A DNA stretch of 63,928 bases, the filler included, from Folioceros fuciformis (lineage: Eukaryota): assembly GCA_049999805.1 (NCBI GenBank). It is 11 parts of 11 records of this genome, joined end to end, with 100 filler letters (N's around TTAATTAATTAA, not from the genome) between each part and the next. Parts side by side here need not be neighbours in the genome. Positions count along the whole stretch, not along the records: positions 8,907 to 13,039 come from JBNGIO010001133.1; 10 more parts are not named here. One strand, 5' to 3'. Shown here piece by piece: positions 1 to 63,928 of the stretch (the stretch's first letter is position 1; the number at the start of each line of letters is the position of its first letter). Made by a program: the position numbers and the translations under genes. Below the pieces are notes generated by a model. It did no database searches. It saw only the letters and a list, made by a program, of their open reading frames with translations, and was not told where the DNA came from.

Positions 1-225
1 TGCTAGGCCTCCCATTCTTGGCTTTTCCCCATTGCAGGTTGCGAGGGTGCTAGGCCTCCCATTCTTGGCTTTTCCCCATTGCAAGTTGCGAGGGTGCTAG
101 GCCTCCGATTCTTGGCTATTCCCAATTGCAAGTTGTGAGGGTGCTAGGCCTCCCATTCTTGGCCATTTCCAATTGCAAGTTGCTAGGCCTCCCATTCATG
201 GCTTTTCCCCATTAAAGGTTGTGAG
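1..225. repeat. 47-bp tandem minisatellite (~4.7 copies)
   Basis: TGCTAGGCCTCC recurs at 1, 48, 95, 142 and 181 (last unit shortened). Confidence 0.9.
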
Positions 226-372
226 CTCTTTGGGAATTGTTAGCCTACCAATCCTTCGATCCTTGGACTGGTTGAGAGTGCATGTCACGCTAGCACTTTG
301 ATGAGTACTGCCAAACAAACAAACAAATCGTACTAGGAGGGAGAAACCGTATGGCATTCCAGGTGAATATCT

Positions 373-444
373 TTAGATTTTGAAGGGCATTAGGGTTAGA
401 TTTTGAAGGGCATTAGGGTTAGATTTTGAAGGGCATTAGGGTTA
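373..444. repeat. 23-bp tandem repeat x3
   Basis: TTAGATTTTGAAGGGCATTAGGG three times consecutively. Confidence 0.9.
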
Positions 445-1117
445 TGACTAACAGAATCTCGCTGCTACTGGTACGCCTTGATGTGGTACACAAATCATGG
501 CATCAAATTCTACTGCCCGTGAGGTTATCTTGAAGTCCCGAGCAAAAAAGAGCCTATCATGTAACTGGAGTCCCACAAACGCAGAATCTAAAGAAACGTA
601 GGAGGTGAGTCGTAAGGCCTTTGCAGTAGCGAAGACATCGGAGTGCTTGGAACCTTATGATGTCGCAGCCACATCCTGCATGGGCACAGACAAGCTGTGC
701 AAACCAGCAGACGTCGGCCTTCCGAGTACCACTGCGACTGACCGCTCCGAGCAATTGTGGATAATTGAGATTTCCATATATGGACCAGCAAATCACAGGT
801 CTCTCGTGTAACTGACCATGGAGCCTACCATGTGAACTATAGGGTTTAGAGCTCTACATGAGCCAACGCCATCTGGACTCTCGCTGTACGCCGAAGTGGA
901 CGTTCCCAGCTCTGAGGCCTTCATCGTCACCGGTGAAGACAATACGAGCCAGCCCTGGCCCAGCACAAGCATAACATCCTGCAGAGCAACAACACAATTA
1001 CTGACGACAAGCGATCACGGCAGGGGATGAAAAACAGCAACAACTCAAATATGAATGCATATGAATGCACACATGTTGACCAACAAGGTTACCTGCCTGC
1101 ACACTCAAACAAGCCCG

Positions 1118-1339
1118 TCAGTTGTAGTAAAGCTCCAAGCCCATGCCATCATGGATCTCATAGTCCTGCAGAGTGATGTGATCCTTATAAATGGTGTACC
1201 ACTTCTGGATGCGGATCTTATCGGGCCGCGTCCCAGTCTGCGCTGCCACCAACTTCTTCAAATCGCCAATTGTGTCATCCTCGTTGCACTTAACCCGCAC
1301 TTTCTTCCCGAGCCTGTCGTTGAGCACCACCTCAATCAT
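1118..1339 (-). CDS. UBL5: Ubiquitin-like protein 5 (Hub1)
   Basis: 73-aa [22 protein letters not shown]...GMGLELYYN is the canonical UBL5 sequence with the C-terminal di-tyrosine. Confidence 0.98.
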
Positions 1340-1581
1340 GTTTGCGCACTTGCTTGCACCCGTCCTCGCCCGGTCCTGGCCTTCCTTGCGCTGGCCCTTG
1401 CCTCGACTTAAACTACTTCAGCCCTGTGGATGTATCCTGCAGTATCCTCGAGCCACATATATAGACGGAGTATTTCCACTTGTAACTGGAAGTGTGGAGG
1501 TCACGCAACGCCTGATGCACACCGAAACCCTAAAAGTCGAGTTACTCGCAACGTGGTCGCGAGTCTCGGCCGACGCTCGCC
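1340..1581. promoter_or_regulatory. Putative bidirectional promoter UBL5/NAA30 with telo-box
   Basis: 242 bp between divergent start codons; TATATA near 1457; AAACCCTA telo-box at 1525-1532. Confidence 0.55.
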
Positions 1582-2533
1582 ATGGAGGCCGTTAAGCAAG
1601 CAGAGATCCTCTACGAGCAGTACAGGGACGAGACGCAGCTGCCGACTGTTATGGCTCTTATCGACCAAGAGCTCTCGGAACCCTACTCCATCTTCACATA
1701 TAGATATTTCATCACGTTATGGCCTCACCTATGCTTCATGGTAATGAAGCCTCCCACCTCTGGCATTGTGATTTCCCAAGTCAGATCTGTTTGTGTGCCT
1801 GTCCGACATGTTGTTGTTGTGTTGTGAGCAGGCTTTTGATGAGGGCAAGTGCGTGGGCACCATCGTGTGCAAAATGGGGGAGCATGGGTCCACCACTATT
1901 CGGGGCTACATTGCCATGCTTGTGGTGATAAAGCCCTACAGAGGGAAAGGCATTGGTGAGTACTTGCCCCTGCACACTGTGTCATCACCTCAATAGGGTA
2001 GCCAGACTGAGACTTGTCCTCAGATTGTTATTGGGCTTCTGGCAGCTACGGAACTGGTCGCCCGGTGTATCCAAGTCATGCGTGATTCAGGATGCGATGA
2101 GGTTGGTGTGCCATCTTTTTCTGCTTGCACAAGTTGCAAACCCACTGCATTTTTGACAGAAGCGATCTGCTGGCCTGGGCAGGTTACTTTGGAAGCAGAG
2201 GTGACCAACGAGGGAGCGTTAGCACTGTATGGCAACCTGGGCTTCATTCGAGCTAAGCGCTTGCACAGATACTACTTGAACGGAGTGGACGCGTATCGGC
2301 TCAAGCTGCTGTTTCCCAGGCCACAGGATGCAAATACCACGCACATGCTCTCAAACTTGGAGCAAGAACACGATCACCACGACTGCTCTCAGCACAACCA
2401 TCAGCAGCACGATTGTTCGGAACACGGCCAGGACCACCATCACCATTATGGACTACATCCTCATCGACACGATCACGGCTCCCATCCCTACATGCTTCCA
2501 CATAGACATGGTCCATTTTGCAATCACAGTTGA
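1582..2533 (+). CDS. NAA30: N-alpha-acetyltransferase 30 (NatC catalytic subunit, MAK3), 4 exons
   Basis: Exons 1582-1740, 1832-1955, 2046-2101, 2183-2533 with GT-AG introns. Motifs [70 protein letters not shown]. Confidence 0.95.
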
Positions 2534-3510
2534 CAATCTCTCTGGTTGTGCTGTCATCTGTACATCATTCAGAGTGCAGGCACCTTCGCCAGTTGAATTT
2601 TGAGGTAGAGTTGTGAAAGTTTGTCAGCACATGTATTGCAACCTTCGTGTGTCTCTCATTGAGCTGTATTTATTAACCTCATTGCCATGGCAGCGCATAA
2701 TTGCACCCACTACTCGGCAGGGAGTCCTCGTACTCTGAACTTGTGGGCGTACACACAACTGCCTCAGCTGTCCAAGCCAACTAAGCGGCTTACTTTCTCT
2801 GTGAATTACGGACACTCTTAAGTGGATGCGAAGGTGATGTGCAACACAGTTTCCCTTCCATAACATCGTCACAATCTGTTTCAGTTACTGCTCCAGCTGT
2901 ACGCAAAAGTGCAAGGTCCCGCCGCTTGCAGATATGTCCCCCACCAACCTCCATGCCGTTCTCGAAGAGCTCGTTCTATTGCATGAGGTAAAAGCATGAT
3001 GTAGCACATACTACAATAGTAAGCATTTGGCCTCGGTGGCATCTCTTTGTGTCTGCCGCCTCTGTCGGTTACAGCAGTCAGTCACGAAGCATAAAACAGT
3101 GTCGAAGTTGCACTCCCCACAAATCGTTGTCCATCCTTTGCGCACACGGCGAACAGAACAGTTTAGTTGAAGACGTGCACCTTTGAAATTACACAAATTA
3201 ACCCACGTGTGATGTCAAATCGCTCAACCGTTTGGCTTGAACTAAAACATCCAGAGAACGCTTTCCAAGTTTGTAGAGGCAGAGAGCGCTCGAAATTTCA
3301 GAGCATACTCAACAGAGCTTCAGTCCCCATTCTCATCAGAAGAATTGTGTCTTTGGCACGTACAATCCCTCCTTGTCTAGAAGAGTGGAGCAATTCAAGC
3401 CATAAGGGGAAACTTGTCTGGACAACACAACACCTTGCATTGCTCCAAGCAACCTCCCCTTCTTCGATAAGGAAATGATTCGTACAATGCCTTTATCCAG
3501 AGACCGACCA

Positions 3511-3999
3511 TCAAATACCGCCGCCAAGCTACAGAAAACAATAGGACAGTTACCAGCCGATCGCGACAGAGAAAAACCAAAGGATTTCTCAGAAAGATTA
3601 ATACCAGCACGGCTTCAATTTCTGCCTTGGAAATGGGAGTCCGCCTTGGCTGAATGGACGCCCTACCGCCTGTAGAAGAATTCCTGACATGGGCAGGAAC
3701 ACCTGACGACGAATCCGTTTCTTTCCTAAACCCTTGCCCTGAATCCACTGAAAAGAGTGAGAAACAGAGATCGGACCCGATCCCGCCTCCGAGACAAGGC
3801 AAAACCTGCTAGCATTCAGTAGCTTTCCCCTCGGCCATTCTCACACATCGAAACACCACCTTGACACAAACATGCGACACAGAGACCCACAGAGAAGAAA
3901 CGCCGCACCTTCACCATGCTGAGGCTTGCCGGCACCGGGCCCCCGCCGCACCGGAAACTTGATCAGCGGAATCCGCTTCGCAATCTGTTGCCCCGCCAT
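3511..3999 (-). CDS. KGD4/MRPS36-like small mitochondrial protein, 3 exons
   Basis: MAGQQIAKRIPLIKFP...GGRASIQPRRTPISKAEIEAVL|LGGGI*. Exon 2 is 3747-3605 and exon 3 is 3528-3511; the exon 1 donor is ambiguous (three phase-1 options). The PLIKF and EIEAxxxGG termini match the S36_mt/Kgd4 family. Confidence 0.75.
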
Positions 4000-4268
4000 G
4001 CCTGGCAACAGTCGTCGGAAGATTGAGGGAAGGCCGAGCAGCGAGGAATGCGAATGGCGTTCCTTGACCACACGCCGCCTACTTTGTTACGGAGAAAACG
4101 TGGCTGCGTCACTCTAAACGATCAGTACGTTTTGCAAGCTTTTGCATTGGGTTTTTGTTTTGTTCGAGGGTCCGGTGCATCTACGTCGTTCAGCAGAGCC
4201 AACATTGTGGGATCCTCTCTTCATCCTCGGCTGGGGTCACGGTAGGCAGACATCCTCCAAGCTCCAGA

Positions 4269-4873
4269 ATGATTCTGGGAAGAAGCTCAGTCGCAGCTTG
4301 CTTAGCTCCTCCCGTCCAGCATCCGCTTAGGGCAGGCTGGCTGCCAGCATCACGGGTTTGGGTCACCCGCCGGAGAACAGCAGCGTTCCGAGGTGCTTCC
4401 ATCAGAGGTGCCACATCCGACGGCTTGACAGAGGATGCGCCGGAGTCATTCGAGGTACGAGCTACACGGTCACCCATGAATGAGTTATCCTGTGCCGCAT
4501 AGATCCCACGCCACTTTGCTGAGGCAAGCCTAGAAATAACTCTGTTAGGGCTCCACCGTGAAAATTGATCTGCAACTCCCTCGGAGAAGACTGTTGGTGC
4601 AGTTCAAGTGCAACGTCTGCACTACGACGACACAGCGGCTTGTGAATCCCGAGGCATACAAGCGAGGCACAGTCTTTGTTCAGGTCAGGCACAGATTGAT
4701 GTTGAATGCTCCGGTAGAGCAGTGGTTATCAACCTCACAGGGCCTCGGTTGTGCAGTGTGCAGGTTGTGAATCGTATCACCAGCTGGTTGATAATCTGGG
4801 ACTGATTGAGGAGTATGATTTCAGGAAACCTGCCGCAGAGTCGTCGATGGAGTCCGCCCAGGAAGATGTCTAG
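4269..4873 (+). CDS. DNL-type zinc-ribbon protein (Hsp70 escort HEP/ZR family), likely organelle-targeted
   Basis: Exons 4269-4454, 4549-4683, 4757-4873. PRRRLLVQFKCNVC...AYKRGTVFVQ|CAGCESYHQLVDNLGL; Arg/Ser/Ala-rich N-terminus. Confidence 0.9.
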
Positions 4874-5814
4874 CTGACTTAATCTCTTTCCAGGAAATTC
4901 AGCGTCAAATTTTCTCGAGAAACGTACGCTTTGAGAAAGTAACTGGCAGCATAGTTTGTTGTGGGCACTAGTCTGGAAGAGGGCCACCTTCTGGTGTAAC
5001 GGGTCACTACTTTTGGGTGCATAGACATCAACCAGGTGCAGTGCGAAGTCGAACTAGACTTGTTCTTGTGCTCACCCTTACATCCTATGTTACTGCTCTG
5101 CCATCTGTTTGAGGGCTGGGCAAGCATACCTGGAAGCCTCCCGAAGCGCGATTTGGAGCCTAGGGTGGTGGGGGGTAGGGGCTTTTGCAGTACTGCTGAT
5201 GAGGTTGTCCGGATGCTGCTAATCGCCACCGCTGATGTGCCGTGCCTGATTGAAGTTCATGTGCTAGATGGTGGTGGCCTCAATCCTGCTGATGCAATGC
5301 TCTATGGAGGTTGCCGGGGTAATCTTGTAGGTTTCACTGCTGATGAAGCGGTGAGCGGCACCGAGCATACATGCTCCACCTGGTTGAAGTTCAAGCAGAA
5401 GAAAGTGAGAGTCCTCCAAATTGCCATCCACAACAAATTTCGACGACCCGGGCGTCCAATCTCACCAGAGGTTGCTCACAAGGGGTTGCATCCCACGGTG
5501 TTATGTCCGCTATCCTCAATGACGACAGATGGAGGGCGTCAAACGAGAACTCGACTTGCGACGGACTAAGTTCCAACATCCTGCCAATGACATTTCTCCA
5601 TTGTTAAAGAGAACCGCCGCTGGTACGCATGGAAGGAGGAAATTGTTGTGGTGACCGTTAAGGTGATGTTATTGACGCTCGTAAGTGTAAACGCCGAAAC
5701 AGAGACGTAGCCAGTACACGTACAGGAACTCGCCTCGTGTCCAAGACTGCAGGCACGAAAGGCTTACGACTACGGTAATCGGAAGCAGGAAGAAGTCAGG
5801 CAAGGATTTGACGC

Positions 5815-6135
5815 CTGAGGAAGAGCTTCGATGATGATGACACTTGGAGGAAGATGGAAGGCAGGCAGGATTTTGAAACCCGAGGAAGAGCTGCGATGAT
5901 GATGAAACTTGGTGGAGGAAGGCAAGCAAAATTTGAGGCCCGAGGAAGAGCTTCGATGGTGAAGAAACTTGGCGGAGGAAGGCAAGCAGAATTTGAGGCC
6001 CGAGGAAGAGCTTCGACGGTGAAGAACCTTGGCGGAAGAAAGCAAGCAGAATTGTAGTCCCGAGGAACAGACATGATGAGAAAGAAACTTGGCGGAAGAA
6101 GGCAAGCAGGATTTGTGGCCCGAGGAAGAGACTTG
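5815..6135. repeat. ~60-bp tandem minisatellite (~5 copies)
   Basis: CGAGGAAGAG...GAAACTTGGCGGAGGAAGGCAAGCAGAATTTGAGGCC units at 5881, 5941, 6001, 6061, 6121. Confidence 0.9.
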
Positions 6136-6750
6136 GGTAAGCACGTTTGCCAGGCGAGCACTCCGCCGTGCTTTGGTCTACGCTGCTCCCTTCCCACAAC
6201 AGAATTCAGAATTCTAAAGGTGGCGTGTACCCTAGGCCAAGGTCGTCCCCGGCATTCCATCTTTGGCTTCCTTGCATTGTGTATCGGTTTCGGACCCTGT
6301 CGTCTCCAGACTGAATAAATGGATTATTATATATATGATATTCTGCCAAGGAAACTATTCGCATGAATGATAGGGACTAAAAGCCACCAATTCAATCAAT
6401 TCATCCTCACAAACATAAACTGTATGGGTGATGTGCATCTCGCCAAACTCCTTCCAAGTCGGAGGGCTGAAAATTCCCGCTGTTCGTAAAAGGCCTGCCA
6501 ATGAGCCCTAGACTGTGACCATATGATGGAAGATCTAATCGCTGGCTTCTCCCGGCTGAGAAGCTCGGGAGTTGCTCATAGCCTTACTGAGCAGCCGCAG
6601 CAACAAGCTCTGAGCAGCAAACACATGCCGCACCCCGAAAACGATGTGGCAGGTCTTATCACGGCAGATTCCGGAAGAGGAGCGTTCCCTGTGACGTGTT
6701 GTCCGATTCTGCCTCCGGAGCAAGAGCAAGTAGGATGATGATGTAGAGTG

Positions 6751-8508
6751 ATGGCCTCGCCGTCTGGCATATTGGAGAATCTCCACCCAGGCCGGCGCCT
6801 GGTTCTGGAGTTCGCGGTTGCGGGCTTGTGTGCAGATGCGGAGAAAGAGGCACCTGGGGGCTTTGTATCAGCGGTGGTGTTGGATTCTGCCTTGGAGTGC
6901 GATGAGGCTCTCCCTCAGTGCGTAGCGATGCTTGTGCCCCTCGGGAGGGAGGAGGAGTGGCTGTACTCTTCGGAAGGAGGGCAGTGGCAGCTGCTGGGAT
7001 CGGCAGGTGTGAGCCGGATGGTGATCTTCTTCTGGCACGCCGAAGAGGCCAGGTCTGAAGTATCTGTGTTGGAACGGGGGAGAGAAGAAGAATATCGGAA
7101 GGCGACCTTGAGTCGGCTGGTACCAGCCTTCTGCCCAAAGGCATTGTTTCAGCATGGCGCCCCGGTCGTGCCTTTTGTTTCGTACGCAGACGATGTGGTG
7201 GGACGCGTGATCGTGGAGGAATGCTATTCTCCGCTGACAGGGTGTATGGTTGTTGAAGACGTGGAGCTGGAACGAGGTAATTGTGAAGGAGCAGGAGACG
7301 GGATCGCATCGTCACAGGTATGTGTGTCTTGGATTCACCTACGAGAGAGATGGTGCTGTCTTCTCTGATGCTTGTATGACCACATTCCATGTGGATGTGG
7401 TACCATGTGTTTCAGGACAGGTCAGATGTGGAGCTCCAAAACTGCGGGCTGTTGGGCTCAGGGATACCTGTCAGAGGTCTGTGGCGGCGCAGGCTTCGAT
7501 TCAAGCGGATGCCCAACTTGATTCAGACGGAGGTGGGTTTACGCTCGTCTGGTGCAAGTGTCTATGGTGATGACGGGCACACTGGGGAGATGGGAGTGAG
7601 ATGCGTGGATCATGATAGGCTTGTCCACAGATATCTGGCTCCCATTGTTGCTGGTTTGGTGTTGGTGTCTCCACGGTTTGATGCTTCCACCGGGAGTGAA
7701 GGTAGAGTGAAGGTGTTGTGTGTGGGAGTTGGTGGTGGAGCTCTTCCCAGGTTCCTCCATAGACATCTGCCATCATTTGACATACAGGTGAGAACCTTAT
7801 CCTTCCTTCTTTGCTGTGCGAAACTTGAAGAGAAGACGGACCTGTCGGCGCATGTGCTTCTCGTTGTTTCATGTGGTAGTTGGTGATGCTCAGGCCGTGG
7901 ATCTGGATGAAGTGGTTTTAAGATTGGCAAAGCAGCACTTCGATCTTTTGGAGGATGACAGGCTGCACGTGAGTGCCTGTGATGGATGGAAGTTAGTTGT
8001 CGGCTTGGCTGACAAGGTGGTGAAGCTAGGCCTGTCAACTGAGACCTTGTCCAGACTGTGGCAGCATGAAGCTGCTGCAAATCACACCTCATGTTTGCAT
8101 CCCGCGGACTTTGATCCTGTCATCACGGCGTCATGCAGACGTGAAGATCCCCGGTTTCACGTTATCGTCTTGGACGTGGATGCAGCAGATCCCAAGCTGG
8201 GCTTGAGCTCTCCTCCTCCTCTGTTTGTAGAGAAAATTTTCCTCTTGTCAGCTTGCGTTTGCCTGCATGAAGGTGGCATGCTCACCATAAATGTGATACC
8301 ATCTAGCTGGAACAGTTTTCGACTTTTGGTGGATATCTTGAAGGAGGTGTTTGCTGAAGTGTATGCCACCCCCGTCGAGGATGGAGTCAGCCAAGTAGTT
8401 TTTGCGTTACCTTCAGAACTCCCTCTGTTTCCTTATTCCGGTCCACTTTCAAGTCAGGTGGAGCACCTTGTAGATAGAAAGTTGAGGGGCCTCATTTGCA
8501 GACTTTGA
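6751..8508 (+). CDS. METTL13/eEF1A-KNMT-like SAM-dependent methyltransferase (spermidine-synthase-like C-terminal type), 3 exons
   Basis: Exons 6751-7317, 7416-7787, 7894-8508. AMLVPLGREEEWLYSSEGGQWQL, SPLTGCMVVEDV, RRRLRFKRMPNLIQTE, VLCVGVGGGALPRFL, VIVLDVD...SSPP. Confidence 0.88.
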
Positions 8509-8726
8509 GGAGATTCTTTTCTTAGTAGGCTAGAAAGCCACCTAAAACGCGGCTGGAAACCTATTTACAAATGTGAGTTACAAATGCGAGTTCATTAGAC
8601 CTGCAACTAAGGTTGGCATTAGACAAGTTGTCTAGAATTTGCACACTTTAAATAATAAAATAATAATAAAATAATAATGGTTTGAACATGGGAACGGGTA
8701 TCTGGGTATGTCAGTGTCAGGGGTCA

Positions 8727-8806
8727 GGGTCTGACGATAGGCTGGCTGGGTCTGACGATAGGCTGGCTGGGTCTGACGATAGGATGGCTGGGTCTGACGA
8801 TAGGCT
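8727..8806. repeat. 21-bp tandem repeat at contig end
   Basis: TCTGACGATAGGCTGGCTGGG ~3.7 copies. Confidence 0.85.
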
Positions 8807-8906
8807 NNNNNNNNNNNNNNNNNNNNNNNNNNNNNNNNNNNNNNNNNNNNTTAATTAATTAANNNNNNNNNNNNNNNNNNNNNNNNNNNNNNNNNNNNNN
8901 NNNNNN
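8807..8906. other. Artificial contig-joining spacer (first of ten)
   Basis: 44 N + TTAATTAATTAA (stops in all six frames) + 44 N. Identical spacers at 13040, 20657, 29791, 34127, 42406, 46978, 53841, 58516 and 60782. Confidence 0.98.
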
Positions 8907-8935
8907 TGCAAAGGAATTGAGTAAAAGCCTGGCCG

Positions 8936-9064
8936 AAGATGATAGCTTGTGTTAGGAAAACCGTAGGGCTGTTCCAAGACCAGACCACAACTGGGCCACC
9001 AAAGATGATAGCTTGTATTAGGAAAACCATAGGGCTGTTTCAAGGCCAGACCACAACTGGGCCA
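8936..9064. repeat. 66-bp direct duplication
   Basis: AAGATGATAGCTTGT...CAGACCACAACTGGGCCA occurs twice. Confidence 0.85.
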
Positions 9065-9149
9065 TGGAAGGGGGTCTTGGTGAGTGGGGGGAGGGAGGTT
9101 CTAGTGCGGCCAAGAGGACATAAGAGGCTTCGTTGAATACAAGATTATC

Positions 9150-9600
9150 TTAGGATGTGGTCCTTCATGATCCAATAATGTATGGGCAAACTTGTTGTCT
9201 ATGAATGGATAACTCAGGCTTCGTGCATACCCTGTGCATGTTCAACCGTTGCCAGATACTACTACTTTCTCGGAACGTAGGATCATGAACCCTTGCAGGT
9301 GCTATACAAGAAACATCAATGAACAATTTATTGAAATCACATATGGCCTGTAGTGTAATAGCATGCATCTCCTTACAACACCAATATGCCGCAGGATCCT
9401 ATCTTGCAGAAGGCTTCTTGTGCAAGGGAATGATCCTCTCTTGCAAAAGGCTTCTTGTGCAAGGGAATGATCCTATCTTGCAGAAGGCTTCTTGTGCAAG
9501 GGAATAAATGAGCCATTAAGTGCACCAACACAATTACATAAGCCAGTTTCTTGTACGAACCTTGCTGTCACAACTTGCAAACGAGGTCCCATGGGCATAG
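9150..9600 (-). mobile_element. PIF/Harbinger (DDE_Tnp_4/HARBI1-type) transposase relic
   Basis: Minus-strand translations RFVQETGLCNCVGALNGSFIPL and HAITLQAICDFNKLFIDVSCIAPARVHDPTFRESSSI...PYIIG match Harbinger motifs GAIDGTHI, LQAVCD..FIDV...PGSVHD and YILGD. Interrupted by a 37-bp tandem repeat at ~9395-9505. Confidence 0.8.
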
Positions 9601-9619
9601 ATATGTATCGTCCTCCAAG

Positions 9620-11449
9620 TTTCTGTCCATGAACAAAATGTCTAGCACAAGTTAGATGAGGTCTTTAGCTTGTGGGAAAGGGGGGAGCTTCCGGAACAAG
9701 GTAGCAGGAAGAAGGTGAGCAAACGGGGAGAAATAAGAAGAGGAAATGTAGATGCAGAGTCAACAGTTAGAGACCCTTACCGTCTTATTAAACCGATGCA
9801 TAGTATTGCATGGAGGGTGTTCTAAGGTATTTCCACTAGGGAGGCAAGGGATCGTATCATGATATCCACTCTCAAAAAATTCGTCCAAGGGGAGTTGATG
9901 GTGAGCGGTATGAAAACCTATATCACGAAGGCAAAGAAATTGAATATCATTCAGACCGCCTTTTGTTCTAGTTTACAGTGCGCATCATTTGTAGAGGTTG
10001 AGCTGGAATACCCAAAGCACTCCACTCTGGAAGACATCGCGAAGTTCCAGCCAATATTTGATTACATCGTAAGCATGCTAACCCCAATGTGACATTATGT
10101 GTGATGGGCGTGAACTTGGGCGTGCCATGTCCTAAGCATTAACACGTTGTCCCAATGTTGTGCAAACCTTCCGACAAGCCGAGGAATACAAGGAGAAGGT
10201 TATTCCCAACCCCTTCAAAGAGCATATCAATGTAGCTTGAAATTGAGAGAGAATCAAGGACTTGCAACGAGAATTAGCAAAAGAGGACAATGATGCAAAA
10301 CTATCGATATCTCATGTCCCTAGCAGCAAACAAAAGGTGAAGTACCCGGTTGTAAATGGTAATCTCAAAGAAATGGCTGCATACTTGGGCAAGCGAGAGT
10401 ACTAGCTGCTAATATTCGACATGCCAAGAGGGAACTATGGAGAACCTTGGGATAAGGAGTTTACTCCGGATTTCATGGAGAAAATAATGGAGGGGTTTTT
10501 CAAAGTCACCAAGTGTCAAACTTTCAGGGTTGTCTACATGCACGGTCCAAATCAAATGCAGGATGTTAGAGACGGGTTGCGGAAGTGGTGTGCAAAGGGA
10601 GAAGTTCAAACTAGGGTTAGGGAAAAAGACAATGTAGCCGTAGATGAGGGGTTGTACGGGAACTACAAGGACATGATAGTCGGATTTGGAGGTCATCCAT
10701 TAAATGACGATATCCGAAAGAGTAGTGTGCTGAGGAACAGTGCGGCGAAGGAGATGGGGGCAATGCTTGGGATCATCAAGCACAGTACCATCATCAAAAA
10801 GTTGCTCAACATATCAAATGATAGATGAGTCATAAATGCTTATTAGAAGCCGCTGGGGTTGATGGTTATATTATGTGGGCTTTTCAGCAATCGAGGAGAA
10901 TGGATCATAGATGGATGCTTTGGGAGCAGGAGTGGTGTTCAGGCCGCACTAATGGAGGGTCAAAATTGTATTGCCATTGACCGAGACCAGAGGCATACCA
11001 TCTTCATCGAGCAGAGAATCACGGGCCATGAAGTGTTTCCATCAAACGAGGAGAAATTGACTACAAAGCCTCACACACGAGGTCATTCGCTTTTCTTTGC
11101 TTGAGAACTTTCGAGTGGAAGGGTAGTGAAACAAAGGACTCACGTAATGCAAATGGTGGAAGGGAAGACTACACCAAGGGACATCGAAAAACTCAGTAAA
11201 ACGCAAGGACATACGAAGAAGAAGACCAAGGGAAGCGGAAAACAAGCTGATCATGCACCCCCTGAAGATTTTACAAAGGCGGTGCTGGGGTTCTCGGATG
11301 ATGACACACGGGATGAGGAGCAACTTGAAACCTTCTCTTCTGACCCTTCACTAATGTCTGCAGAAGATGGTAACCAAGACTCTAGAATGTTACCAAGCCA
11401 CAAAGAGATGAGGGACGACATCATTATTCCAATGATAGAGCACAAATAA
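9620..11449 (+). pseudogene. Decayed ORF ending in a beta-class DNA amino-methyltransferase (N6-adenine/N4-cytosine) domain
   Basis: One frame from ~10400 to 11449 with in-frame stops reads Y*LLIFDMPRGNYGEPWDKEF (motif IV-like) ... VINAY*KPLGLMVILCGLFSNRGEWIIDGCFGSRSGVQAALMEGQNCIAIDRD (motifs X, I, II). Upstream coding-like segments run from ~9620 to 10092 in another frame. Confidence 0.72.
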
Positions 11450-12868
11450 TCTCTGCTGCATGAAGGGTAGGTAGTGTCGTATGAGACAATAGCAGAAAAA
11501 ATAGCGGGTGCACCACAGAGTTTTGTGAACTTTGAAATATGTGCTTTTGTTTCACAAGAATGTCATAACCAAGACTTGTTGGGAATCCACTCTTGCAAAA
11601 CGTCTATTTTGAAACCCGCGATGCACTAAATGCCAAGTGTGGCGAGCCCAGTAATAGTATAATTTTTGGAGTGTAAGAAGCAGAGTAATGTGCACACAAA
11701 AACTGGAAAGAAGCGTCAGCGGATAGACGCGGAATGTTTGAGACAACGTTTAATGCTTATGTTACGATAATGTTGATGCAAATGACAAAACCCTTATACA
11801 GGCTTGTGTCATAACCCCTTGTAGAATGTTCTAGAATAGTAGAAATCCATCATTCACAATGTAATAAAACTTTGCTCGTTGTTGTAGTGTGTGGTTCGCA
11901 TCGAGGCCAGCCTAAGCTAGTAAAGAGTTGGCCCTACTAGCCGTGATTGGTCCTAAGGCTGGCCTCAAGGTTAGGTAGTTCCTTCCATGGCCAACTCCGA
12001 GGTCAGGCCTTTTCCTTCATGACTAACCATGAGGCTTATCCTCTCCACCCACGCCCAACCTTGAGCAATTTGAGGTTCGGCCTAGGTTTCGGCAATGACC
12101 AATCTTAGGCAATTTGAGGTGATTTGGGCCTAGTTACCGATTGTGGCCAGCCAAGAGGCCAATTCAAGCCAGGCTTGGTCCTCGATTCTCGTGTAGATGA
12201 GTGGCTAACAAGGTCTGTTGTAAAAGGGGTTTCTCCTCGATTTAAGGGTTTCATGGAAAATGCAAACCTATTTGTTCCCGATTTAGTATCTTCCTTTTTT
12301 TAAGACAAATTTGTAGATGTTTGGCAATGATGACCTTGGGCTTATATGAAAGTAGTTACATGCCATACCAAATGTTTATATAAGGTTGGTATAATTCCAA
12401 ATTGAGTGAATATGAATATGAAGCATGGCAAATGATAAATAAACTTGTCAAAAAAGTTTGTTTTCGGCATGTTTATGTTATCTTGAAATGCTATGGATTT
12501 ATTCTTTTGGATCCCACTCAGATGGGTGAAGTGCATAAGTGCTCGCTTGATATGGAATGTAGTGACTCACCTCTTTCTCTACCTCATTTCTCTCCATCTC
12601 TTCCTCCACCTTGTGAGTTAGAGTATGGAGGTATTTAAGATGTTGTAGCGACCTTAAATGCCATAAGAAATGGCTGACCAAGGGGCTAAGGATTCGAATC
12701 CTAATCCTAGGGTTTCATTGTCTTTTAATCACCCTATGTTTAAGAGCTTTTAAATCAATCTACTTATATGTAGAAGTGCGCATTAGAAGCCAACTTCTTG
12801 CTTGGAGCATGCCCATGGTCACAAGTGTGCACCGTGACCTAGCTGGTATGTGCTTTTGCGTGCCATGA

Positions 12869-13039
12869 TTCGGTTGGTACGCACTTGTGCATGCCATAAA
12901 CTAGCTATCATGCATTTTAAGCGCATATTGGTGAAAATAAACTCCTAAAAAAAAAGTAAAAACACCCAAAGAAATCTTGTTTCGGTTGGTACGCACTTGT
13001 GCATGCCATAAACTAGCTATCATGCATTTTAAGCGCATA
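12869..13039. repeat. Exact 59-bp direct repeat at contig end
   Basis: 12869-12927 is identical to 12981-13039. Confidence 0.85.
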
Positions 13040-13139
13040 NNNNNNNNNNNNNNNNNNNNNNNNNNNNNNNNNNNNNNNNNNNNTTAATTAATTAANNNNN
13101 NNNNNNNNNNNNNNNNNNNNNNNNNNNNNNNNNNNNNNN

Positions 13140-15232
13140 CCCTCATGCTGCCCTCCACTGACCCCCTCATGCTGCCCTCCACTAACCCATTCATGCTGCC
13201 TGCTCGGGAGGTACTGGAAAGAAGCTGGCGCCGGTCCTACAGGTGGAGGGGATCCCCAATAGGGCCCCTCAGAGGCAACCGCACACCTCTCAACAAACTG
13301 GTTTTCTCCTGTGTCCGAGAAAGATCCAGATGGAAGTCCTGAACCTGGTATCGATCTGGAAGCCACAGGATGAACTCCATCACCAAAGGAAGGAGAGACT
13401 CCCGCCCTGTATCCGTCAGCAGCAACAGCTGATCCTGCACTCCACGGCCTTGCACCATCGCCACTCCCTGGCCTTCCACCACCACCACTCCCTGGCCTTC
13501 CACCACCGGCACTCCCTGGTCTGGGGCTGGGAGCCCTGGTCCTGTGCACCTCCCCACTAGAATCTGACCCGTAATACTCTTTACCCGCCCGAGAGCTGCT
13601 GCCATGGTCGCTGGACGAGGAACTTCTCCTCCTATGCTGGTGCTGGTGCTGGTGCTTGTCAAAAACTCCCACACCAGCAAACGGCACATTCACACCGGTA
13701 GCCTCCCATACTGGATACGCATCCTCACCCACCGGATAGGCGTCCTCACCCACCGGATAGGCGCCCTCACCCACTGGATAGGCGTTCTCACCCACTGGAT
13801 AGGCGCCCGCACCCACTGGATAGGCGTCCTCGGCCACAGGATACGCATCCTCAGCCACTGGATACGCATCCACCCCTGCTTCAAAATCTCCACTCTGCTC
13901 CGCATATCCAATCCCCGCTGGATCCCTTTCCCCGATTCCGGCACCAGCATACTCAGGTCCATACCCGTACCCACCTCCATCCCCACGCTCAAACCCATTC
14001 CCACCATTCCCGTACCCATTCCCATCATTCCCGTACCCATTCCCACCATTCCCGTACCCATTCCCACCATTCCCGTACCCATTCCCACCATTCCCGTAGC
14101 CATTCCCACCATTCTCGTACCCATTCCCACCATTCCCACTATTCCCACCATTCCCACCATTCCCACCATTCCCATCCCCATTCCCTCCTTGTCCCACGTG
14201 CCGCGACCCACCTCCTAGCCCAGGTTCCTGAGGAGGAACATGGGCACCCAGCTTCTGCAAAACCCTGTGCACATGCAGAGCCGCCAACTCTGGGGAGGGA
14301 GCCAATGGATGCCCCCTCTGATGCTCATGGCACCAGCGGGCGATATCCTGGGCCACCCCGATGTTGGGGATGCAAACGCTGCTCTCCATGGGGATGTTCT
14401 TCCTGAGGCAGAAGCGCTGGCCCGCCTCGAACCAGGCCTCGAAGCAGCGCTTCTCGTAGGCGACCCCAGAGGACACCGTCACCGGCTCCGCCATGAGGCC
14501 CATCGAGATGGGGCACGTCAATTCCGTGGGCGGAACAGCATCCTCCGACCCAGGTGCAAACCCGTCGGGCGCAATCACATCCCCCGGCCCCATGTTCCCC
14601 CCTTGAACCTGGACCTGGCCCCGTCCACCATACCCACCCGCCGCAGCCGGCTTCTCGGTCCCTGGGTAATCCGATTCCACCTTGCTCCCCTTCTTCCTGA
14701 ACAAATTCCTGAGCCTGAATCTCTCCTTGGCAGGAGCAGCAGCAGCACCACCCCCACCACCAACAGCAGGTGCACGTGCAGGTGCAGCCGGAATCGGAGC
14801 GTGCAAAGGTGAAACCGGAACAGGAGCTCCTGGAGGGAACGATGCAGCTGGAGCACGCGATGGAGCTGGACCATGCGATGGAGCTGGAGCATGCGACGGA
14901 GCTGGAGCATGCGATGGAGCTGGAGCCGGAGCTGGAGTATAGGGGGGTTGAGGATGGGGAGCTGCACTCGGGGCTGGAGTGTAAGCGGGGCGAGGAAGGG
15001 GAGCTGCACCCGGAGCTGGAGTGTAAGCGGGGCGAGGAAGGGGAGCTGTACCTGGAGCTGGACTGTATGCGGGGCGAGGAAGGGGAGCTGCACCTGGAGC
15101 TGGAGCGTGATGGGGATCAAAGCCGTGCATGCCAGGGGCGGGAGGCCAGGCTCCTACTGCCCCCTCGTTCCCATAGGAATCGGCAGGCCTGGGGGCAGGC
15201 GCGCCCAAGTTGAGATTCCTGAAGGCGCCCAT
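13140..15232 (-). CDS. Plant U-box E3 ligase with long low-complexity repeats (3' end lost at contig edge)
   Basis: U-box at ~14320-14536: VPPTELTCPISMGLMAEPVTVSSGVAYEKRCFEAWF...CIPNIGVAQDIARWC. Flanked by Pro-rich, NGGNGYG and DAYPVGE repeats; frame is open up to the gap. Confidence 0.85.
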
Positions 15233-16887
15233 GGCCGCCTGCTTCTACTGCCCTGCGCTGCCGCCTACTACCCGATAGGCGCACATCCCGCTGTCTGCCG
15301 CACCGCCCACAGGAACCCACAACCTGAACAGATGGAGAGACGGAGCCTTGGCCCCATCGGGGGATAAAAAGCCCGGAAAGGCAGACGCAAGAAGTTTGCG
15401 AATGCGCGTGTCCGTGTCCCTGACCCGCACGGCAGTCACCCATGGTCAAGGTAGAAAGAGAGAAAGTCGCGTTGATTCCTCCGGAGTCGCGGACTCCTCC
15501 TCCTTCCTTCCCAGCATCCGGGAAGCGCAGACTAAAAGCAAATCAGCAGGGCCCGCGCCCACCTTCCCTCACACCCAGCCAAAGCAGACGGAGCCCTTGC
15601 GTCTTCGACGCATCCCGTGCCAGGCTGCCATTGCGCAACTGGAGGGAGGTGCGTCCATTTCTCATATCTTCTGCAGGCATGCCGCACTTCTGGTGGGGCC
15701 GACGACTCTCCCTAAATAGAACCCACATCGCCTCCTCTCCTTGGACCTCATCATTCTAGGGTAGATTCCCCTGCTCTTTGCATTGGTGCCCAGAGGTGGA
15801 CCTCCCCTCCGCCTCCACCACTCCATCTTCGCCGCGCCTTCCTCCATGCCTCTTCAACAAGGCTGCTGGCCAAGAAGCCGCGCCTGTGCCAGACTCTGCT
15901 CTGCTCTGCTGTGCTCCGCTTGCTACCAGGCCCCCTTTGCCTCGGATTTGTCCCACCACGAGCTCGCTTGATGCATCCCGATTCCCCTTTCAGTTGTGGG
16001 CGACCGGACACTCCACATGGCCCTTTCACGCGCCGCACGTTCGCCCTCACCACCCTTTGTCTGCACATTCGTTTCCACCTACAGTACTGTACATACCACT
16101 TACAACAGCATGCTCATCCACACATCCCACATGGTGCCGTATGTACTTATGTATGTATGTCATGAGTCTTCAGTCTTGTGATGTACATTAAAACTCATAA
16201 TAATTTATTACTATAAACTAACCTACTTTGCGCTACGTTAAAGAGATTATTAGTGGAGTGAGCTAAGCTGAGCTTAACTTCAATTTAACCTTCCTGTTTC
16301 TGCACTTTGAGATTGTATGTTCATGAACCATGTTCATGCTACAAAGCCCATGACTCTTAGAAGAACTTTTTTTAGTTCTATCTACTTTTTAAAAAATTTA
16401 AAAAAATAAAAAGAATTGTTCAAGTAAAAGATAGTTCAAGGTTTTAATTTGATGAAATAAATACGGATTTCTTGCAAAAACATTCAAGAAAATAAAAGTA
16501 AATAACATAACATGATCATTTTTCTTGGCATGCAACAAAATGTGGAAAACAGAACTGTTATTGGCTAGAATGAAGTAGCAACACGTTATGCATTAAGAGA
16601 AGCAAGAAGAGTTGATTTGGTTGAACTTGTGAGAGCTACATTTCTATGTGGAAGGATGAATGGAACTCAAAGTTCAGCTATGTTGAGACACAATAAGTTG
16701 TTGGGATAACTTCATCGCTGTCTAATGCTATGTTATTTGTGAGGCTGAGAAATTTGATGGATGATCAACAACACAAACTTTAGCAACATTCAACATCGAA
16801 AAGTTTAGCAGCAAGCAACATTTTATACTGTAGCTTATCGGCTTCTTATTGACTTTGATTGTCTTGGTCTTTGGATGTATGGTGAAA

Positions 16888-19800
16888 ATGGCATCCATGA
16901 GCAAATCCATCACATCGACTCGATATCAAGGGGGATTGTCCTACACAGTCTTCAGTGCACAGGTAAATTCTTCACAATTTGTTACACAAACACCCAACAA
17001 ACATCTTGTTGTTTTTGTTATAACTAGTGCAAACTGGGTTATGTGCTTCCTCAAATTCAGGGTAGCAATCCTATTGGAAATTGCAAGGTTACCGGCAAGG
17101 GTGTACAAAAGGTAAGCCATTCAACCACTTGTGCTTAGTTTTCTCTTCTACATAGACAAATTGAAGCCTAAGGTTCCTCTAAACTATGATGTCATAGGAG
17201 TTGAGGGTGACTGACTATAGGTTCTTTATTGAAGGACCATATCTCCTTGCATTGTACTGACCTCAAGGCAATAGTGTTACACTATTTCTCTCCTAGATGG
17301 GTCGTCTTTAACTTTAACTGTGCATGAAAGAACTTCTATCATTCTGTAGTATGGAATACTAAGCATGGTTTTGAATTCTGTCCTTGATTTAGGTGTATGA
17401 AAAAACCGTCAAGGGTTACACATATAGTTGCACCGGAGGACCATCTTCAAAACTTCAGATTCCAAAAGATTATATAAAAGCTGGTACAAGCATGTTCTTG
17501 TTTTCTAACTTGGTTGATTATATTTTGGTTGTAGAACTCCATGCATTCCACATCTTGTTTGGGCTTAAGTTATATGCAAATATCAGGATTACAATTGTTG
17601 CAACCTTTTCTAGTATTGCAAATAATTGTACCGCAAGGACAACACTTTTCTTTTGAACTGAGGTAATTTGAGGCCAATTTGAGATTGGCCTTCTTGATTA
17701 ATGTGTAAATATGTACTGCAAAATAAGTTATAAAAATGGATTCAGAGTGAGTGATACCACAAATACAAGAAGGAAGATGTATTTTTCTACATCATTCAGT
17801 GAGATCAAGAGTACTCCTCTTCATTGCCAAATACCTATCTCCATGGTGAGTATTTGGTCGGATGAAGTAATTTGGATGAGAATTATGGGTTTTTAATTAT
17901 CTAAATACTTGTATCTTTTTTAATATCAAAATAAATATATATTTTTTCTCATTGTCAGATCCAACGAAACAAATGGCTTAATTTGGTGTTTGATGTTGCT
18001 GATCTATTTCATCATTGCTTTCGAGTTATGAGCTTTAGGTATAAATTTTTCGCTTTGCTCATTTCAAATGTTTCCCTTCTTGTATCCATATGAAGTGCTT
18101 GCTTGAAAGAACTTGGAGATAAGCAAGTTTTGTGTGCTCACAGGTCAATAGATTCTATTGTTCTAGGTCCAGTTTGTAAGCTGAGAAAGATATTTACAAT
18201 GCGGAGTCGTCTTCATGAGTGTGAAGAAAATGCTGAAAAAGAGGGCGAAGAGAGCCTACCATCGGAACATGCTTTTACTGTTGGTGTAGACTCTTGCAAC
18301 CAGGTGATTGATGTAGGCACGCTTCTAAGCACTCAAGGGTTGCTTGCATCAATTGAGGGTAAGTAGCTTGTGTTGTGGGGTGTTCAACTTTCCTCTTTGA
18401 ATATGAATTTCACTTAGATGCTTATGTATAGGAATGAATGGGATCCCTGACTTTGCAAATCGAAGGCAAATGAACAAGATGGAGAATCCAAGACCTATTA
18501 ATATAGCTTTTGGGTCTCGTATGCCGCTGGCGATATCCACCGTGCAAATAAATACAGAATTCCCACATGAGAATGGTACTTATCAGAATCGTCAAGATCT
18601 TGTGTTTGGTAAGATTCATGGTGACAGGGGGGTTAACAATAGAGAAGCAAAAAATCAAAGGATTGTGAAACCAAAAGTCCCAGCTACACCTATTGTTGCG
18701 CTTGATCAAAAGCATATACAGCCATTAGCAGATTTGAAAGCTCTAGTGGGATCAAAGAGGCAAAAACTATTAACATCTAACACTCATAATCTTCTGACAT
18801 CTGAGCTTAAAAGGTTGGATCCTTATCAAATAGCTATGCCTTCTATTCGGGAAAATGATCAACAAATCCAGCTTGAAGTAGAGTGTCAAGATGAACCAGG
18901 AAATGAACTAGATAGTCACCCTCTTATGGGCTACAAGGATGAGCCTGGTTCCATGATCGTCCAGACAGAAAGTGCTTTGATTGATGAGCATGTTTTGGCT
19001 GCGGAAAATAAGCAAACTACATCAAAATGGAAAAAGTTCAACAAGAAGAAAGATGAGATAAAGAGAGATGCTTCCAAGCAAACCAAAAGGACTACCCAAC
19101 TTGATGTTTCAAAGGTGAAGGAATATAAGCATTCGAGATATAAGGACTCGCCTCCTGAGAGCCCTCCTTGTGGTTGGGATAGATGTCTTGCACAAGATAC
19201 TGAATCAAGTGAAAAAGTTTTTCCCCAAAGTAGCTGTAGATCACTAAACAAAGAAAGATCTTCCTCGAGACTGTATACCCCAAGCAACTATACTAGCAAT
19301 AAAGGATACTCCCTCTCACAAAGTGATCCTATAGGTGATGTAGACATCCAGAAGAACAATGAGATGTTCAATAGAGTGATTTCAAGCTTCAGCCACACTC
19401 ATGGGAATGAGAAAGACAACCTCTACATGACAGAGAAGATGGTTGAGACTTTATTTGAAGATCACCATGCAAACACAACAATATCAGAAGCATGTGTTCC
19501 TTGTGACAGTTCCGGTCTTTATACAAGTAGCTATAGCGTACCTATTCCCAAATCAATTGCAAGGCTAGACGAAGATAATAAGGAAACCATCAGATGCGAC
19601 CTTGCCTCTATTCTTTTCAAAGATGAACAAGACTCCCCATCCATAGCCAATAGTTCACAACTTGACTTGAATGGCTTCAAATGTTATGACTTGCATGGCA
19701 AAGAGCTAAATGCAAGTCACATGAAGACCAGTTTTGTGGCTTCAAGTGATATGGGGGCACAAAGCTGGTCTTCAAGTTGTTCCACTATGTTACAAGGTGA

Positions 19801-20656
19801 GCTAATGAATGATCTTCAAGGTTTCGACGTAGATGTCTCTTCCGATTTTACATCTTATATCCACTCAGGGAGAAAAGATGGACCACTGTCCACCTGCATT
19901 CAACAACATGCTTACACATCCTCACTCCCCTTAATTAATGGTAAACTATGTTTTACAAGATTTTGTACAACTGAATTGTATGACAAGTGAGCCAAAATTC
20001 TTAAGCTCGTACATGCCTTTTAATACAAACAGAACTACCAAATGAAGAGAGATTTGAGAAAGAAGTTCAACCTTCATACAACATTGAGAAAGAGTTGTAT
20101 TCCACTTATGTTGATCTTTCAGAAAGTAATGAGCAAGTATGGATTATCCATGAAGAGGTACCTTAAGTTCTATCAAACATTATTCCAATTGTAAGGAAAG
20201 TTTATGAATAATTACAAACATGAATAATTTACTTTAATAATATATTTTTTATTAATAAAACTATATTTTATTTTATTTCAATCCTAAAAATTAAATCTTA
20301 AGAAATTATCTCATTTTGCAGAAGGTAGGAATTGATGATACTCAATATTTGCGAGAGGAGGCTAAACTTGATACTGCAAATGATTATATCCCTTCAAATG
20401 AATATTTACTTGAACCAACTGTCAAATCTAATAAGTATGTATTTAATTAAAATTTTAAAATATTTAAATTTTTTAAATTTTTGAATTTTATTAGAAATAT
20501 TCAATAACATGTCTAAAAACTTGATGTCATTTAATCATAAAAAAATCATTTTTTTCAGAATTAAATCAGAAAAACTTCCACCTGAGCTAGATGCAACTTC
20601 ATGCAAATCTTCACTGTCCACCTTGTGGCGATCATATAACTCCACCATGAAAGAAC
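16888..20656 (+). CDS. CFAP20DC: CFAP20-domain-containing ciliary protein (C3orf67/CFAP20DC-like), multi-exon, 3' partial
   Basis: Exons 16888-16962, 17061-17111, 17393-17483, 17587-17662, 17746-17845, 17959-18038, 18144-~18300 splice to YQGGLSYTVFSAQGSNP...KLQIPKD...LLQPFLVLQIIVPQGQHFSFEL...RRKMYFSTSFSEIKSTPLHCQIP...KWLNLVFD...SIDSIVLGPVCKLRKIFTMR. A long disordered exon (~18433-19940) and further small exons follow. Confidence 0.85.
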
Positions 20657-20960
20657 NNNNNNNNNNNNNNNNNNNNNNNNNNNNNNNNNNNNNNNNNNNN
20701 TTAATTAATTAANNNNNNNNNNNNNNNNNNNNNNNNNNNNNNNNNNNNNNNNNNNNCGGGGCATCCATCAACCCTGCCACATTCCCTTGTATAGTCCCCT
20801 ATCCAGGTCAGTCCTCTGGCAACCTTGACAGCAATGTCACTCCCCGGCAACGGCGCCAAAATGTGGAGTGATTTCTTGCACACCCAAGAACCACCAAGGG
20901 GCCACACTTCCCCTTATTATCGTTGCAGTCTTATGATTCGCTCCCAAGGGAGTGAATTAA

Positions 20961-22170
20961 TGTCAAGGTTACCTACATCTCCCTAATCTCACCCTATCTA
21001 TCAGCATATACCAAGTGTTACAGCAATAGGTCAGAATTCTCGGTCCTGTCTTCGGCTCCTACCACAACACCAACCTCAGCCTCAACAAAATGAGAACTCC
21101 AGCATTGTCTTCAGCCCTCGTTTCCAGCTCCAAGTATCAATCACTTCAGTGCTAAGAGGAGGCTCCAGCCCCAAGTCTGGCCTCCAACTCTTAGCACCTA
21201 GTGCTAGCTACCTCCGCAGCTGAACGAGAACCTCAACTTCAGCTAGCTCCTCACTCCAGCTTCAACACTTCATTCCACCACTTCAGCACTTCACCCCAGC
21301 ATTTCAGTCCTTCACTTCAGCACTTCACTTCACCCTACAGCCCCTCACTTCAGCTCAACTCCTCACTTCAACACTTCCACTTCCAAAATCTGCAACTCAA
21401 CCCTTCTCTCCTGCAATTTGGAACACAACAGCCTTCCCTCTTGTAGCCTTCAAGGCAGAGGCGAGGCCTAGGGCTGGGTAGCCTCCTTGGCTCACGGCCC
21501 TGCAACCTCACCTCAGCCAGCATGCAAGGTGGTCAGCCATTGCGGATCCGGCCACACGATTCTTGGCAGTCTTGGGATCCTCCACGTTCCCCTAGTGGCA
21601 AGGAAAATCAAGACCTTGGTTTAGTCTCAACCAGCTCAGCGCCCTGAGCCAGGAATTCTGCACCCAAGGTCCAGGGAAATCGCACCGTAGACAGCCCTCT
21701 CCTCAATGGCAGGTCTAGCCTCTTATACTACCTTGGCCCAAACCTTCATCTCTATCTATTAGGGTTAGCCTCAGTCAACCACCCAGCAATCTCTCTTTGA
21801 CCTAAGCCACCCCTAATTCTGACTTAAACCTAACTCTGACCTAACCCTAACTTTGACCCAAACCTAGTTATGACCTAATAGGGGTTGTGTCCCATGGACA
21901 CCACTGGGTGCCCTTACCAAAATTGACCAACCTCTCAAGACTACCAAAATGGTCAGTGCCTCTCAACACTCTCCCTCCTCTCTCAAATCATTCCATCCCT
22001 TCTCTCAGATCATTCCAGCAACCCTTCAAAGACGCGTCTCGCCTCACCATTAATCTAGCTACTAATCTAACCTAATCTTTTAACCATTTCACCACAGGGT
22101 TTACTTAGAGATTCCCAAAAAGAGAAATCCTACCATTTTCCAAGGACCTATTCAGCATGTGGAGTCCACA
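20961..22170 (-). mobile_element. LTR of a Gypsy-type retrotransposon (~1.2 kb)
   Basis: Minus strand begins TGTGG after PPT-like GAGAGGGGGTA (22171-22181) and ends TGACA at 20961, followed by a degenerate PBS. Homologous to 62078-63120. Confidence 0.7.
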
Positions 22171-22207
22171 TACCCCCTCTCATAGTTCTTCAAAGTGTCG
22201 ATACCCA

Positions 22208-25200
22208 TTAGCGGGACTTGCTTGAGAGCTTCCGGACAGTAGATGGCTTGGGTAACCTAGCACCCGACACAGCTTTGGGCCACGCTAGCTGATCCTTTGG
22301 TTTGCATTCAAGGGACAATCTTTGCAGCCTTTTCGACTTACGAACAACGGGAGTGTTCCTACTGCCCAGACTACCTGTGCGCCCCTCAACTTCCCCGGCT
22401 ACCAGATCTGAGGACAGGAACAAGACTTTTGCCCAAGGAATGTCCAAGGACCACTTCCACTCTGGGATAAGAGGCATACTGGGCCCATAGCCTTGTTTTA
22501 GCCAGATGTCAGCAAAAAGTTGACCATCCTTCTGGTAAATTCCACTGAAGAATTCCACCTCCAGTCCACTCCTGCCAACAAGAACCCCTCCGGCAGTCAG
22601 GAAGTCGAAGATCCTTTTTTGCCCAACATGCAACTGGTGCATTATAATGGTAAGGGGAATCTGCTCCCCCCGCCGCCTATCATAACCAAAAAGGACTAAA
22701 AGTCTTGCACCTTTCTCATAACCGTCAGGTTGATCACCCAATGTCTGCCTTTCCTCCTTGTTAAACCTACCGTCTTCCTGAACTCCTGACCGCTTAGCAG
22801 GCAGGAACCCTCCGGCCCCGGGGGAGGATACTCCACTTGCACCTCCTTAACCCGTATAGGATCCTTTTCCATAGAAGTTAAAGGGGATGTGGTACCTTCG
22901 TCCCCGGAGAAGACAACTTGCACTTCATGCCAGACAGTCTCAAAATCCTCATCGTCCACAGCACTGGGAGATAAGAATATCTCATCCTCGGATGCATAAA
23001 CCGCGTTATCTCTCATAGTGTGACTACCCCATTTTGAGGGGCTTGCACAGTCCACCAGTTTTGAACCGAGACCCTCAGATTCGGTTCCCTCCCTTCCCAA
23101 ATCTAGTTCCGCTCCAAATCTGCGTTGACTGCTCATTACCACAATTTCGTTCACCTCACCAGCATTGATCCTCCCCTGAAGTCTGTGGCCTCCCTTAGGC
23201 ACTGCCATCACCTTAGACTTTTTCCCTTCCAGGGAAGTGATGTCCAAGGCCATGCGCTGAACAGCTTTGTTCAACGCCTTCCTTGCTTTGACCATCGCAA
23301 TCTGGTCCTGGTGCTTAAGTCCTGATGACGAGTCTTCAGAAACTCGAGACCTTTTTCCCTACGACACCCTCCAAGGTCCTCCGTTTGCCTATGGTTAAGC
23401 CAGAAGTAGCCATCAAGTTCCAGACAATAGAGCTAGCAGCCGATACTACTAGACCTGACTCAACTATTCCAGCAGGCCTGAGGCCCCTTCCAAGGCCTGA
23501 GGACTGATGGCTCGTAGCAGGCAGGGTGCGGGATGTAAGGACCCCCCGAGAAGAGGTGAGGAACTACGGCCCATGAGTCTCCTGGAAAGACTCCCTTCCC
23601 TCCTCTTCGTCAGCTGCTGGCGAGGAAGGGACAAAACTTGACCCCTGGACCAAGCCCGCAACAGCCATCCCTCCTCGAAGCTTTGCCTCAGAGGTTACAG
23701 AAGCCGCCAGTTGCTCATAAGCGAAGACCTCCACTTGGTGACCCAGAAGTGCATCCCCAACTCGATCTCGAGGAATGAAGCTTACCGAGGTCTCTGAGGC
23801 AAACGCCAGTTGTCGTCCACCTGGAGCGGGCACCGAAACACCCCCCCCTTTACCAGAGTTAGGGTACTCTTCCGGTGGCCTCTCCCAACCTTCTACCTCC
23901 TCCCCTTCGCCATTCTCCAATACCCAGGAACCCACGTGCTGAGGTTCCTTATTCTGAGCCACAACATGCCCCTAGGGCGGAGCTCCCGTCTTGTTCCCCT
24001 CATCCGATGACACGTAGCTGCCTTTAGCCTGGACATCCCACCTTTCAGCTGCTGGATCCCCCCCGACAATTTATAGATTTCCTGCCCTTCCCCACAGAAC
24101 CGGCTGGGAGCCCCTCTGCAGAAATCTCCTCTGGTCTGGCCACACCAGCCTTCCGAAGAGCTGATAGGAAAGTTGTTTGCATGCAGGTAGCAGCCATCCC
24201 TGCCGTCGAAGAATCTTTCCCCTTTTGGACAGACACTACCTGAACACTCCCATCGCTGAGAGTTGGCTGCATACACCTCTCCCAAGGCTAACGAGTGGTA
24301 ACTTGGCTCTTTCGCCTCCAAATCATTGTCCTCCCACACCATCTTTGTAGGAGGTGCAAGCAACACTGCTGCTCCGTTCCCTTCTCCTGTTCCTGTAGGA
24401 GACTCACTGGCTCGTGTCTGACCACACTCTTTGCCTAGGACCCCGAGAGGGGCTTGTTGAGACCCCCTACTTGACGGTTTCTCCAGACCATTCTTCCCAG
24501 CCTCACAGTTGGAAACCAGCACCGGAAGCTCCTTGATGGCTCCTCCCTCGTCTCTCGTTATTGGCAGGGATAGGGTCCCTGTATTTGCAACCAAAAAGCC
24601 AGTGAGAGGATCCGTTGGGGCCATGGCCAAGGAATCCGCCCAAGCCAAAAAAGTCAGCTTTGCTTTCTGCACCCAGGGGCTCCCTAGAAAACCAGTCTTG
24701 CACCTCCCTTGACACAGCTAGCCTTTTGTCCGACTCAGGATTCCCCACTGCTCCCAGCAAATCTCCAAAGACACTGTCCATCGCCTCCCTGGCCCTTACC
24801 GGCTCTCCGTCCAATTCAAGCCTCTCCTTTGCACCCAACAACTCCCCTAGGGCACCGACCTGCATCACGCTTGTCCTGGGAAGCCTATCGACTGAAAAAC
24901 TCTGATACTCTCCGTATTTGGACAAGGATGCTGGCTGGTAACGCTTCACAGCCAGTGTCTAGGCCAAGGAATTTTCTTGAGACAAACATCCTGACGTGTT
25001 CCCCATACCCAATGACGGCCTACTGTTTCGTGTTGGGACCTCCCATCCTTGAGCAGTGGGAGCAAACCAAGCACCGTCTTCTTCTTGCCTACCTGTCTAC
25101 TCAAACCCACCTTTAACAAGGCCACTGACTTCTCCACTCCACTAGCTTGATCCGAAATCACCTCCCTAGGGGCTGGACCAAGAACTGTCTTCAGACAGAC

Positions 25201-28200
25201 AACAGATGCCCTAGAAACCAAACTCTCCTCTCCATCTTGAACATGTTCAGCCTGAAAGTTACTGTCGCCGAGGGCAGACAGCTCTCTCGCCTTATTCCGA
25301 TCTGGCTGTCAACCGTCCAACGCCTCACTCGGGTGCCTCACCAAGGCAGCCCGATCCTCAACAGCAACCCCAAAAAACTTATGATCACCCAGTATATGGC
25401 TACTGACATCCTTCGGGACGTCTCCCACCCAAACCCCTCCTGCATCAGTGGCTACCTTGGCGCAAATCCGCTGCGCCTTGAACGAAAATGGCAAAGAACC
25501 AGCTTGCACCGACACCAAGGCCCCCCCCGACGGGCTGGACTACCGCCTTGGTAGCATCTCTCACCGCCATGACCTCAATCTCCCACTCCATCTCGATGTG
25601 AGATTCTTGCGCCATCTTCCCACCTACCCCAACCCCCGATTCTGTAGCAGCCACACTGGATCTTTCTCGCATAGGCCAGTCGTCCAGAGCCCCAGGAGGG
25701 GTTTGTTGAAGTCGCTTGGAAGGATGGCTTTCCATACCTTCCATGACTGCCTCGCGGTTGGAGCCAACCTCCGCCTATTCCTTAAGAGCGCTCCCCTTGC
25801 CTCCTCTTGCCAGCTCGGGGAGGAGCCCACCGCCCTCCGACGAAAAACCAGATAGGCGATCAGCTGGTTCCAGCGCCAAAGCATCTTCAGGGGCCATATA
25901 ACCCGCACTACTATCTGTTTCCACTGACCCCCGGGAGCCTTTGTCCTACCCCGCCATGATCTTTTCAAGCTTTTCATCCACCACCAGCTCCTCCTCACCT
26001 GGCACGGTCAGAGAGGCCCATGACTATATACAGGTTCTCTGCCTAGCCCTGGACCCTGCTGCCGACTTGAGTTGTGTTGGCAATCCTCGAACTCTCCCTG
26101 ATGTGCCACCAACTCCCCCGCCACCCTCCTATTCTCGTGCCCGGCGAGAGCACCTACCTCCAGGTCGGGATCCTCCCGTGAAACTAACATGTGAGGGACT
26201 GACCCAACCATGCTCATCGAGCTTGAACCTTTCGGATTGAGAACCTGCCTCCAGACTTGTAGCCCGACACCCTTGCATGGTGCCAGCATATTCCCCCCGA
26301 CCAAAGGCTTACCAACGAGCACCGCCCCTACTTCCCCTCCCTCGGGAACACTGTCCCGAGCTACTCTAGAGGAGCTCCCCGGAGTGGGAAGCTCACTGCA
26401 AGCGGTCGATACTACCTTTGAGACGCTGAGAGGCTTGGTGGCATCAAACACTGCCCTCAAGTCTTTGTTGGCTGATGCACTTTCGGGGCATGCAAGTTGA
26501 GACCCGCGCAACGACTTGTCTAGGCCCTTGGTTGCAACATGGCACTCTAGACCCCCGGTTGTACCTTGTTTCTCTTTACGAGGGTCGCAGAGGTTGTTTG
26601 CTGGCACCATCCTTGCTTTCTGGGAGTGCTCGCCATTAACAAGGTCCACCTCCATGGGCACAGAATCCTCTGCGAACATGTCTTCTTCCCTTGTAAGCTC
26701 CCAAGTGCCAGGTAAATTAATCAAGATCGGGGCTGTGAGTAAGCCCAAGAATCCCAAATGAGCCTTGAAGACCACCCTAGAAGCCAGTGTGACTTTGCCT
26801 TTGCCGAACTTCGCATCCCTAATGTAGGCCAGCACCTGTGCTTCCCCCATCCACTGTGACACACAATTGTCTCGGACTGGACACTCAGCACCCACTCAAT
26901 CAGTGTGACCGCAAACAAGATGGAAGAGGAGTCTTCCAGTCGGTGGCACACCATACTGTGTCGAGCCCCTTGAAGAACCTTTCTCACGACTTGTTCTCCA
27001 TAACCCAGCCCTGCCTGAAGCATACCCCGAGACCTTAGCTTAACAGTGTCCAAAAAAACGGAAAACTGGTGCCCCGTCGCTGCCCCAACCTGGAGGGAAT
27101 GCATAGGTAAGGCTCTGAAATCTCCCACCGCCGGCATCCAGTAGTAGAAAACCTTACCCACCTTCTTCCTCATAAGGACACACACCTTGATGTGTGTGTT
27201 GACTACATCCACACTACTCGAGAAGAAACATTTCTGAATTCTACTTGCCCATTGTTGTGTGCGGGGGTTGGACCTCCAAGGTTTCTTGAGAACACCTTGA
27301 AAGCCTGGCAAAGGACCCGAGGGGGCCTTCTCCGATTTATCCCCTCCATTCCCAGCTCTTGAACGGAGAGGGCAAGTTTGCTTAAGGTGGCTCTTCAAGC
27401 CACAAACGCTGCACTTGAAGGCAGATCCGGGTAGTCGAAGAGTTGCGTAAAACACCTAGGTGGGTCCTCCGGATCTCAAACAATGACACCTTCAGGTAGG
27501 TTCAGAAAGCTGTCCACCCTCACGCCAAAACGCGGGGGCTTGCTGCTATCAAAAAAATGGGAATCCACCTTGGGAACCTCCACCACTCGGCCTATGGTCC
27601 CCAAGATCTTGCGTATCATTGGAATGAGTTGCACAGGAAGAGCAGGGAGCCCCACCCAGAGAAATTGCCTCTTGATTTTTTACTGCATAATGGTGCTCCC
27701 CGGGGACCAGGATTCCACCAGCACCGGACTAGAATCTCGAAGAGGCAGCGTTGTGTTTAAGATTGCTTGCGCTCCCGCTACCTCATCACACTTGATTTGA
27801 AAGGAACCATCGGCTTTCAGGAACACATATGCTGGCGGGCATCCCGAGACCTAAGTCACCCAGCTCTCCAGCTCCTCGATGGAAGGGGGGCCACCGGACA
27901 ACATCCGCCCCACAACAGATCTGGCAGCGAGATTGTCTTCTTCCTATTGAAAATACCTTGCTTCCGTAAGAAACTCTGTTAGGGGGCCCAACTGAAGGCC
28001 TGGCCCCTCTTTTGCCGAGCCCGATGCAGATGCTTGAGAAGTGCCCGCTTGTGCCTGTACATGAACATGGTCCTCCACCAACGTCCGTACCTGAGCGTTG
28101 TTTTTAGCTTCAGCTTTTGTCCGGCTAGCGTCAGGTGGATTAGGGTCCTTTCCCCCTGCGTTTAGCCTCCTCGCACTCTGTTTACTAGAACACATACTAA

Positions 28201-28258
28201 CCACAGCCGCCCATGTGCCAACTGGTGAACCCCCCCGTGGGGGGCTCATCGCTTCCAT
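22208..28258 (-). mobile_element. Degenerate ~6-kb LINE ORF1/gag-like coding region (DUF4283-like + CCHC knuckle); no RT seen
   Basis: ...WVGLPALPVQLIPMIRKILGTIGRVV...PRFGVRVD...FKCSVCGLKSHLKQTCP at ~27350-27700, then a chain of frameshifted ORF pieces down to 22208. Confidence 0.7.
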
Positions 28259-28332
28259 TGAGGCCCCAAGCTAGGCCGTTGCCAGCATCGCCTTCATCGC
28301 CCACTCAAGCCCCAGCTCCCGAGACCTCAACT

Positions 28333-29790
28333 TCACTTGGAGGACATCTTGATATTCAGTTCTACCTTAGAGGAGCATGTCCAACACTTGAGGAAAGTGT
28401 TAGAAAGGTTAAGAGCAAATTCTTTGTTCTTAGCTATAACAAAGTATGACTTTGTGAAGGAAGAGATAGACTTCCTTGGATTCGTTTTCTTTCCTAATGG
28501 AATCAAGATGGATCTTGATAAGGTAAAAGCCAAGCAGAGTGGGCTGCCGCCAAGCAATGTGCATGAGGTGTGTATGTTTTTGGGATTGGCTAGCGTGTAT
28601 GGAAGATTTGTGCCAATGTTTGCCAAGATTGCTGCCCCACTAACTGATCTCATGCAAAAGCCAAAGGCTTGGAAGTGAGATAAAGAATGTCAGAGGGCAT
28701 TCGAGTTTCTAAAGTTGAAACTTAACACTACCCCAGTATTAGCAATCTATGATCGAAGAGGAATACTTAACGACACTATGTACAGATGGACTAGAAAGAT
28801 TGGATTAATCTTCTTGAGGATGCAGTGTTTTTTTATAACAATATTGTACATAGCTCCATAGGTTATACACCTTTTCAGATGATAGGTAACAAAACAATGG
28901 ACATAGTTTTCATGTTGAATGCTATCGTGTTTGAAACAACAGTAAGAGAACCATATGGATTTTTTGAGTAGTTGAGGGCCAGGCATGAAATTGCTGAGAG
29001 AATTTTGGCCAAAGCTCAATATAAGCAAAAGAAGTTTGCTAATAGGCACAGGAAAAAAGTAGAATTTCAAGTGGGTAACAAGGTTTGGGTGAAGTTGAAG
29101 CACTTCTTAGTACCTCAAGGATTGTCCCCAAAGTTAAGGCCTAAGTATGGAGGTCCTTTGTAGTTCTGAAGCGCATTGAGAATGTGGCTTATAAATTACA
29201 ACTACCTAATTGGATCTTCTCTTATGATGTGTTTTATGTCTCTTTGCTGAAACTGTTTGTGATTTCGAAAGAGAATGAAGACATGAATAAGAAAGACTAT
29301 GTCATCTTAGTTCAATATAACCATAGTCTGCAAGAGATTGTTGAGTTCCTAACAAAGAGAGAAGTGCTTTCTGTTTGTGGTAATGTTTAGGAGTATCTAG
29401 TAAGGCTTCATGATTTTGCAGATCATGTTCGGGTTTCACTTTAAGATGTGTAACAAGGATCATGGATGATCTCATGTCATACCACAAGTCATTGAAGACA
29501 ATTACATCTTCCTAGTGGGAGAGAGAGTAATGGCACAAGTGAAATAAGGTGAAAATTAAAAGTAGAAAAAATACAAGCTAAATCTAAAACTGTCTTGATG
29601 AAGAAGCAAGTAGGCTTCTTACTACCTTTGGAAACTAGACATGTGTTCTAGGCAAAACCTCTTAAGAAGGATGGAGTTGTAATGACCACTAGTATTTTGA
29701 GATGAGTGGTGTGTATGATTTCCCAGCTTTAGAAGTGGCTTAACTGTGGAGTGTAAAAAAGCTAGGGCTAAGGCCTTGAGACACAAAGAG
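28333..29790 (+). mobile_element. Ty3/Gypsy pol relic (RT end, connection, integrase C-terminus) with PPT and start of 3' LTR
   Basis: DILIFSSTLEEHVQHLRKVLERL...FLGLASVYGRFVPMFAKIAAPLTDL; KKVEFQVGNKVWVK...KLRPKYGGP; VAYKLQLP...DVFYVSLLK; purine tract GGGAGAGAGAG at ~29517-29527. Contains an internal deletion and stops. Confidence 0.9.
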
Positions 29791-30018
29791 NNNNNNNNNN
29801 NNNNNNNNNNNNNNNNNNNNNNNNNNNNNNNNNNTTAATTAATTAANNNNNNNNNNNNNNNNNNNNNNNNNNNNNNNNNNNNNNNNNNNNCGCTTGAAAG
29901 ACGCCCTGCCGCTGGCTCTGTAGCCGGCATTCAATTTTTGTCGGCACGCGGACTCCCGCGGCTGCTGCTGCTAAATTCTGCTGCAGCTCGAGCTCGAGGA
30001 TTGAGAAGCGGTGGAATC

Positions 30019-32492
<2,474 letters not shown>

Positions 32493-33573
32493 TTTTCTGG
32501 AATGTTTGTTAACTTAAATGAGCGGGGAATGTATTTGTTGGTTGCTTGTAAGATTCGACGGTGAATTTCTCAAGCACAAGGGCTTGAGACCTGAAATTTT
32601 GCTCGACTTCACTTACCTCTTGATATTCTTCTTTGTTTGGATCAACTGATGTTACTAACATGACCCTTGACCTTAAACTCTCTTCAGGTGATTTAACGAC
32701 ACTCTATGGTTCCACTTGCAGAGGATGTTGGCAATATGCTATGGGGTGAAATGTCCCACTAATTTATCAAGAGCCTGAAAGGAATCACTAGATCGCAGCG
32801 CGGCAAAGAACACATTTGAGAAGATGAACACGTTCGAGAAGATCCAACCCGATGGAACTGCTGAACACATTCGAGAAGATGGAACTGCAGAACATATTCC
32901 AAAAGACAACTGCAAAACACATTCGTGGAGATCTTGCACAGGTCTACTTTTGATCGCCACTTCCCATGGCAACTGTTCCGGGTGTGAATGTAAATATCAT
33001 AGTGAAACGTAGGATGAAAGAGGTTGTAATTACTATAAAATTTTATAAGTATATTTTAAGAGAAATGGAAAATTCCATCTACTCAAAACAAGAGAGGAAA
33101 AGACACCGGAGGCCCCAAAGCTATGAAAGGGACTAGCCCTAGTGAATACGCGTTGCCATGGTATCCACAAATATGTACATTAGACCTTGCTTTGTGTGAG
33201 CTAAGTGCATAAACCATCTGGGCTAAAACAAAATTCTCTTCGAAACAAAATTTTGTTGCAAACATAAAAAAATCTCTCTTCATGAAATTGGATTTATGCG
33301 GGGAAATGTGATTATATTTCTCCCTCGTTTGTTGAGCAAGCACGTCATGAGCCAGCACTTTTCGTTCACTGGTGTGGTAGCTGGACAAGGCTTGGCAGCA
33401 GTTCTTAACGGGGAGTTGCATGCGACTCTTTCTCCACTAGGGGTGTGAACGCCAATGCCATAAAGCGCGCCCCTGCTTGTACTGTCACACACACTTGTTC
33501 TTCCTTCACTTTGGCCAGTCTTTAGTTCTTGCACCCTTGAAGAGTTTGCTGCAAGTTAGTGCAATTTCCAGCC

Positions 33574-34126
33574 ATGGCGCATACGGGGAGGCTGGGCGTG
33601 ATGGTTGCCGGCCTCCTGCTGGCCGCGCTGGTGGCCACGGCAATGGGTGACCAGTCTCAGTGCGCGAGGCTGGAAGCCGAGAGGATGCTTGAGTCCGAGG
33701 GAGGTCGGCTCGACATGTGGAGATCGGATCGGTGCGAGGCTCTGGAGAATGCTGGCATGGAAGGCGCGCGCATCCAATTGAGGGAACGCGGGTTCCTGCT
33801 GCCCAAGTACACCGACTCTGCGCTGCTCATTTACTGCACCCGAGGTACATGAACCGCAATGCCAATTCTGCAGAGTGGAGAGTTGTGCAGAGGTTCCGGA
33901 ACGCATCTGAATCTGTGGTTCACTCTGCCGGCTGATTACTGGTTACAGGACAGGCCATGATGGGCATGAGCCTGCCGAGACTACCGCATGATCCGGAAGG
34001 GCGAGGTTGTAGCAGTCCCACGGGGTATGGTGTTCTGGTTCTACAACATGGGAGACGAGAGTCCGGGCTGTGAGTGTGCGCGGGGTGGTGACCATCGCCG
34101 GGAGGAAGACCGCGAACGGAAGCACC
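33574..34126 (+). pseudogene. 11S globulin/legumin-type cupin with signal peptide (frameshifted, truncated by gap)
   Basis: Signal peptide; ESEGGRLDMW...CEALENAG...GFLLPKYTD; intron 33845-33948; IRKGEVVAVPRGMVFWFYNMGD requires a +1 shift at ~33978. Confidence 0.75.
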
Positions 34127-37100
34127 NNNNNNNNNNNNNNNNNNNNNNNNNNNNNNNNNNNNNNNNNNNNTTAATTAATTAANNNNNNNNNNNNNNNNNN
34201 NNNNNNNNNNNNNNNNNNNNNNNNNNGCCTCGGGCATTCCTGTGGATGTTCTGTCAAAAACGTTTGGCGTGGGAGCCAAACACGTGAAGTCCCTTGAGAG
34301 GAAACAGGGGGCCTTCTACCCACAGTGATGAAGCTTTCTGTAACATTTTTGCCCAATCCCGTGTACAAAGTGTGTATAAGAAGCTGTGAACAAAGGTTTG
34401 TTTTCTTCGATTTGGTGTATCTATTTGCATAGCAAACGCATCCAAAGCCCCCTTTGCCGTCACTCTCTGATTGCCTGACAATCATACTGCTGGGGCTGTC
34501 GATTGTCATCTTGTCAACCGACCCGTCTTTATCATTGCACTTCAGGGTCACGTACAGACCATTTTGAGTCTACCTGTCCGCACCAAAACTGCGCATCCAC
34601 CTCTCCGATTGTTAACCTTCCATCCACCATCATTTGCAGGTCATCTGGTTTCTTCATGTATGTCGTTTGAACCACGTACCGTGTTCAGGCCCAAAACTGT
34701 CATCTTTGATTTGAGCAACACAACACATGTCCATTGCAAGTTGTATTCACCAAACATCACATGATCTGGTCTTCGGGGACGGATTCTCACAACAAGCGTA
34801 CTCCATTCGTTTCACGGACAGCGTGTAGGCAACAAGCATGACAGCGAAGTCCAGGCATAGCAAGCAAAACATGTGAAACATGACCTACATAGGACATGAC
34901 ATCAAAATTTCAAAGACGAAAGGCAGCCTATCCACACCAGTTACTTGAGGCCACTGTTGTTTGCTGTCCGATATCGGAAGTATGTCTTCTTTACGACAAA
35001 CTTGACCGATCGAAAGCAAAATAATGGAAGGACACCACATCTCGTGTCAAAACTTTCACATGACACTAAGCAACCCATCAATCCGGGATGATCCCTTCCT
35101 TGGGTTTAGGGTTAGGGTTCTGCTCTACCACACAAAGCACCAGCTCAACTACTAGGCAAGGACGAGCATGGCAGAGAATCCCCTTTTGGTGCTCAATCTA
35201 GCACCCCACTTATGTCTACCAACCACCTTACGGTTTAGAGTTTTTCCCCAAGAGGGTGCCTGCCCTCCAACCCATTTCGGGCTCATGCTTGGACTCGGCC
35301 CTTACCTTTGTTACGAGCTCAAATACCTCTAGCCTCTAACCCGTGGCGGATATCTCCAGCCTCCGGCCCGTGTCGAGATCATTCTCACTCTTGGCCCCTT
35401 CCTTTTATCACAGGTGCAAATTGCTCTGAAGCATGTCTTCGCTCCACCTCTGAAGCTTGGCCTTTCTATTGGGCAAGGCCTTTTTCTAGGGAAGTTAGAT
35501 GGGAAGGGCCTCCTTTGATAAGCCAAGCAAATGCAAACATGTATCCTCTCTCTTTATATTGATAGTGTATAGTTGTTGACCAAAATGTCGTTGAATGAAA
35601 ATATGTGAAGCATTTTTCAAAGAAGAAGACGAAGAAGAAAAACACAATCAAAGTAATAGTACTTCGGGCAAAGAAGACCAATATGAAACAAGGGCTCGCA
35701 TCTTAGGACTTCATAGTTAGGGAAACCAATGTGCCCCTAATGATGGCTACTTGCAATAAATTTAAACCAACTAGGCCTGTAACTACAACCTCTCCCCATA
35801 TCAAAGTATGACCGCAATTTATCGCTTCCTTCCATGTAGTCTCAGCTTCTATTGTTCAGAAGCCTGACTCCTCCAATACTACTTCTACGCCCAAACGCCA
35901 ATACTACTCCTATGCCCAAACGCTCGACTCCTTAAGTATTACTTCTACTGCTCAAATTCTAACAACTCCTCTAGTGTTATTTGTCTTATTGAACTATCAG
36001 ATATTCGTTGCCCAAAGAAGAGGGACAATCAATGAAGGTGAGCAAGCATGTGTAAACATGTGCGAGCTTGTATCACATTCTAGGTATGGTACCTAAGAAA
36101 GTTACAAGAGGGGCAATGCATTGCCCCCTCCGATGGGTGGCAAGCCCTCTTGTCCATTAGGAGTATAACGGCACACCAAATATGAAACCACCCATAGTCC
36201 AAAGCTTAAAACCCTAGTAGGCAACAGAAGATTGGCTAAAATGGATACGTTCCTATCAAAACATGTACTTGTAATTGGGGCACAATGTACTCGTAATTGG
36301 GACACTTACTGGTCAACGTTTGGTCTCAAGTTCCTCTTTTTCACGAAAACTGAACTTGAAGGGTAAAATTGAAGTCACATGAGGAACACGAATAGGTTTC
36401 TTTAGATTACTGAAAATATCATCCCTCTACCTTACATATTCATATGAAGCACAAAAATGTATTTAGTTATTAGTATGTGGACCATGCACATCTTCATGCT
36501 CCACATCCGAAGAGTCTACAATGATAGCCACATCTTGCAAAAGGTTTTTAGGTTCTTGTTCAAAGGTGTCGACTTCCTTTAAAGCTTGCAAGTCCTCAAT
36601 AGTTGTCTTGTTCCCCAAGAAGAATCTAGGATGGTTTGTCCTTTCTTCATTAATTCAATTCCACCCCCTGCTAATGCTCCATTTGAAATCCTTAGCTCAA
36701 AACATATATAGACCTCTTTTATGAAGCTCAAGACCCTTTCAATTGTTCACATCCTAGATGAAACGTTAGAAGTCTTTAGGGTTTAGGATTTAAAGTGTCC
36801 ATGTCTTTTAATTGATGCACAAATGGAAAGGGAACAATAGTTGTTAGATTTAAAGGTGTCCACAAAAAAGCTCATTTGTCGCTAGAAAGGAAAAAAAGAT
36901 GGGGTATCGGCCTATAGCTTGTTTTTTTCATGAGAAAAAGGTCGGATTAGGACAGCTTGTGCTGTAAGTAAGAGTACAAGGTGCTACATTAGGGGGCGGA
37001 TGGCCTCTATAGATGTAGTGCTAATCTGGTAATGCTTAACAGATTACCTGAAGTAGTAACCATGGAGTAGCGGCGCCTCAACCAGAGGCCCAACACCACA

Positions 37101-37189
37101 GTTAAGATTCGCCAAAAGGCCTTACCCCCTCCAAGGGCACACGTAGTTCCATTTCGTGTCACTCCCTAGGGTGAGAAAGCCAGCTCGTC

Positions 37190-37400
37190 TCCATTGCTTG
37201 CACTTGAATTTCCTCGGGGACGCTAACCTTAAACCTTCAGCAGCAATTGGCCCTTACCAATATGGTAGGAATGAATTTGGACTTCTCCTCGCCTGGAATG
37301 AAATCATGGTACCTTGCCCAAGGGATGTAGCATACCTTCACAGAGGTCACCACTTACTTTTGAGTATGCATTGTATCTTGCCACTGTAAGCATTCTTCAG
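37190..37400 (-). mobile_element. Possible Mutator/SWIM-type transposase relic
   Basis: VCYIPWARYHDFIPGEE resembles the 'IPxxRxxDFxxGE' N-terminal motif of plant MULE-derived SWIM proteins. Short and decayed. Confidence 0.35.
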
Positions 37401-37561
37401 AAGCATCGGTTGCCTCCTTCTAGCTTCCACCCTCCCTGACACCTTTCTAACACATGAAACAGTGGTTCGTTCTGATCCTACACCGCGTCTATAACCCCCA
37501 CATACCTTTTCGAGCTTCTTCTCAAATGTAGACTTCTACCCAACTCCCTTAGGAACATCAA

Positions 37562-37795
37562 TCCCTCATTAAAACCGCCATGCCTCTGTTCTCCCTCATT
37601 AAAACCGCCATGCCTCTGTTCTGTACACCCTTTAGTCGACGATGAAAAACTAAATTCTGCTTACCATCGACGGAAAGAAACAAAACCCCGTGTACCGTCG
37701 ACAGAAAGCAACGAAACTCCATTTACCTTCGACGGAATGAAACAAAACATCGTTCACCGTCAACAGGAAGATGTCAAACTACGTTCACGGTCGAC
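37562..37795. repeat. 30-bp duplication plus ~30-bp degenerate tandem array with CCGTCGAC core
   Basis: TCCCTCATTAAAACCGCCATGCCTCTGTTCT x2, then ACCGTCGACGGAAxxAAxxAAA-like units ~5-6 times. Confidence 0.7.
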
Positions 37796-38318
37796 AATAC
37801 TCCTGCCTGGTTACTTTCATCGACACTGGTAAGAACGATACCGATGAGAACGACAGTTGGTCTGCTTGGCAACATGGAAATCAGAAAAGCGTTTCAATCC
37901 ACGGTCAATCATTACACGATGGGAGGAGCACAAGGTTGTGTGATGCGGATGTGCAGCAGTGTGAACACCTTTCGTGGCGTTCAGAAGGAGGAAACACATC
38001 AGCCTTCTGGTTCCCTTCCTCATCTGTGAAGAGGACCCTCACATAAAGGAAGATAGATGCACACGAGGTTGTCACTCCCGATAGCAGCAGGTCATCACCA
38101 AGGTTCGCCGAAGACAAGTAGAATTAGTCATTAACGGATTGGATATCTTGGTCCAATCACAGGTGGGATTCCACAAATGAAAACAATTTTCGACAAAACG
38201 CAAGGTTGGCCACTGCTGAGCGACAGAGAGCGAGTCATTCGTCTTTGACAAAGAGGCATCCCTACTGGGATCAGTTCGTCAAACTCTCAGCCCATAATTT
38301 TGTTCAAAAGATGTTGGC

Positions 38319-39043
38319 CTAGAGCCCAAGCTTAGTTCTCCTCCAGTGTCTCCTTTTGGCATTATACCTGCAATGCGACGACTCAGAAAGGTCACAACGA
38401 CGGACTCGTACCCTGAAGAACAGGGTCATCTTCAAAGAAAATGATACACAGCGGGAGTCACCACGTGAACAGCACATCAGTAAACGCATCCAAGCCCAGT
38501 CCAGGAAAATACCATGCACACAAGGGGATCACAACCAGGACTAAGACAACAAGGGACACAATCACCCCGAACGGCTGAACCTTAGCGTAAAGCAAGGAAC
38601 AGCCTCGGCAAACCCTAACCGCAAAGCTTCACACTCGTCTCTGGCAGGGGGGGGCTAGCAAATCCACGCATGAACGACAACATGAGCTCGTACTAACAAG
38701 CAAGCAGGATGCCTACGCTGGTACGCTACCGTGGTAGACCAAGACATGAAATGGTAGGAGGGATGACACACGAAACCTTATGGTGTTATCCGTTCGCATA
38801 CGGATCCAGTGAGGAATAGGCCTGTTTTGCTTCATCTTCTTCGCCAACTTCTTCTTGATCCTGAACGTCTTTTGGGAAGGCTGCACGGCAAGGTTGTTGT
38901 GCGTCAGAGCGGACAAGCGGACGATCAAAGGCACGCGACGAAGCTCAGCCTTGGTCTCCAAACAACACAAGAACCACAGCAAATCAAAACCCGCCCACAA
39001 TCATGGATCACCAGCCACAGGACAGAATCTAAGAACATACCAT
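38319..39043 (-). CDS. RPL39: 60S ribosomal protein L39 (eL39), 3 exons
   Basis: ATG-only exon 39043-39041; exon 38880-38777 [35 protein letters not shown]; exon 38367-38319 [15 protein letters not shown]. Confidence 0.97.
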
Positions 39044-39444
39044 GGTGCCGATAGCACGGATCCGCAGTCGCCGTGAATCGTGAACAGCCCGAGCTCAGAA
39101 ACCAACTTTCGACCCAGAGAGTTTGACATGAGGCCGACTAAGTATTAGGGCTTCAACAACTTTTAAAAAATAGGGCTTCTGTGATTATTAGGGTTTCCAA
39201 AGCTTGTTGGTTGCTATCAGGGAATAGGGCTACGGTGTGTATAAGTCCCCTAGATATCTGAGACCGGTAGCAAGTCTTCAATGTCGGCCGGTAGGTTGAG
39301 GGCTAGGTGATGTCCGCCACCTTCTAGCCCCCAATCTTCCGGTCTTCGTTGACATCGCGCCCTCTTGTTTTGGGTGGGTTCGATTGTCTCCATCGTCATG
39401 GAGGGCTCTAGAGTTCGTTTTGTACAGTCGTGCCGTTGAGATAT
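39044..39444. promoter_or_regulatory. Putative bidirectional promoter RPL39/YqgF-like with telo-box
   Basis: ~400 bp between divergent starts; TAGGGTTT at 39189-39196. Confidence 0.5.
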
Positions 39445-40801
39445 ATGAGCCAACCTTCAGAAGGAATGCGGCGGGTATCTTCCAAGGAGCTGCTCAAGCT
39501 GATCCGCCCTGGTCAACGCCTTTTAGGGATGGACGTAGGAGATCGTAACATCGGCTTGGCTATTTCGGATGGTGCAAATCGGGTCGCCTCTCCCCACTGG
39601 TTTGTGTTTCGGTTTCCTCTGCTCCGAACGCACTTTGCATCCCCGGGCTTCGCTGACCTGGTTATGAGGCGGAAAGCCCTATGCAGGTGCTAGACGTTGT
39701 GTGCTCCGTGTTGCATGGTCGATGCTACACCATCTTCCATGTGTCTATAGTAGCACTACATTTCACTGCTTCCTAGAATTGTGGGTGTTTTCTGCCAGTA
39801 TATTAGGGTTGAACCAGTCCAACCCAGATTGTTTGACATCTTTAGTTATGGACCCATCTCCTAAGCTTGGCTGAGTACGCTGTTTTGATCTGGTTCTCTA
39901 AGGGTGTATGTGTGTCGTCTTCTTCCTCGGCAGACGGTTTCGCTATTTATCATCCTACCAAAGTCTCTGTTTGTATGCATGTTGCTGTGAAGGTCTGCGT
40001 GGTTTGAACATTGATAACGATTTAGTTGTTCTGTAAATCATCATTTAATTGAACGTTTCATCTTGTTGCAGTGTCCTTTACAGAAAGCAGTCAGCCGTGG
40101 CTGATAACATTCAGACCTTACAAAGGATGGTAACTCTCCTTAAAACATGCTTGTACGGTCTCCAGTGTTCACCCTTCTCTAGGGTGATCTCAGTTTATGT
40201 ATGTGCGCTGTCAGGTGACTCAACTATCTGTCATCGGACTCGTTATTGGCTATCCCCTTGCCTTGTCTGGCCGGGAAGGTTCCCAGGTGCCCAAGTTCAA
40301 CGCCTGTGCCACCCAATTTATCATAGTTCTCTTACTTTCACAGTTCCTTGTAACGGTATGCCTGCCTTGATGGTTCGCAGGGGGCAAAGACTAGGGCATT
40401 TGTGAAGGAATTGCAGAGTTCCGGAAAATTTGATCGGCTTTACTACATTTTTTGGGACGAGCGTCTTACAACTGCGGTGTGTACTGGTTGAGGAAGCTTT
40501 GCAATTCTCCCAACTTCGCCAAATGTTGTCTTTTCCTCGGCGTACTCATGGAGATAACAGTCTCACAGATCGTGGAAAATGCTGTCGGAGCATTGGACAT
40601 CACAGGACGTCGAAGAAAGAGTATCATGGATAAGTTCTCGGCTCTGACTATTCTTCAGGTTTTCTTTATTTCCTTCAGCATATTCTGTCCGCTGCTCTTG
40701 CCTTTGTATGTCCCTGTATCTCGACTTTTTCCATCTGTTGACTGCTACAGGGTTGCCTCGATGAGTTGCTACGGCTCAAGATAGATGCACCTCTCTCTTA
40801 G
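39445..40801 (+). CDS. YqgF/RuvX-family RNase H-fold nuclease (putative pre-16S rRNA nuclease), ~6 exons
   Basis: RLLGMDVGDRNIGLAISD, GLVIGYPL, FWDERLTTA, IMDKFSALTILQ|GCLD. Last exon 40751-40801; start codon uncertain (39445 or ~39466). Confidence 0.88.
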
Positions 40802-41884
40802 CCTGAACGAGTTGCCCATCCCCGTTTTCTCTCTCCTTTCAAGCGGGTCTTCCGGACGGTTCCAACTAGGCAGTCTGAAAATCTGGAAACCGTGTACATT
40901 CACCTTAGAGTGTGCCGTACCGTCCACCGTTTCAAATGTGGATGCATCGTACGCTCAGAAGGGGCGAGGTGATGAGGAACCAAGGTTTCTTTTGTCACTC
41001 TTCTCGCTCGGACAGGCCTTCCTTTTGAGTTGAGGATGGTACGTGGCTCTACTTGGTTACCAGCATTAGTCCCACTCGGTAGGCGAAGGAATTTTTGTGA
41101 CTTGTAATCCCGTGTTCAACCAGGTTTTCCTTCAATAGGCCGACCCTTAGCGAGGTTGTGGCCGCATAGTAGCTCATCTTGCCCTCATTGTTCCCAGTTC
41201 TCTAGCCATAAACATGGATACTTAAAGGCCTCCATTTCACGAGCCAGTGCACACAATCGAAGTGGAGTACATTCTCGCAGGTGATACCATAGCCTCGGAA
41301 ACATGGGCAGGACGATTAATTGAAGAGAACCAACTCCTAGCAACATGGATTGTAAACCTCAATCCAAACAGCACTGTCCTTAGGGCAGGAAGGGATTTCC
41401 CTTTCAACGAATCTTCGGTTCAGCACCCGTAGCACCATGCTTTAGAGCAGTAACTTGAATGGTAACTACGCCCGGTGATAGAAGGCGAGTTGTCGAACCT
41501 GCAGGCTGACGAAAAATGCTGACTACATCGTGATGTTTCACTCATTCAGCTTTGGATTGCAGAAATCAAGTTCATTCAGCTGTGATTTGATTTGAAGAAG
41601 ATTACACATGTACACAGACAGTTACCAAGTGCGGAAAACAGCATCCACACAAAATCAGTGCAAGTTCCTATCTACCTTTTATCTCCAGCCAGCGGATCTC
41701 TCATCGGTTCTAGCAAGGTGGATACAATCCGATTTTATTCAACACTAAGACGAATCTATGAAAGTGTCTGTGCGTCCAGCCGGGTGGGTCGTGAAAGGAG
41801 CGAGAGAAGGTAGAAGGGGCGCTTCTGCTCATCCAGAAAGTATTGGGTCTCTGTGGGCGTGATGCCGAATGCCTACCCCAAAAC

Positions 41885-42405
41885 GTGGGAAGGGATGTCG
41901 GAACTCATGAGAGCGATCACAGAGTCCTGGGAAGGGATGTCGGAACTCATGAGAGCGATCACAGAGTGCTGGGAAGGGATGTCGGAACTCATGAGAGCAA
42001 TCACAGAGTCCTGAGCAGGAACAGTTTTTCCAAGCTTGTGCTGGCCCATGAACGTGATTGTAAGCAGCGCAGAGCTGCACGAAGTCGGTTTGTGCTGGCC
42101 CATGAACGTGATTGTAAGCAGCATAGTGCTGCACGAAGGCGGTGTTCAATTTCAGTGAGAGATGAGGAACAAGTGTCCCACAATGCCACCCGGTGCGACG
42201 CCAAGACTGCGCTTCTGTGGCCGACTGGGGGGCCCAACGCCGAGTCGAACTGCACTTGGGACGTATTTGCATGTGCGTCCTCCTGGCCCTCCCATTACAA
42301 AAGCAACGGATGGCGAGGGAGGAGAGCACCATCTTGGAGTCTCTCTCCGTTTGTGACAGCAGCTATTGGGGAGGGTTGTGGAGGCTAGCGGCATCAAACA
42401 GTGGG
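41885..42405 (+). repeat. Dispersed repeat with internal 42-bp x3 and 54-bp x2 tandem units
   Basis: GGGAAGGGATGTCGGAACTCATGAGAGCGATCACAGAGTCCT x3. Segment 42195-42405 matches the reverse complement of ~46312-46525. Confidence 0.85.
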
Positions 42406-42505
42406 NNNNNNNNNNNNNNNNNNNNNNNNNNNNNNNNNNNNNNNNNNNNTTAATTAATTAANNNNNNNNNNNNNNNNNNNNNNNNNNNNNNNNNNNNNNN
42501 NNNNN

Positions 42506-43025
42506 CTTGTACCCTCTTGCTCCTTGGTCCCTCTTGCTCCTTGCTCTCTCTTACTCCTTGCTCCCTCTTGCTTCTTGCTTCCTTTTGCTCCTTGCTCCCT
42601 CTTGCTCTCTCCTTCCACCTTCGCTTAGGCCTCCTTCTTCCTCTTGCTTCCTCTTGCTCCTTGCTCCCTTGCTCCCCCTTGCTCCCTTGCTCCCTCGCTC
42701 CCCCTTGCTCCCTCTCCCCCTTGCTCCTTGCTCCCTCTTGCTCCTTGCTCCCTCTGCTCCTTGCTCCCTCTTGCTCTCTCCTTCCACCTTCGCTTAGGCC
42801 TCCTTGCTTCCTCTTGCTTCCTCTTGCTCCCCCTTGCTCCTTGCTCCCTCTTGCTCTCTCCTTCCACCTTTGCTTAAGCCTCTTTGCTCCCTCCTCCTTC
42901 TCTTGCTTTGGGCCCATCCAAGTCCTTTGTGATTGGCCTTCTCTTGCTTTGGGCCCATCCAAGTCCTGCATTGTGATTGGCCTTCTCTTGCTTTGGGCCC
43001 ATCTAAGTCTTGCATTGTGATTGGA
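42506..43025. repeat. CT-rich (CTTGCTCC) simple repeat plus ~42-bp tandem x3
   Basis: Degenerate CTTGCTCC(CT) array; CTTGCTTTGGGCCCATCCAAGTCC..GTGATTGG three times. Confidence 0.9.
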
Positions 43026-43034
43026 TAAATTAGA

Positions 43035-43313
43035 TATTAATATTATTCATGCTATTTTAACGCGACCTCATGTGATGGGTATGAGCGAGAAGGAATCGAA
43101 AATCGGGTAGTCTTTCAGCAAGGAGGTGCTCCCAGAGGTGGCACTTCTCTTTAGTTGCTGCAGTCTAATGCAAGGTAGGGATAAGAAAGGTAGGGATAGG
43201 ACTGATTGTTGGTCAGGAGGTATTGCTTACGAAGACTAAGGAACCTCAAATCCTGATTTTGACGCTATTTTGAGAAAGGAGTTAGATGAAAAATAGCATG
43301 AATAATATTAATA
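43035..43313. mobile_element. MITE-like element with 24-bp perfect inverted repeats
   Basis: TATTAATATTATTCATGCTATTTT (43035-43058) and its exact reverse complement (43290-43313). The outer TA could be a Stowaway-type TSD. Confidence 0.65.
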
Positions 43314-43429
43314 GCCACTTTAGGTCCCAAGAGCCGGGTATAGAGATGCTGATCGGGGAGGTTAGCCATCCTAGGACATTCAGGTGGGGCTTTGAAGACC
43401 ACTCGAGTGGCTAGAGTCACCTTCCCTCT

Positions 43430-44550
43430 CCCAAATTTTATCTCTGATATGGGTCTTTGCTTGAGTTTCCGTGATCCGTTGCTCTAGGTTGGCTTCTCAG
43501 ACCCTACATTCTTCTCCCACTTCCACAAACGCATTCACGTACGAAAAGGATAAATGTTGATCATATCTGTGGCATACGATGCTTTGCCAAGCCAAACTGT
43601 TGCAAGAAGTAATCGCTTGCTCATCCGTGACCAATGCGTTCTTTAGAATCCCTTTGAATTTACCCTTAACTGCCTTCCACAGTGAAGGTAGGTCGTCTCC
43701 AATGGAAGCATCTAAGGCTAAGGGGCGTGTCGGAAGAGCCCAAAGCTCGCTGCTCCTTGGCAACCAGTAGTACCTGGCCTGACCTATGACCTTCCTCATT
43801 ATCAGACACACCTTGACTTGAACACTAGGGGTTTTGGCTAGGTCTGGGAATGAAGAGCCTTGTATCTTGCTTGCTCAATGATGAGACTCTGGATTTTGCT
43901 TCCATCTTGCTTTTGGAGCTCCCTGAAATCCAGGCAAAGGTCCCTGTTGCCGTGAATCTGGCTCCTTCTGCTTCCCACCTGCACCTGTTCATAAGGGACA
44001 CCGCTGTTTTAAGTGAGTGTGAAAGCCACACAAATTGCACTTGAGTGGGAGATCTGGATAATCGAGGAGCTACATAAAGCACTTAAACGGATCTTCATGA
44101 TCCTTGATAATCACTTCGGCTGAGAGAGCTGACAAACTGTCCACTCGAACTCCAAAATTTGGCGGTTTGGAGACATCCAAGAACATAGAGTCAACCTTGG
44201 GGAGCACCACCACTTTCCCCACCGATTCCAAGATTTTACTGAGTAAGGGCACAAGCTGCATTGGGAGGGCTGGGAGCCTAACCCAAAGAAAATGTTGTTT
44301 TATTTGCGAATGTCTGATGGTGTTACATGGCGTCCAAGCTGCCACTAGCACTGGAGTCACTTTCCTAAAAAGCACGAAAGTCTGCAAAAGCGCGTTTGCC
44401 CCGCCCACATTGTCACATTTTATTTGAAAGGAGTTGTCCTCCTTCAAGAAGACATAGGCAGGAGGTCGTCCTGTGACTTCCTCAACCCACGCCTCAAGCT
44501 CTTGCTCCGTTTTGTAACCATTACGATGAATGAGTTTAGGGTAAGGTGCC
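43430..44550 (-). mobile_element. Second, diverged LINE ORF1-like relic (same family as 22208-28258)
   Basis: FQIKCD...AAWTP...LWVRLPALPMQLVPLLSKILESVGKVVVLPKVDSMFLDVSKPPNFGVRVD and CLIMRKVIGQARYYWLP parallel the contig-4 copy. Confidence 0.75.
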
Positions 44551-45673
44551 TATGGAGGAATTCATCCTTATTAACACCCATTTATTGCTTGGGCACCGGT
44601 TAGCCGGCGCCCAAGATCCTGCTCCATTTGGACTGTATGCATTTCCTGCGCTTTTTTTCCTTGCCAAATCATTTCACATGGTGTTCATGTTCTAAAATCA
44701 CCACAAAACTTGAGTTCTGGCCGGTGCACATTTCCATCAAAGAGGTCTACCCCTTATGGTTGGGGGGAACTTTTATCCCCTCTTGCAAATTTCATGTGTT
44801 ATATGATCACTTTCAGTGTGAATTGATGTTTAGTTCAATTGTTAATGTGAAAGTTCTCAGCATAGAAATATGTGCACCGGTCTGCTCTACTGGTGCACAT
44901 ATCATGAGTGTGCGCCGGTACATATCATGAGTGTGCGCTGGTAGACCGGTGCACTATTGCAGCGTTGCATGCAAATAAAGGTATAAACATGATTATATTG
45001 ATTTGCTATGAACGATAAGAAGCGAAAATCAAGTAAAGCACACACTCAGGAATAAACATGAAATCGGACAAAACATGAATGTCGTAATATCCACCAGATT
45101 ACTACTTTTAGTCATATACTAACAAATATCATGATGTATACAGAATTACGTGACGCATTTTCATATAGGTTTACGCATCGCCGAAAATAAAAACACAAAA
45201 ATGTAGATACACGATACAAAATTTGAACATGAAAATTTGGCACAGCCCGAAACGACAGAATCCGATCGTTTTGATTAGACCTTGTTCTACAAGCTCTTGA
45301 TTTTCATTTTCCCGCTTTTGAACATTGTGCTTCCACTCTAGAAAACATTCTCCTTGCTCTTGATAAACTCCTTTCCCTTTATTCAGAGTCACCTCGTTAG
45401 ATTCCAATCCTATTGAATAATGACCCTTGATGAGAATGTGCCCTTCTACAAACCTCTCTGAACACAGTTTAAGCTGAAATTGTCCAAACAACTCTTATTC
45501 AAAAGATTTTACTTTCTTCACAAAAGTGATACCAATAACAACACATAGAAATTTGGCCACATTACGTTCAAAATCTATCCCTACATCCTTCCTCTCCTTT
45601 ACTACCACTATTTCTAGATTCCAAGCCAACTCTAAAAGCCTCGGCTTCGGATACAAGTTCCTTTGACTTCAAG

Positions 45674-46560
45674 CTACTTAGACCTCTCAATTGGCAAGTC
45701 TCCCGTTATTGCCTCTTCACCAACCTTCCATTTGGTGAAGCCCTTGTGGTATGCTCTTCCTCTCTGTACTTGATAGTGTGAGCGTTTCTTGGGAGGGTTC
45801 CTCTTGCGGTAATCTTCCAACTTCTTAGGTTCCTTGTCTACCTTCCGTTTGCTCCCTCCTCCAGTATTGCCCGTCATTCTATGCTCTTCTTCCTTTAACT
45901 GGTGATATTGCTTAGAAAAACCGTAAAGGCTATATCTAGTTTCTTGCCTTTAAGATTCTTAAAACTAGAAACCACCCCCTCCTCATGTAACACACTTTCA
46001 AAAATAATTGTGTAGCTCACCTCTTTTCTCATCTTCTCTAACCCGTAGCTCCCGCGAAGTTGTTGATATTTTTGCCCTCTTTGCCACCCACCAAGTAATC
46101 CCAACAAGTAATCTTAGTCTTCACATGTAGCTAGCGGAGCTCCTCCTTGGAGAACTTATGCACTTCATTGAGACTCCACTTGAGCTCTGGCTGTGCTTGA
46201 TTGATATTGTGCAACTCTTCCTCTGTCCAATCTGCTCCCACTCTCTCAACTTCCTCCTTTTCTTGTTCAGCCTGTTCCTTTTGGTTGCACGTTTTCAAAC
46301 AATTGCTCACTGCCCACTGCTTGATGCCGCTAGTCTCCACACCCTTCCCCGATAGCTGCTGTTACAAACGGAGAGGGACTCCAAGATGGTGCTCTCCTGC
46401 TTGACCATCCGCTACTTTTGTAGCGGGAGGGCCAGAAGGACGCACACATGCAAACATGTCCCAAGTGCAGTTCGACTTGGCGTTGGGCCCGCCAGTTGGC
46501 CACGGGAGCGCAGTCTTGGCGCTTCGTGCAGCTCTACGCTGCTTGCAATAGCACACGCTG
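45674..46560 (-). mobile_element. Decayed coding-like segment of an unclassified dispersed repeat
   Basis: Shares ~210 bp with 42195-42405 and continues as a stop-riddled charged ORF (..WTEEELHNINQAQPELKWSLNEVHK..). Confidence 0.45.
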
Positions 46561-47077
46561 GGAAATAATTGTGACGCAGTCCAGCCTTCAATTCTTGGAC
46601 TAGGCAAACCAACTTCAGTGCCTTCAACAGCTTTTGTAGGTAGTAAATGGTTAATAAAGTTTCTGTTTTGGTTCAGTTTCCTTTGTAGTAAGGAACATGG
46701 AACCGAACAACTACCACCACAAAATCAAGGACACCATCGAAAACCCCAATCCAAACTGCACTTTGTTTTGTAAGGGATGGAAGAACCTTCCTGAAGACGT
46801 AGTCTCTTGTCCGAGGAGACCTGTCGCTGCGCAGCAGTGCAATCATCATGTTATCTCTGACGCCATGCTTTGGAATGGTTTTTTCCAAAGCTGAAGACAG
46901 GCTCTTGATTCTGGAGACTACTTGGGTGCTAAGTTGACTGGGGAGGGATAAAGATCCCTTAAACATGTGGGACAAAANNNNNNNNNNNNNNNNNNNNNNN
47001 NNNNNNNNNNNNNNNNNNNNNTTAATTAATTAANNNNNNNNNNNNNNNNNNNNNNNNNNNNNNNNNNNNNNNNNNNN

Positions 47078-47629
47078 GAATTTATACAGTTCCGTCCTGA
47101 CTCAGCAGAAGTAGACTCCCTTCCATTGTGGGCTATGATATTTAATCATTTTGTGAAGCACAGGGACCTTGAGTTAAAGTTCTTGCTCAATGAGCAGAAG
47201 AACAATCCCGATGAAGTATGGAGAGAATTCAAAAGAGAGAACGCATTTTCACATTTGGAGCTACAACGAATTTGCTATAAGTGTCAAGATCCATTAGCTT
47301 GTTGTTCATGGATCCAGACTTCGTGTGGACACCCCTTCCATTTTCAATGCGTGTTTAAAATATTGGAGGAGAATGACACAGTGTGTCCTTTGTGTGGTTT
47401 GAACTTCATGACTGTGCACGCCTTGCCTAATGATGCAGTGTGGATACCTTTTACAACCCGAATTAATGGACACAAACAAGAAAAGCGTGAGGTGATTCTA
47501 TGGTGGTTAGATGATTTGAGGGAAAGGAATCAACTTCTCATAGAGGACTTGCTTGAAGAAGAGAACATGCATGAAAACCAAGATGAGGTTCTTGAGGCAA
47601 TAAATCGTTCTCTGGCAGCAGAGCAGTGA
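47078..47629 (+). CDS. Triple-RING family copy A (5' truncated by gap; only the last RING-H2 present)
   Basis: CYKC...SCGHPFHFQC...CPLC, then TRINGHKQEKREVILWWL; highly similar to the C-terminus of copy B. Confidence 0.75.
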   Translation, partial: EFIQFRPDSAEVDSLPLWAMIFNHFVKHRDLELKFLLNEQKNNPDEVWREFKRENAFSHLELQRICYKCQDPLACCSWIQTSCGHPFHFQCVFKILEENDTVCPLCGLNFMTVHALPNDAVWIPFTTRINGHKQEKREVILWWLDDLRERNQLLIEDLLEEENMHENQDEVLEAINRSLAAEQ

Positions 47630-47644
47630 ACTCTTGAGACTTAG

Positions 47645-47810
47645 TATGAGACTCAACTTTGGGGAACACAAGTGGATACCCAACATATGAGACTCCGCTT
47701 TGGGAAACACAAGTGAATACCCAACATATGAGACTCAACTTTGGAGAACACAAGTGAATACCCAACATATGAGACTGGACTTTGAGGAACATGAGTGAAG
47801 ACCCAACTCA
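47645..47810. repeat. 41-bp tandem repeat x4
   Basis: TATGAGACTCAACTTTGGxGAACACAAGTGxATACCCAACA units. Confidence 0.9.
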
Positions 47811-49461
47811 ATCTGGTAAAAAGTAATATGGAATAAGGAAATTGAGGGATAAAAATGTAAATATAGATCAGTATGATAGGAATTTTTGAATGATTATCAG
47901 GAATAAAAAGAAGATAAAACTCCACGGAAGACTATAGATTAGGAAACAATTGTGAATTGTAGGATTGGCATCAAACTCAAAGGTAAACTAAAACCAACAC
48001 AAACTTGGGCATCCCATCAGATTGCCCATTTGTCTTTTTGTTATGTGGCTTACAGTTTTTCCTTGTTTGATCTTGCTTTAGCAGGTGCATAAACATGTTT
48101 TACTTGCATGATGTTTGTACACTGAGGTGATTTGCAAAGCATAGGTCTAGTTCATGGACCCTTGAAAAGACAAGGCCTAAGCTGCAAGCCAAGCATAAAT
48201 AAAAAGGTTAGTCATAAGTAGGTTGCCACATGACTCTTAAGTAAAAAAAATTGCATTCCTTTGTAAGATTGATAATAGACTACCTTTAATACTACCATGG
48301 CTTTTCTAATCGTCTCAACTTGTCAAATTAAGGCATGAAATGAGCGTGAATTTTGAAGGCATTCATTGTTGAACTTGGCCAGATATCTTAGTTTTTTATT
48401 GAATCAATCAAGGATAATTTAGGCTTGCTAAATTCAAAGTTTTTCAACGTTTTTTATTGAATCAATAGAGGATAATTTAGGCTTGTTAAATTCATAGTTT
48501 TTCAACATGAGCAAATCAAGTAACTCATGCCCCACCACTTCTCACAAACTTCCCACTCTTTACCGTGTCATATAGAATATAAAATTCATATAAGCTAATT
48601 TATTAGTCAAATATTTTTGCAGGAAGTGTCATAGAAGTAGTGGTCTTCGAAGATCAAGTTCAGAAACAAACATCACTCCAACAACATAACATGAAAAGCG
48701 AGAAGAAGAACCCTATGTTATGCAAAGTAGTTGTCGATGGATAAACTTTTCAATGGGTGAAAAGGGTGTATTAAACCCTAACCATGAAAGGGTTTAGGGT
48801 TTAAGTCAAATCAACTAGCTACAAACTAGACAGGGTTTAGGGCATGATTTAGGATTTTGCCATTGGGTGTATCATTTTACCCTAAACCCTTAAAACCCAT
48901 CTACCTCGAGAAAGAGGGGAAGAAAACACCAAGGCAACTAGCCCTATAGACTACTATCTAGGAATCTGCCAACAACACCTAATATACCATGATTAGAGAG
49001 TTAAAAAGGTCTACATATTATCCAAATCCTTCATATGAGCCTCCTTGTCACCCTCATTGTCAGGTCACATTTACAAGTGCTCTTCAAATCATTTTGAAAA
49101 CTGCATCTCAAAAGGAAAACCTCTAGGTTTAGTAGGCTTAGTATGTCTCAGAGTTAAACTATACATGAACTATATTAAAATATTAATAAAAAAATAGGGG
49201 TTTTTTTGTAAAATAATAATAATATATTCTAAAAAGCTGGCTAAAAGAAGAACCCTAAACCCTATCAAACCTTATGCTTGCAATTGGGCACCCAAAACTT
49301 TAGTTCTAAATGTTCTTCTAGTTTCATACAAATAATTTCTAGTTTTTGTTTTAAAAATCAAGAAGAAAATTTATGCATTCCAAACAAGAACTAGTCTAAA
49401 ATAGATTCTATCCCCCACACAAAGAAATTGATAAAAAAAAAATTCATACTTTCGACTAGAA

Positions 49462-50725
49462 ATGGATCCAGTAGATGAGAATAACGATGATTGTATTCTT
49501 TGTACGGAATTGTTTGTAAATGAAACCTGGGTGTCTTTGCATCCTTGTAAGCATAGTTTCCATGCATCTTGCATAGCTAAATGGTTTTTTTAGTAAAGTA
49601 AATAAGGAAGATCACGAAAAACTTGAGCCAGAATTTGAAAGGCGTTGTGCAATTTGCCGAACCTACTGGACCCTAGATGGCGCACCACAGCAAGTTCTTA
49701 ACCTAAACAATAAAATGGAAGGTACTAATGCAGACGTAGATAGTGAGCTAATTAAAATCCTAGAGGCACATAAGAAGGAAGTCTTAAAACATGTGGAGGA
49801 AAGAGAAAATGAAGATAGACAATTAGTACTTAACCAGGAACTAAATCCAGTGAATGAATCACAGGATAGCTGTGCACTTTGCAATGAGAGAATGTGGTGT
49901 GAGAATTGGTGTAGAGTGGATCCTTGTAGGCATGTCTTTCATGTTAAGTGCCTCATGTTCCACATAACACAAGACTTACCAATAAACACATTCCCTATCA
50001 TTCTTTGTCCTTACAGAGAATGTAACCAACCAATCCATTTTCAACAACCAACAAGATGGTTGGGTTTTACTTTCCATGTTCGACCTTGGATTACTCCAAA
50101 TGATATGCATTGTGAACGATTTCGTCTCAATTCTGAAGAAGTAGGGCAACTTCTAATGTGGGCTATGGTATTTAATGCTTTTGTAAATAGAAGGGATGCT
50201 GAGCTAGGGGCTTTGCTCATTGAACAGAAGGACAATCCTAATGACATATGGAGGGAGTTCAAAAAGGATAAAACATTTTCATGTTTGGAAGTACAACAGA
50301 TTTGCTTCAAGTGTCAGGATCCACTAGCATGTTGCTCATGGATTCAAACTTCTTGTAGCCACCCATTTCATTTCCAATGTGTGTTTAAAATATTGGAGCA
50401 TAACGAAACTGTATGTCCTCTATGTGGTTTAAACCTCATGACTGTACACTCTTTACCTAGTAATGTTGTGTGGGTACCCTTTACAACTCGAATTAATGGA
50501 CATAAAAAAGAAAAACGTGAAGTGATTTTGTGGTGGTTAGAAGATTTGAGGCAAAACCATAGGCTTCAAGGAGAGGAAGTCCAAATCGAACAAGCTATAG
50601 GTGACAACCAAATGGGCATTTTGGAGACAATGAATCAAGATCTGGCACAAAGGGAGGAACACGAGTACTGGGCTCAATTTGCAGAGTACTGGGATCGATT
50701 TATAGAAGAATTTGCTTTAGACTAA
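49462..50725 (+). CDS. Triple-RING family copy B (one-base frameshift in T7 run at 49585-49591)
   Basis: MDPVDENNDDCILC...PCKHSFHASCIAKWFF. Removing one T gives SKVNKEDH...CAICRTYWTLDG, which joins ORF 49715-50725 carrying two more RINGs. Confidence 0.8.
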
Positions 50726-50959
50726 GAAAATGGGGAAATAAGAGACTAGATAGGCATCAAACTCCCACTTTGTCTACCATGTGTGTCTATGGCTAACACA
50801 ACCCTCTTCAGTATCCAAGAGGGGGTCTTATTTGTCCACTAGGGCTCCAGCTTTAAGGATTTTGCCGAGGCCTATCGACTTTATTGAAGGTTTGTTATCT
50901 TACAAGAACGATTGTTCCACCCTTGCCATTATATGAAGTTTAAGAAATTTTGATAGCTA

Positions 50960-51780
50960 AGTTATGTAGGCACTTGGGGACAATCATACTCCCTGACACC
51001 TTCAAATACATTATTAGTGCCCCAGTAGGGAAGCAAAGCATCATTTTCACCCGCCTTTTAAGGCACTAGCTTGCTAGTAGTGGAGGTACCATCTCCGTAA
51101 AGTTAAGCTTGTTGGCCTTAGAGGTACTATCTCTATAGAGAGCTCAAGCTTATCTTATGTAGGCCCGGACACCTTTAAATGCCTTGCTGGTGACTAACCA
51201 TGAAAGCAAGCATTATTGTCAGTTCCCTTTAAAGGCACTAGCTTGCAAGCAATTGAGGTACTATCTCTACAAAGAGTTGAGTTTTCCAGCTGTAGAGATA
51301 TTATCTTTGTAGAGAGCTCAAGCTAATGTAGGCCCCGACACCTTCACATGCACTGCTGGTGATTTAGCATGGGAGCAAGCATCATTGTCAATCATCTTTG
51401 AAGGCAATGGTTATTGCCTTATTCCTAAACAACCAACAAGCCATGACCTGTTGGTCATAGAGATACTTTGTTTGCAAGACTAAGTTTGCTAGCCTTGGAG
51501 GTGCTATCTATGTGGAGAGCTTAGGCTAATGTAGGCCGCAACACCTTCAAATGCATTGCTGGTGACTTAGATTGGAAGCAAGCATCATTGTCAATCACCT
51601 ATGAGAGCACTAGCTTGCAAGCTATGAAGGTGGGCACTAGCTTGCAAGCTATGGAGTTACTATCTCTGTAAAGAGCTAAGCTTGCCGGCCTTGGAGGTAC
51701 TATCCCTATAGAAAGCTTGTAAATTTAGTTCATAGTACGACTATACATCACTAGACTAGTGACATCTTCAACACCAATGG
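50960..51780. repeat. Degenerate ~170-200-bp tandem array (~4.5 units)
   Basis: ACACCTTCAAAT...AAGCAAGCATCATT...GGCACTAGCTTGC...GAGGTACTATCTCT...GTAGGCC units start at ~50995, 51168, 51337 and 51540. Confidence 0.75.
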
Positions 51781-52124
51781 TAAGGTAGGTATCATCTCTC
51801 ATCACAACATTGCTAAAGCAATAGCTAGCAATAGGAAAGGTACTTGAGGGGTTTGGTTGTCTTTTGACCTGTATATATATATGTACTATATGTATATATA
51901 TAAGTACACATACCTTGGTTATGTAAAAGCCATGGGTTTAAAACTAGTTATGTGTAGACATGAGTTTTACTTTTGGATATGAGCTACTTACTAGTAGCCC
52001 ATGGTTCATGCAGTTTCTTCCTTGCAATCTTTAGCAATGCCTTCTTCTTCACCTTGCATTAGTATTAAAACTCGATAGATGTTGTTTTTTGTTCTCCTTA
52101 ATCCATGTAAGGAAGATCTTAGGG

Positions 52125-53351
52125 CTAGTAATTTGTAGGATCCAAAAATGACATAATTTCATTTTCCAAAATTGGCCAACTTTCATCATCGTTATCATCA
52201 CTACTCCCACCATTACTAGAACTCCAGTCATAACTAAGGTGTCCATGTAACATGTCTTTACAAGTCTCCAAATCCCATAGCCACCATATGACCACTTCTC
52301 GTATCTGATTCCTACTTCCATTGATTCTTTTGAGTAAAGATACCCATAAGACATCAGGAGGTTGTGGGTGCTCGATGACAAGACATAATCCACATATTGG
52401 ACATATTTGATCTTCATCATCCTCAAGCAAATCAAACAGACATTCAAAATGGAAAGCATGACCACATGGAACCAAGAGCCAGTAATTACATGCTAATGGA
52501 CTTTCACATAGAAAGCAAATTTGCTGTAATTCTAAAAATGAGTGGCTCTTAGATGTGATAAACTCTTGCCGAACATCATCAGCCAAATCACAAAATTTCT
52601 TTATAAGCTCATCTATCTCCTTGTCCCTCCTTTTTACAAGGAGGTGATAAGTGTGAGCCCACAATACCACTTGTTTTACCTCCCAGGAATGATCACAAAT
52701 GGGTAAAAACTCCATGTCATCTGGGTATATATATGGGCGAACGTAAAAAACATGTAACCATTTTAAAGGATCTTCAATGTGAATAGATAAACTACACTCT
52801 CTGTTAGGACAATGAATATCAGGGACTTCACTACAATCCAGCCTCAAAATGTGCTCAACAAAGCATATCACATGAAAAGCATGTCTACAAGGATCTAGTC
52901 TACACCAAAAGCCATGGACAAATGTCTGGTTGCAAAGTACACATAAGTCTTTCATTTGGTCAATTGGATTTGATAACTCATTCATAGCTATTTGTGTTTG
53001 TGCTAATGTGACTCTACTTTGCTCAACGTCGATAGTTTTCCTATGATTTTCCAGCAATTCATTCAATGCCTTGCCGACTTCTGCATTGGTGACTTCCTTT
53101 CTATTCTTTGGCTCATGAACTTGTGTAGGAGATCCATCTAAGCTCCAAACACTTCGACAAGTTGGGCATTGCTTTCTAAGAGGTGGGTCTGGATTATTCA
53201 TGTCTTCTTCTTCAATAGTGCTATAAAACCACTTTGCCACACAAGCTGCATGGATACTGTGATGACATGGATGTAAATACACCCATGGTTCATTTGCAAG
53301 CACTTCTGAACAAAGAAGACAATCGTCATTGTCCTCATCAGCAAGGTTCAT
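52125..53351 (-). CDS. Triple RING-H2 protein, intronless, 408 aa (copy C, intact)
   Basis: CLLC..PCHHSIHAAC..CPTC; CVLC..PCRHAFHVIC..CPNREC; CFLC..PCGHAFHFEC..CPIC. Confidence 0.88.
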   Translation of the reverse strand: MNLADEDNDDCLLCSEVLANEPWVYLHPCHHSIHAACVAKWFYSTIEEEDMNNPDPPLRKQCPTCRSVWSLDGSPTQVHEPKNRKEVTNAEVGKALNELLENHRKTIDVEQSRVTLAQTQIAMNELSNPIDQMKDLCVLCNQTFVHGFWCRLDPCRHAFHVICFVEHILRLDCSEVPDIHCPNRECSLSIHIEDPLKWLHVFYVRPYIYPDDMEFLPICDHSWEVKQVVLWAHTYHLLVKRRDKEIDELIKKFCDLADDVRQEFITSKSHSFLELQQICFLCESPLACNYWLLVPCGHAFHFECLFDLLEDDEDQICPICGLCLVIEHPQPPDVLWVSLLKRINGSRNQIREVVIWWLWDLETCKDMLHGHLSYDWSSSNGGSSDDNDDESWPILENEIMSFLDPTNY

Positions 53352-53988
53352 TTTTCGTCAATTTTCTTCTTAGTTCATATACTTCTTCTATACATTCAAC
53401 TATGATAAGTATCCAAAATTTTAGTATATTTACTAAGTATTAATACTTGAGAGCAAGACAAAACACAATTAGCAGCCTCCTCCTTAACCACAAGATGCTA
53501 TTCACTTGCATGTTGCTTTCTAATTATTAAGTCTTATAGTTACAAGAAATTTGAATATATTTATGAAACTCCTATAACTAAAATAAAGAAATCCCTAGAT
53601 GATTTGTTCCCTTCTCCATCACAAGATGGTGAGCACTTGCAAGTCCTATTGACGAAATTTGACATTTCAATTCAATTTTCTTTTTCTTTTTTTCATTTAA
53701 AAGAGGCTAATGCATGGGCCTCATTTAGCTTGAAGACAAAAGATTTTATTTTAAGTAATTCATCTAACCCTAAAGGATCTACCCAAAAAGATTGAATTCA
53801 AAACATTTCTACCCATACACTTATATTAGGGGATATGCACNNNNNNNNNNNNNNNNNNNNNNNNNNNNNNNNNNNNNNNNNNNNTTAATTAATTAANNNN
53901 NNNNNNNNNNNNNNNNNNNNNNNNNNNNNNNNNNNNNNNNCTCCTAGAGAGCTCATCAGTCACGGCCAGTTCATTTGACACCCATCTG

Positions 53989-54320
53989 TGGCATACCAAA
54001 GGGGACACGCCCTCTCTCTCTAGGTTTTTTTAAAGACACACGGGTTATGTGTCCGCTTTGGCGCATACGCGAGTTTGAGGGCCAAAACCAAACCGGACAT
54101 GCTTGCACTTTGCAAGCATGTCTTGCCCAAGCCGCCCGGCATCTAGCCCAAAACGGGGTGTAATGGTTGAGCCATGTCCCTTTTGGTGCTACGTCCAGTT
54201 TGGTTGGTTTAACAAAAGGGACATGAAAAATATAAGCATTAAAAGAAAATATTCATTTAAATACCCCATGGAAAACCATTAAAAAATGTATAGGTAGAAA
54301 GTGTCCCCTTTGGTATGCCA
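53989..54320. mobile_element. MITE-like element with 20-bp perfect inverted repeats
   Basis: TGGCATACCAAAGGGGACAC (53989-54008) and GTGTCCCCTTTGGTATGCCA (54301-54320). Related internal IR ATGTCCCTTTTG/CAAAAGGGACAT; ACCCAT on both flanks. Confidence 0.65.
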
Positions 54321-54666
54321 TACCCATGGCCGCCACCACAGCAGCCGGGAAGGTATGGCAAACAAAAGCCTATCTCCTCATGAAACAAGGAGGGCCTCCT
54401 ATTATTTGTTCGAGGATAAATATCAGACCACTGTACAGGAAGTTCAACTTTCTAAGGAATTTATCGCAGTTGAATACAACATCCATCCAGCTTGTCTTAG
54501 GGCACGGTAATGGAATTGACTGTGTCCGTGGCCCATTGGACAGAAACAGGATAGGATGCATCCACCTCAATGTCTCCTTCCACCACATTAGGAAGCGTGC
54601 CGGCAGCAACACGCTTTGTGGTAAAAGGAAACGCAGGCACTCGTGTTCGTCACAAAATTTGATGAG

Positions 54667-56510
54667 ATGATGGCCACATGTGGCCTGCGGCAATGGCAGC
54701 TGTGGGCACTTCTGACGGGGTTGTTTGTTCTTAGATCTGAGGCCGAGAAGGTATGCATTGTAGGTAGTGGGATTGCAGGGGCATCTACAGCCCATTTTCT
54801 GCGCGCTTTTGCTGGATCTGAAAGGGAGCTTGACATCCACATCTTTGAAAGACACAACAAGGTAGGGGGGCGAATGGCAGTGGTGGAGCTGGCCGGGGAT
54901 ACATTCGAGGCCGGGGCCTCAATTCTGCATCCGAAGAATCTGCACACTGTCAGCTTCGTGGAGTTGCTTGGTCTGAAGCGTGAATCTTCTCCAGACAGCG
55001 ATAGCTTCGGTATATGGGATGGACAGAAATTTGTCCTCAAGACACTGCAGCCTGGTGGCTCCTACATATCCAGGAAGTTTACCGAGCTATACAATACTTT
55101 GTATATTCTGTGGCGCTACGGGAGAAGCTTGTGGACGATGCAAACTTATGTTTCGGTATGGCAACAACAGCTACCTATTTCCCGCCCTTCCTATCTCCCT
55201 TGTACTTGCTTATGTTGCGTACGTCAATTTACCCTTGTGTCTGTGCAGGATATGCTGGAAAAGTGGATGCATTTTTATGATGAGGGTCGGCTAGCATATG
55301 ACACAGTTGAAGGACTCCTCAAGTCTGTAGGCTTGTATGAAAGCACGCAGGGTACTATGCTTGATGATCTTATTGAGGAAGGTCTGTCATCTCGCCTCAT
55401 TGATGAGCTTATCACGGTGAGAATCAGCCTTTCTGTTGTTCAAACACCTGATACAGGACTAGGGCTTATTGGATCCAAGCTGACAGTTGCCTTAGACTGT
55501 TGTAGATGATCGTGCGGATAAACTATGGTCAGAATGCTAGTATAAGTGGACTTGCTGGGGCAGTGTCATTGTGTGGGTCTGGCGGAGATCTCTGGGCAGT
55601 GGATGGTGGCAACTGGCAGATGGCAGAAGGCATTATCAAGCTGGCTAATGCATCTCTTCATCTCAACGAGGCAGTGGATGCTGTTTCGGCCAGTGGCAGC
55701 GGCTCGTATGTTCTCAGATTCATCTCCGGCCAGGAAAGAGAATGTGATGTGGTTGTTGTCGCGACTCCATTGGATGAAGTGCCAATAAAGTTTAGCCCGT
55801 CTCTCCAGCTCCCAGCACGGCGAATGCAGCACACATTCACAACATTTGTTCGTGGTGTTATCAATCCGGTACGGTTTCATTCTGCTTCTCATAGAGCTTG
55901 GCGCAGATCCTCATCTTCTAGGCGCTTACAGTCATCTGTCAACAGTTTCTGAACGTGTAGATTTGAGCTTTGATTGCCCCATGGCAGGGATACTTTGGCA
56001 TGGATGCTGTGTCCAGCATGCCGCTCCTCGTCGGCACTGTTGAAGAACCGACGTTGCCCTTCTCAAGCATCAACGTTCTTCGTGATTATGGTGAAAATGA
56101 CAAAGCCTACAAAGTTTTTTCTCGATCGGAGTTGACAGACAAGATCTTGGATCAACTTTTCAGGTAAGAGGTCCAGTCTCGTTTTCCTGCTTATGACCGC
56201 CTTGCCATCCAGTGATGGCATCTAAATCCTGGCTGATTACTTGTTCAGTAAACGCACGAGTACTGTGAGGATTGACTGGGCAGCTTATCCTCACTATCAA
56301 GCACCCGAGAAGTTTGCTCCCTTTCTCCTTGACGATGGTCATCTGTATTATGTGAACGCCTTCGAAAATGCTGCCAGCACTATGGAGACGAGCGCAGTTG
56401 CAGCTGAGAATGTTGTGCGACTGCTTCTCTCACGCCTGTATGGTTCCGTGCCCTCGCAAGAGAAGAGGATACACTCGGTTGTCGCCACACATGCCCATAG
56501 GGATTTGTAA
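54667..56510 (+). CDS. FCLY: Farnesylcysteine lyase / prenylcysteine oxidase, 5 exons
   Basis: Exons 54667-55155, 55249-55416, 55506-55868, 55988-56163, 56249-56510. Signal peptide, CIVGSGIAG FAD motif, FEAGASILHPKN, RINYGQ, WAAYPHY, YYVNAFENAASTMETSAVAAENV; ends HRDL. Confidence 0.95.
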
Positions 56511-56749
56511 AGCTGCAGGACTTTTTGTGCGCTATATTTCAGTTGTGATTAATGCGCGTGCCTCTAGTTTAGCGGCGCAGCTCAGTTGGGCGCGTGATCT
56601 GTTTGGATCTCTGAGTCCCTCTTATCCTGAGCTGCCTGGAGGTCAACTTTGAAGTTGAGGCCGCAGGAATTGCAGACAAGTTGCCTTGAAGCCTGTGGTC
56701 ATGGATCAGATGAGCGGAGGACCCGTCAGTCGGTGCAACTGTAGACATC

Positions 56750-58137
56750 AGTTAGTGGACACAGTGGATTGCAGTTGGAGCACAGTCTCAATGCAGGGTG
56801 ATGTCACTTCAACAAAATCCCTGATCATGTTCAACTTGTCAATGGAATCGACAAAGCAGAAGTACTGTATAGTCACCATAATCTGGTCTGGAAACTTCAG
56901 TGAATCCATATACTGCCGTTCCTTCACCAATTCTGCAGTGAGTTCCTCCATCTGATTCCGCAGATCATGGAGGTCCTTTTGTCTGGTCTCCTGCATCTGG
57001 CAACACTCAGAATCATAAAGGTGCCGAGTACGGGGGTGTCTCTAATCACAGTAGCTTCGAAGTTTCAGAGGTATTCACTAGTTTGATGGAGACCTGTAAA
57101 CTATACGCTGGCAGTTGGAGCTCACGTTGCAGTCCAGCAAGTTGGTCAATTTCCAGCTGAACCTGCAGCCCTTCGCTATGTGACTTTCGAAGTCTTTAAA
57201 GACAATATATAAAACTTCCATTCCTAACATTCGCATGCATTGTCCTGTGAATCCAGTATGAGTACCTTGTGGATCTCTTGTTCCAGAGTCCTTGAGTCGT
57301 ACCAGTTCTGCATCGAAGAGGGTCAACCGAAACTCAAGCTTTCCAGAAATGGCTCCGAGAGATGCAAAACTACCTTCAATTCTTGCTGCTTGGCGACTGC
57401 GGCCCGAATATGTCCATCATAGAACACCCTACAGACAGATGAAGCCATCGGAGACTTCCAATCTTGACCGGTGCAAGCATCTTGCTAGAAGAAGCCACAA
57501 TTTTACCACACCTTTTCCCAGCAAATGCAGAGGCCTGCTTCTGTTTGTCAAGCTCCAGAAGCTGCCAACCCTGCCAACCAGTACCTCCGTCGCATCATGA
57601 TGTTGGCCAGAGCTAAATCGACTGCACCAGATACTCTCTGCTTGCCTGTTCAAGCGTTTCGTATTCAACCTCCAGAGCCTGAATCGACTTCTGACAGCTC
57701 AAGATCTTAGCAGATAAGTTGCCTTTCTCCCTGCATAGACTGTCAAGCTCAGCAGCGCGTACATTCAGCTCCGCATCAGCTGCAAATCTCCAACGGAACA
57801 ATTCAATACACTCGCCAGCTACGCAAGATGGCCATCAACTTCATCACCAATCTTCCATCAATCTTGTACCTCGCTCCAACTCCTCCTCAGCAGCAGCGAT
57901 AGCAGCTCTGTACTTGTGCTCCTCGGCAGCAAGCTCATCCGTCCTCGATTCACGATCTGCTCTACACAACAAATACCATCATATCGTGTGCGAAGCTCCA
58001 CAGGATATCCTCCATTTAGCAAGACCGCTCTCTCTGCAGAAATGTCACGTCGCGCGATGTCAGCATTTCTACAGTTTTCAGCACGGACCGCTCATGTGCA
58101 TTCGAAGTGATCGCAGATTTTGGAGGTAGTCGTCCAT
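56750..58137 (-). CDS. Multi-exon coiled-coil protein, probable SCEP1-like synaptonemal-complex central element (3' end uncertain)
   Basis: Exons 58137-58089, 57956-57870, 57779-57646 (GC donor), 57561-57512, 57428-57374 splice in frame to MDDYLQNLRSLRMHMSD..AEEHK..KGNLSAKILSCQKSIQALEVE..LLEL..KR..QELKNWY. This resembles the angiosperm 'MEEYLQYMKTLRSQM' family, recalled from memory as SCEP1. Confidence 0.55.
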
Positions 58138-58615
58138 TTTGCCGTCCGACACAATAGAGCTTCGCCTTCCGAAACCCGGGCAGTTCCGGGAAGGACGCTC
58201 TTTAAAACCCAATGCCGTTATGGACTGCGGCGATAACCGGGAGGATGAGACTGCGGTGGTGTTGTAATCAACCCTACTGGCGCAGGCGCGCGATCTCCCT
58301 GTCATGGACGGAATTTGTGGTCTTGGTTGTCTGTGCAGTGGATCGTGTGAGCCTGCACCTCCGACAGGCCTCACCTTACCGCGCAATTCAACATCCAAGC
58401 CGGTTCTGACTTGTGGATAACCCAGGACACACCCCGCTGCGAGCAACAGGAGTCCCATACATGAGCCGGGGACTGCATAACGGTCCAGCCAGGATGGCTT
58501 GACACTGCACAGAACNNNNNNNNNNNNNNNNNNNNNNNNNNNNNNNNNNNNNNNNNNNNTTAATTAATTAANNNNNNNNNNNNNNNNNNNNNNNNNNNNN
58601 NNNNNNNNNNNNNNN

Positions 58616-60781
58616 CAACATACTCGGCCTCTGTGGTAGATAGCGTTATGCATGATTGCAAATGAGATCGCCATGAGACTGCCCCTCCTGTGCACATGAA
58701 GATGTAACCTGATGTGGACCTCCTTTTGTCCATATCCCCTGCATAATCAGCATCCGTATATCCCACGACAGATGCATCTTCACTACCAAAACATAAGCAC
58801 AAAGCTTTTGTACCATTCAAGTACCTCATAACTCCTTTCACTGCCTCCCAATGCTTCCTGCCAGGGTTTGACATAAACCTGCTAACCACTCCCACTGCAA
58901 AGGCAATGTCAGGACGTGTAGCAATCATTGCATACATCAAACTCCCTGCAGCTGATGAATATGGAACCTTCTCCATTTCAGCTTTGTCCTCCGCAGAGCT
59001 TGGGCAATCCTTGCTCGACAGTTTCACATCTGGAGGCAACGGAGTACTTAATACCTTCCCCTTCTCCATATTGAAACGTTGAAGCACCTTGTTAATGTAT
59101 TCAGTCTGAGACAAGTGCAGCAAATGTTTCTGTCTGTCGCGACGAATACGCATGCCAAGAATATGGCTTGCCTCTCCCAAGTCTGTCATGTCAAAGCGAC
59201 CATTCAACTTTGACTTCAACGTTGAAATCTCATCACTGTTAGTCCCAGCAATTAGCATATCATCGACATAGAGGACCAAAATGAGCAAGCTTCCATCCTT
59301 AGCTTGCTTCGTATAGAGGCAATGATCCTCATCGCTACGCTTGTAGCCTTGAGAAAGCATAAATGAGTGGAACTTGAAATACCACTCTCTGGGTGCCTGC
59401 TTCAAACCATAACGGCTCTTCTTTAACCTGCACACCAGATTCTCTTTGCCCTTCTCAATGAAACCCTCTGGTTGTTGCATGTATACCTCTTCCTGGAGAT
59501 CACCATGCAAAAATGCCGACTTCACATCCATCTGGACAAGTTCCATGTCGAGCCTCGCAACCAGACCAAGAACACATCGCAAGGTGGTCATTTTGACAAC
59601 CGGTGAGAAAATCTCATCAAAGTCAATACCTTGCTGTTGCTTAAAACCCTTCGCAACCAATCGTGCCTTGTACTTGGGTTTGCCATAATGGGGTATGTCC
59701 TTCATCTTATACACCCATTTGCACGGCAACTCCTTCTTGCCCTTAGGCAACCGAACCAACTCCCAAGTTTGGTTCTTGTGGAGCGAATCCATCTGCGACT
59801 GCATCGCCTTCTTCCACTTGTCCTTATGAGTCACTGACATGGTCTCTTGGTAACAAGAGGGCTCCCCACAATCCGTCAGCATGACATAATCAAGAGATGC
59901 AACATACCTGTCAGGAGGACGTGAGATCCTTCCTGACCTGCGAAGTACTGGCGCCTCGACCGGAGCTGGTTGCACTCTTTCCTCTTGTACAAGTGGAGGA
60001 ACTTGTTCCTGCACATCACGACGTTCAATCTGCGCAGGACGGTCAAGTCCATCTTCTTGGAAGACCACCCATCGCACCTCCACAGTTGGAGTAGGTTTCT
60101 TGTGCATCTTGGTCTCATTGAAGAACACGTCATTGCTGCGAACCATCCTCTTGGCTTCTGGATCCCAAAGACGGTATCCCATCTCACCAGATTCACCATA
60201 GCCAAGAAAAATACATTTCTTGGACTTGGGTGCCAACTTGTCCCGAAACTCCTTCGGAACATGGTAGTATGCCTCGCAGCCAAATACTCGTAGATGCTTG
60301 TATGACGGCTTCTTTCCAAACCACATCTCTTCTGGAACCTGTTCATCCACAGCCCTATTAGGAGATCTGTTAATAAGATGCACCGCAGTAACCACTGCTT
60401 CTGCCCAAAATCCGTTAGTCAATCCAGAGTTTGACAACAAACTACGCATCCTCTGTTGGATGGTCCTGTTCATCCGTTCGGCCACACCATTTTGGGGAGG
60501 AGTATATGGGGCAGTCAATTCTCTCCTGATTCCCTTGGAATCACAGAATGACTGGAAAGTCTTCGAAACATACTCTCCCCCATTGTCTATCCTTAGACAT
60601 TTCAGTCGCAGGCCAGACTGATTCTCCACAAGGGTGACGAACTTCTGAAACACTGTCAGAACATCATTCTTTTTCCTCAAAGGATAAACCCACACCTTGC
60701 GTGAGAAATCATCTATGAAAGTGACAAAATAGGATGCACCGCCTAACGATACAGTGGGCATAGGTCCACAAACGTCACTGT
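58616..60781 (-). mobile_element. Ty1/Copia pol (integrase-RT-start of RNase H), uninterrupted frame
   Basis: YFVTFIDDFSRK, DNGGEY, TPPQNGVAERMNRT, LRVFGC, KARLVAKG, QMDVKSAFLHG, YVDDML, YTDADYAG; integrase precedes RT. Confidence 0.98.
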
Positions 60782-60881
60782 NNNNNNNNNNNNNNNNNNN
60801 NNNNNNNNNNNNNNNNNNNNNNNNNTTAATTAATTAANNNNNNNNNNNNNNNNNNNNNNNNNNNNNNNNNNNNNNNNNNNN

Positions 60882-62077
60882 GAGCTATTCTCACGCTCTT
60901 CCTAGGGTTCTGGCAAAGCACGCTGCCCTCTACGTGCCCCTGCTGTTTGTAGTCCTGGCACAACCTATCGAAATCCCCATTGGCCTGCCTAGTTGCTGAT
61001 GGACAGCTGTTAGCATAGTGCCCAAATCCACGACAATTGTAGCACTGGACAACCCCCCCTGGTTGCCCAGCCACTCTCCCCACCTGGTTGCTGCGACCAC
61101 CCATGCCCATAGGGTTTCGCAGGATCGACGGATCGGCTGTCTGGGGGTACTGTTGACCTTTGGAAAATTCCTGGATTTGGTAGGAGTCCTCCACCGGCCA
61201 CTCCTCCTCCTCCCCATCATAGGCCAGTGTGGAGGCAAAACCCCGGGCATTGATTGCCGACAGGTTCCACCTTTAGTGGCCACACTTATCCCACTGTCGT
61301 TGAGACATTGGGTTCCGTTCCCACGAAGGAGCGATGGGGTTCCTTGCTGCTGTGGATGGAGGGTTGGACTCCATCACCTCGATGATGGATTCGAGGGCTC
61401 CCCTCCAGCTCTGATCAGGTGTAGGACATGCCTCGCTGTCCAGCGGTCAGCTGCACCTCTCTTGGTGCCCACAAACTCACTCCAGTCACTACAACGACCC
61501 TAACCTCTCAAATCTGCGACTTCCCTCACTCACTTCACTCACTCTCTCGCTCCAGCACCAACACCAGCAACTAACAACGACACCACTACCTTCTACACTT
61601 CCCTACTAACTCCTCCTACCCGGCAAGAGTCATTGGACTAACCCCAAAGAAAAGAAAGAAGGGGACACACTCCCCTCTCGGATATCTCCTCCCCACAACC
61701 TTACCAGACGCCATGAAGCATGACCGGCCTACAACACTTGTCCAAACAGGGAACAAGAGTAGACAGGTCGAGAGAAAGACACATCCTTTACAATCAAGAG
61801 CTAGGAGCAAGCCCCTTCACCCTAGTCATTACACCTTATGATCCTACCAGACACTGTACAACCGGCAACACGTGGCTTGCGATCCTACCAGATGTTGCAC
61901 CGCCGGCAACACACTGCAGGTCCTAACCCAAGCAGGGACAGACCACAAGAGCTCATGTAGAGAGTACCTCCAAGAGCTCACTGTGGAGTGGAACTTGCAC
62001 CCAAGAACCACCAAGGGCGACACTTCCCCCTTATTATCGTCGTAGTACTAGGATTCGCTCCCAAGGGAGTGAACCAG
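60882..62077 (-). mobile_element. Gypsy-type leader and gag relic with PBS-like site
   Basis: TGGTTCACTCCCTTGGGAGCG (62076-62056) lies just inside the LTR end; zinc knuckle CYNCRGFGHYANSC at ~61005-61050. Confidence 0.7.
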
Positions 62078-63126
62078 TGTCAAGGTTTTCTAGAATCTCC
62101 CCCACTCTGCCCTAATCTAATCCTATCTATCAACCGACTCCTAGACCTAACCACACTACAACAAAAAGATCAGAACCCTGTCTTCAATACCAGCTACAAC
62201 CCCAGTTGAATGAGGACTCAACATCATCTTCAGCTCCCACTCCTAGCTCCAAGTATTAGCCACCTCAGCAGCTGAGAGGAGGTTCCGGCCCTGGCCTCAA
62301 CCTCCACTCTCAGCCCTAAATGCCAGCGTCCTCAGAAGCTGATTGAGAACTTCAGCACCTAAGCTCTTCACCCTAGCACAACAGCTCTCTACTCCAGCCC
62401 TTCTTCAGCACTTCAAACCTCTACTCTAGCATTCCAACTCTTCAATCCTTCACCATCACGTTTCACTCCTAGATTTTGAAACACAGCAGCCCCTCACTTG
62501 CAGTCCTTGAGGCAGGGATGTGCAGACCCAGGCTGGGTAGCCCCCTCGGCCCACAGCCCTGCAATTCGTCACCTTGGAAACCCCTTAGGGACATCAAGGT
62601 ACCCCAACCACCCAACCAGCATGCAAGGAAGGTCAGCCCCTGTGGATCTGGCAACACAGATCTTGGCGATTTTGGGAGTCGCCACGTTCCCCTAGTGGCA
62701 TGGGGAATCAAGACCGAGGCACATCTGCACTCTAGGTGAACCTCTAACCCAGCAGCCCGCTCACAAGGTCAAGGGAGCTCTCACCAAAAAAACCTCCACC
62801 TCCATGATAGGCCTGACCTCTTATACCCCCTTGGCCAAGAACTCCTGTTACTGCCTAACCAGGTCGGCACGCATCAGACAGAACCCCCCATCCGTCAAAA
62901 CCCTAAACCTAACTCCGACCTAATCCTAACTCTAACCCTGACCTAACCTAACCTAACTCTGACTTGTGGCCTTGGTTGCTCTTATCAAAATTAATCAACA
63001 TCTCCAAACTACCAAAACTCACGAGTGCCTCTCGACACCCTTTTCCCCCTCTCTAACCCTCTCCTTTCCCTTAGGTCATCTGCAATCCTTTAGAGATTTG
63101 CCGTCTTCAGATCCTCCCCTCCATTT
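62078..63126 (-). mobile_element. Gypsy-type LTR (second copy, interrupted)
   Basis: Co-linear similarity with 20961-22050 (TGTCAAGG end, CTCCAAGTAT, CCACGTTCCCCTAGTGGCA, CCTAACCCTAAC, ACTACCAAAA). Confidence 0.75.
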
Positions 63127-63928
63127 TGTTGGCCAAGGCCCATGACCCGGCAAATCTACCCATCCAATGCCCTGCAGTTCGTATGCTGACAGCTAACCAT
63201 CAGCTAGGGCCCAGGTGAAGGAATGCTCTAGGAGCTACATGGTGAAGGAGAGGAGAGGAGGAGGCAAGGAGGAGAAGAAAGAGAGGTCACACTCTCACAA
63301 TAGAGTCTTACTAGAAAGGGAGCTCAAGGGGATATTTATACGCTCTAGAAGAGCTCCCTAAGAAGCTTCACAAGAAGCGCACATGAAGCTGCGCAAGAAG
63401 CTTCCTACAGATTAGCTTAAGCTAATCTCGACTAATGGTACTTAACTAGACACTAATCTTAGACTAAACACATTAGTCTAGGCACATTGGGCTTTAATAA
63501 CCCTACAACCGCCCTCTTAAAGGTCAATTTGCCCTCAAAGGAGAGTGGCTACCTCATGCCCATGAGTGTCCGAGCTTGTGCGAATTGCTCCGTAGAGAGC
63601 CCCTTGGTAAGAACATCTGCAGGGTTCTGACTGGTGTGAACTTTGACAAGTTGTACCCTCTTGTCTTCCAACACCTCTCGAATGAAGTGATACTTCACTT
63701 CCACATGTTTGGTCTTTGCACATAACACTGGATTCTTCGCCAATTGGATAGCACTCTGGCTATCATAATGCAACACTGGCAGCTCAACCTTGATCCCCAA
63801 ATCTCCCACTAAACGAGCAAGCCACATGGCTTCCTTGCACGCCTCGGCCTCTGTGGTAGATAGCGTTATGCACGATTGCAAACGCGATCGCCATGAAACT
63901 GCCCCTCCAGTGCACATGAAGACATAAC
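63127..63928 (-). mobile_element. Copia 3' end: RNase H, PPT and 3' LTR
   Basis: DSQSAIQLAKNP..KTKHVEVKYHFIRE..NPADVLTK, stop at 63549. PPT AAGAGGGCGG, then LTR starting TGTAG at 63507, TATAAATA at ~63333-63340, probable end CAACA at 63127. Confidence 0.88.

What the first reader, a model, noticed from the sequence alone, without database searches (positions are those of the whole stretch)
9150..11449. Bacterial-type DNA amino-methyltransferase relic head-to-head with a Harbinger transposase: candidate methyltransferase-carrying DNA transposon
Seen: an intronless plus-strand frame (~10400-11449), broken by stops that look like C->T decay (TAG where Q is expected). It has a motif-IV-like LLIFDMPRG..PWDK followed ~145 codons later by NAY(Q)KPLGLM..LFSNRGEWIIDGCFGS(R)SG..AAL.EG.NCIAID. 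Known: catalytic motif IV preceding 'xQKP..S..G..VLDPFxGSG..AA...GR..IGIE' is the beta-class order of prokaryotic N6-adenine/N4-cytosine MTases. Such enzymes are not standard plant genes; horizontally acquired 4mC enzymes are known in Marchantia and bdelloid rotifers. Seen: minus-strand Harbinger homology stops at ~9600, where the plus-strand coding-like sequence begins, so both appear 5'-truncated at one point. Inference: one internal deletion in a single element encoding both a transposase and an amino-MTase, which could self-mark or modify host chromatin. Canonical Harbingers carry only a transposase and a Myb/SANT protein. This copy is dead, and DMPR departs from (D/N/S)PP(Y/F).
Basis: partly seen in the sequence, partly recalled or inferred. 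Interest (0 to 1): 0.85.

Follow-up and report, generated by a model that had tools for sequence, protein, structure and literature searches.

The report
Dead methyltransferase gene beside Harbinger fragment
A broken copy of a bacterial-type DNA methyltransferase gene, from a little-described family also found in a stonewort and in Ginkgo, sits fused to a broken Harbinger transposase gene, but nothing shows that the two ever formed one mobile element.

Summary
Frame +2, 10175-11215, matches a profile of 16 relatives built without the window at 187.6 bits. Of 71 relatives, 67 hit Pfam PF01555. A model of relative P0005 has the beta-class N6A/N4C methyltransferase fold, with CcrM the top match.

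The gene runs upstream to about 9613. There a "middle domain" of the long forms (Chara braunii, Ginkgo biloba) is recognisable, probably joined through a 97-nt intron. At about 9610 it abuts a minus-strand DDE_Tnp_4 fragment.

DMPRG is not decay. Four intact relatives carry DLPRG, and the family motif is D-x-P-[Y/H/R]-G.

This copy is dead, with eight in-frame stops and a G-to-R change in the SAM motif. The window is a chain of unplaced contigs, so only 8907-13039 is real context. That contig holds no TIR, TSD or Myb ORF, and no relative carries a transposase domain.

A single Harbinger-plus-methyltransferase element is therefore unproven (about 0.15). More likely two independent sequences were joined by a deletion. 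PF01555 cargo on red-algal DNA transposons is already in print.

The parts
8907..13039 (.). Focal contig (4133 nt). It is bounded on both sides by artificial linkers, so it is the only real physical context.
   Evidence: N44+TTAATTAATTAA+N44 linkers at 8807-8906 and 13040-13139, and at 8 further places in the window.
8933..9064 (.). Two copies of a 66-nt tandem repeat, where the transposase homology ends on its 3' side.
   Evidence: D3, 92% identity.
9104..9664 (-). Dead fragment of a PIF/Harbinger-type transposase (DDE_Tnp_4). It covers the middle of the protein only, in three frames, and is truncated at both ends.
   Evidence: 9165-9398 scores 24.9 bits against a cut-off of 24.8, profile positions 20-70 of 158; frames. 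Atlas clusters DDE_Tnp_4/Plant_tran, Streptophyta, score 0.96.
9395..9505 (.). Three tandem copies of a 37-nt unit that break the transposase frame.
   Evidence: D2, 95-100% identity.
9600..9625 (.). Breakpoint where the 5'-truncated transposase (minus strand) meets the 5'-truncated methyltransferase gene (plus strand).
   Evidence: plus-strand homology begins at frame +1 residue 236, which is nt 9613, at model position 317 of 776; transposase frame; an X2 contig of 1397 nt spans 9476-10872 with 0 differences.
9613..10068 (+). Remnant of the helical 'middle domain' of the long-form proteins, probably exon 1 of what is left. Stops at 9643 (TAG) and 9823 (TAA).
   Evidence: 44.0 bits, E 2.4e-15 for six frames, model positions 317-485; hhalign aligns the same region, but weakly (probability 8.7%); stops.
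10069..10165 (+). Probable 97-nt phase-0 intron. The donor is GTAAGC. The acceptor now reads AA rather than AG. This is inferred.
   Evidence: removing it gives one continuous match of 159.0 bits over model positions 317-737; another copy's contig loses likeness upstream of 10156.
10166..11449 (+). Methyltransferase domain (10175-11056) and charged tail, one frame with no frameshift. Stops at 10238, 10244, 10403, 10826, 10844 and 11102. The natural stop is at 11447.
   Evidence: 187.6 bits; 70 of 70 relatives used in tblastn hit 10172-11215; stops.
10418..10432 (+). Motif IV variant D-M-P-R-G.
   Evidence: Four intact relatives have DLPRG. Sixteen have D-x-[P/C]-Y (13 of them D-x-P-Y-G), one has H, two have C.
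10835..10852 (+). N-A-Y-(TAG)-K-P. The stop replaces the invariant Q of the family's N-x-Y-Q-K-P.
   Evidence: Q702 and K703 invariant in 16 relatives..
10910..10936 (+). SAM-binding motif I, D-G-C-F-G-S-R-S-G. The middle glycine of G-S-G is replaced by R (AGG).
   Evidence: Relatives have [SA]G[ST]G.
10613..10633 (+). V-R-E-K-D-N-V. The nearly invariant W of the family's W-x-K-x-N is replaced by R.
   Evidence: W125 and K127 nearly invariant..

Best explanation
The plus-strand frame is a dead, 5'-truncated paralogue of a eukaryotic gene family.

The family. Intact long forms have three parts: a conserved N-terminal domain, a helical middle domain, and a beta-class (PF01555) SAM-dependent DNA amino-methyltransferase domain. 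Named members are in Chara braunii (3 proteins) and Ginkgo biloba. The others come from unnamed eukaryote-like contigs.

Likely activity (inferred). Fold and motifs suggest that intact members transfer a methyl group from SAM to the exocyclic amino group of a flipped-out adenine (N6) or cytosine (N4) in DNA. The domain alone does not say which base. The window belongs to a subclade in which Arg replaces the aromatic residue of motif IV (D-[L/M]-P-R-G). Whether that subclade is active is open.

This copy. It keeps the middle domain, a probable intron and the methyltransferase domain. It lacks the N-terminal 40% of the long form. It carries 8 stops, a G-to-R change in the SAM motif and a W-to-R change, so it encodes nothing.

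The junction. At about 9610 it is fused head-to-head to the middle of a dead Harbinger-type transposase. The most likely history is that two independent sequences in a repeat-rich, CG/CHG-methylated region were brought together by a deletion or rearrangement that removed both 5' parts. One is a methyltransferase paralogue, either a host gene or cargo of some other element. The other is a Harbinger copy. They were not two genes of one transposon.

Shown: homology, fold, motifs, breakpoint, decay. Inferred: enzymatic activity of intact members, the intron, the order of events.
For: Homology:
- 66 relatives at E<=1e-3.
- A profile built without the window scores 187.6 bits on frame +2.
- A long-form profile also scores 44.0 bits on frame +1, 9613-10128.
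- 67 of 71 relatives hit PF01555 at E<=1e-3. Nine of the 10 best are above the gathering score; P0012 is below it at 25.0 bits.

Fold: AlphaFold model of P0005, pLDDT 84.3. Foldseek finds CcrM 6pbd at E 2.5e-15, then M.RsrI, M.BceJIV, M.MboIIA, M.PvuII and the rotifer N4CMT.

Named members: Ginkgo Gb_37443; Chara CBR_g3587, g66820, g8267.

Eukaryotic nature: a probable spliceosomal intron. Prokaryote and IMG/VR scans found matches only around motif I.

Subclade: the window groups with the DLPRG proteins, SH-aLRT 85-91.

The junction is real in reads: an X2 contig covers 9476-10872 with 0 differences, and an X1 contig covers 9476-9682.

Independence of the two halves:
- 39 of 59 contigs laid from X1 are under 95% alike.
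- Bins with more than the exact-match contig's depth lie over 9183-9734 and 10149-11252. Bins 9735-10148 and 11253-11942 hold one exact contig's depth only.
- None of 71 relatives has a transposase domain.
- There is no TIR pair and no Myb/SANT ORF, 0 of 10 ORFs.

Methylation-type decay: CpG o/e 0.54.
Against: - The two homologies abut within about 15 nt, head to head. An internal deletion of a two-gene element would give exactly this.
- PF01555 genes are documented cargo of DNA transposons in red algae (passages of bioRxiv 10.1101/2025.02.11.637652). Cargo status of this family is therefore plausible.
- Chara has three near-identical, partly degenerate paralogues. That looks more like a mobile or repeated element than a single host gene.
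- No whole genome was available, so co-occurrence with Harbinger in other copies could not be tested at all.
- Summed contig depth is not a copy number, as the tool itself warns.
- The junction support comes from the same sample as, probably, the assembly.
Confidence: 0.68

Rival explanations
1. A single Harbinger-type DNA transposon carried both a transposase and this methyltransferase gene, divergently transcribed. One internal deletion removed both 5' ends.
For: Both genes are truncated at one point, about 9610, in head-to-head orientation. PF01555 accessory genes occur in red-algal Plavaka, Mutator and other DNA transposons and are said to move between TE families. HarbingerS elements are cited there as carrying a SET accessory gene (passages of bioRxiv 10.1101/2025.02.11.637652). 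Several diverged copies of both pieces exist in the same run.
Against: The contig has no TIR/TSD and no Myb/SANT ORF, 0 of 10 ORFs. None of 71 relatives has a transposase domain in the same protein. The stretch next to the junction, 9735-10148, has no diverged copies at 85% likeness or more, while both sides do. Nested insertion followed by deletion gives the same picture and is common in repeat-rich DNA (established knowledge, not tested here).
Confidence: 0.15
2. The methyltransferase family is cargo of a different mobile element, for example a large CACTA/Plavaka- or Mutator-type transposon or an endogenous virus. A Harbinger inserted into it and a deletion followed. This is a special case of the best explanation, listed to give its share.
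For: Partly degenerate, near-identical paralogues in Chara. Several diverged copies in the source run, some with internal skips. The red-algal precedent. The nearest look-alikes of the methyltransferase domain are phage PF01555 clusters and PHROG phrog_67.
Against: No genomic context of any relative could be fetched. Each of the 10 best relatives was seen on 1 contig, and no listed cluster member on more than 2. Likeness among copies seems limited to the conserved coding exon, 10156 to about 11250. That pattern fits old paralogues under selection better than young TE copies. IMG/VR scans found no full-length relative.
Confidence: 0.3
3. Assembly chimera. The junction at about 9610 is a misjoin of two repeats.
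For: The contig is a short, unplaced, repeat-rich piece in a chain of contigs. Both sides of the junction are repeated sequence.
Against: Logan contigs of two runs, built by another assembler, cross the junction without a difference: X2 over 9476-10872 and X1 over 9476-9682. They come from one sample, probably the source of the assembly.
Confidence: 0.04
4. Bacterial or phage contamination, or a chance resemblance to methyltransferase motifs.
For: The window's own Pfam hit is weak, E 0.074. The domain is of prokaryotic type.
Against: A family profile scores 187.6 bits. The closest relatives are eukaryotic, from Chara and Ginkgo. Further signs are a probable intron, a plant-type transposase on the same contig and CpG depletion. 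Prokaryote and virus scans give only motif-I matches.
Confidence: 0.01

Closest known systems
Bacterial and phage beta-class N6-adenine/N4-cytosine DNA methyltransferases (Pfam PF01555; CcrM, M.RsrI, M.MboIIA, M.PvuII)
   Same: Same fold and permuted motif order: catalytic motif IV comes before x-Q-K-P and the SAM-binding G-x-G. The relatives pass the Pfam cut-off.
   Different: Motif IV is D-x-P-[Y/H/R]-G instead of (D/S)-P-P-(Y/F). The signature is N-x-Y-Q-K-P instead of the H-P-T-Q-K-P of the bacterial hits. The family has eukaryote-specific N-terminal and middle domains and a probable intron. In the tree the bacterial-type hits form a separate group, SH-aLRT 97.
Plavaka accessory gene 2 (PAG2) of red-algal giant DNA transposons
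   Same: A PF01555 domain in a eukaryotic genome, linked with DNA transposons and proposed to modify DNA or chromatin (passages of bioRxiv 10.1101/2025.02.11.637652).
   Different: PAG2 has a SET domain; 0 of 71 relatives here have one. PAG2 sits in EnSpm/Plavaka, Mutator and other elements of red algae, whereas this family is in streptophytes. No sequence comparison was possible. The PAG2 sequences are in supplements that I could not see.
Marchantia MpDN4MT1a/b and the bdelloid rotifer N4CMT (horizontally acquired 4mC enzymes)
   Same: Prokaryote-derived beta-class amino-methyltransferases that are resident in eukaryotic genomes. The N4CMT structure is among the fold matches, 8s9o at E 3.3e-10.
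   Different: MpDN4MT1 carries TSPPY (passages). N4CMT has a chromodomain and is said to have no eukaryotic homologues (passages of PMC8885841). The family here has D-x-P-[Y/H/R]-G and other accessory domains. No alignment with either was made.
Dam-type (MethyltransfD12) adenine methyltransferases of DIRS and LTR retrotransposons
   Same: Prokaryote-type DNA amino-methyltransferases co-opted by eukaryotic mobile elements (abstract and sections of bioRxiv 10.64898/2026.05.21.726589).
   Different: They belong to another methyltransferase family with an Asn-Pro-Pro catalytic triplet, in retrotransposons rather than DNA transposons. PF01555 does not occur in that text.
PIF/Harbinger DNA transposons
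   Same: The minus-strand fragment matches DDE_Tnp_4, the Pfam family of the transposase.
   Different: It is only an internal fragment of the transposase. No TIR, TSD or Myb/SANT ORF was found.

Membership tests
PF01555 N6_N4_Mtase (beta-class amino-methyltransferases) | Match to the Pfam profile above the gathering score | tested here: not met
   The window's read-through scores 13.4 bits against a cut-off of 26.7, E 0.074. The copy is too decayed to pass on its own.
PF01555 N6_N4_Mtase (beta-class amino-methyltransferases) | Homology to proteins that are themselves members | tested here: met
   A profile of 16 relatives scores 187.6 bits on the window. 67 of 71 relatives hit PF01555 at E<=1e-3. 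Nine of the 10 best are above the gathering score.
PF01555 N6_N4_Mtase (beta-class amino-methyltransferases) | Permuted order: catalytic motif IV lies N-terminal to SAM-binding motif I | tested here: met
   DMPRG at 10418, NAYxKP at 10835 and DGCFGSRSG at 10910, in the same order as in all aligned relatives.
PF01555 N6_N4_Mtase (beta-class amino-methyltransferases) | Catalytic motif IV (D/N/S)-P-P-(Y/F/W) (consensus recalled) | tested here: not met
   The window has D-M-P-R. The family has D-x-P-[Y/H/R]-G. The first Pro is never kept, and the aromatic residue is R in the window's subclade, in 4 intact relatives.
PF01555 N6_N4_Mtase (beta-class amino-methyltransferases) | Intact SAM-binding glycine motif | tested here: not met
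   The window reads G-S-R-S-G, with AGG for the middle glycine. Relatives have [SA]-G-[ST]-G.
PF01555 N6_N4_Mtase (beta-class amino-methyltransferases) | Beta-class methyltransferase fold | tested here: met
   Tested on relative P0005, not on the window: pLDDT 84.3. Foldseek finds CcrM at E 2.5e-15 (TM 0.64), then RsrI, MboIIA and PvuII.
PF01555 N6_N4_Mtase (beta-class amino-methyltransferases) | DNA methyltransferase activity and base specificity (6mA or 4mC) | not testable with these tools
   This needs expression of an intact member and methylation read-out. The domain has switched between 6mA and 4mC repeatedly (passage of PMC8885841).
PIF/Harbinger transposon | DDE_Tnp_4 transposase | tested here: met
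   24.9 bits against a cut-off of 24.8, for a fragment only covering profile positions 20-70 of 158. Atlas look-alikes agree.
PIF/Harbinger transposon | Terminal inverted repeats with a 3-bp TWA target duplication | tested here: inconclusive
   No convincing inverted-repeat pair in the contig; the best is 23 nt at 74%. The contig is a 4.1-kb fragment, so the ends may lie outside it.
PIF/Harbinger transposon | Second ORF with a Myb/SANT-like domain | tested here: not met
   0 of 10 further ORFs over 11254-12865 and 0 of 7 ORFs have such a domain.
   No genome is held. Metagenome scans found no relatives.
MpDN4MT1 / rotifer N4CMT type 4mC enzymes | TSPPY-type motif IV | tested here: not met
   D-x-P-[Y/H/R]-G in the window and in all aligned relatives. 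TSPPY is reported for MpDN4MT1.
Red-algal PAG2 | PF01555 domain fused to a SET domain | tested here: not met
   0 of 71 relatives have a SET hit at E<=1e-3.

The most novel reading that the evidence does not exclude
Streptophytes (Chara, Ginkgo, this organism) harbour a so far undescribed, mobile-element-borne family of beta-class DNA amino-methyltransferases. The family has two kinds of member. One keeps the aromatic residue of motif IV (D-x-P-Y-G). The other replaces it with Arg (D-L-P-R-G). The two might work as a catalytic and non-catalytic pair, as in METTL3-METTL14. The window would then be a deletion derivative of a Harbinger-type transposon that carried such a gene to mark its own or host DNA with 6mA or 4mC.
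Probability: 0.12. Interest if true: 0.8.

Novelty: new variant of a known kind. Interest (0 to 1): 0.45.

Why it matters
Whether plants have 6mA or 4mC, and which enzymes would make it, is disputed. This locus is dead, but it points to intact genes. Ginkgo Gb_37443, three Chara braunii genes and several unnamed ORFs have a confident beta-class methyltransferase fold, an unusual catalytic motif and two eukaryote-specific domains. These are concrete candidates to express and assay.

If the family proves to be transposon cargo, the red-algal finding of PF01555 accessory genes would extend to the green lineage. It would add a case of mobile elements carrying their own DNA-modifying enzymes.

In my searches of the held library I found no description of a PF01555 family in streptophytes other than Marchantia DN4MT1. 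One search found 45 papers with PF01555, N6_N4_Mtase or IPR002941, of which I saw the 40 listed. Searches added nothing. Subscription-only papers were not searched.

Tried and rejected
**Searches with the window sequence alone**
- Word-indexed protein search: 0 hits among 1741 candidates.
- PDB by sequence: only urea transporters at E 0.19-0.93, taken as chance.
- NCBIfam: CcrM at 13.3 bits against a cut-off of 830.

**Genome and context**
- No whole genome is held.
- Metagenome contigs, two scans with A3 and P0022: no relative. The context of P0022 (8.9-kb contig) could not be fetched.
- IMG/VR: A3 and A4 gave none. A5 gave 5 loci, which matched only residues 217-294 around motif I.
- Prokaryote genomes: 19 loci, mostly residues 236-294 only. 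I did not study these loci further.

**ParB-like idea for the N-terminal domain of the long forms** (my own reading of the G-G-G-H-S-R-E-A-R motif)
- 0 of 10 long forms hit ParBc. One of 10 hits DUF6551 at E 0.019.
- A profile search of the PDB found only methyltransferases.
- The AlphaFold model of P0006 is poor there, pLDDT 30-60 over residues 1-200, so no fold search was made.
- The idea is not supported. I first misread GISTREAR at 9826 as that motif. Searches show it belongs to the middle domain.

**Expression and earlier work**
- No RNA holder was listed among the runs. The run guessed to be RNA (X4) laid nothing.
- Earlier findings of this scan: nothing by place, sequence or words.

**Named relatives of the DLPRG subclade**
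- None. Only unnamed Logan contigs.
Full report
**What the window is.** The 63,928-nt window is not one stretch of chromosome. Ten identical linkers (44 N, TTAATTAATTAA, 44 N) chain 11 contigs. The finding lies in a contig of 4133 nt, 8907-13039. Nothing outside it is physical context. Other contigs carry a U-box gene, RING/PHD ORFs, a prenylcysteine-lyase-like ORF and an open Ty1/copia pol ORF. This is eukaryotic, plant-like content. No whole genome is held for the window.

**The observation.** The motifs stand as described:
- D-M-P-R-G at 10418-10432.
- N-A-Y-(TAG)-K-P at 10835-10852, 139 codons later.
- D-G-C-F-G-S-R-S-G at 10910-10936.

Alone, the read-through translation gives only weak database hits. 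Pfam PF01555 scores 13.4 bits against a gathering score of 26.7, E 0.074. NCBIfam CcrM scores 13.3 bits. The word-indexed protein search found nothing, and the PDB sequence search gave only chance hits.

The exhaustive HMMER scan of 1.84 billion representatives settled it. It found 66 proteins at E<=1e-3 and 8 at E<=1e-10, the best at 2.6e-27. A profile built from 16 of these, without the window, hits frame +2 of the contig over 10175-11215 at 187.6 bits. All 70 relatives used in tblastn hit the same place. Of 71 relatives, 67 hit PF01555 at E<=1e-3. Of the ten best, nine pass the gathering score and one (P0012, 25.0 bits) does not.

An AlphaFold model of the compact relative P0005 (pLDDT 84.3, pTM 0.84) finds beta-class enzymes first. 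These are CcrM (E 2.5e-15), M.RsrI, M.BceJIV, M.MboIIA, M1.HpyAVI, M.PvuII and the rotifer N4CMT. METTL3 follows further down. The frame is therefore a true relic of a beta-class amino-methyltransferase gene.

**The family.** Named members are Ginkgo biloba Gb_37443 (P0006, 670 aa) and three Chara braunii proteins: CBR_g3587, g66820 and g8267 (P0074-76). The rest come from unnamed contigs.

Long forms (P0006, P0022, P0073-76, P0039, P0061) share three parts: a conserved N-terminal domain, a helical middle domain and the methyltransferase domain. I suspected the N-terminal domain to be ParB-like from its G-G-G-H-S-R-E-A-R motif. That did not hold up:
- 0 of 10 long forms hit ParBc. One of 10 hits DUF6551 at E 0.019.
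- A PDB profile search found only methyltransferases.
- The model of P0006 is poor in that part.

The family signature is N-x-Y-Q-K-P, whereas the bacterial-type hits have H-P-T-Q-K-P. Motif IV is D-x-P-[Y/H/R]-G. By my count from the motif lists:
- 16 distinct proteins keep Y at the fourth position (13 as D-x-P-Y-G; P0032, P0043 and one further differ at another position).
- 1 has H (Ginkgo).
- 2 have C (Chara paralogues).
- 1 has D-I-P-S-T.
- 4 intact proteins have D-L-P-R-G (P0003, P0004, P0005, P0057).

In a quick maximum-likelihood tree the window falls with the D-L-P-R-G proteins (SH-aLRT 85-91, not starred; the window's branch is long). The bacterial-type hits form a separate group (SH-aLRT 97). 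It is a conserved trait of a subclade.

Scans of prokaryote genomes and of IMG/VR found only matches around motif I. The nearest look-alikes of the domain are phage PF01555 clusters and PHROG phrog_67. That fits a prokaryotic or phage origin long ago.

**The gene in the window.** A profile of ten long forms matches frame +2 (109.2 bits). It also matches frame +1 over 9613-10128 at 44.0 bits, model positions 317-485 of 776. That is the middle domain. hhalign aligns the same region, but weakly, at probability 8.7%.

The two frames can be joined by removing 10069-10165. That stretch starts with GTAAGC at a codon boundary and ends with AA where AG is expected. The result is one continuous match of 159.0 bits over model positions 317-737. 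In the laid contigs another copy loses likeness just upstream of 10156. I read this as a 97-nt phase-0 intron. It is inferred, not shown.

So what remains of the gene is 9613-11449. The N-terminal 40% of the long form is missing. There are eight in-frame stops and no frameshift. At four stops the relatives have W or Q, one transition away:
- 9643: W in 7 of 8 long forms.
- 9823: Q in 3 of 8.
- 10244: W in 3 of 5.
- 10844: the invariant Q.

The SAM-motif glycine is R (AGG), and the nearly invariant W of W-x-K-x-N is R. CpG o/e in the contig is 0.54. The copy is dead.

**The transposase and the junction.** Minus-strand 9165-9398 hits DDE_Tnp_4 at 24.9 bits against 24.8. Its Atlas look-alikes are DDE_Tnp_4/Plant_tran clusters of Streptophyta. 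Further pieces lie in other frames at 9476-9664 and 9104-9241. A triple 37-nt tandem repeat at 9395-9505 interrupts them. Only the middle of the transposase is present.

Its 5'-most recognisable part ends at about 9610-9664, and the plus-strand gene begins at 9613. Contigs that Logan assembled from two runs cross it without a difference: X2 over 9476-10872 and X1 over 9476-9682. A misjoin is therefore unlikely. Those runs are from one sample that may be the source of the assembly.

Against one element:
- The contig has no inverted-repeat pair worth the name.
- It has no Myb/SANT ORF, 0 of 10 further ORFs.
- None of 71 relatives has a transposase, reverse transcriptase or SET domain in the same protein.
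- In the laid contigs, 39 of 59 pieces from X1 are under 95% alike. They pile up over 9183-9734 (transposase) and 10149-11252 (methyltransferase exon). Bins 9735-10148, next to the junction, and 11253-11942 hold the depth of a single exact contig.

The two halves thus have relatives elsewhere in the run, but the stretch that links them does not. Likeness among the methyltransferase copies seems confined to the conserved exon. That pattern fits older paralogues better than young copies of one composite transposon.

For one element:
- The geometry is exactly what an internal deletion would give.
- PF01555 accessory genes do ride on DNA transposons in red algae. There they are reported to move between Plavaka, Mutator, Zisupton and Fanzor-bearing elements (passages of bioRxiv 10.1101/2025.02.11.637652).
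- Chara's three near-identical, partly degenerate paralogues look like repeated DNA.

Summed contig depth is not a copy number, and no genomic context of any relative could be fetched. I put the single-element reading at about 0.15. I put [quoted passage not shown] at about 0.68. Within that, the methyltransferase family may still be cargo of another kind of element (about 0.3 overall).

**How it compares with what is known.**
- It works like, and descends from, beta-class PF01555 enzymes. It fails the classical motif IV test.
- It is not of the MpDN4MT1 type, which has TSPPY.
- It is not the rotifer N4CMT, which has a chromodomain and is said to have no eukaryotic homologues.
- It is not PAG2, because no relative has a SET domain.
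- The Dam-type enzymes of DIRS and LTR retrotransposons belong to another family.

In the held library I found no description of this streptophyte family. Papers outside that library, and all supplements, were not seen.

**Verdict.** The locus is a real but dead relic, and the proposed methyltransferase-carrying Harbinger is unproven. What deserves follow-up is the family itself. It has intact members in Chara and Ginkgo, an unusual catalytic motif and a conserved Arg-bearing subclade.

Noticed in passing
window 8807-8906, 13040-13139 and 8 further places: The window is an artificial chain of 11 contigs joined by N44+TTAATTAATTAA+N44 linkers. Neighbouring 'genes' across a linker are not neighbours in the genome.
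   Followed up: yes
window 9755-9850 (run X3): Run X3 of the same sample looks bisulfite-converted (C>T 194, G>A 76, other changes 3 or fewer each). In one of its contigs all 12 CHH cytosines of 9755-9850 read T. The 4 CHG and 2 CG cytosines are not listed as changed. This suggests CG and CHG 5mC over this repeat. The table of differences was cut, so this is a hint only.
   Followed up: partly
window 58617-60779 (-): An open 721-codon Ty1/copia pol ORF fills a whole short contig: rve, SH3_retrovirus, and RVT_2 at E 2.8e-73.
   Followed up: no
window 13142-15244 (-): A 701-codon open frame with a U-box domain (E 3.6e-10). It is flanked by proline-rich repeats, G-N-G-Y repeats and (D/E)AYPV repeats, in a 62% G+C stretch.
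   Followed up: no
window 49577-50725 (+) and 52125-53357 (-): Two ORFs on one contig with RING-H2 and PHD-like zinc fingers, in opposite orientation.
   Followed up: no
window 8933-9064, 9395-9505, 12866-13039: Short tandem or near-tandem repeats in the focal contig: 2 x 66 nt, 3 x 37 nt, and 2 x 62 nt at 112-nt spacing. The 37-nt triplet lies inside the transposase frame.
   Followed up: partly
proteins P0074-P0076 (Chara braunii): The three Chara paralogues are near-identical but differ by internal deletions, a D-F-P-C-G/R motif IV and an S-R-S-G motif I in P0074. P0074 has an extra 430-residue N-terminal part without any Pfam hit.
   Followed up: partly
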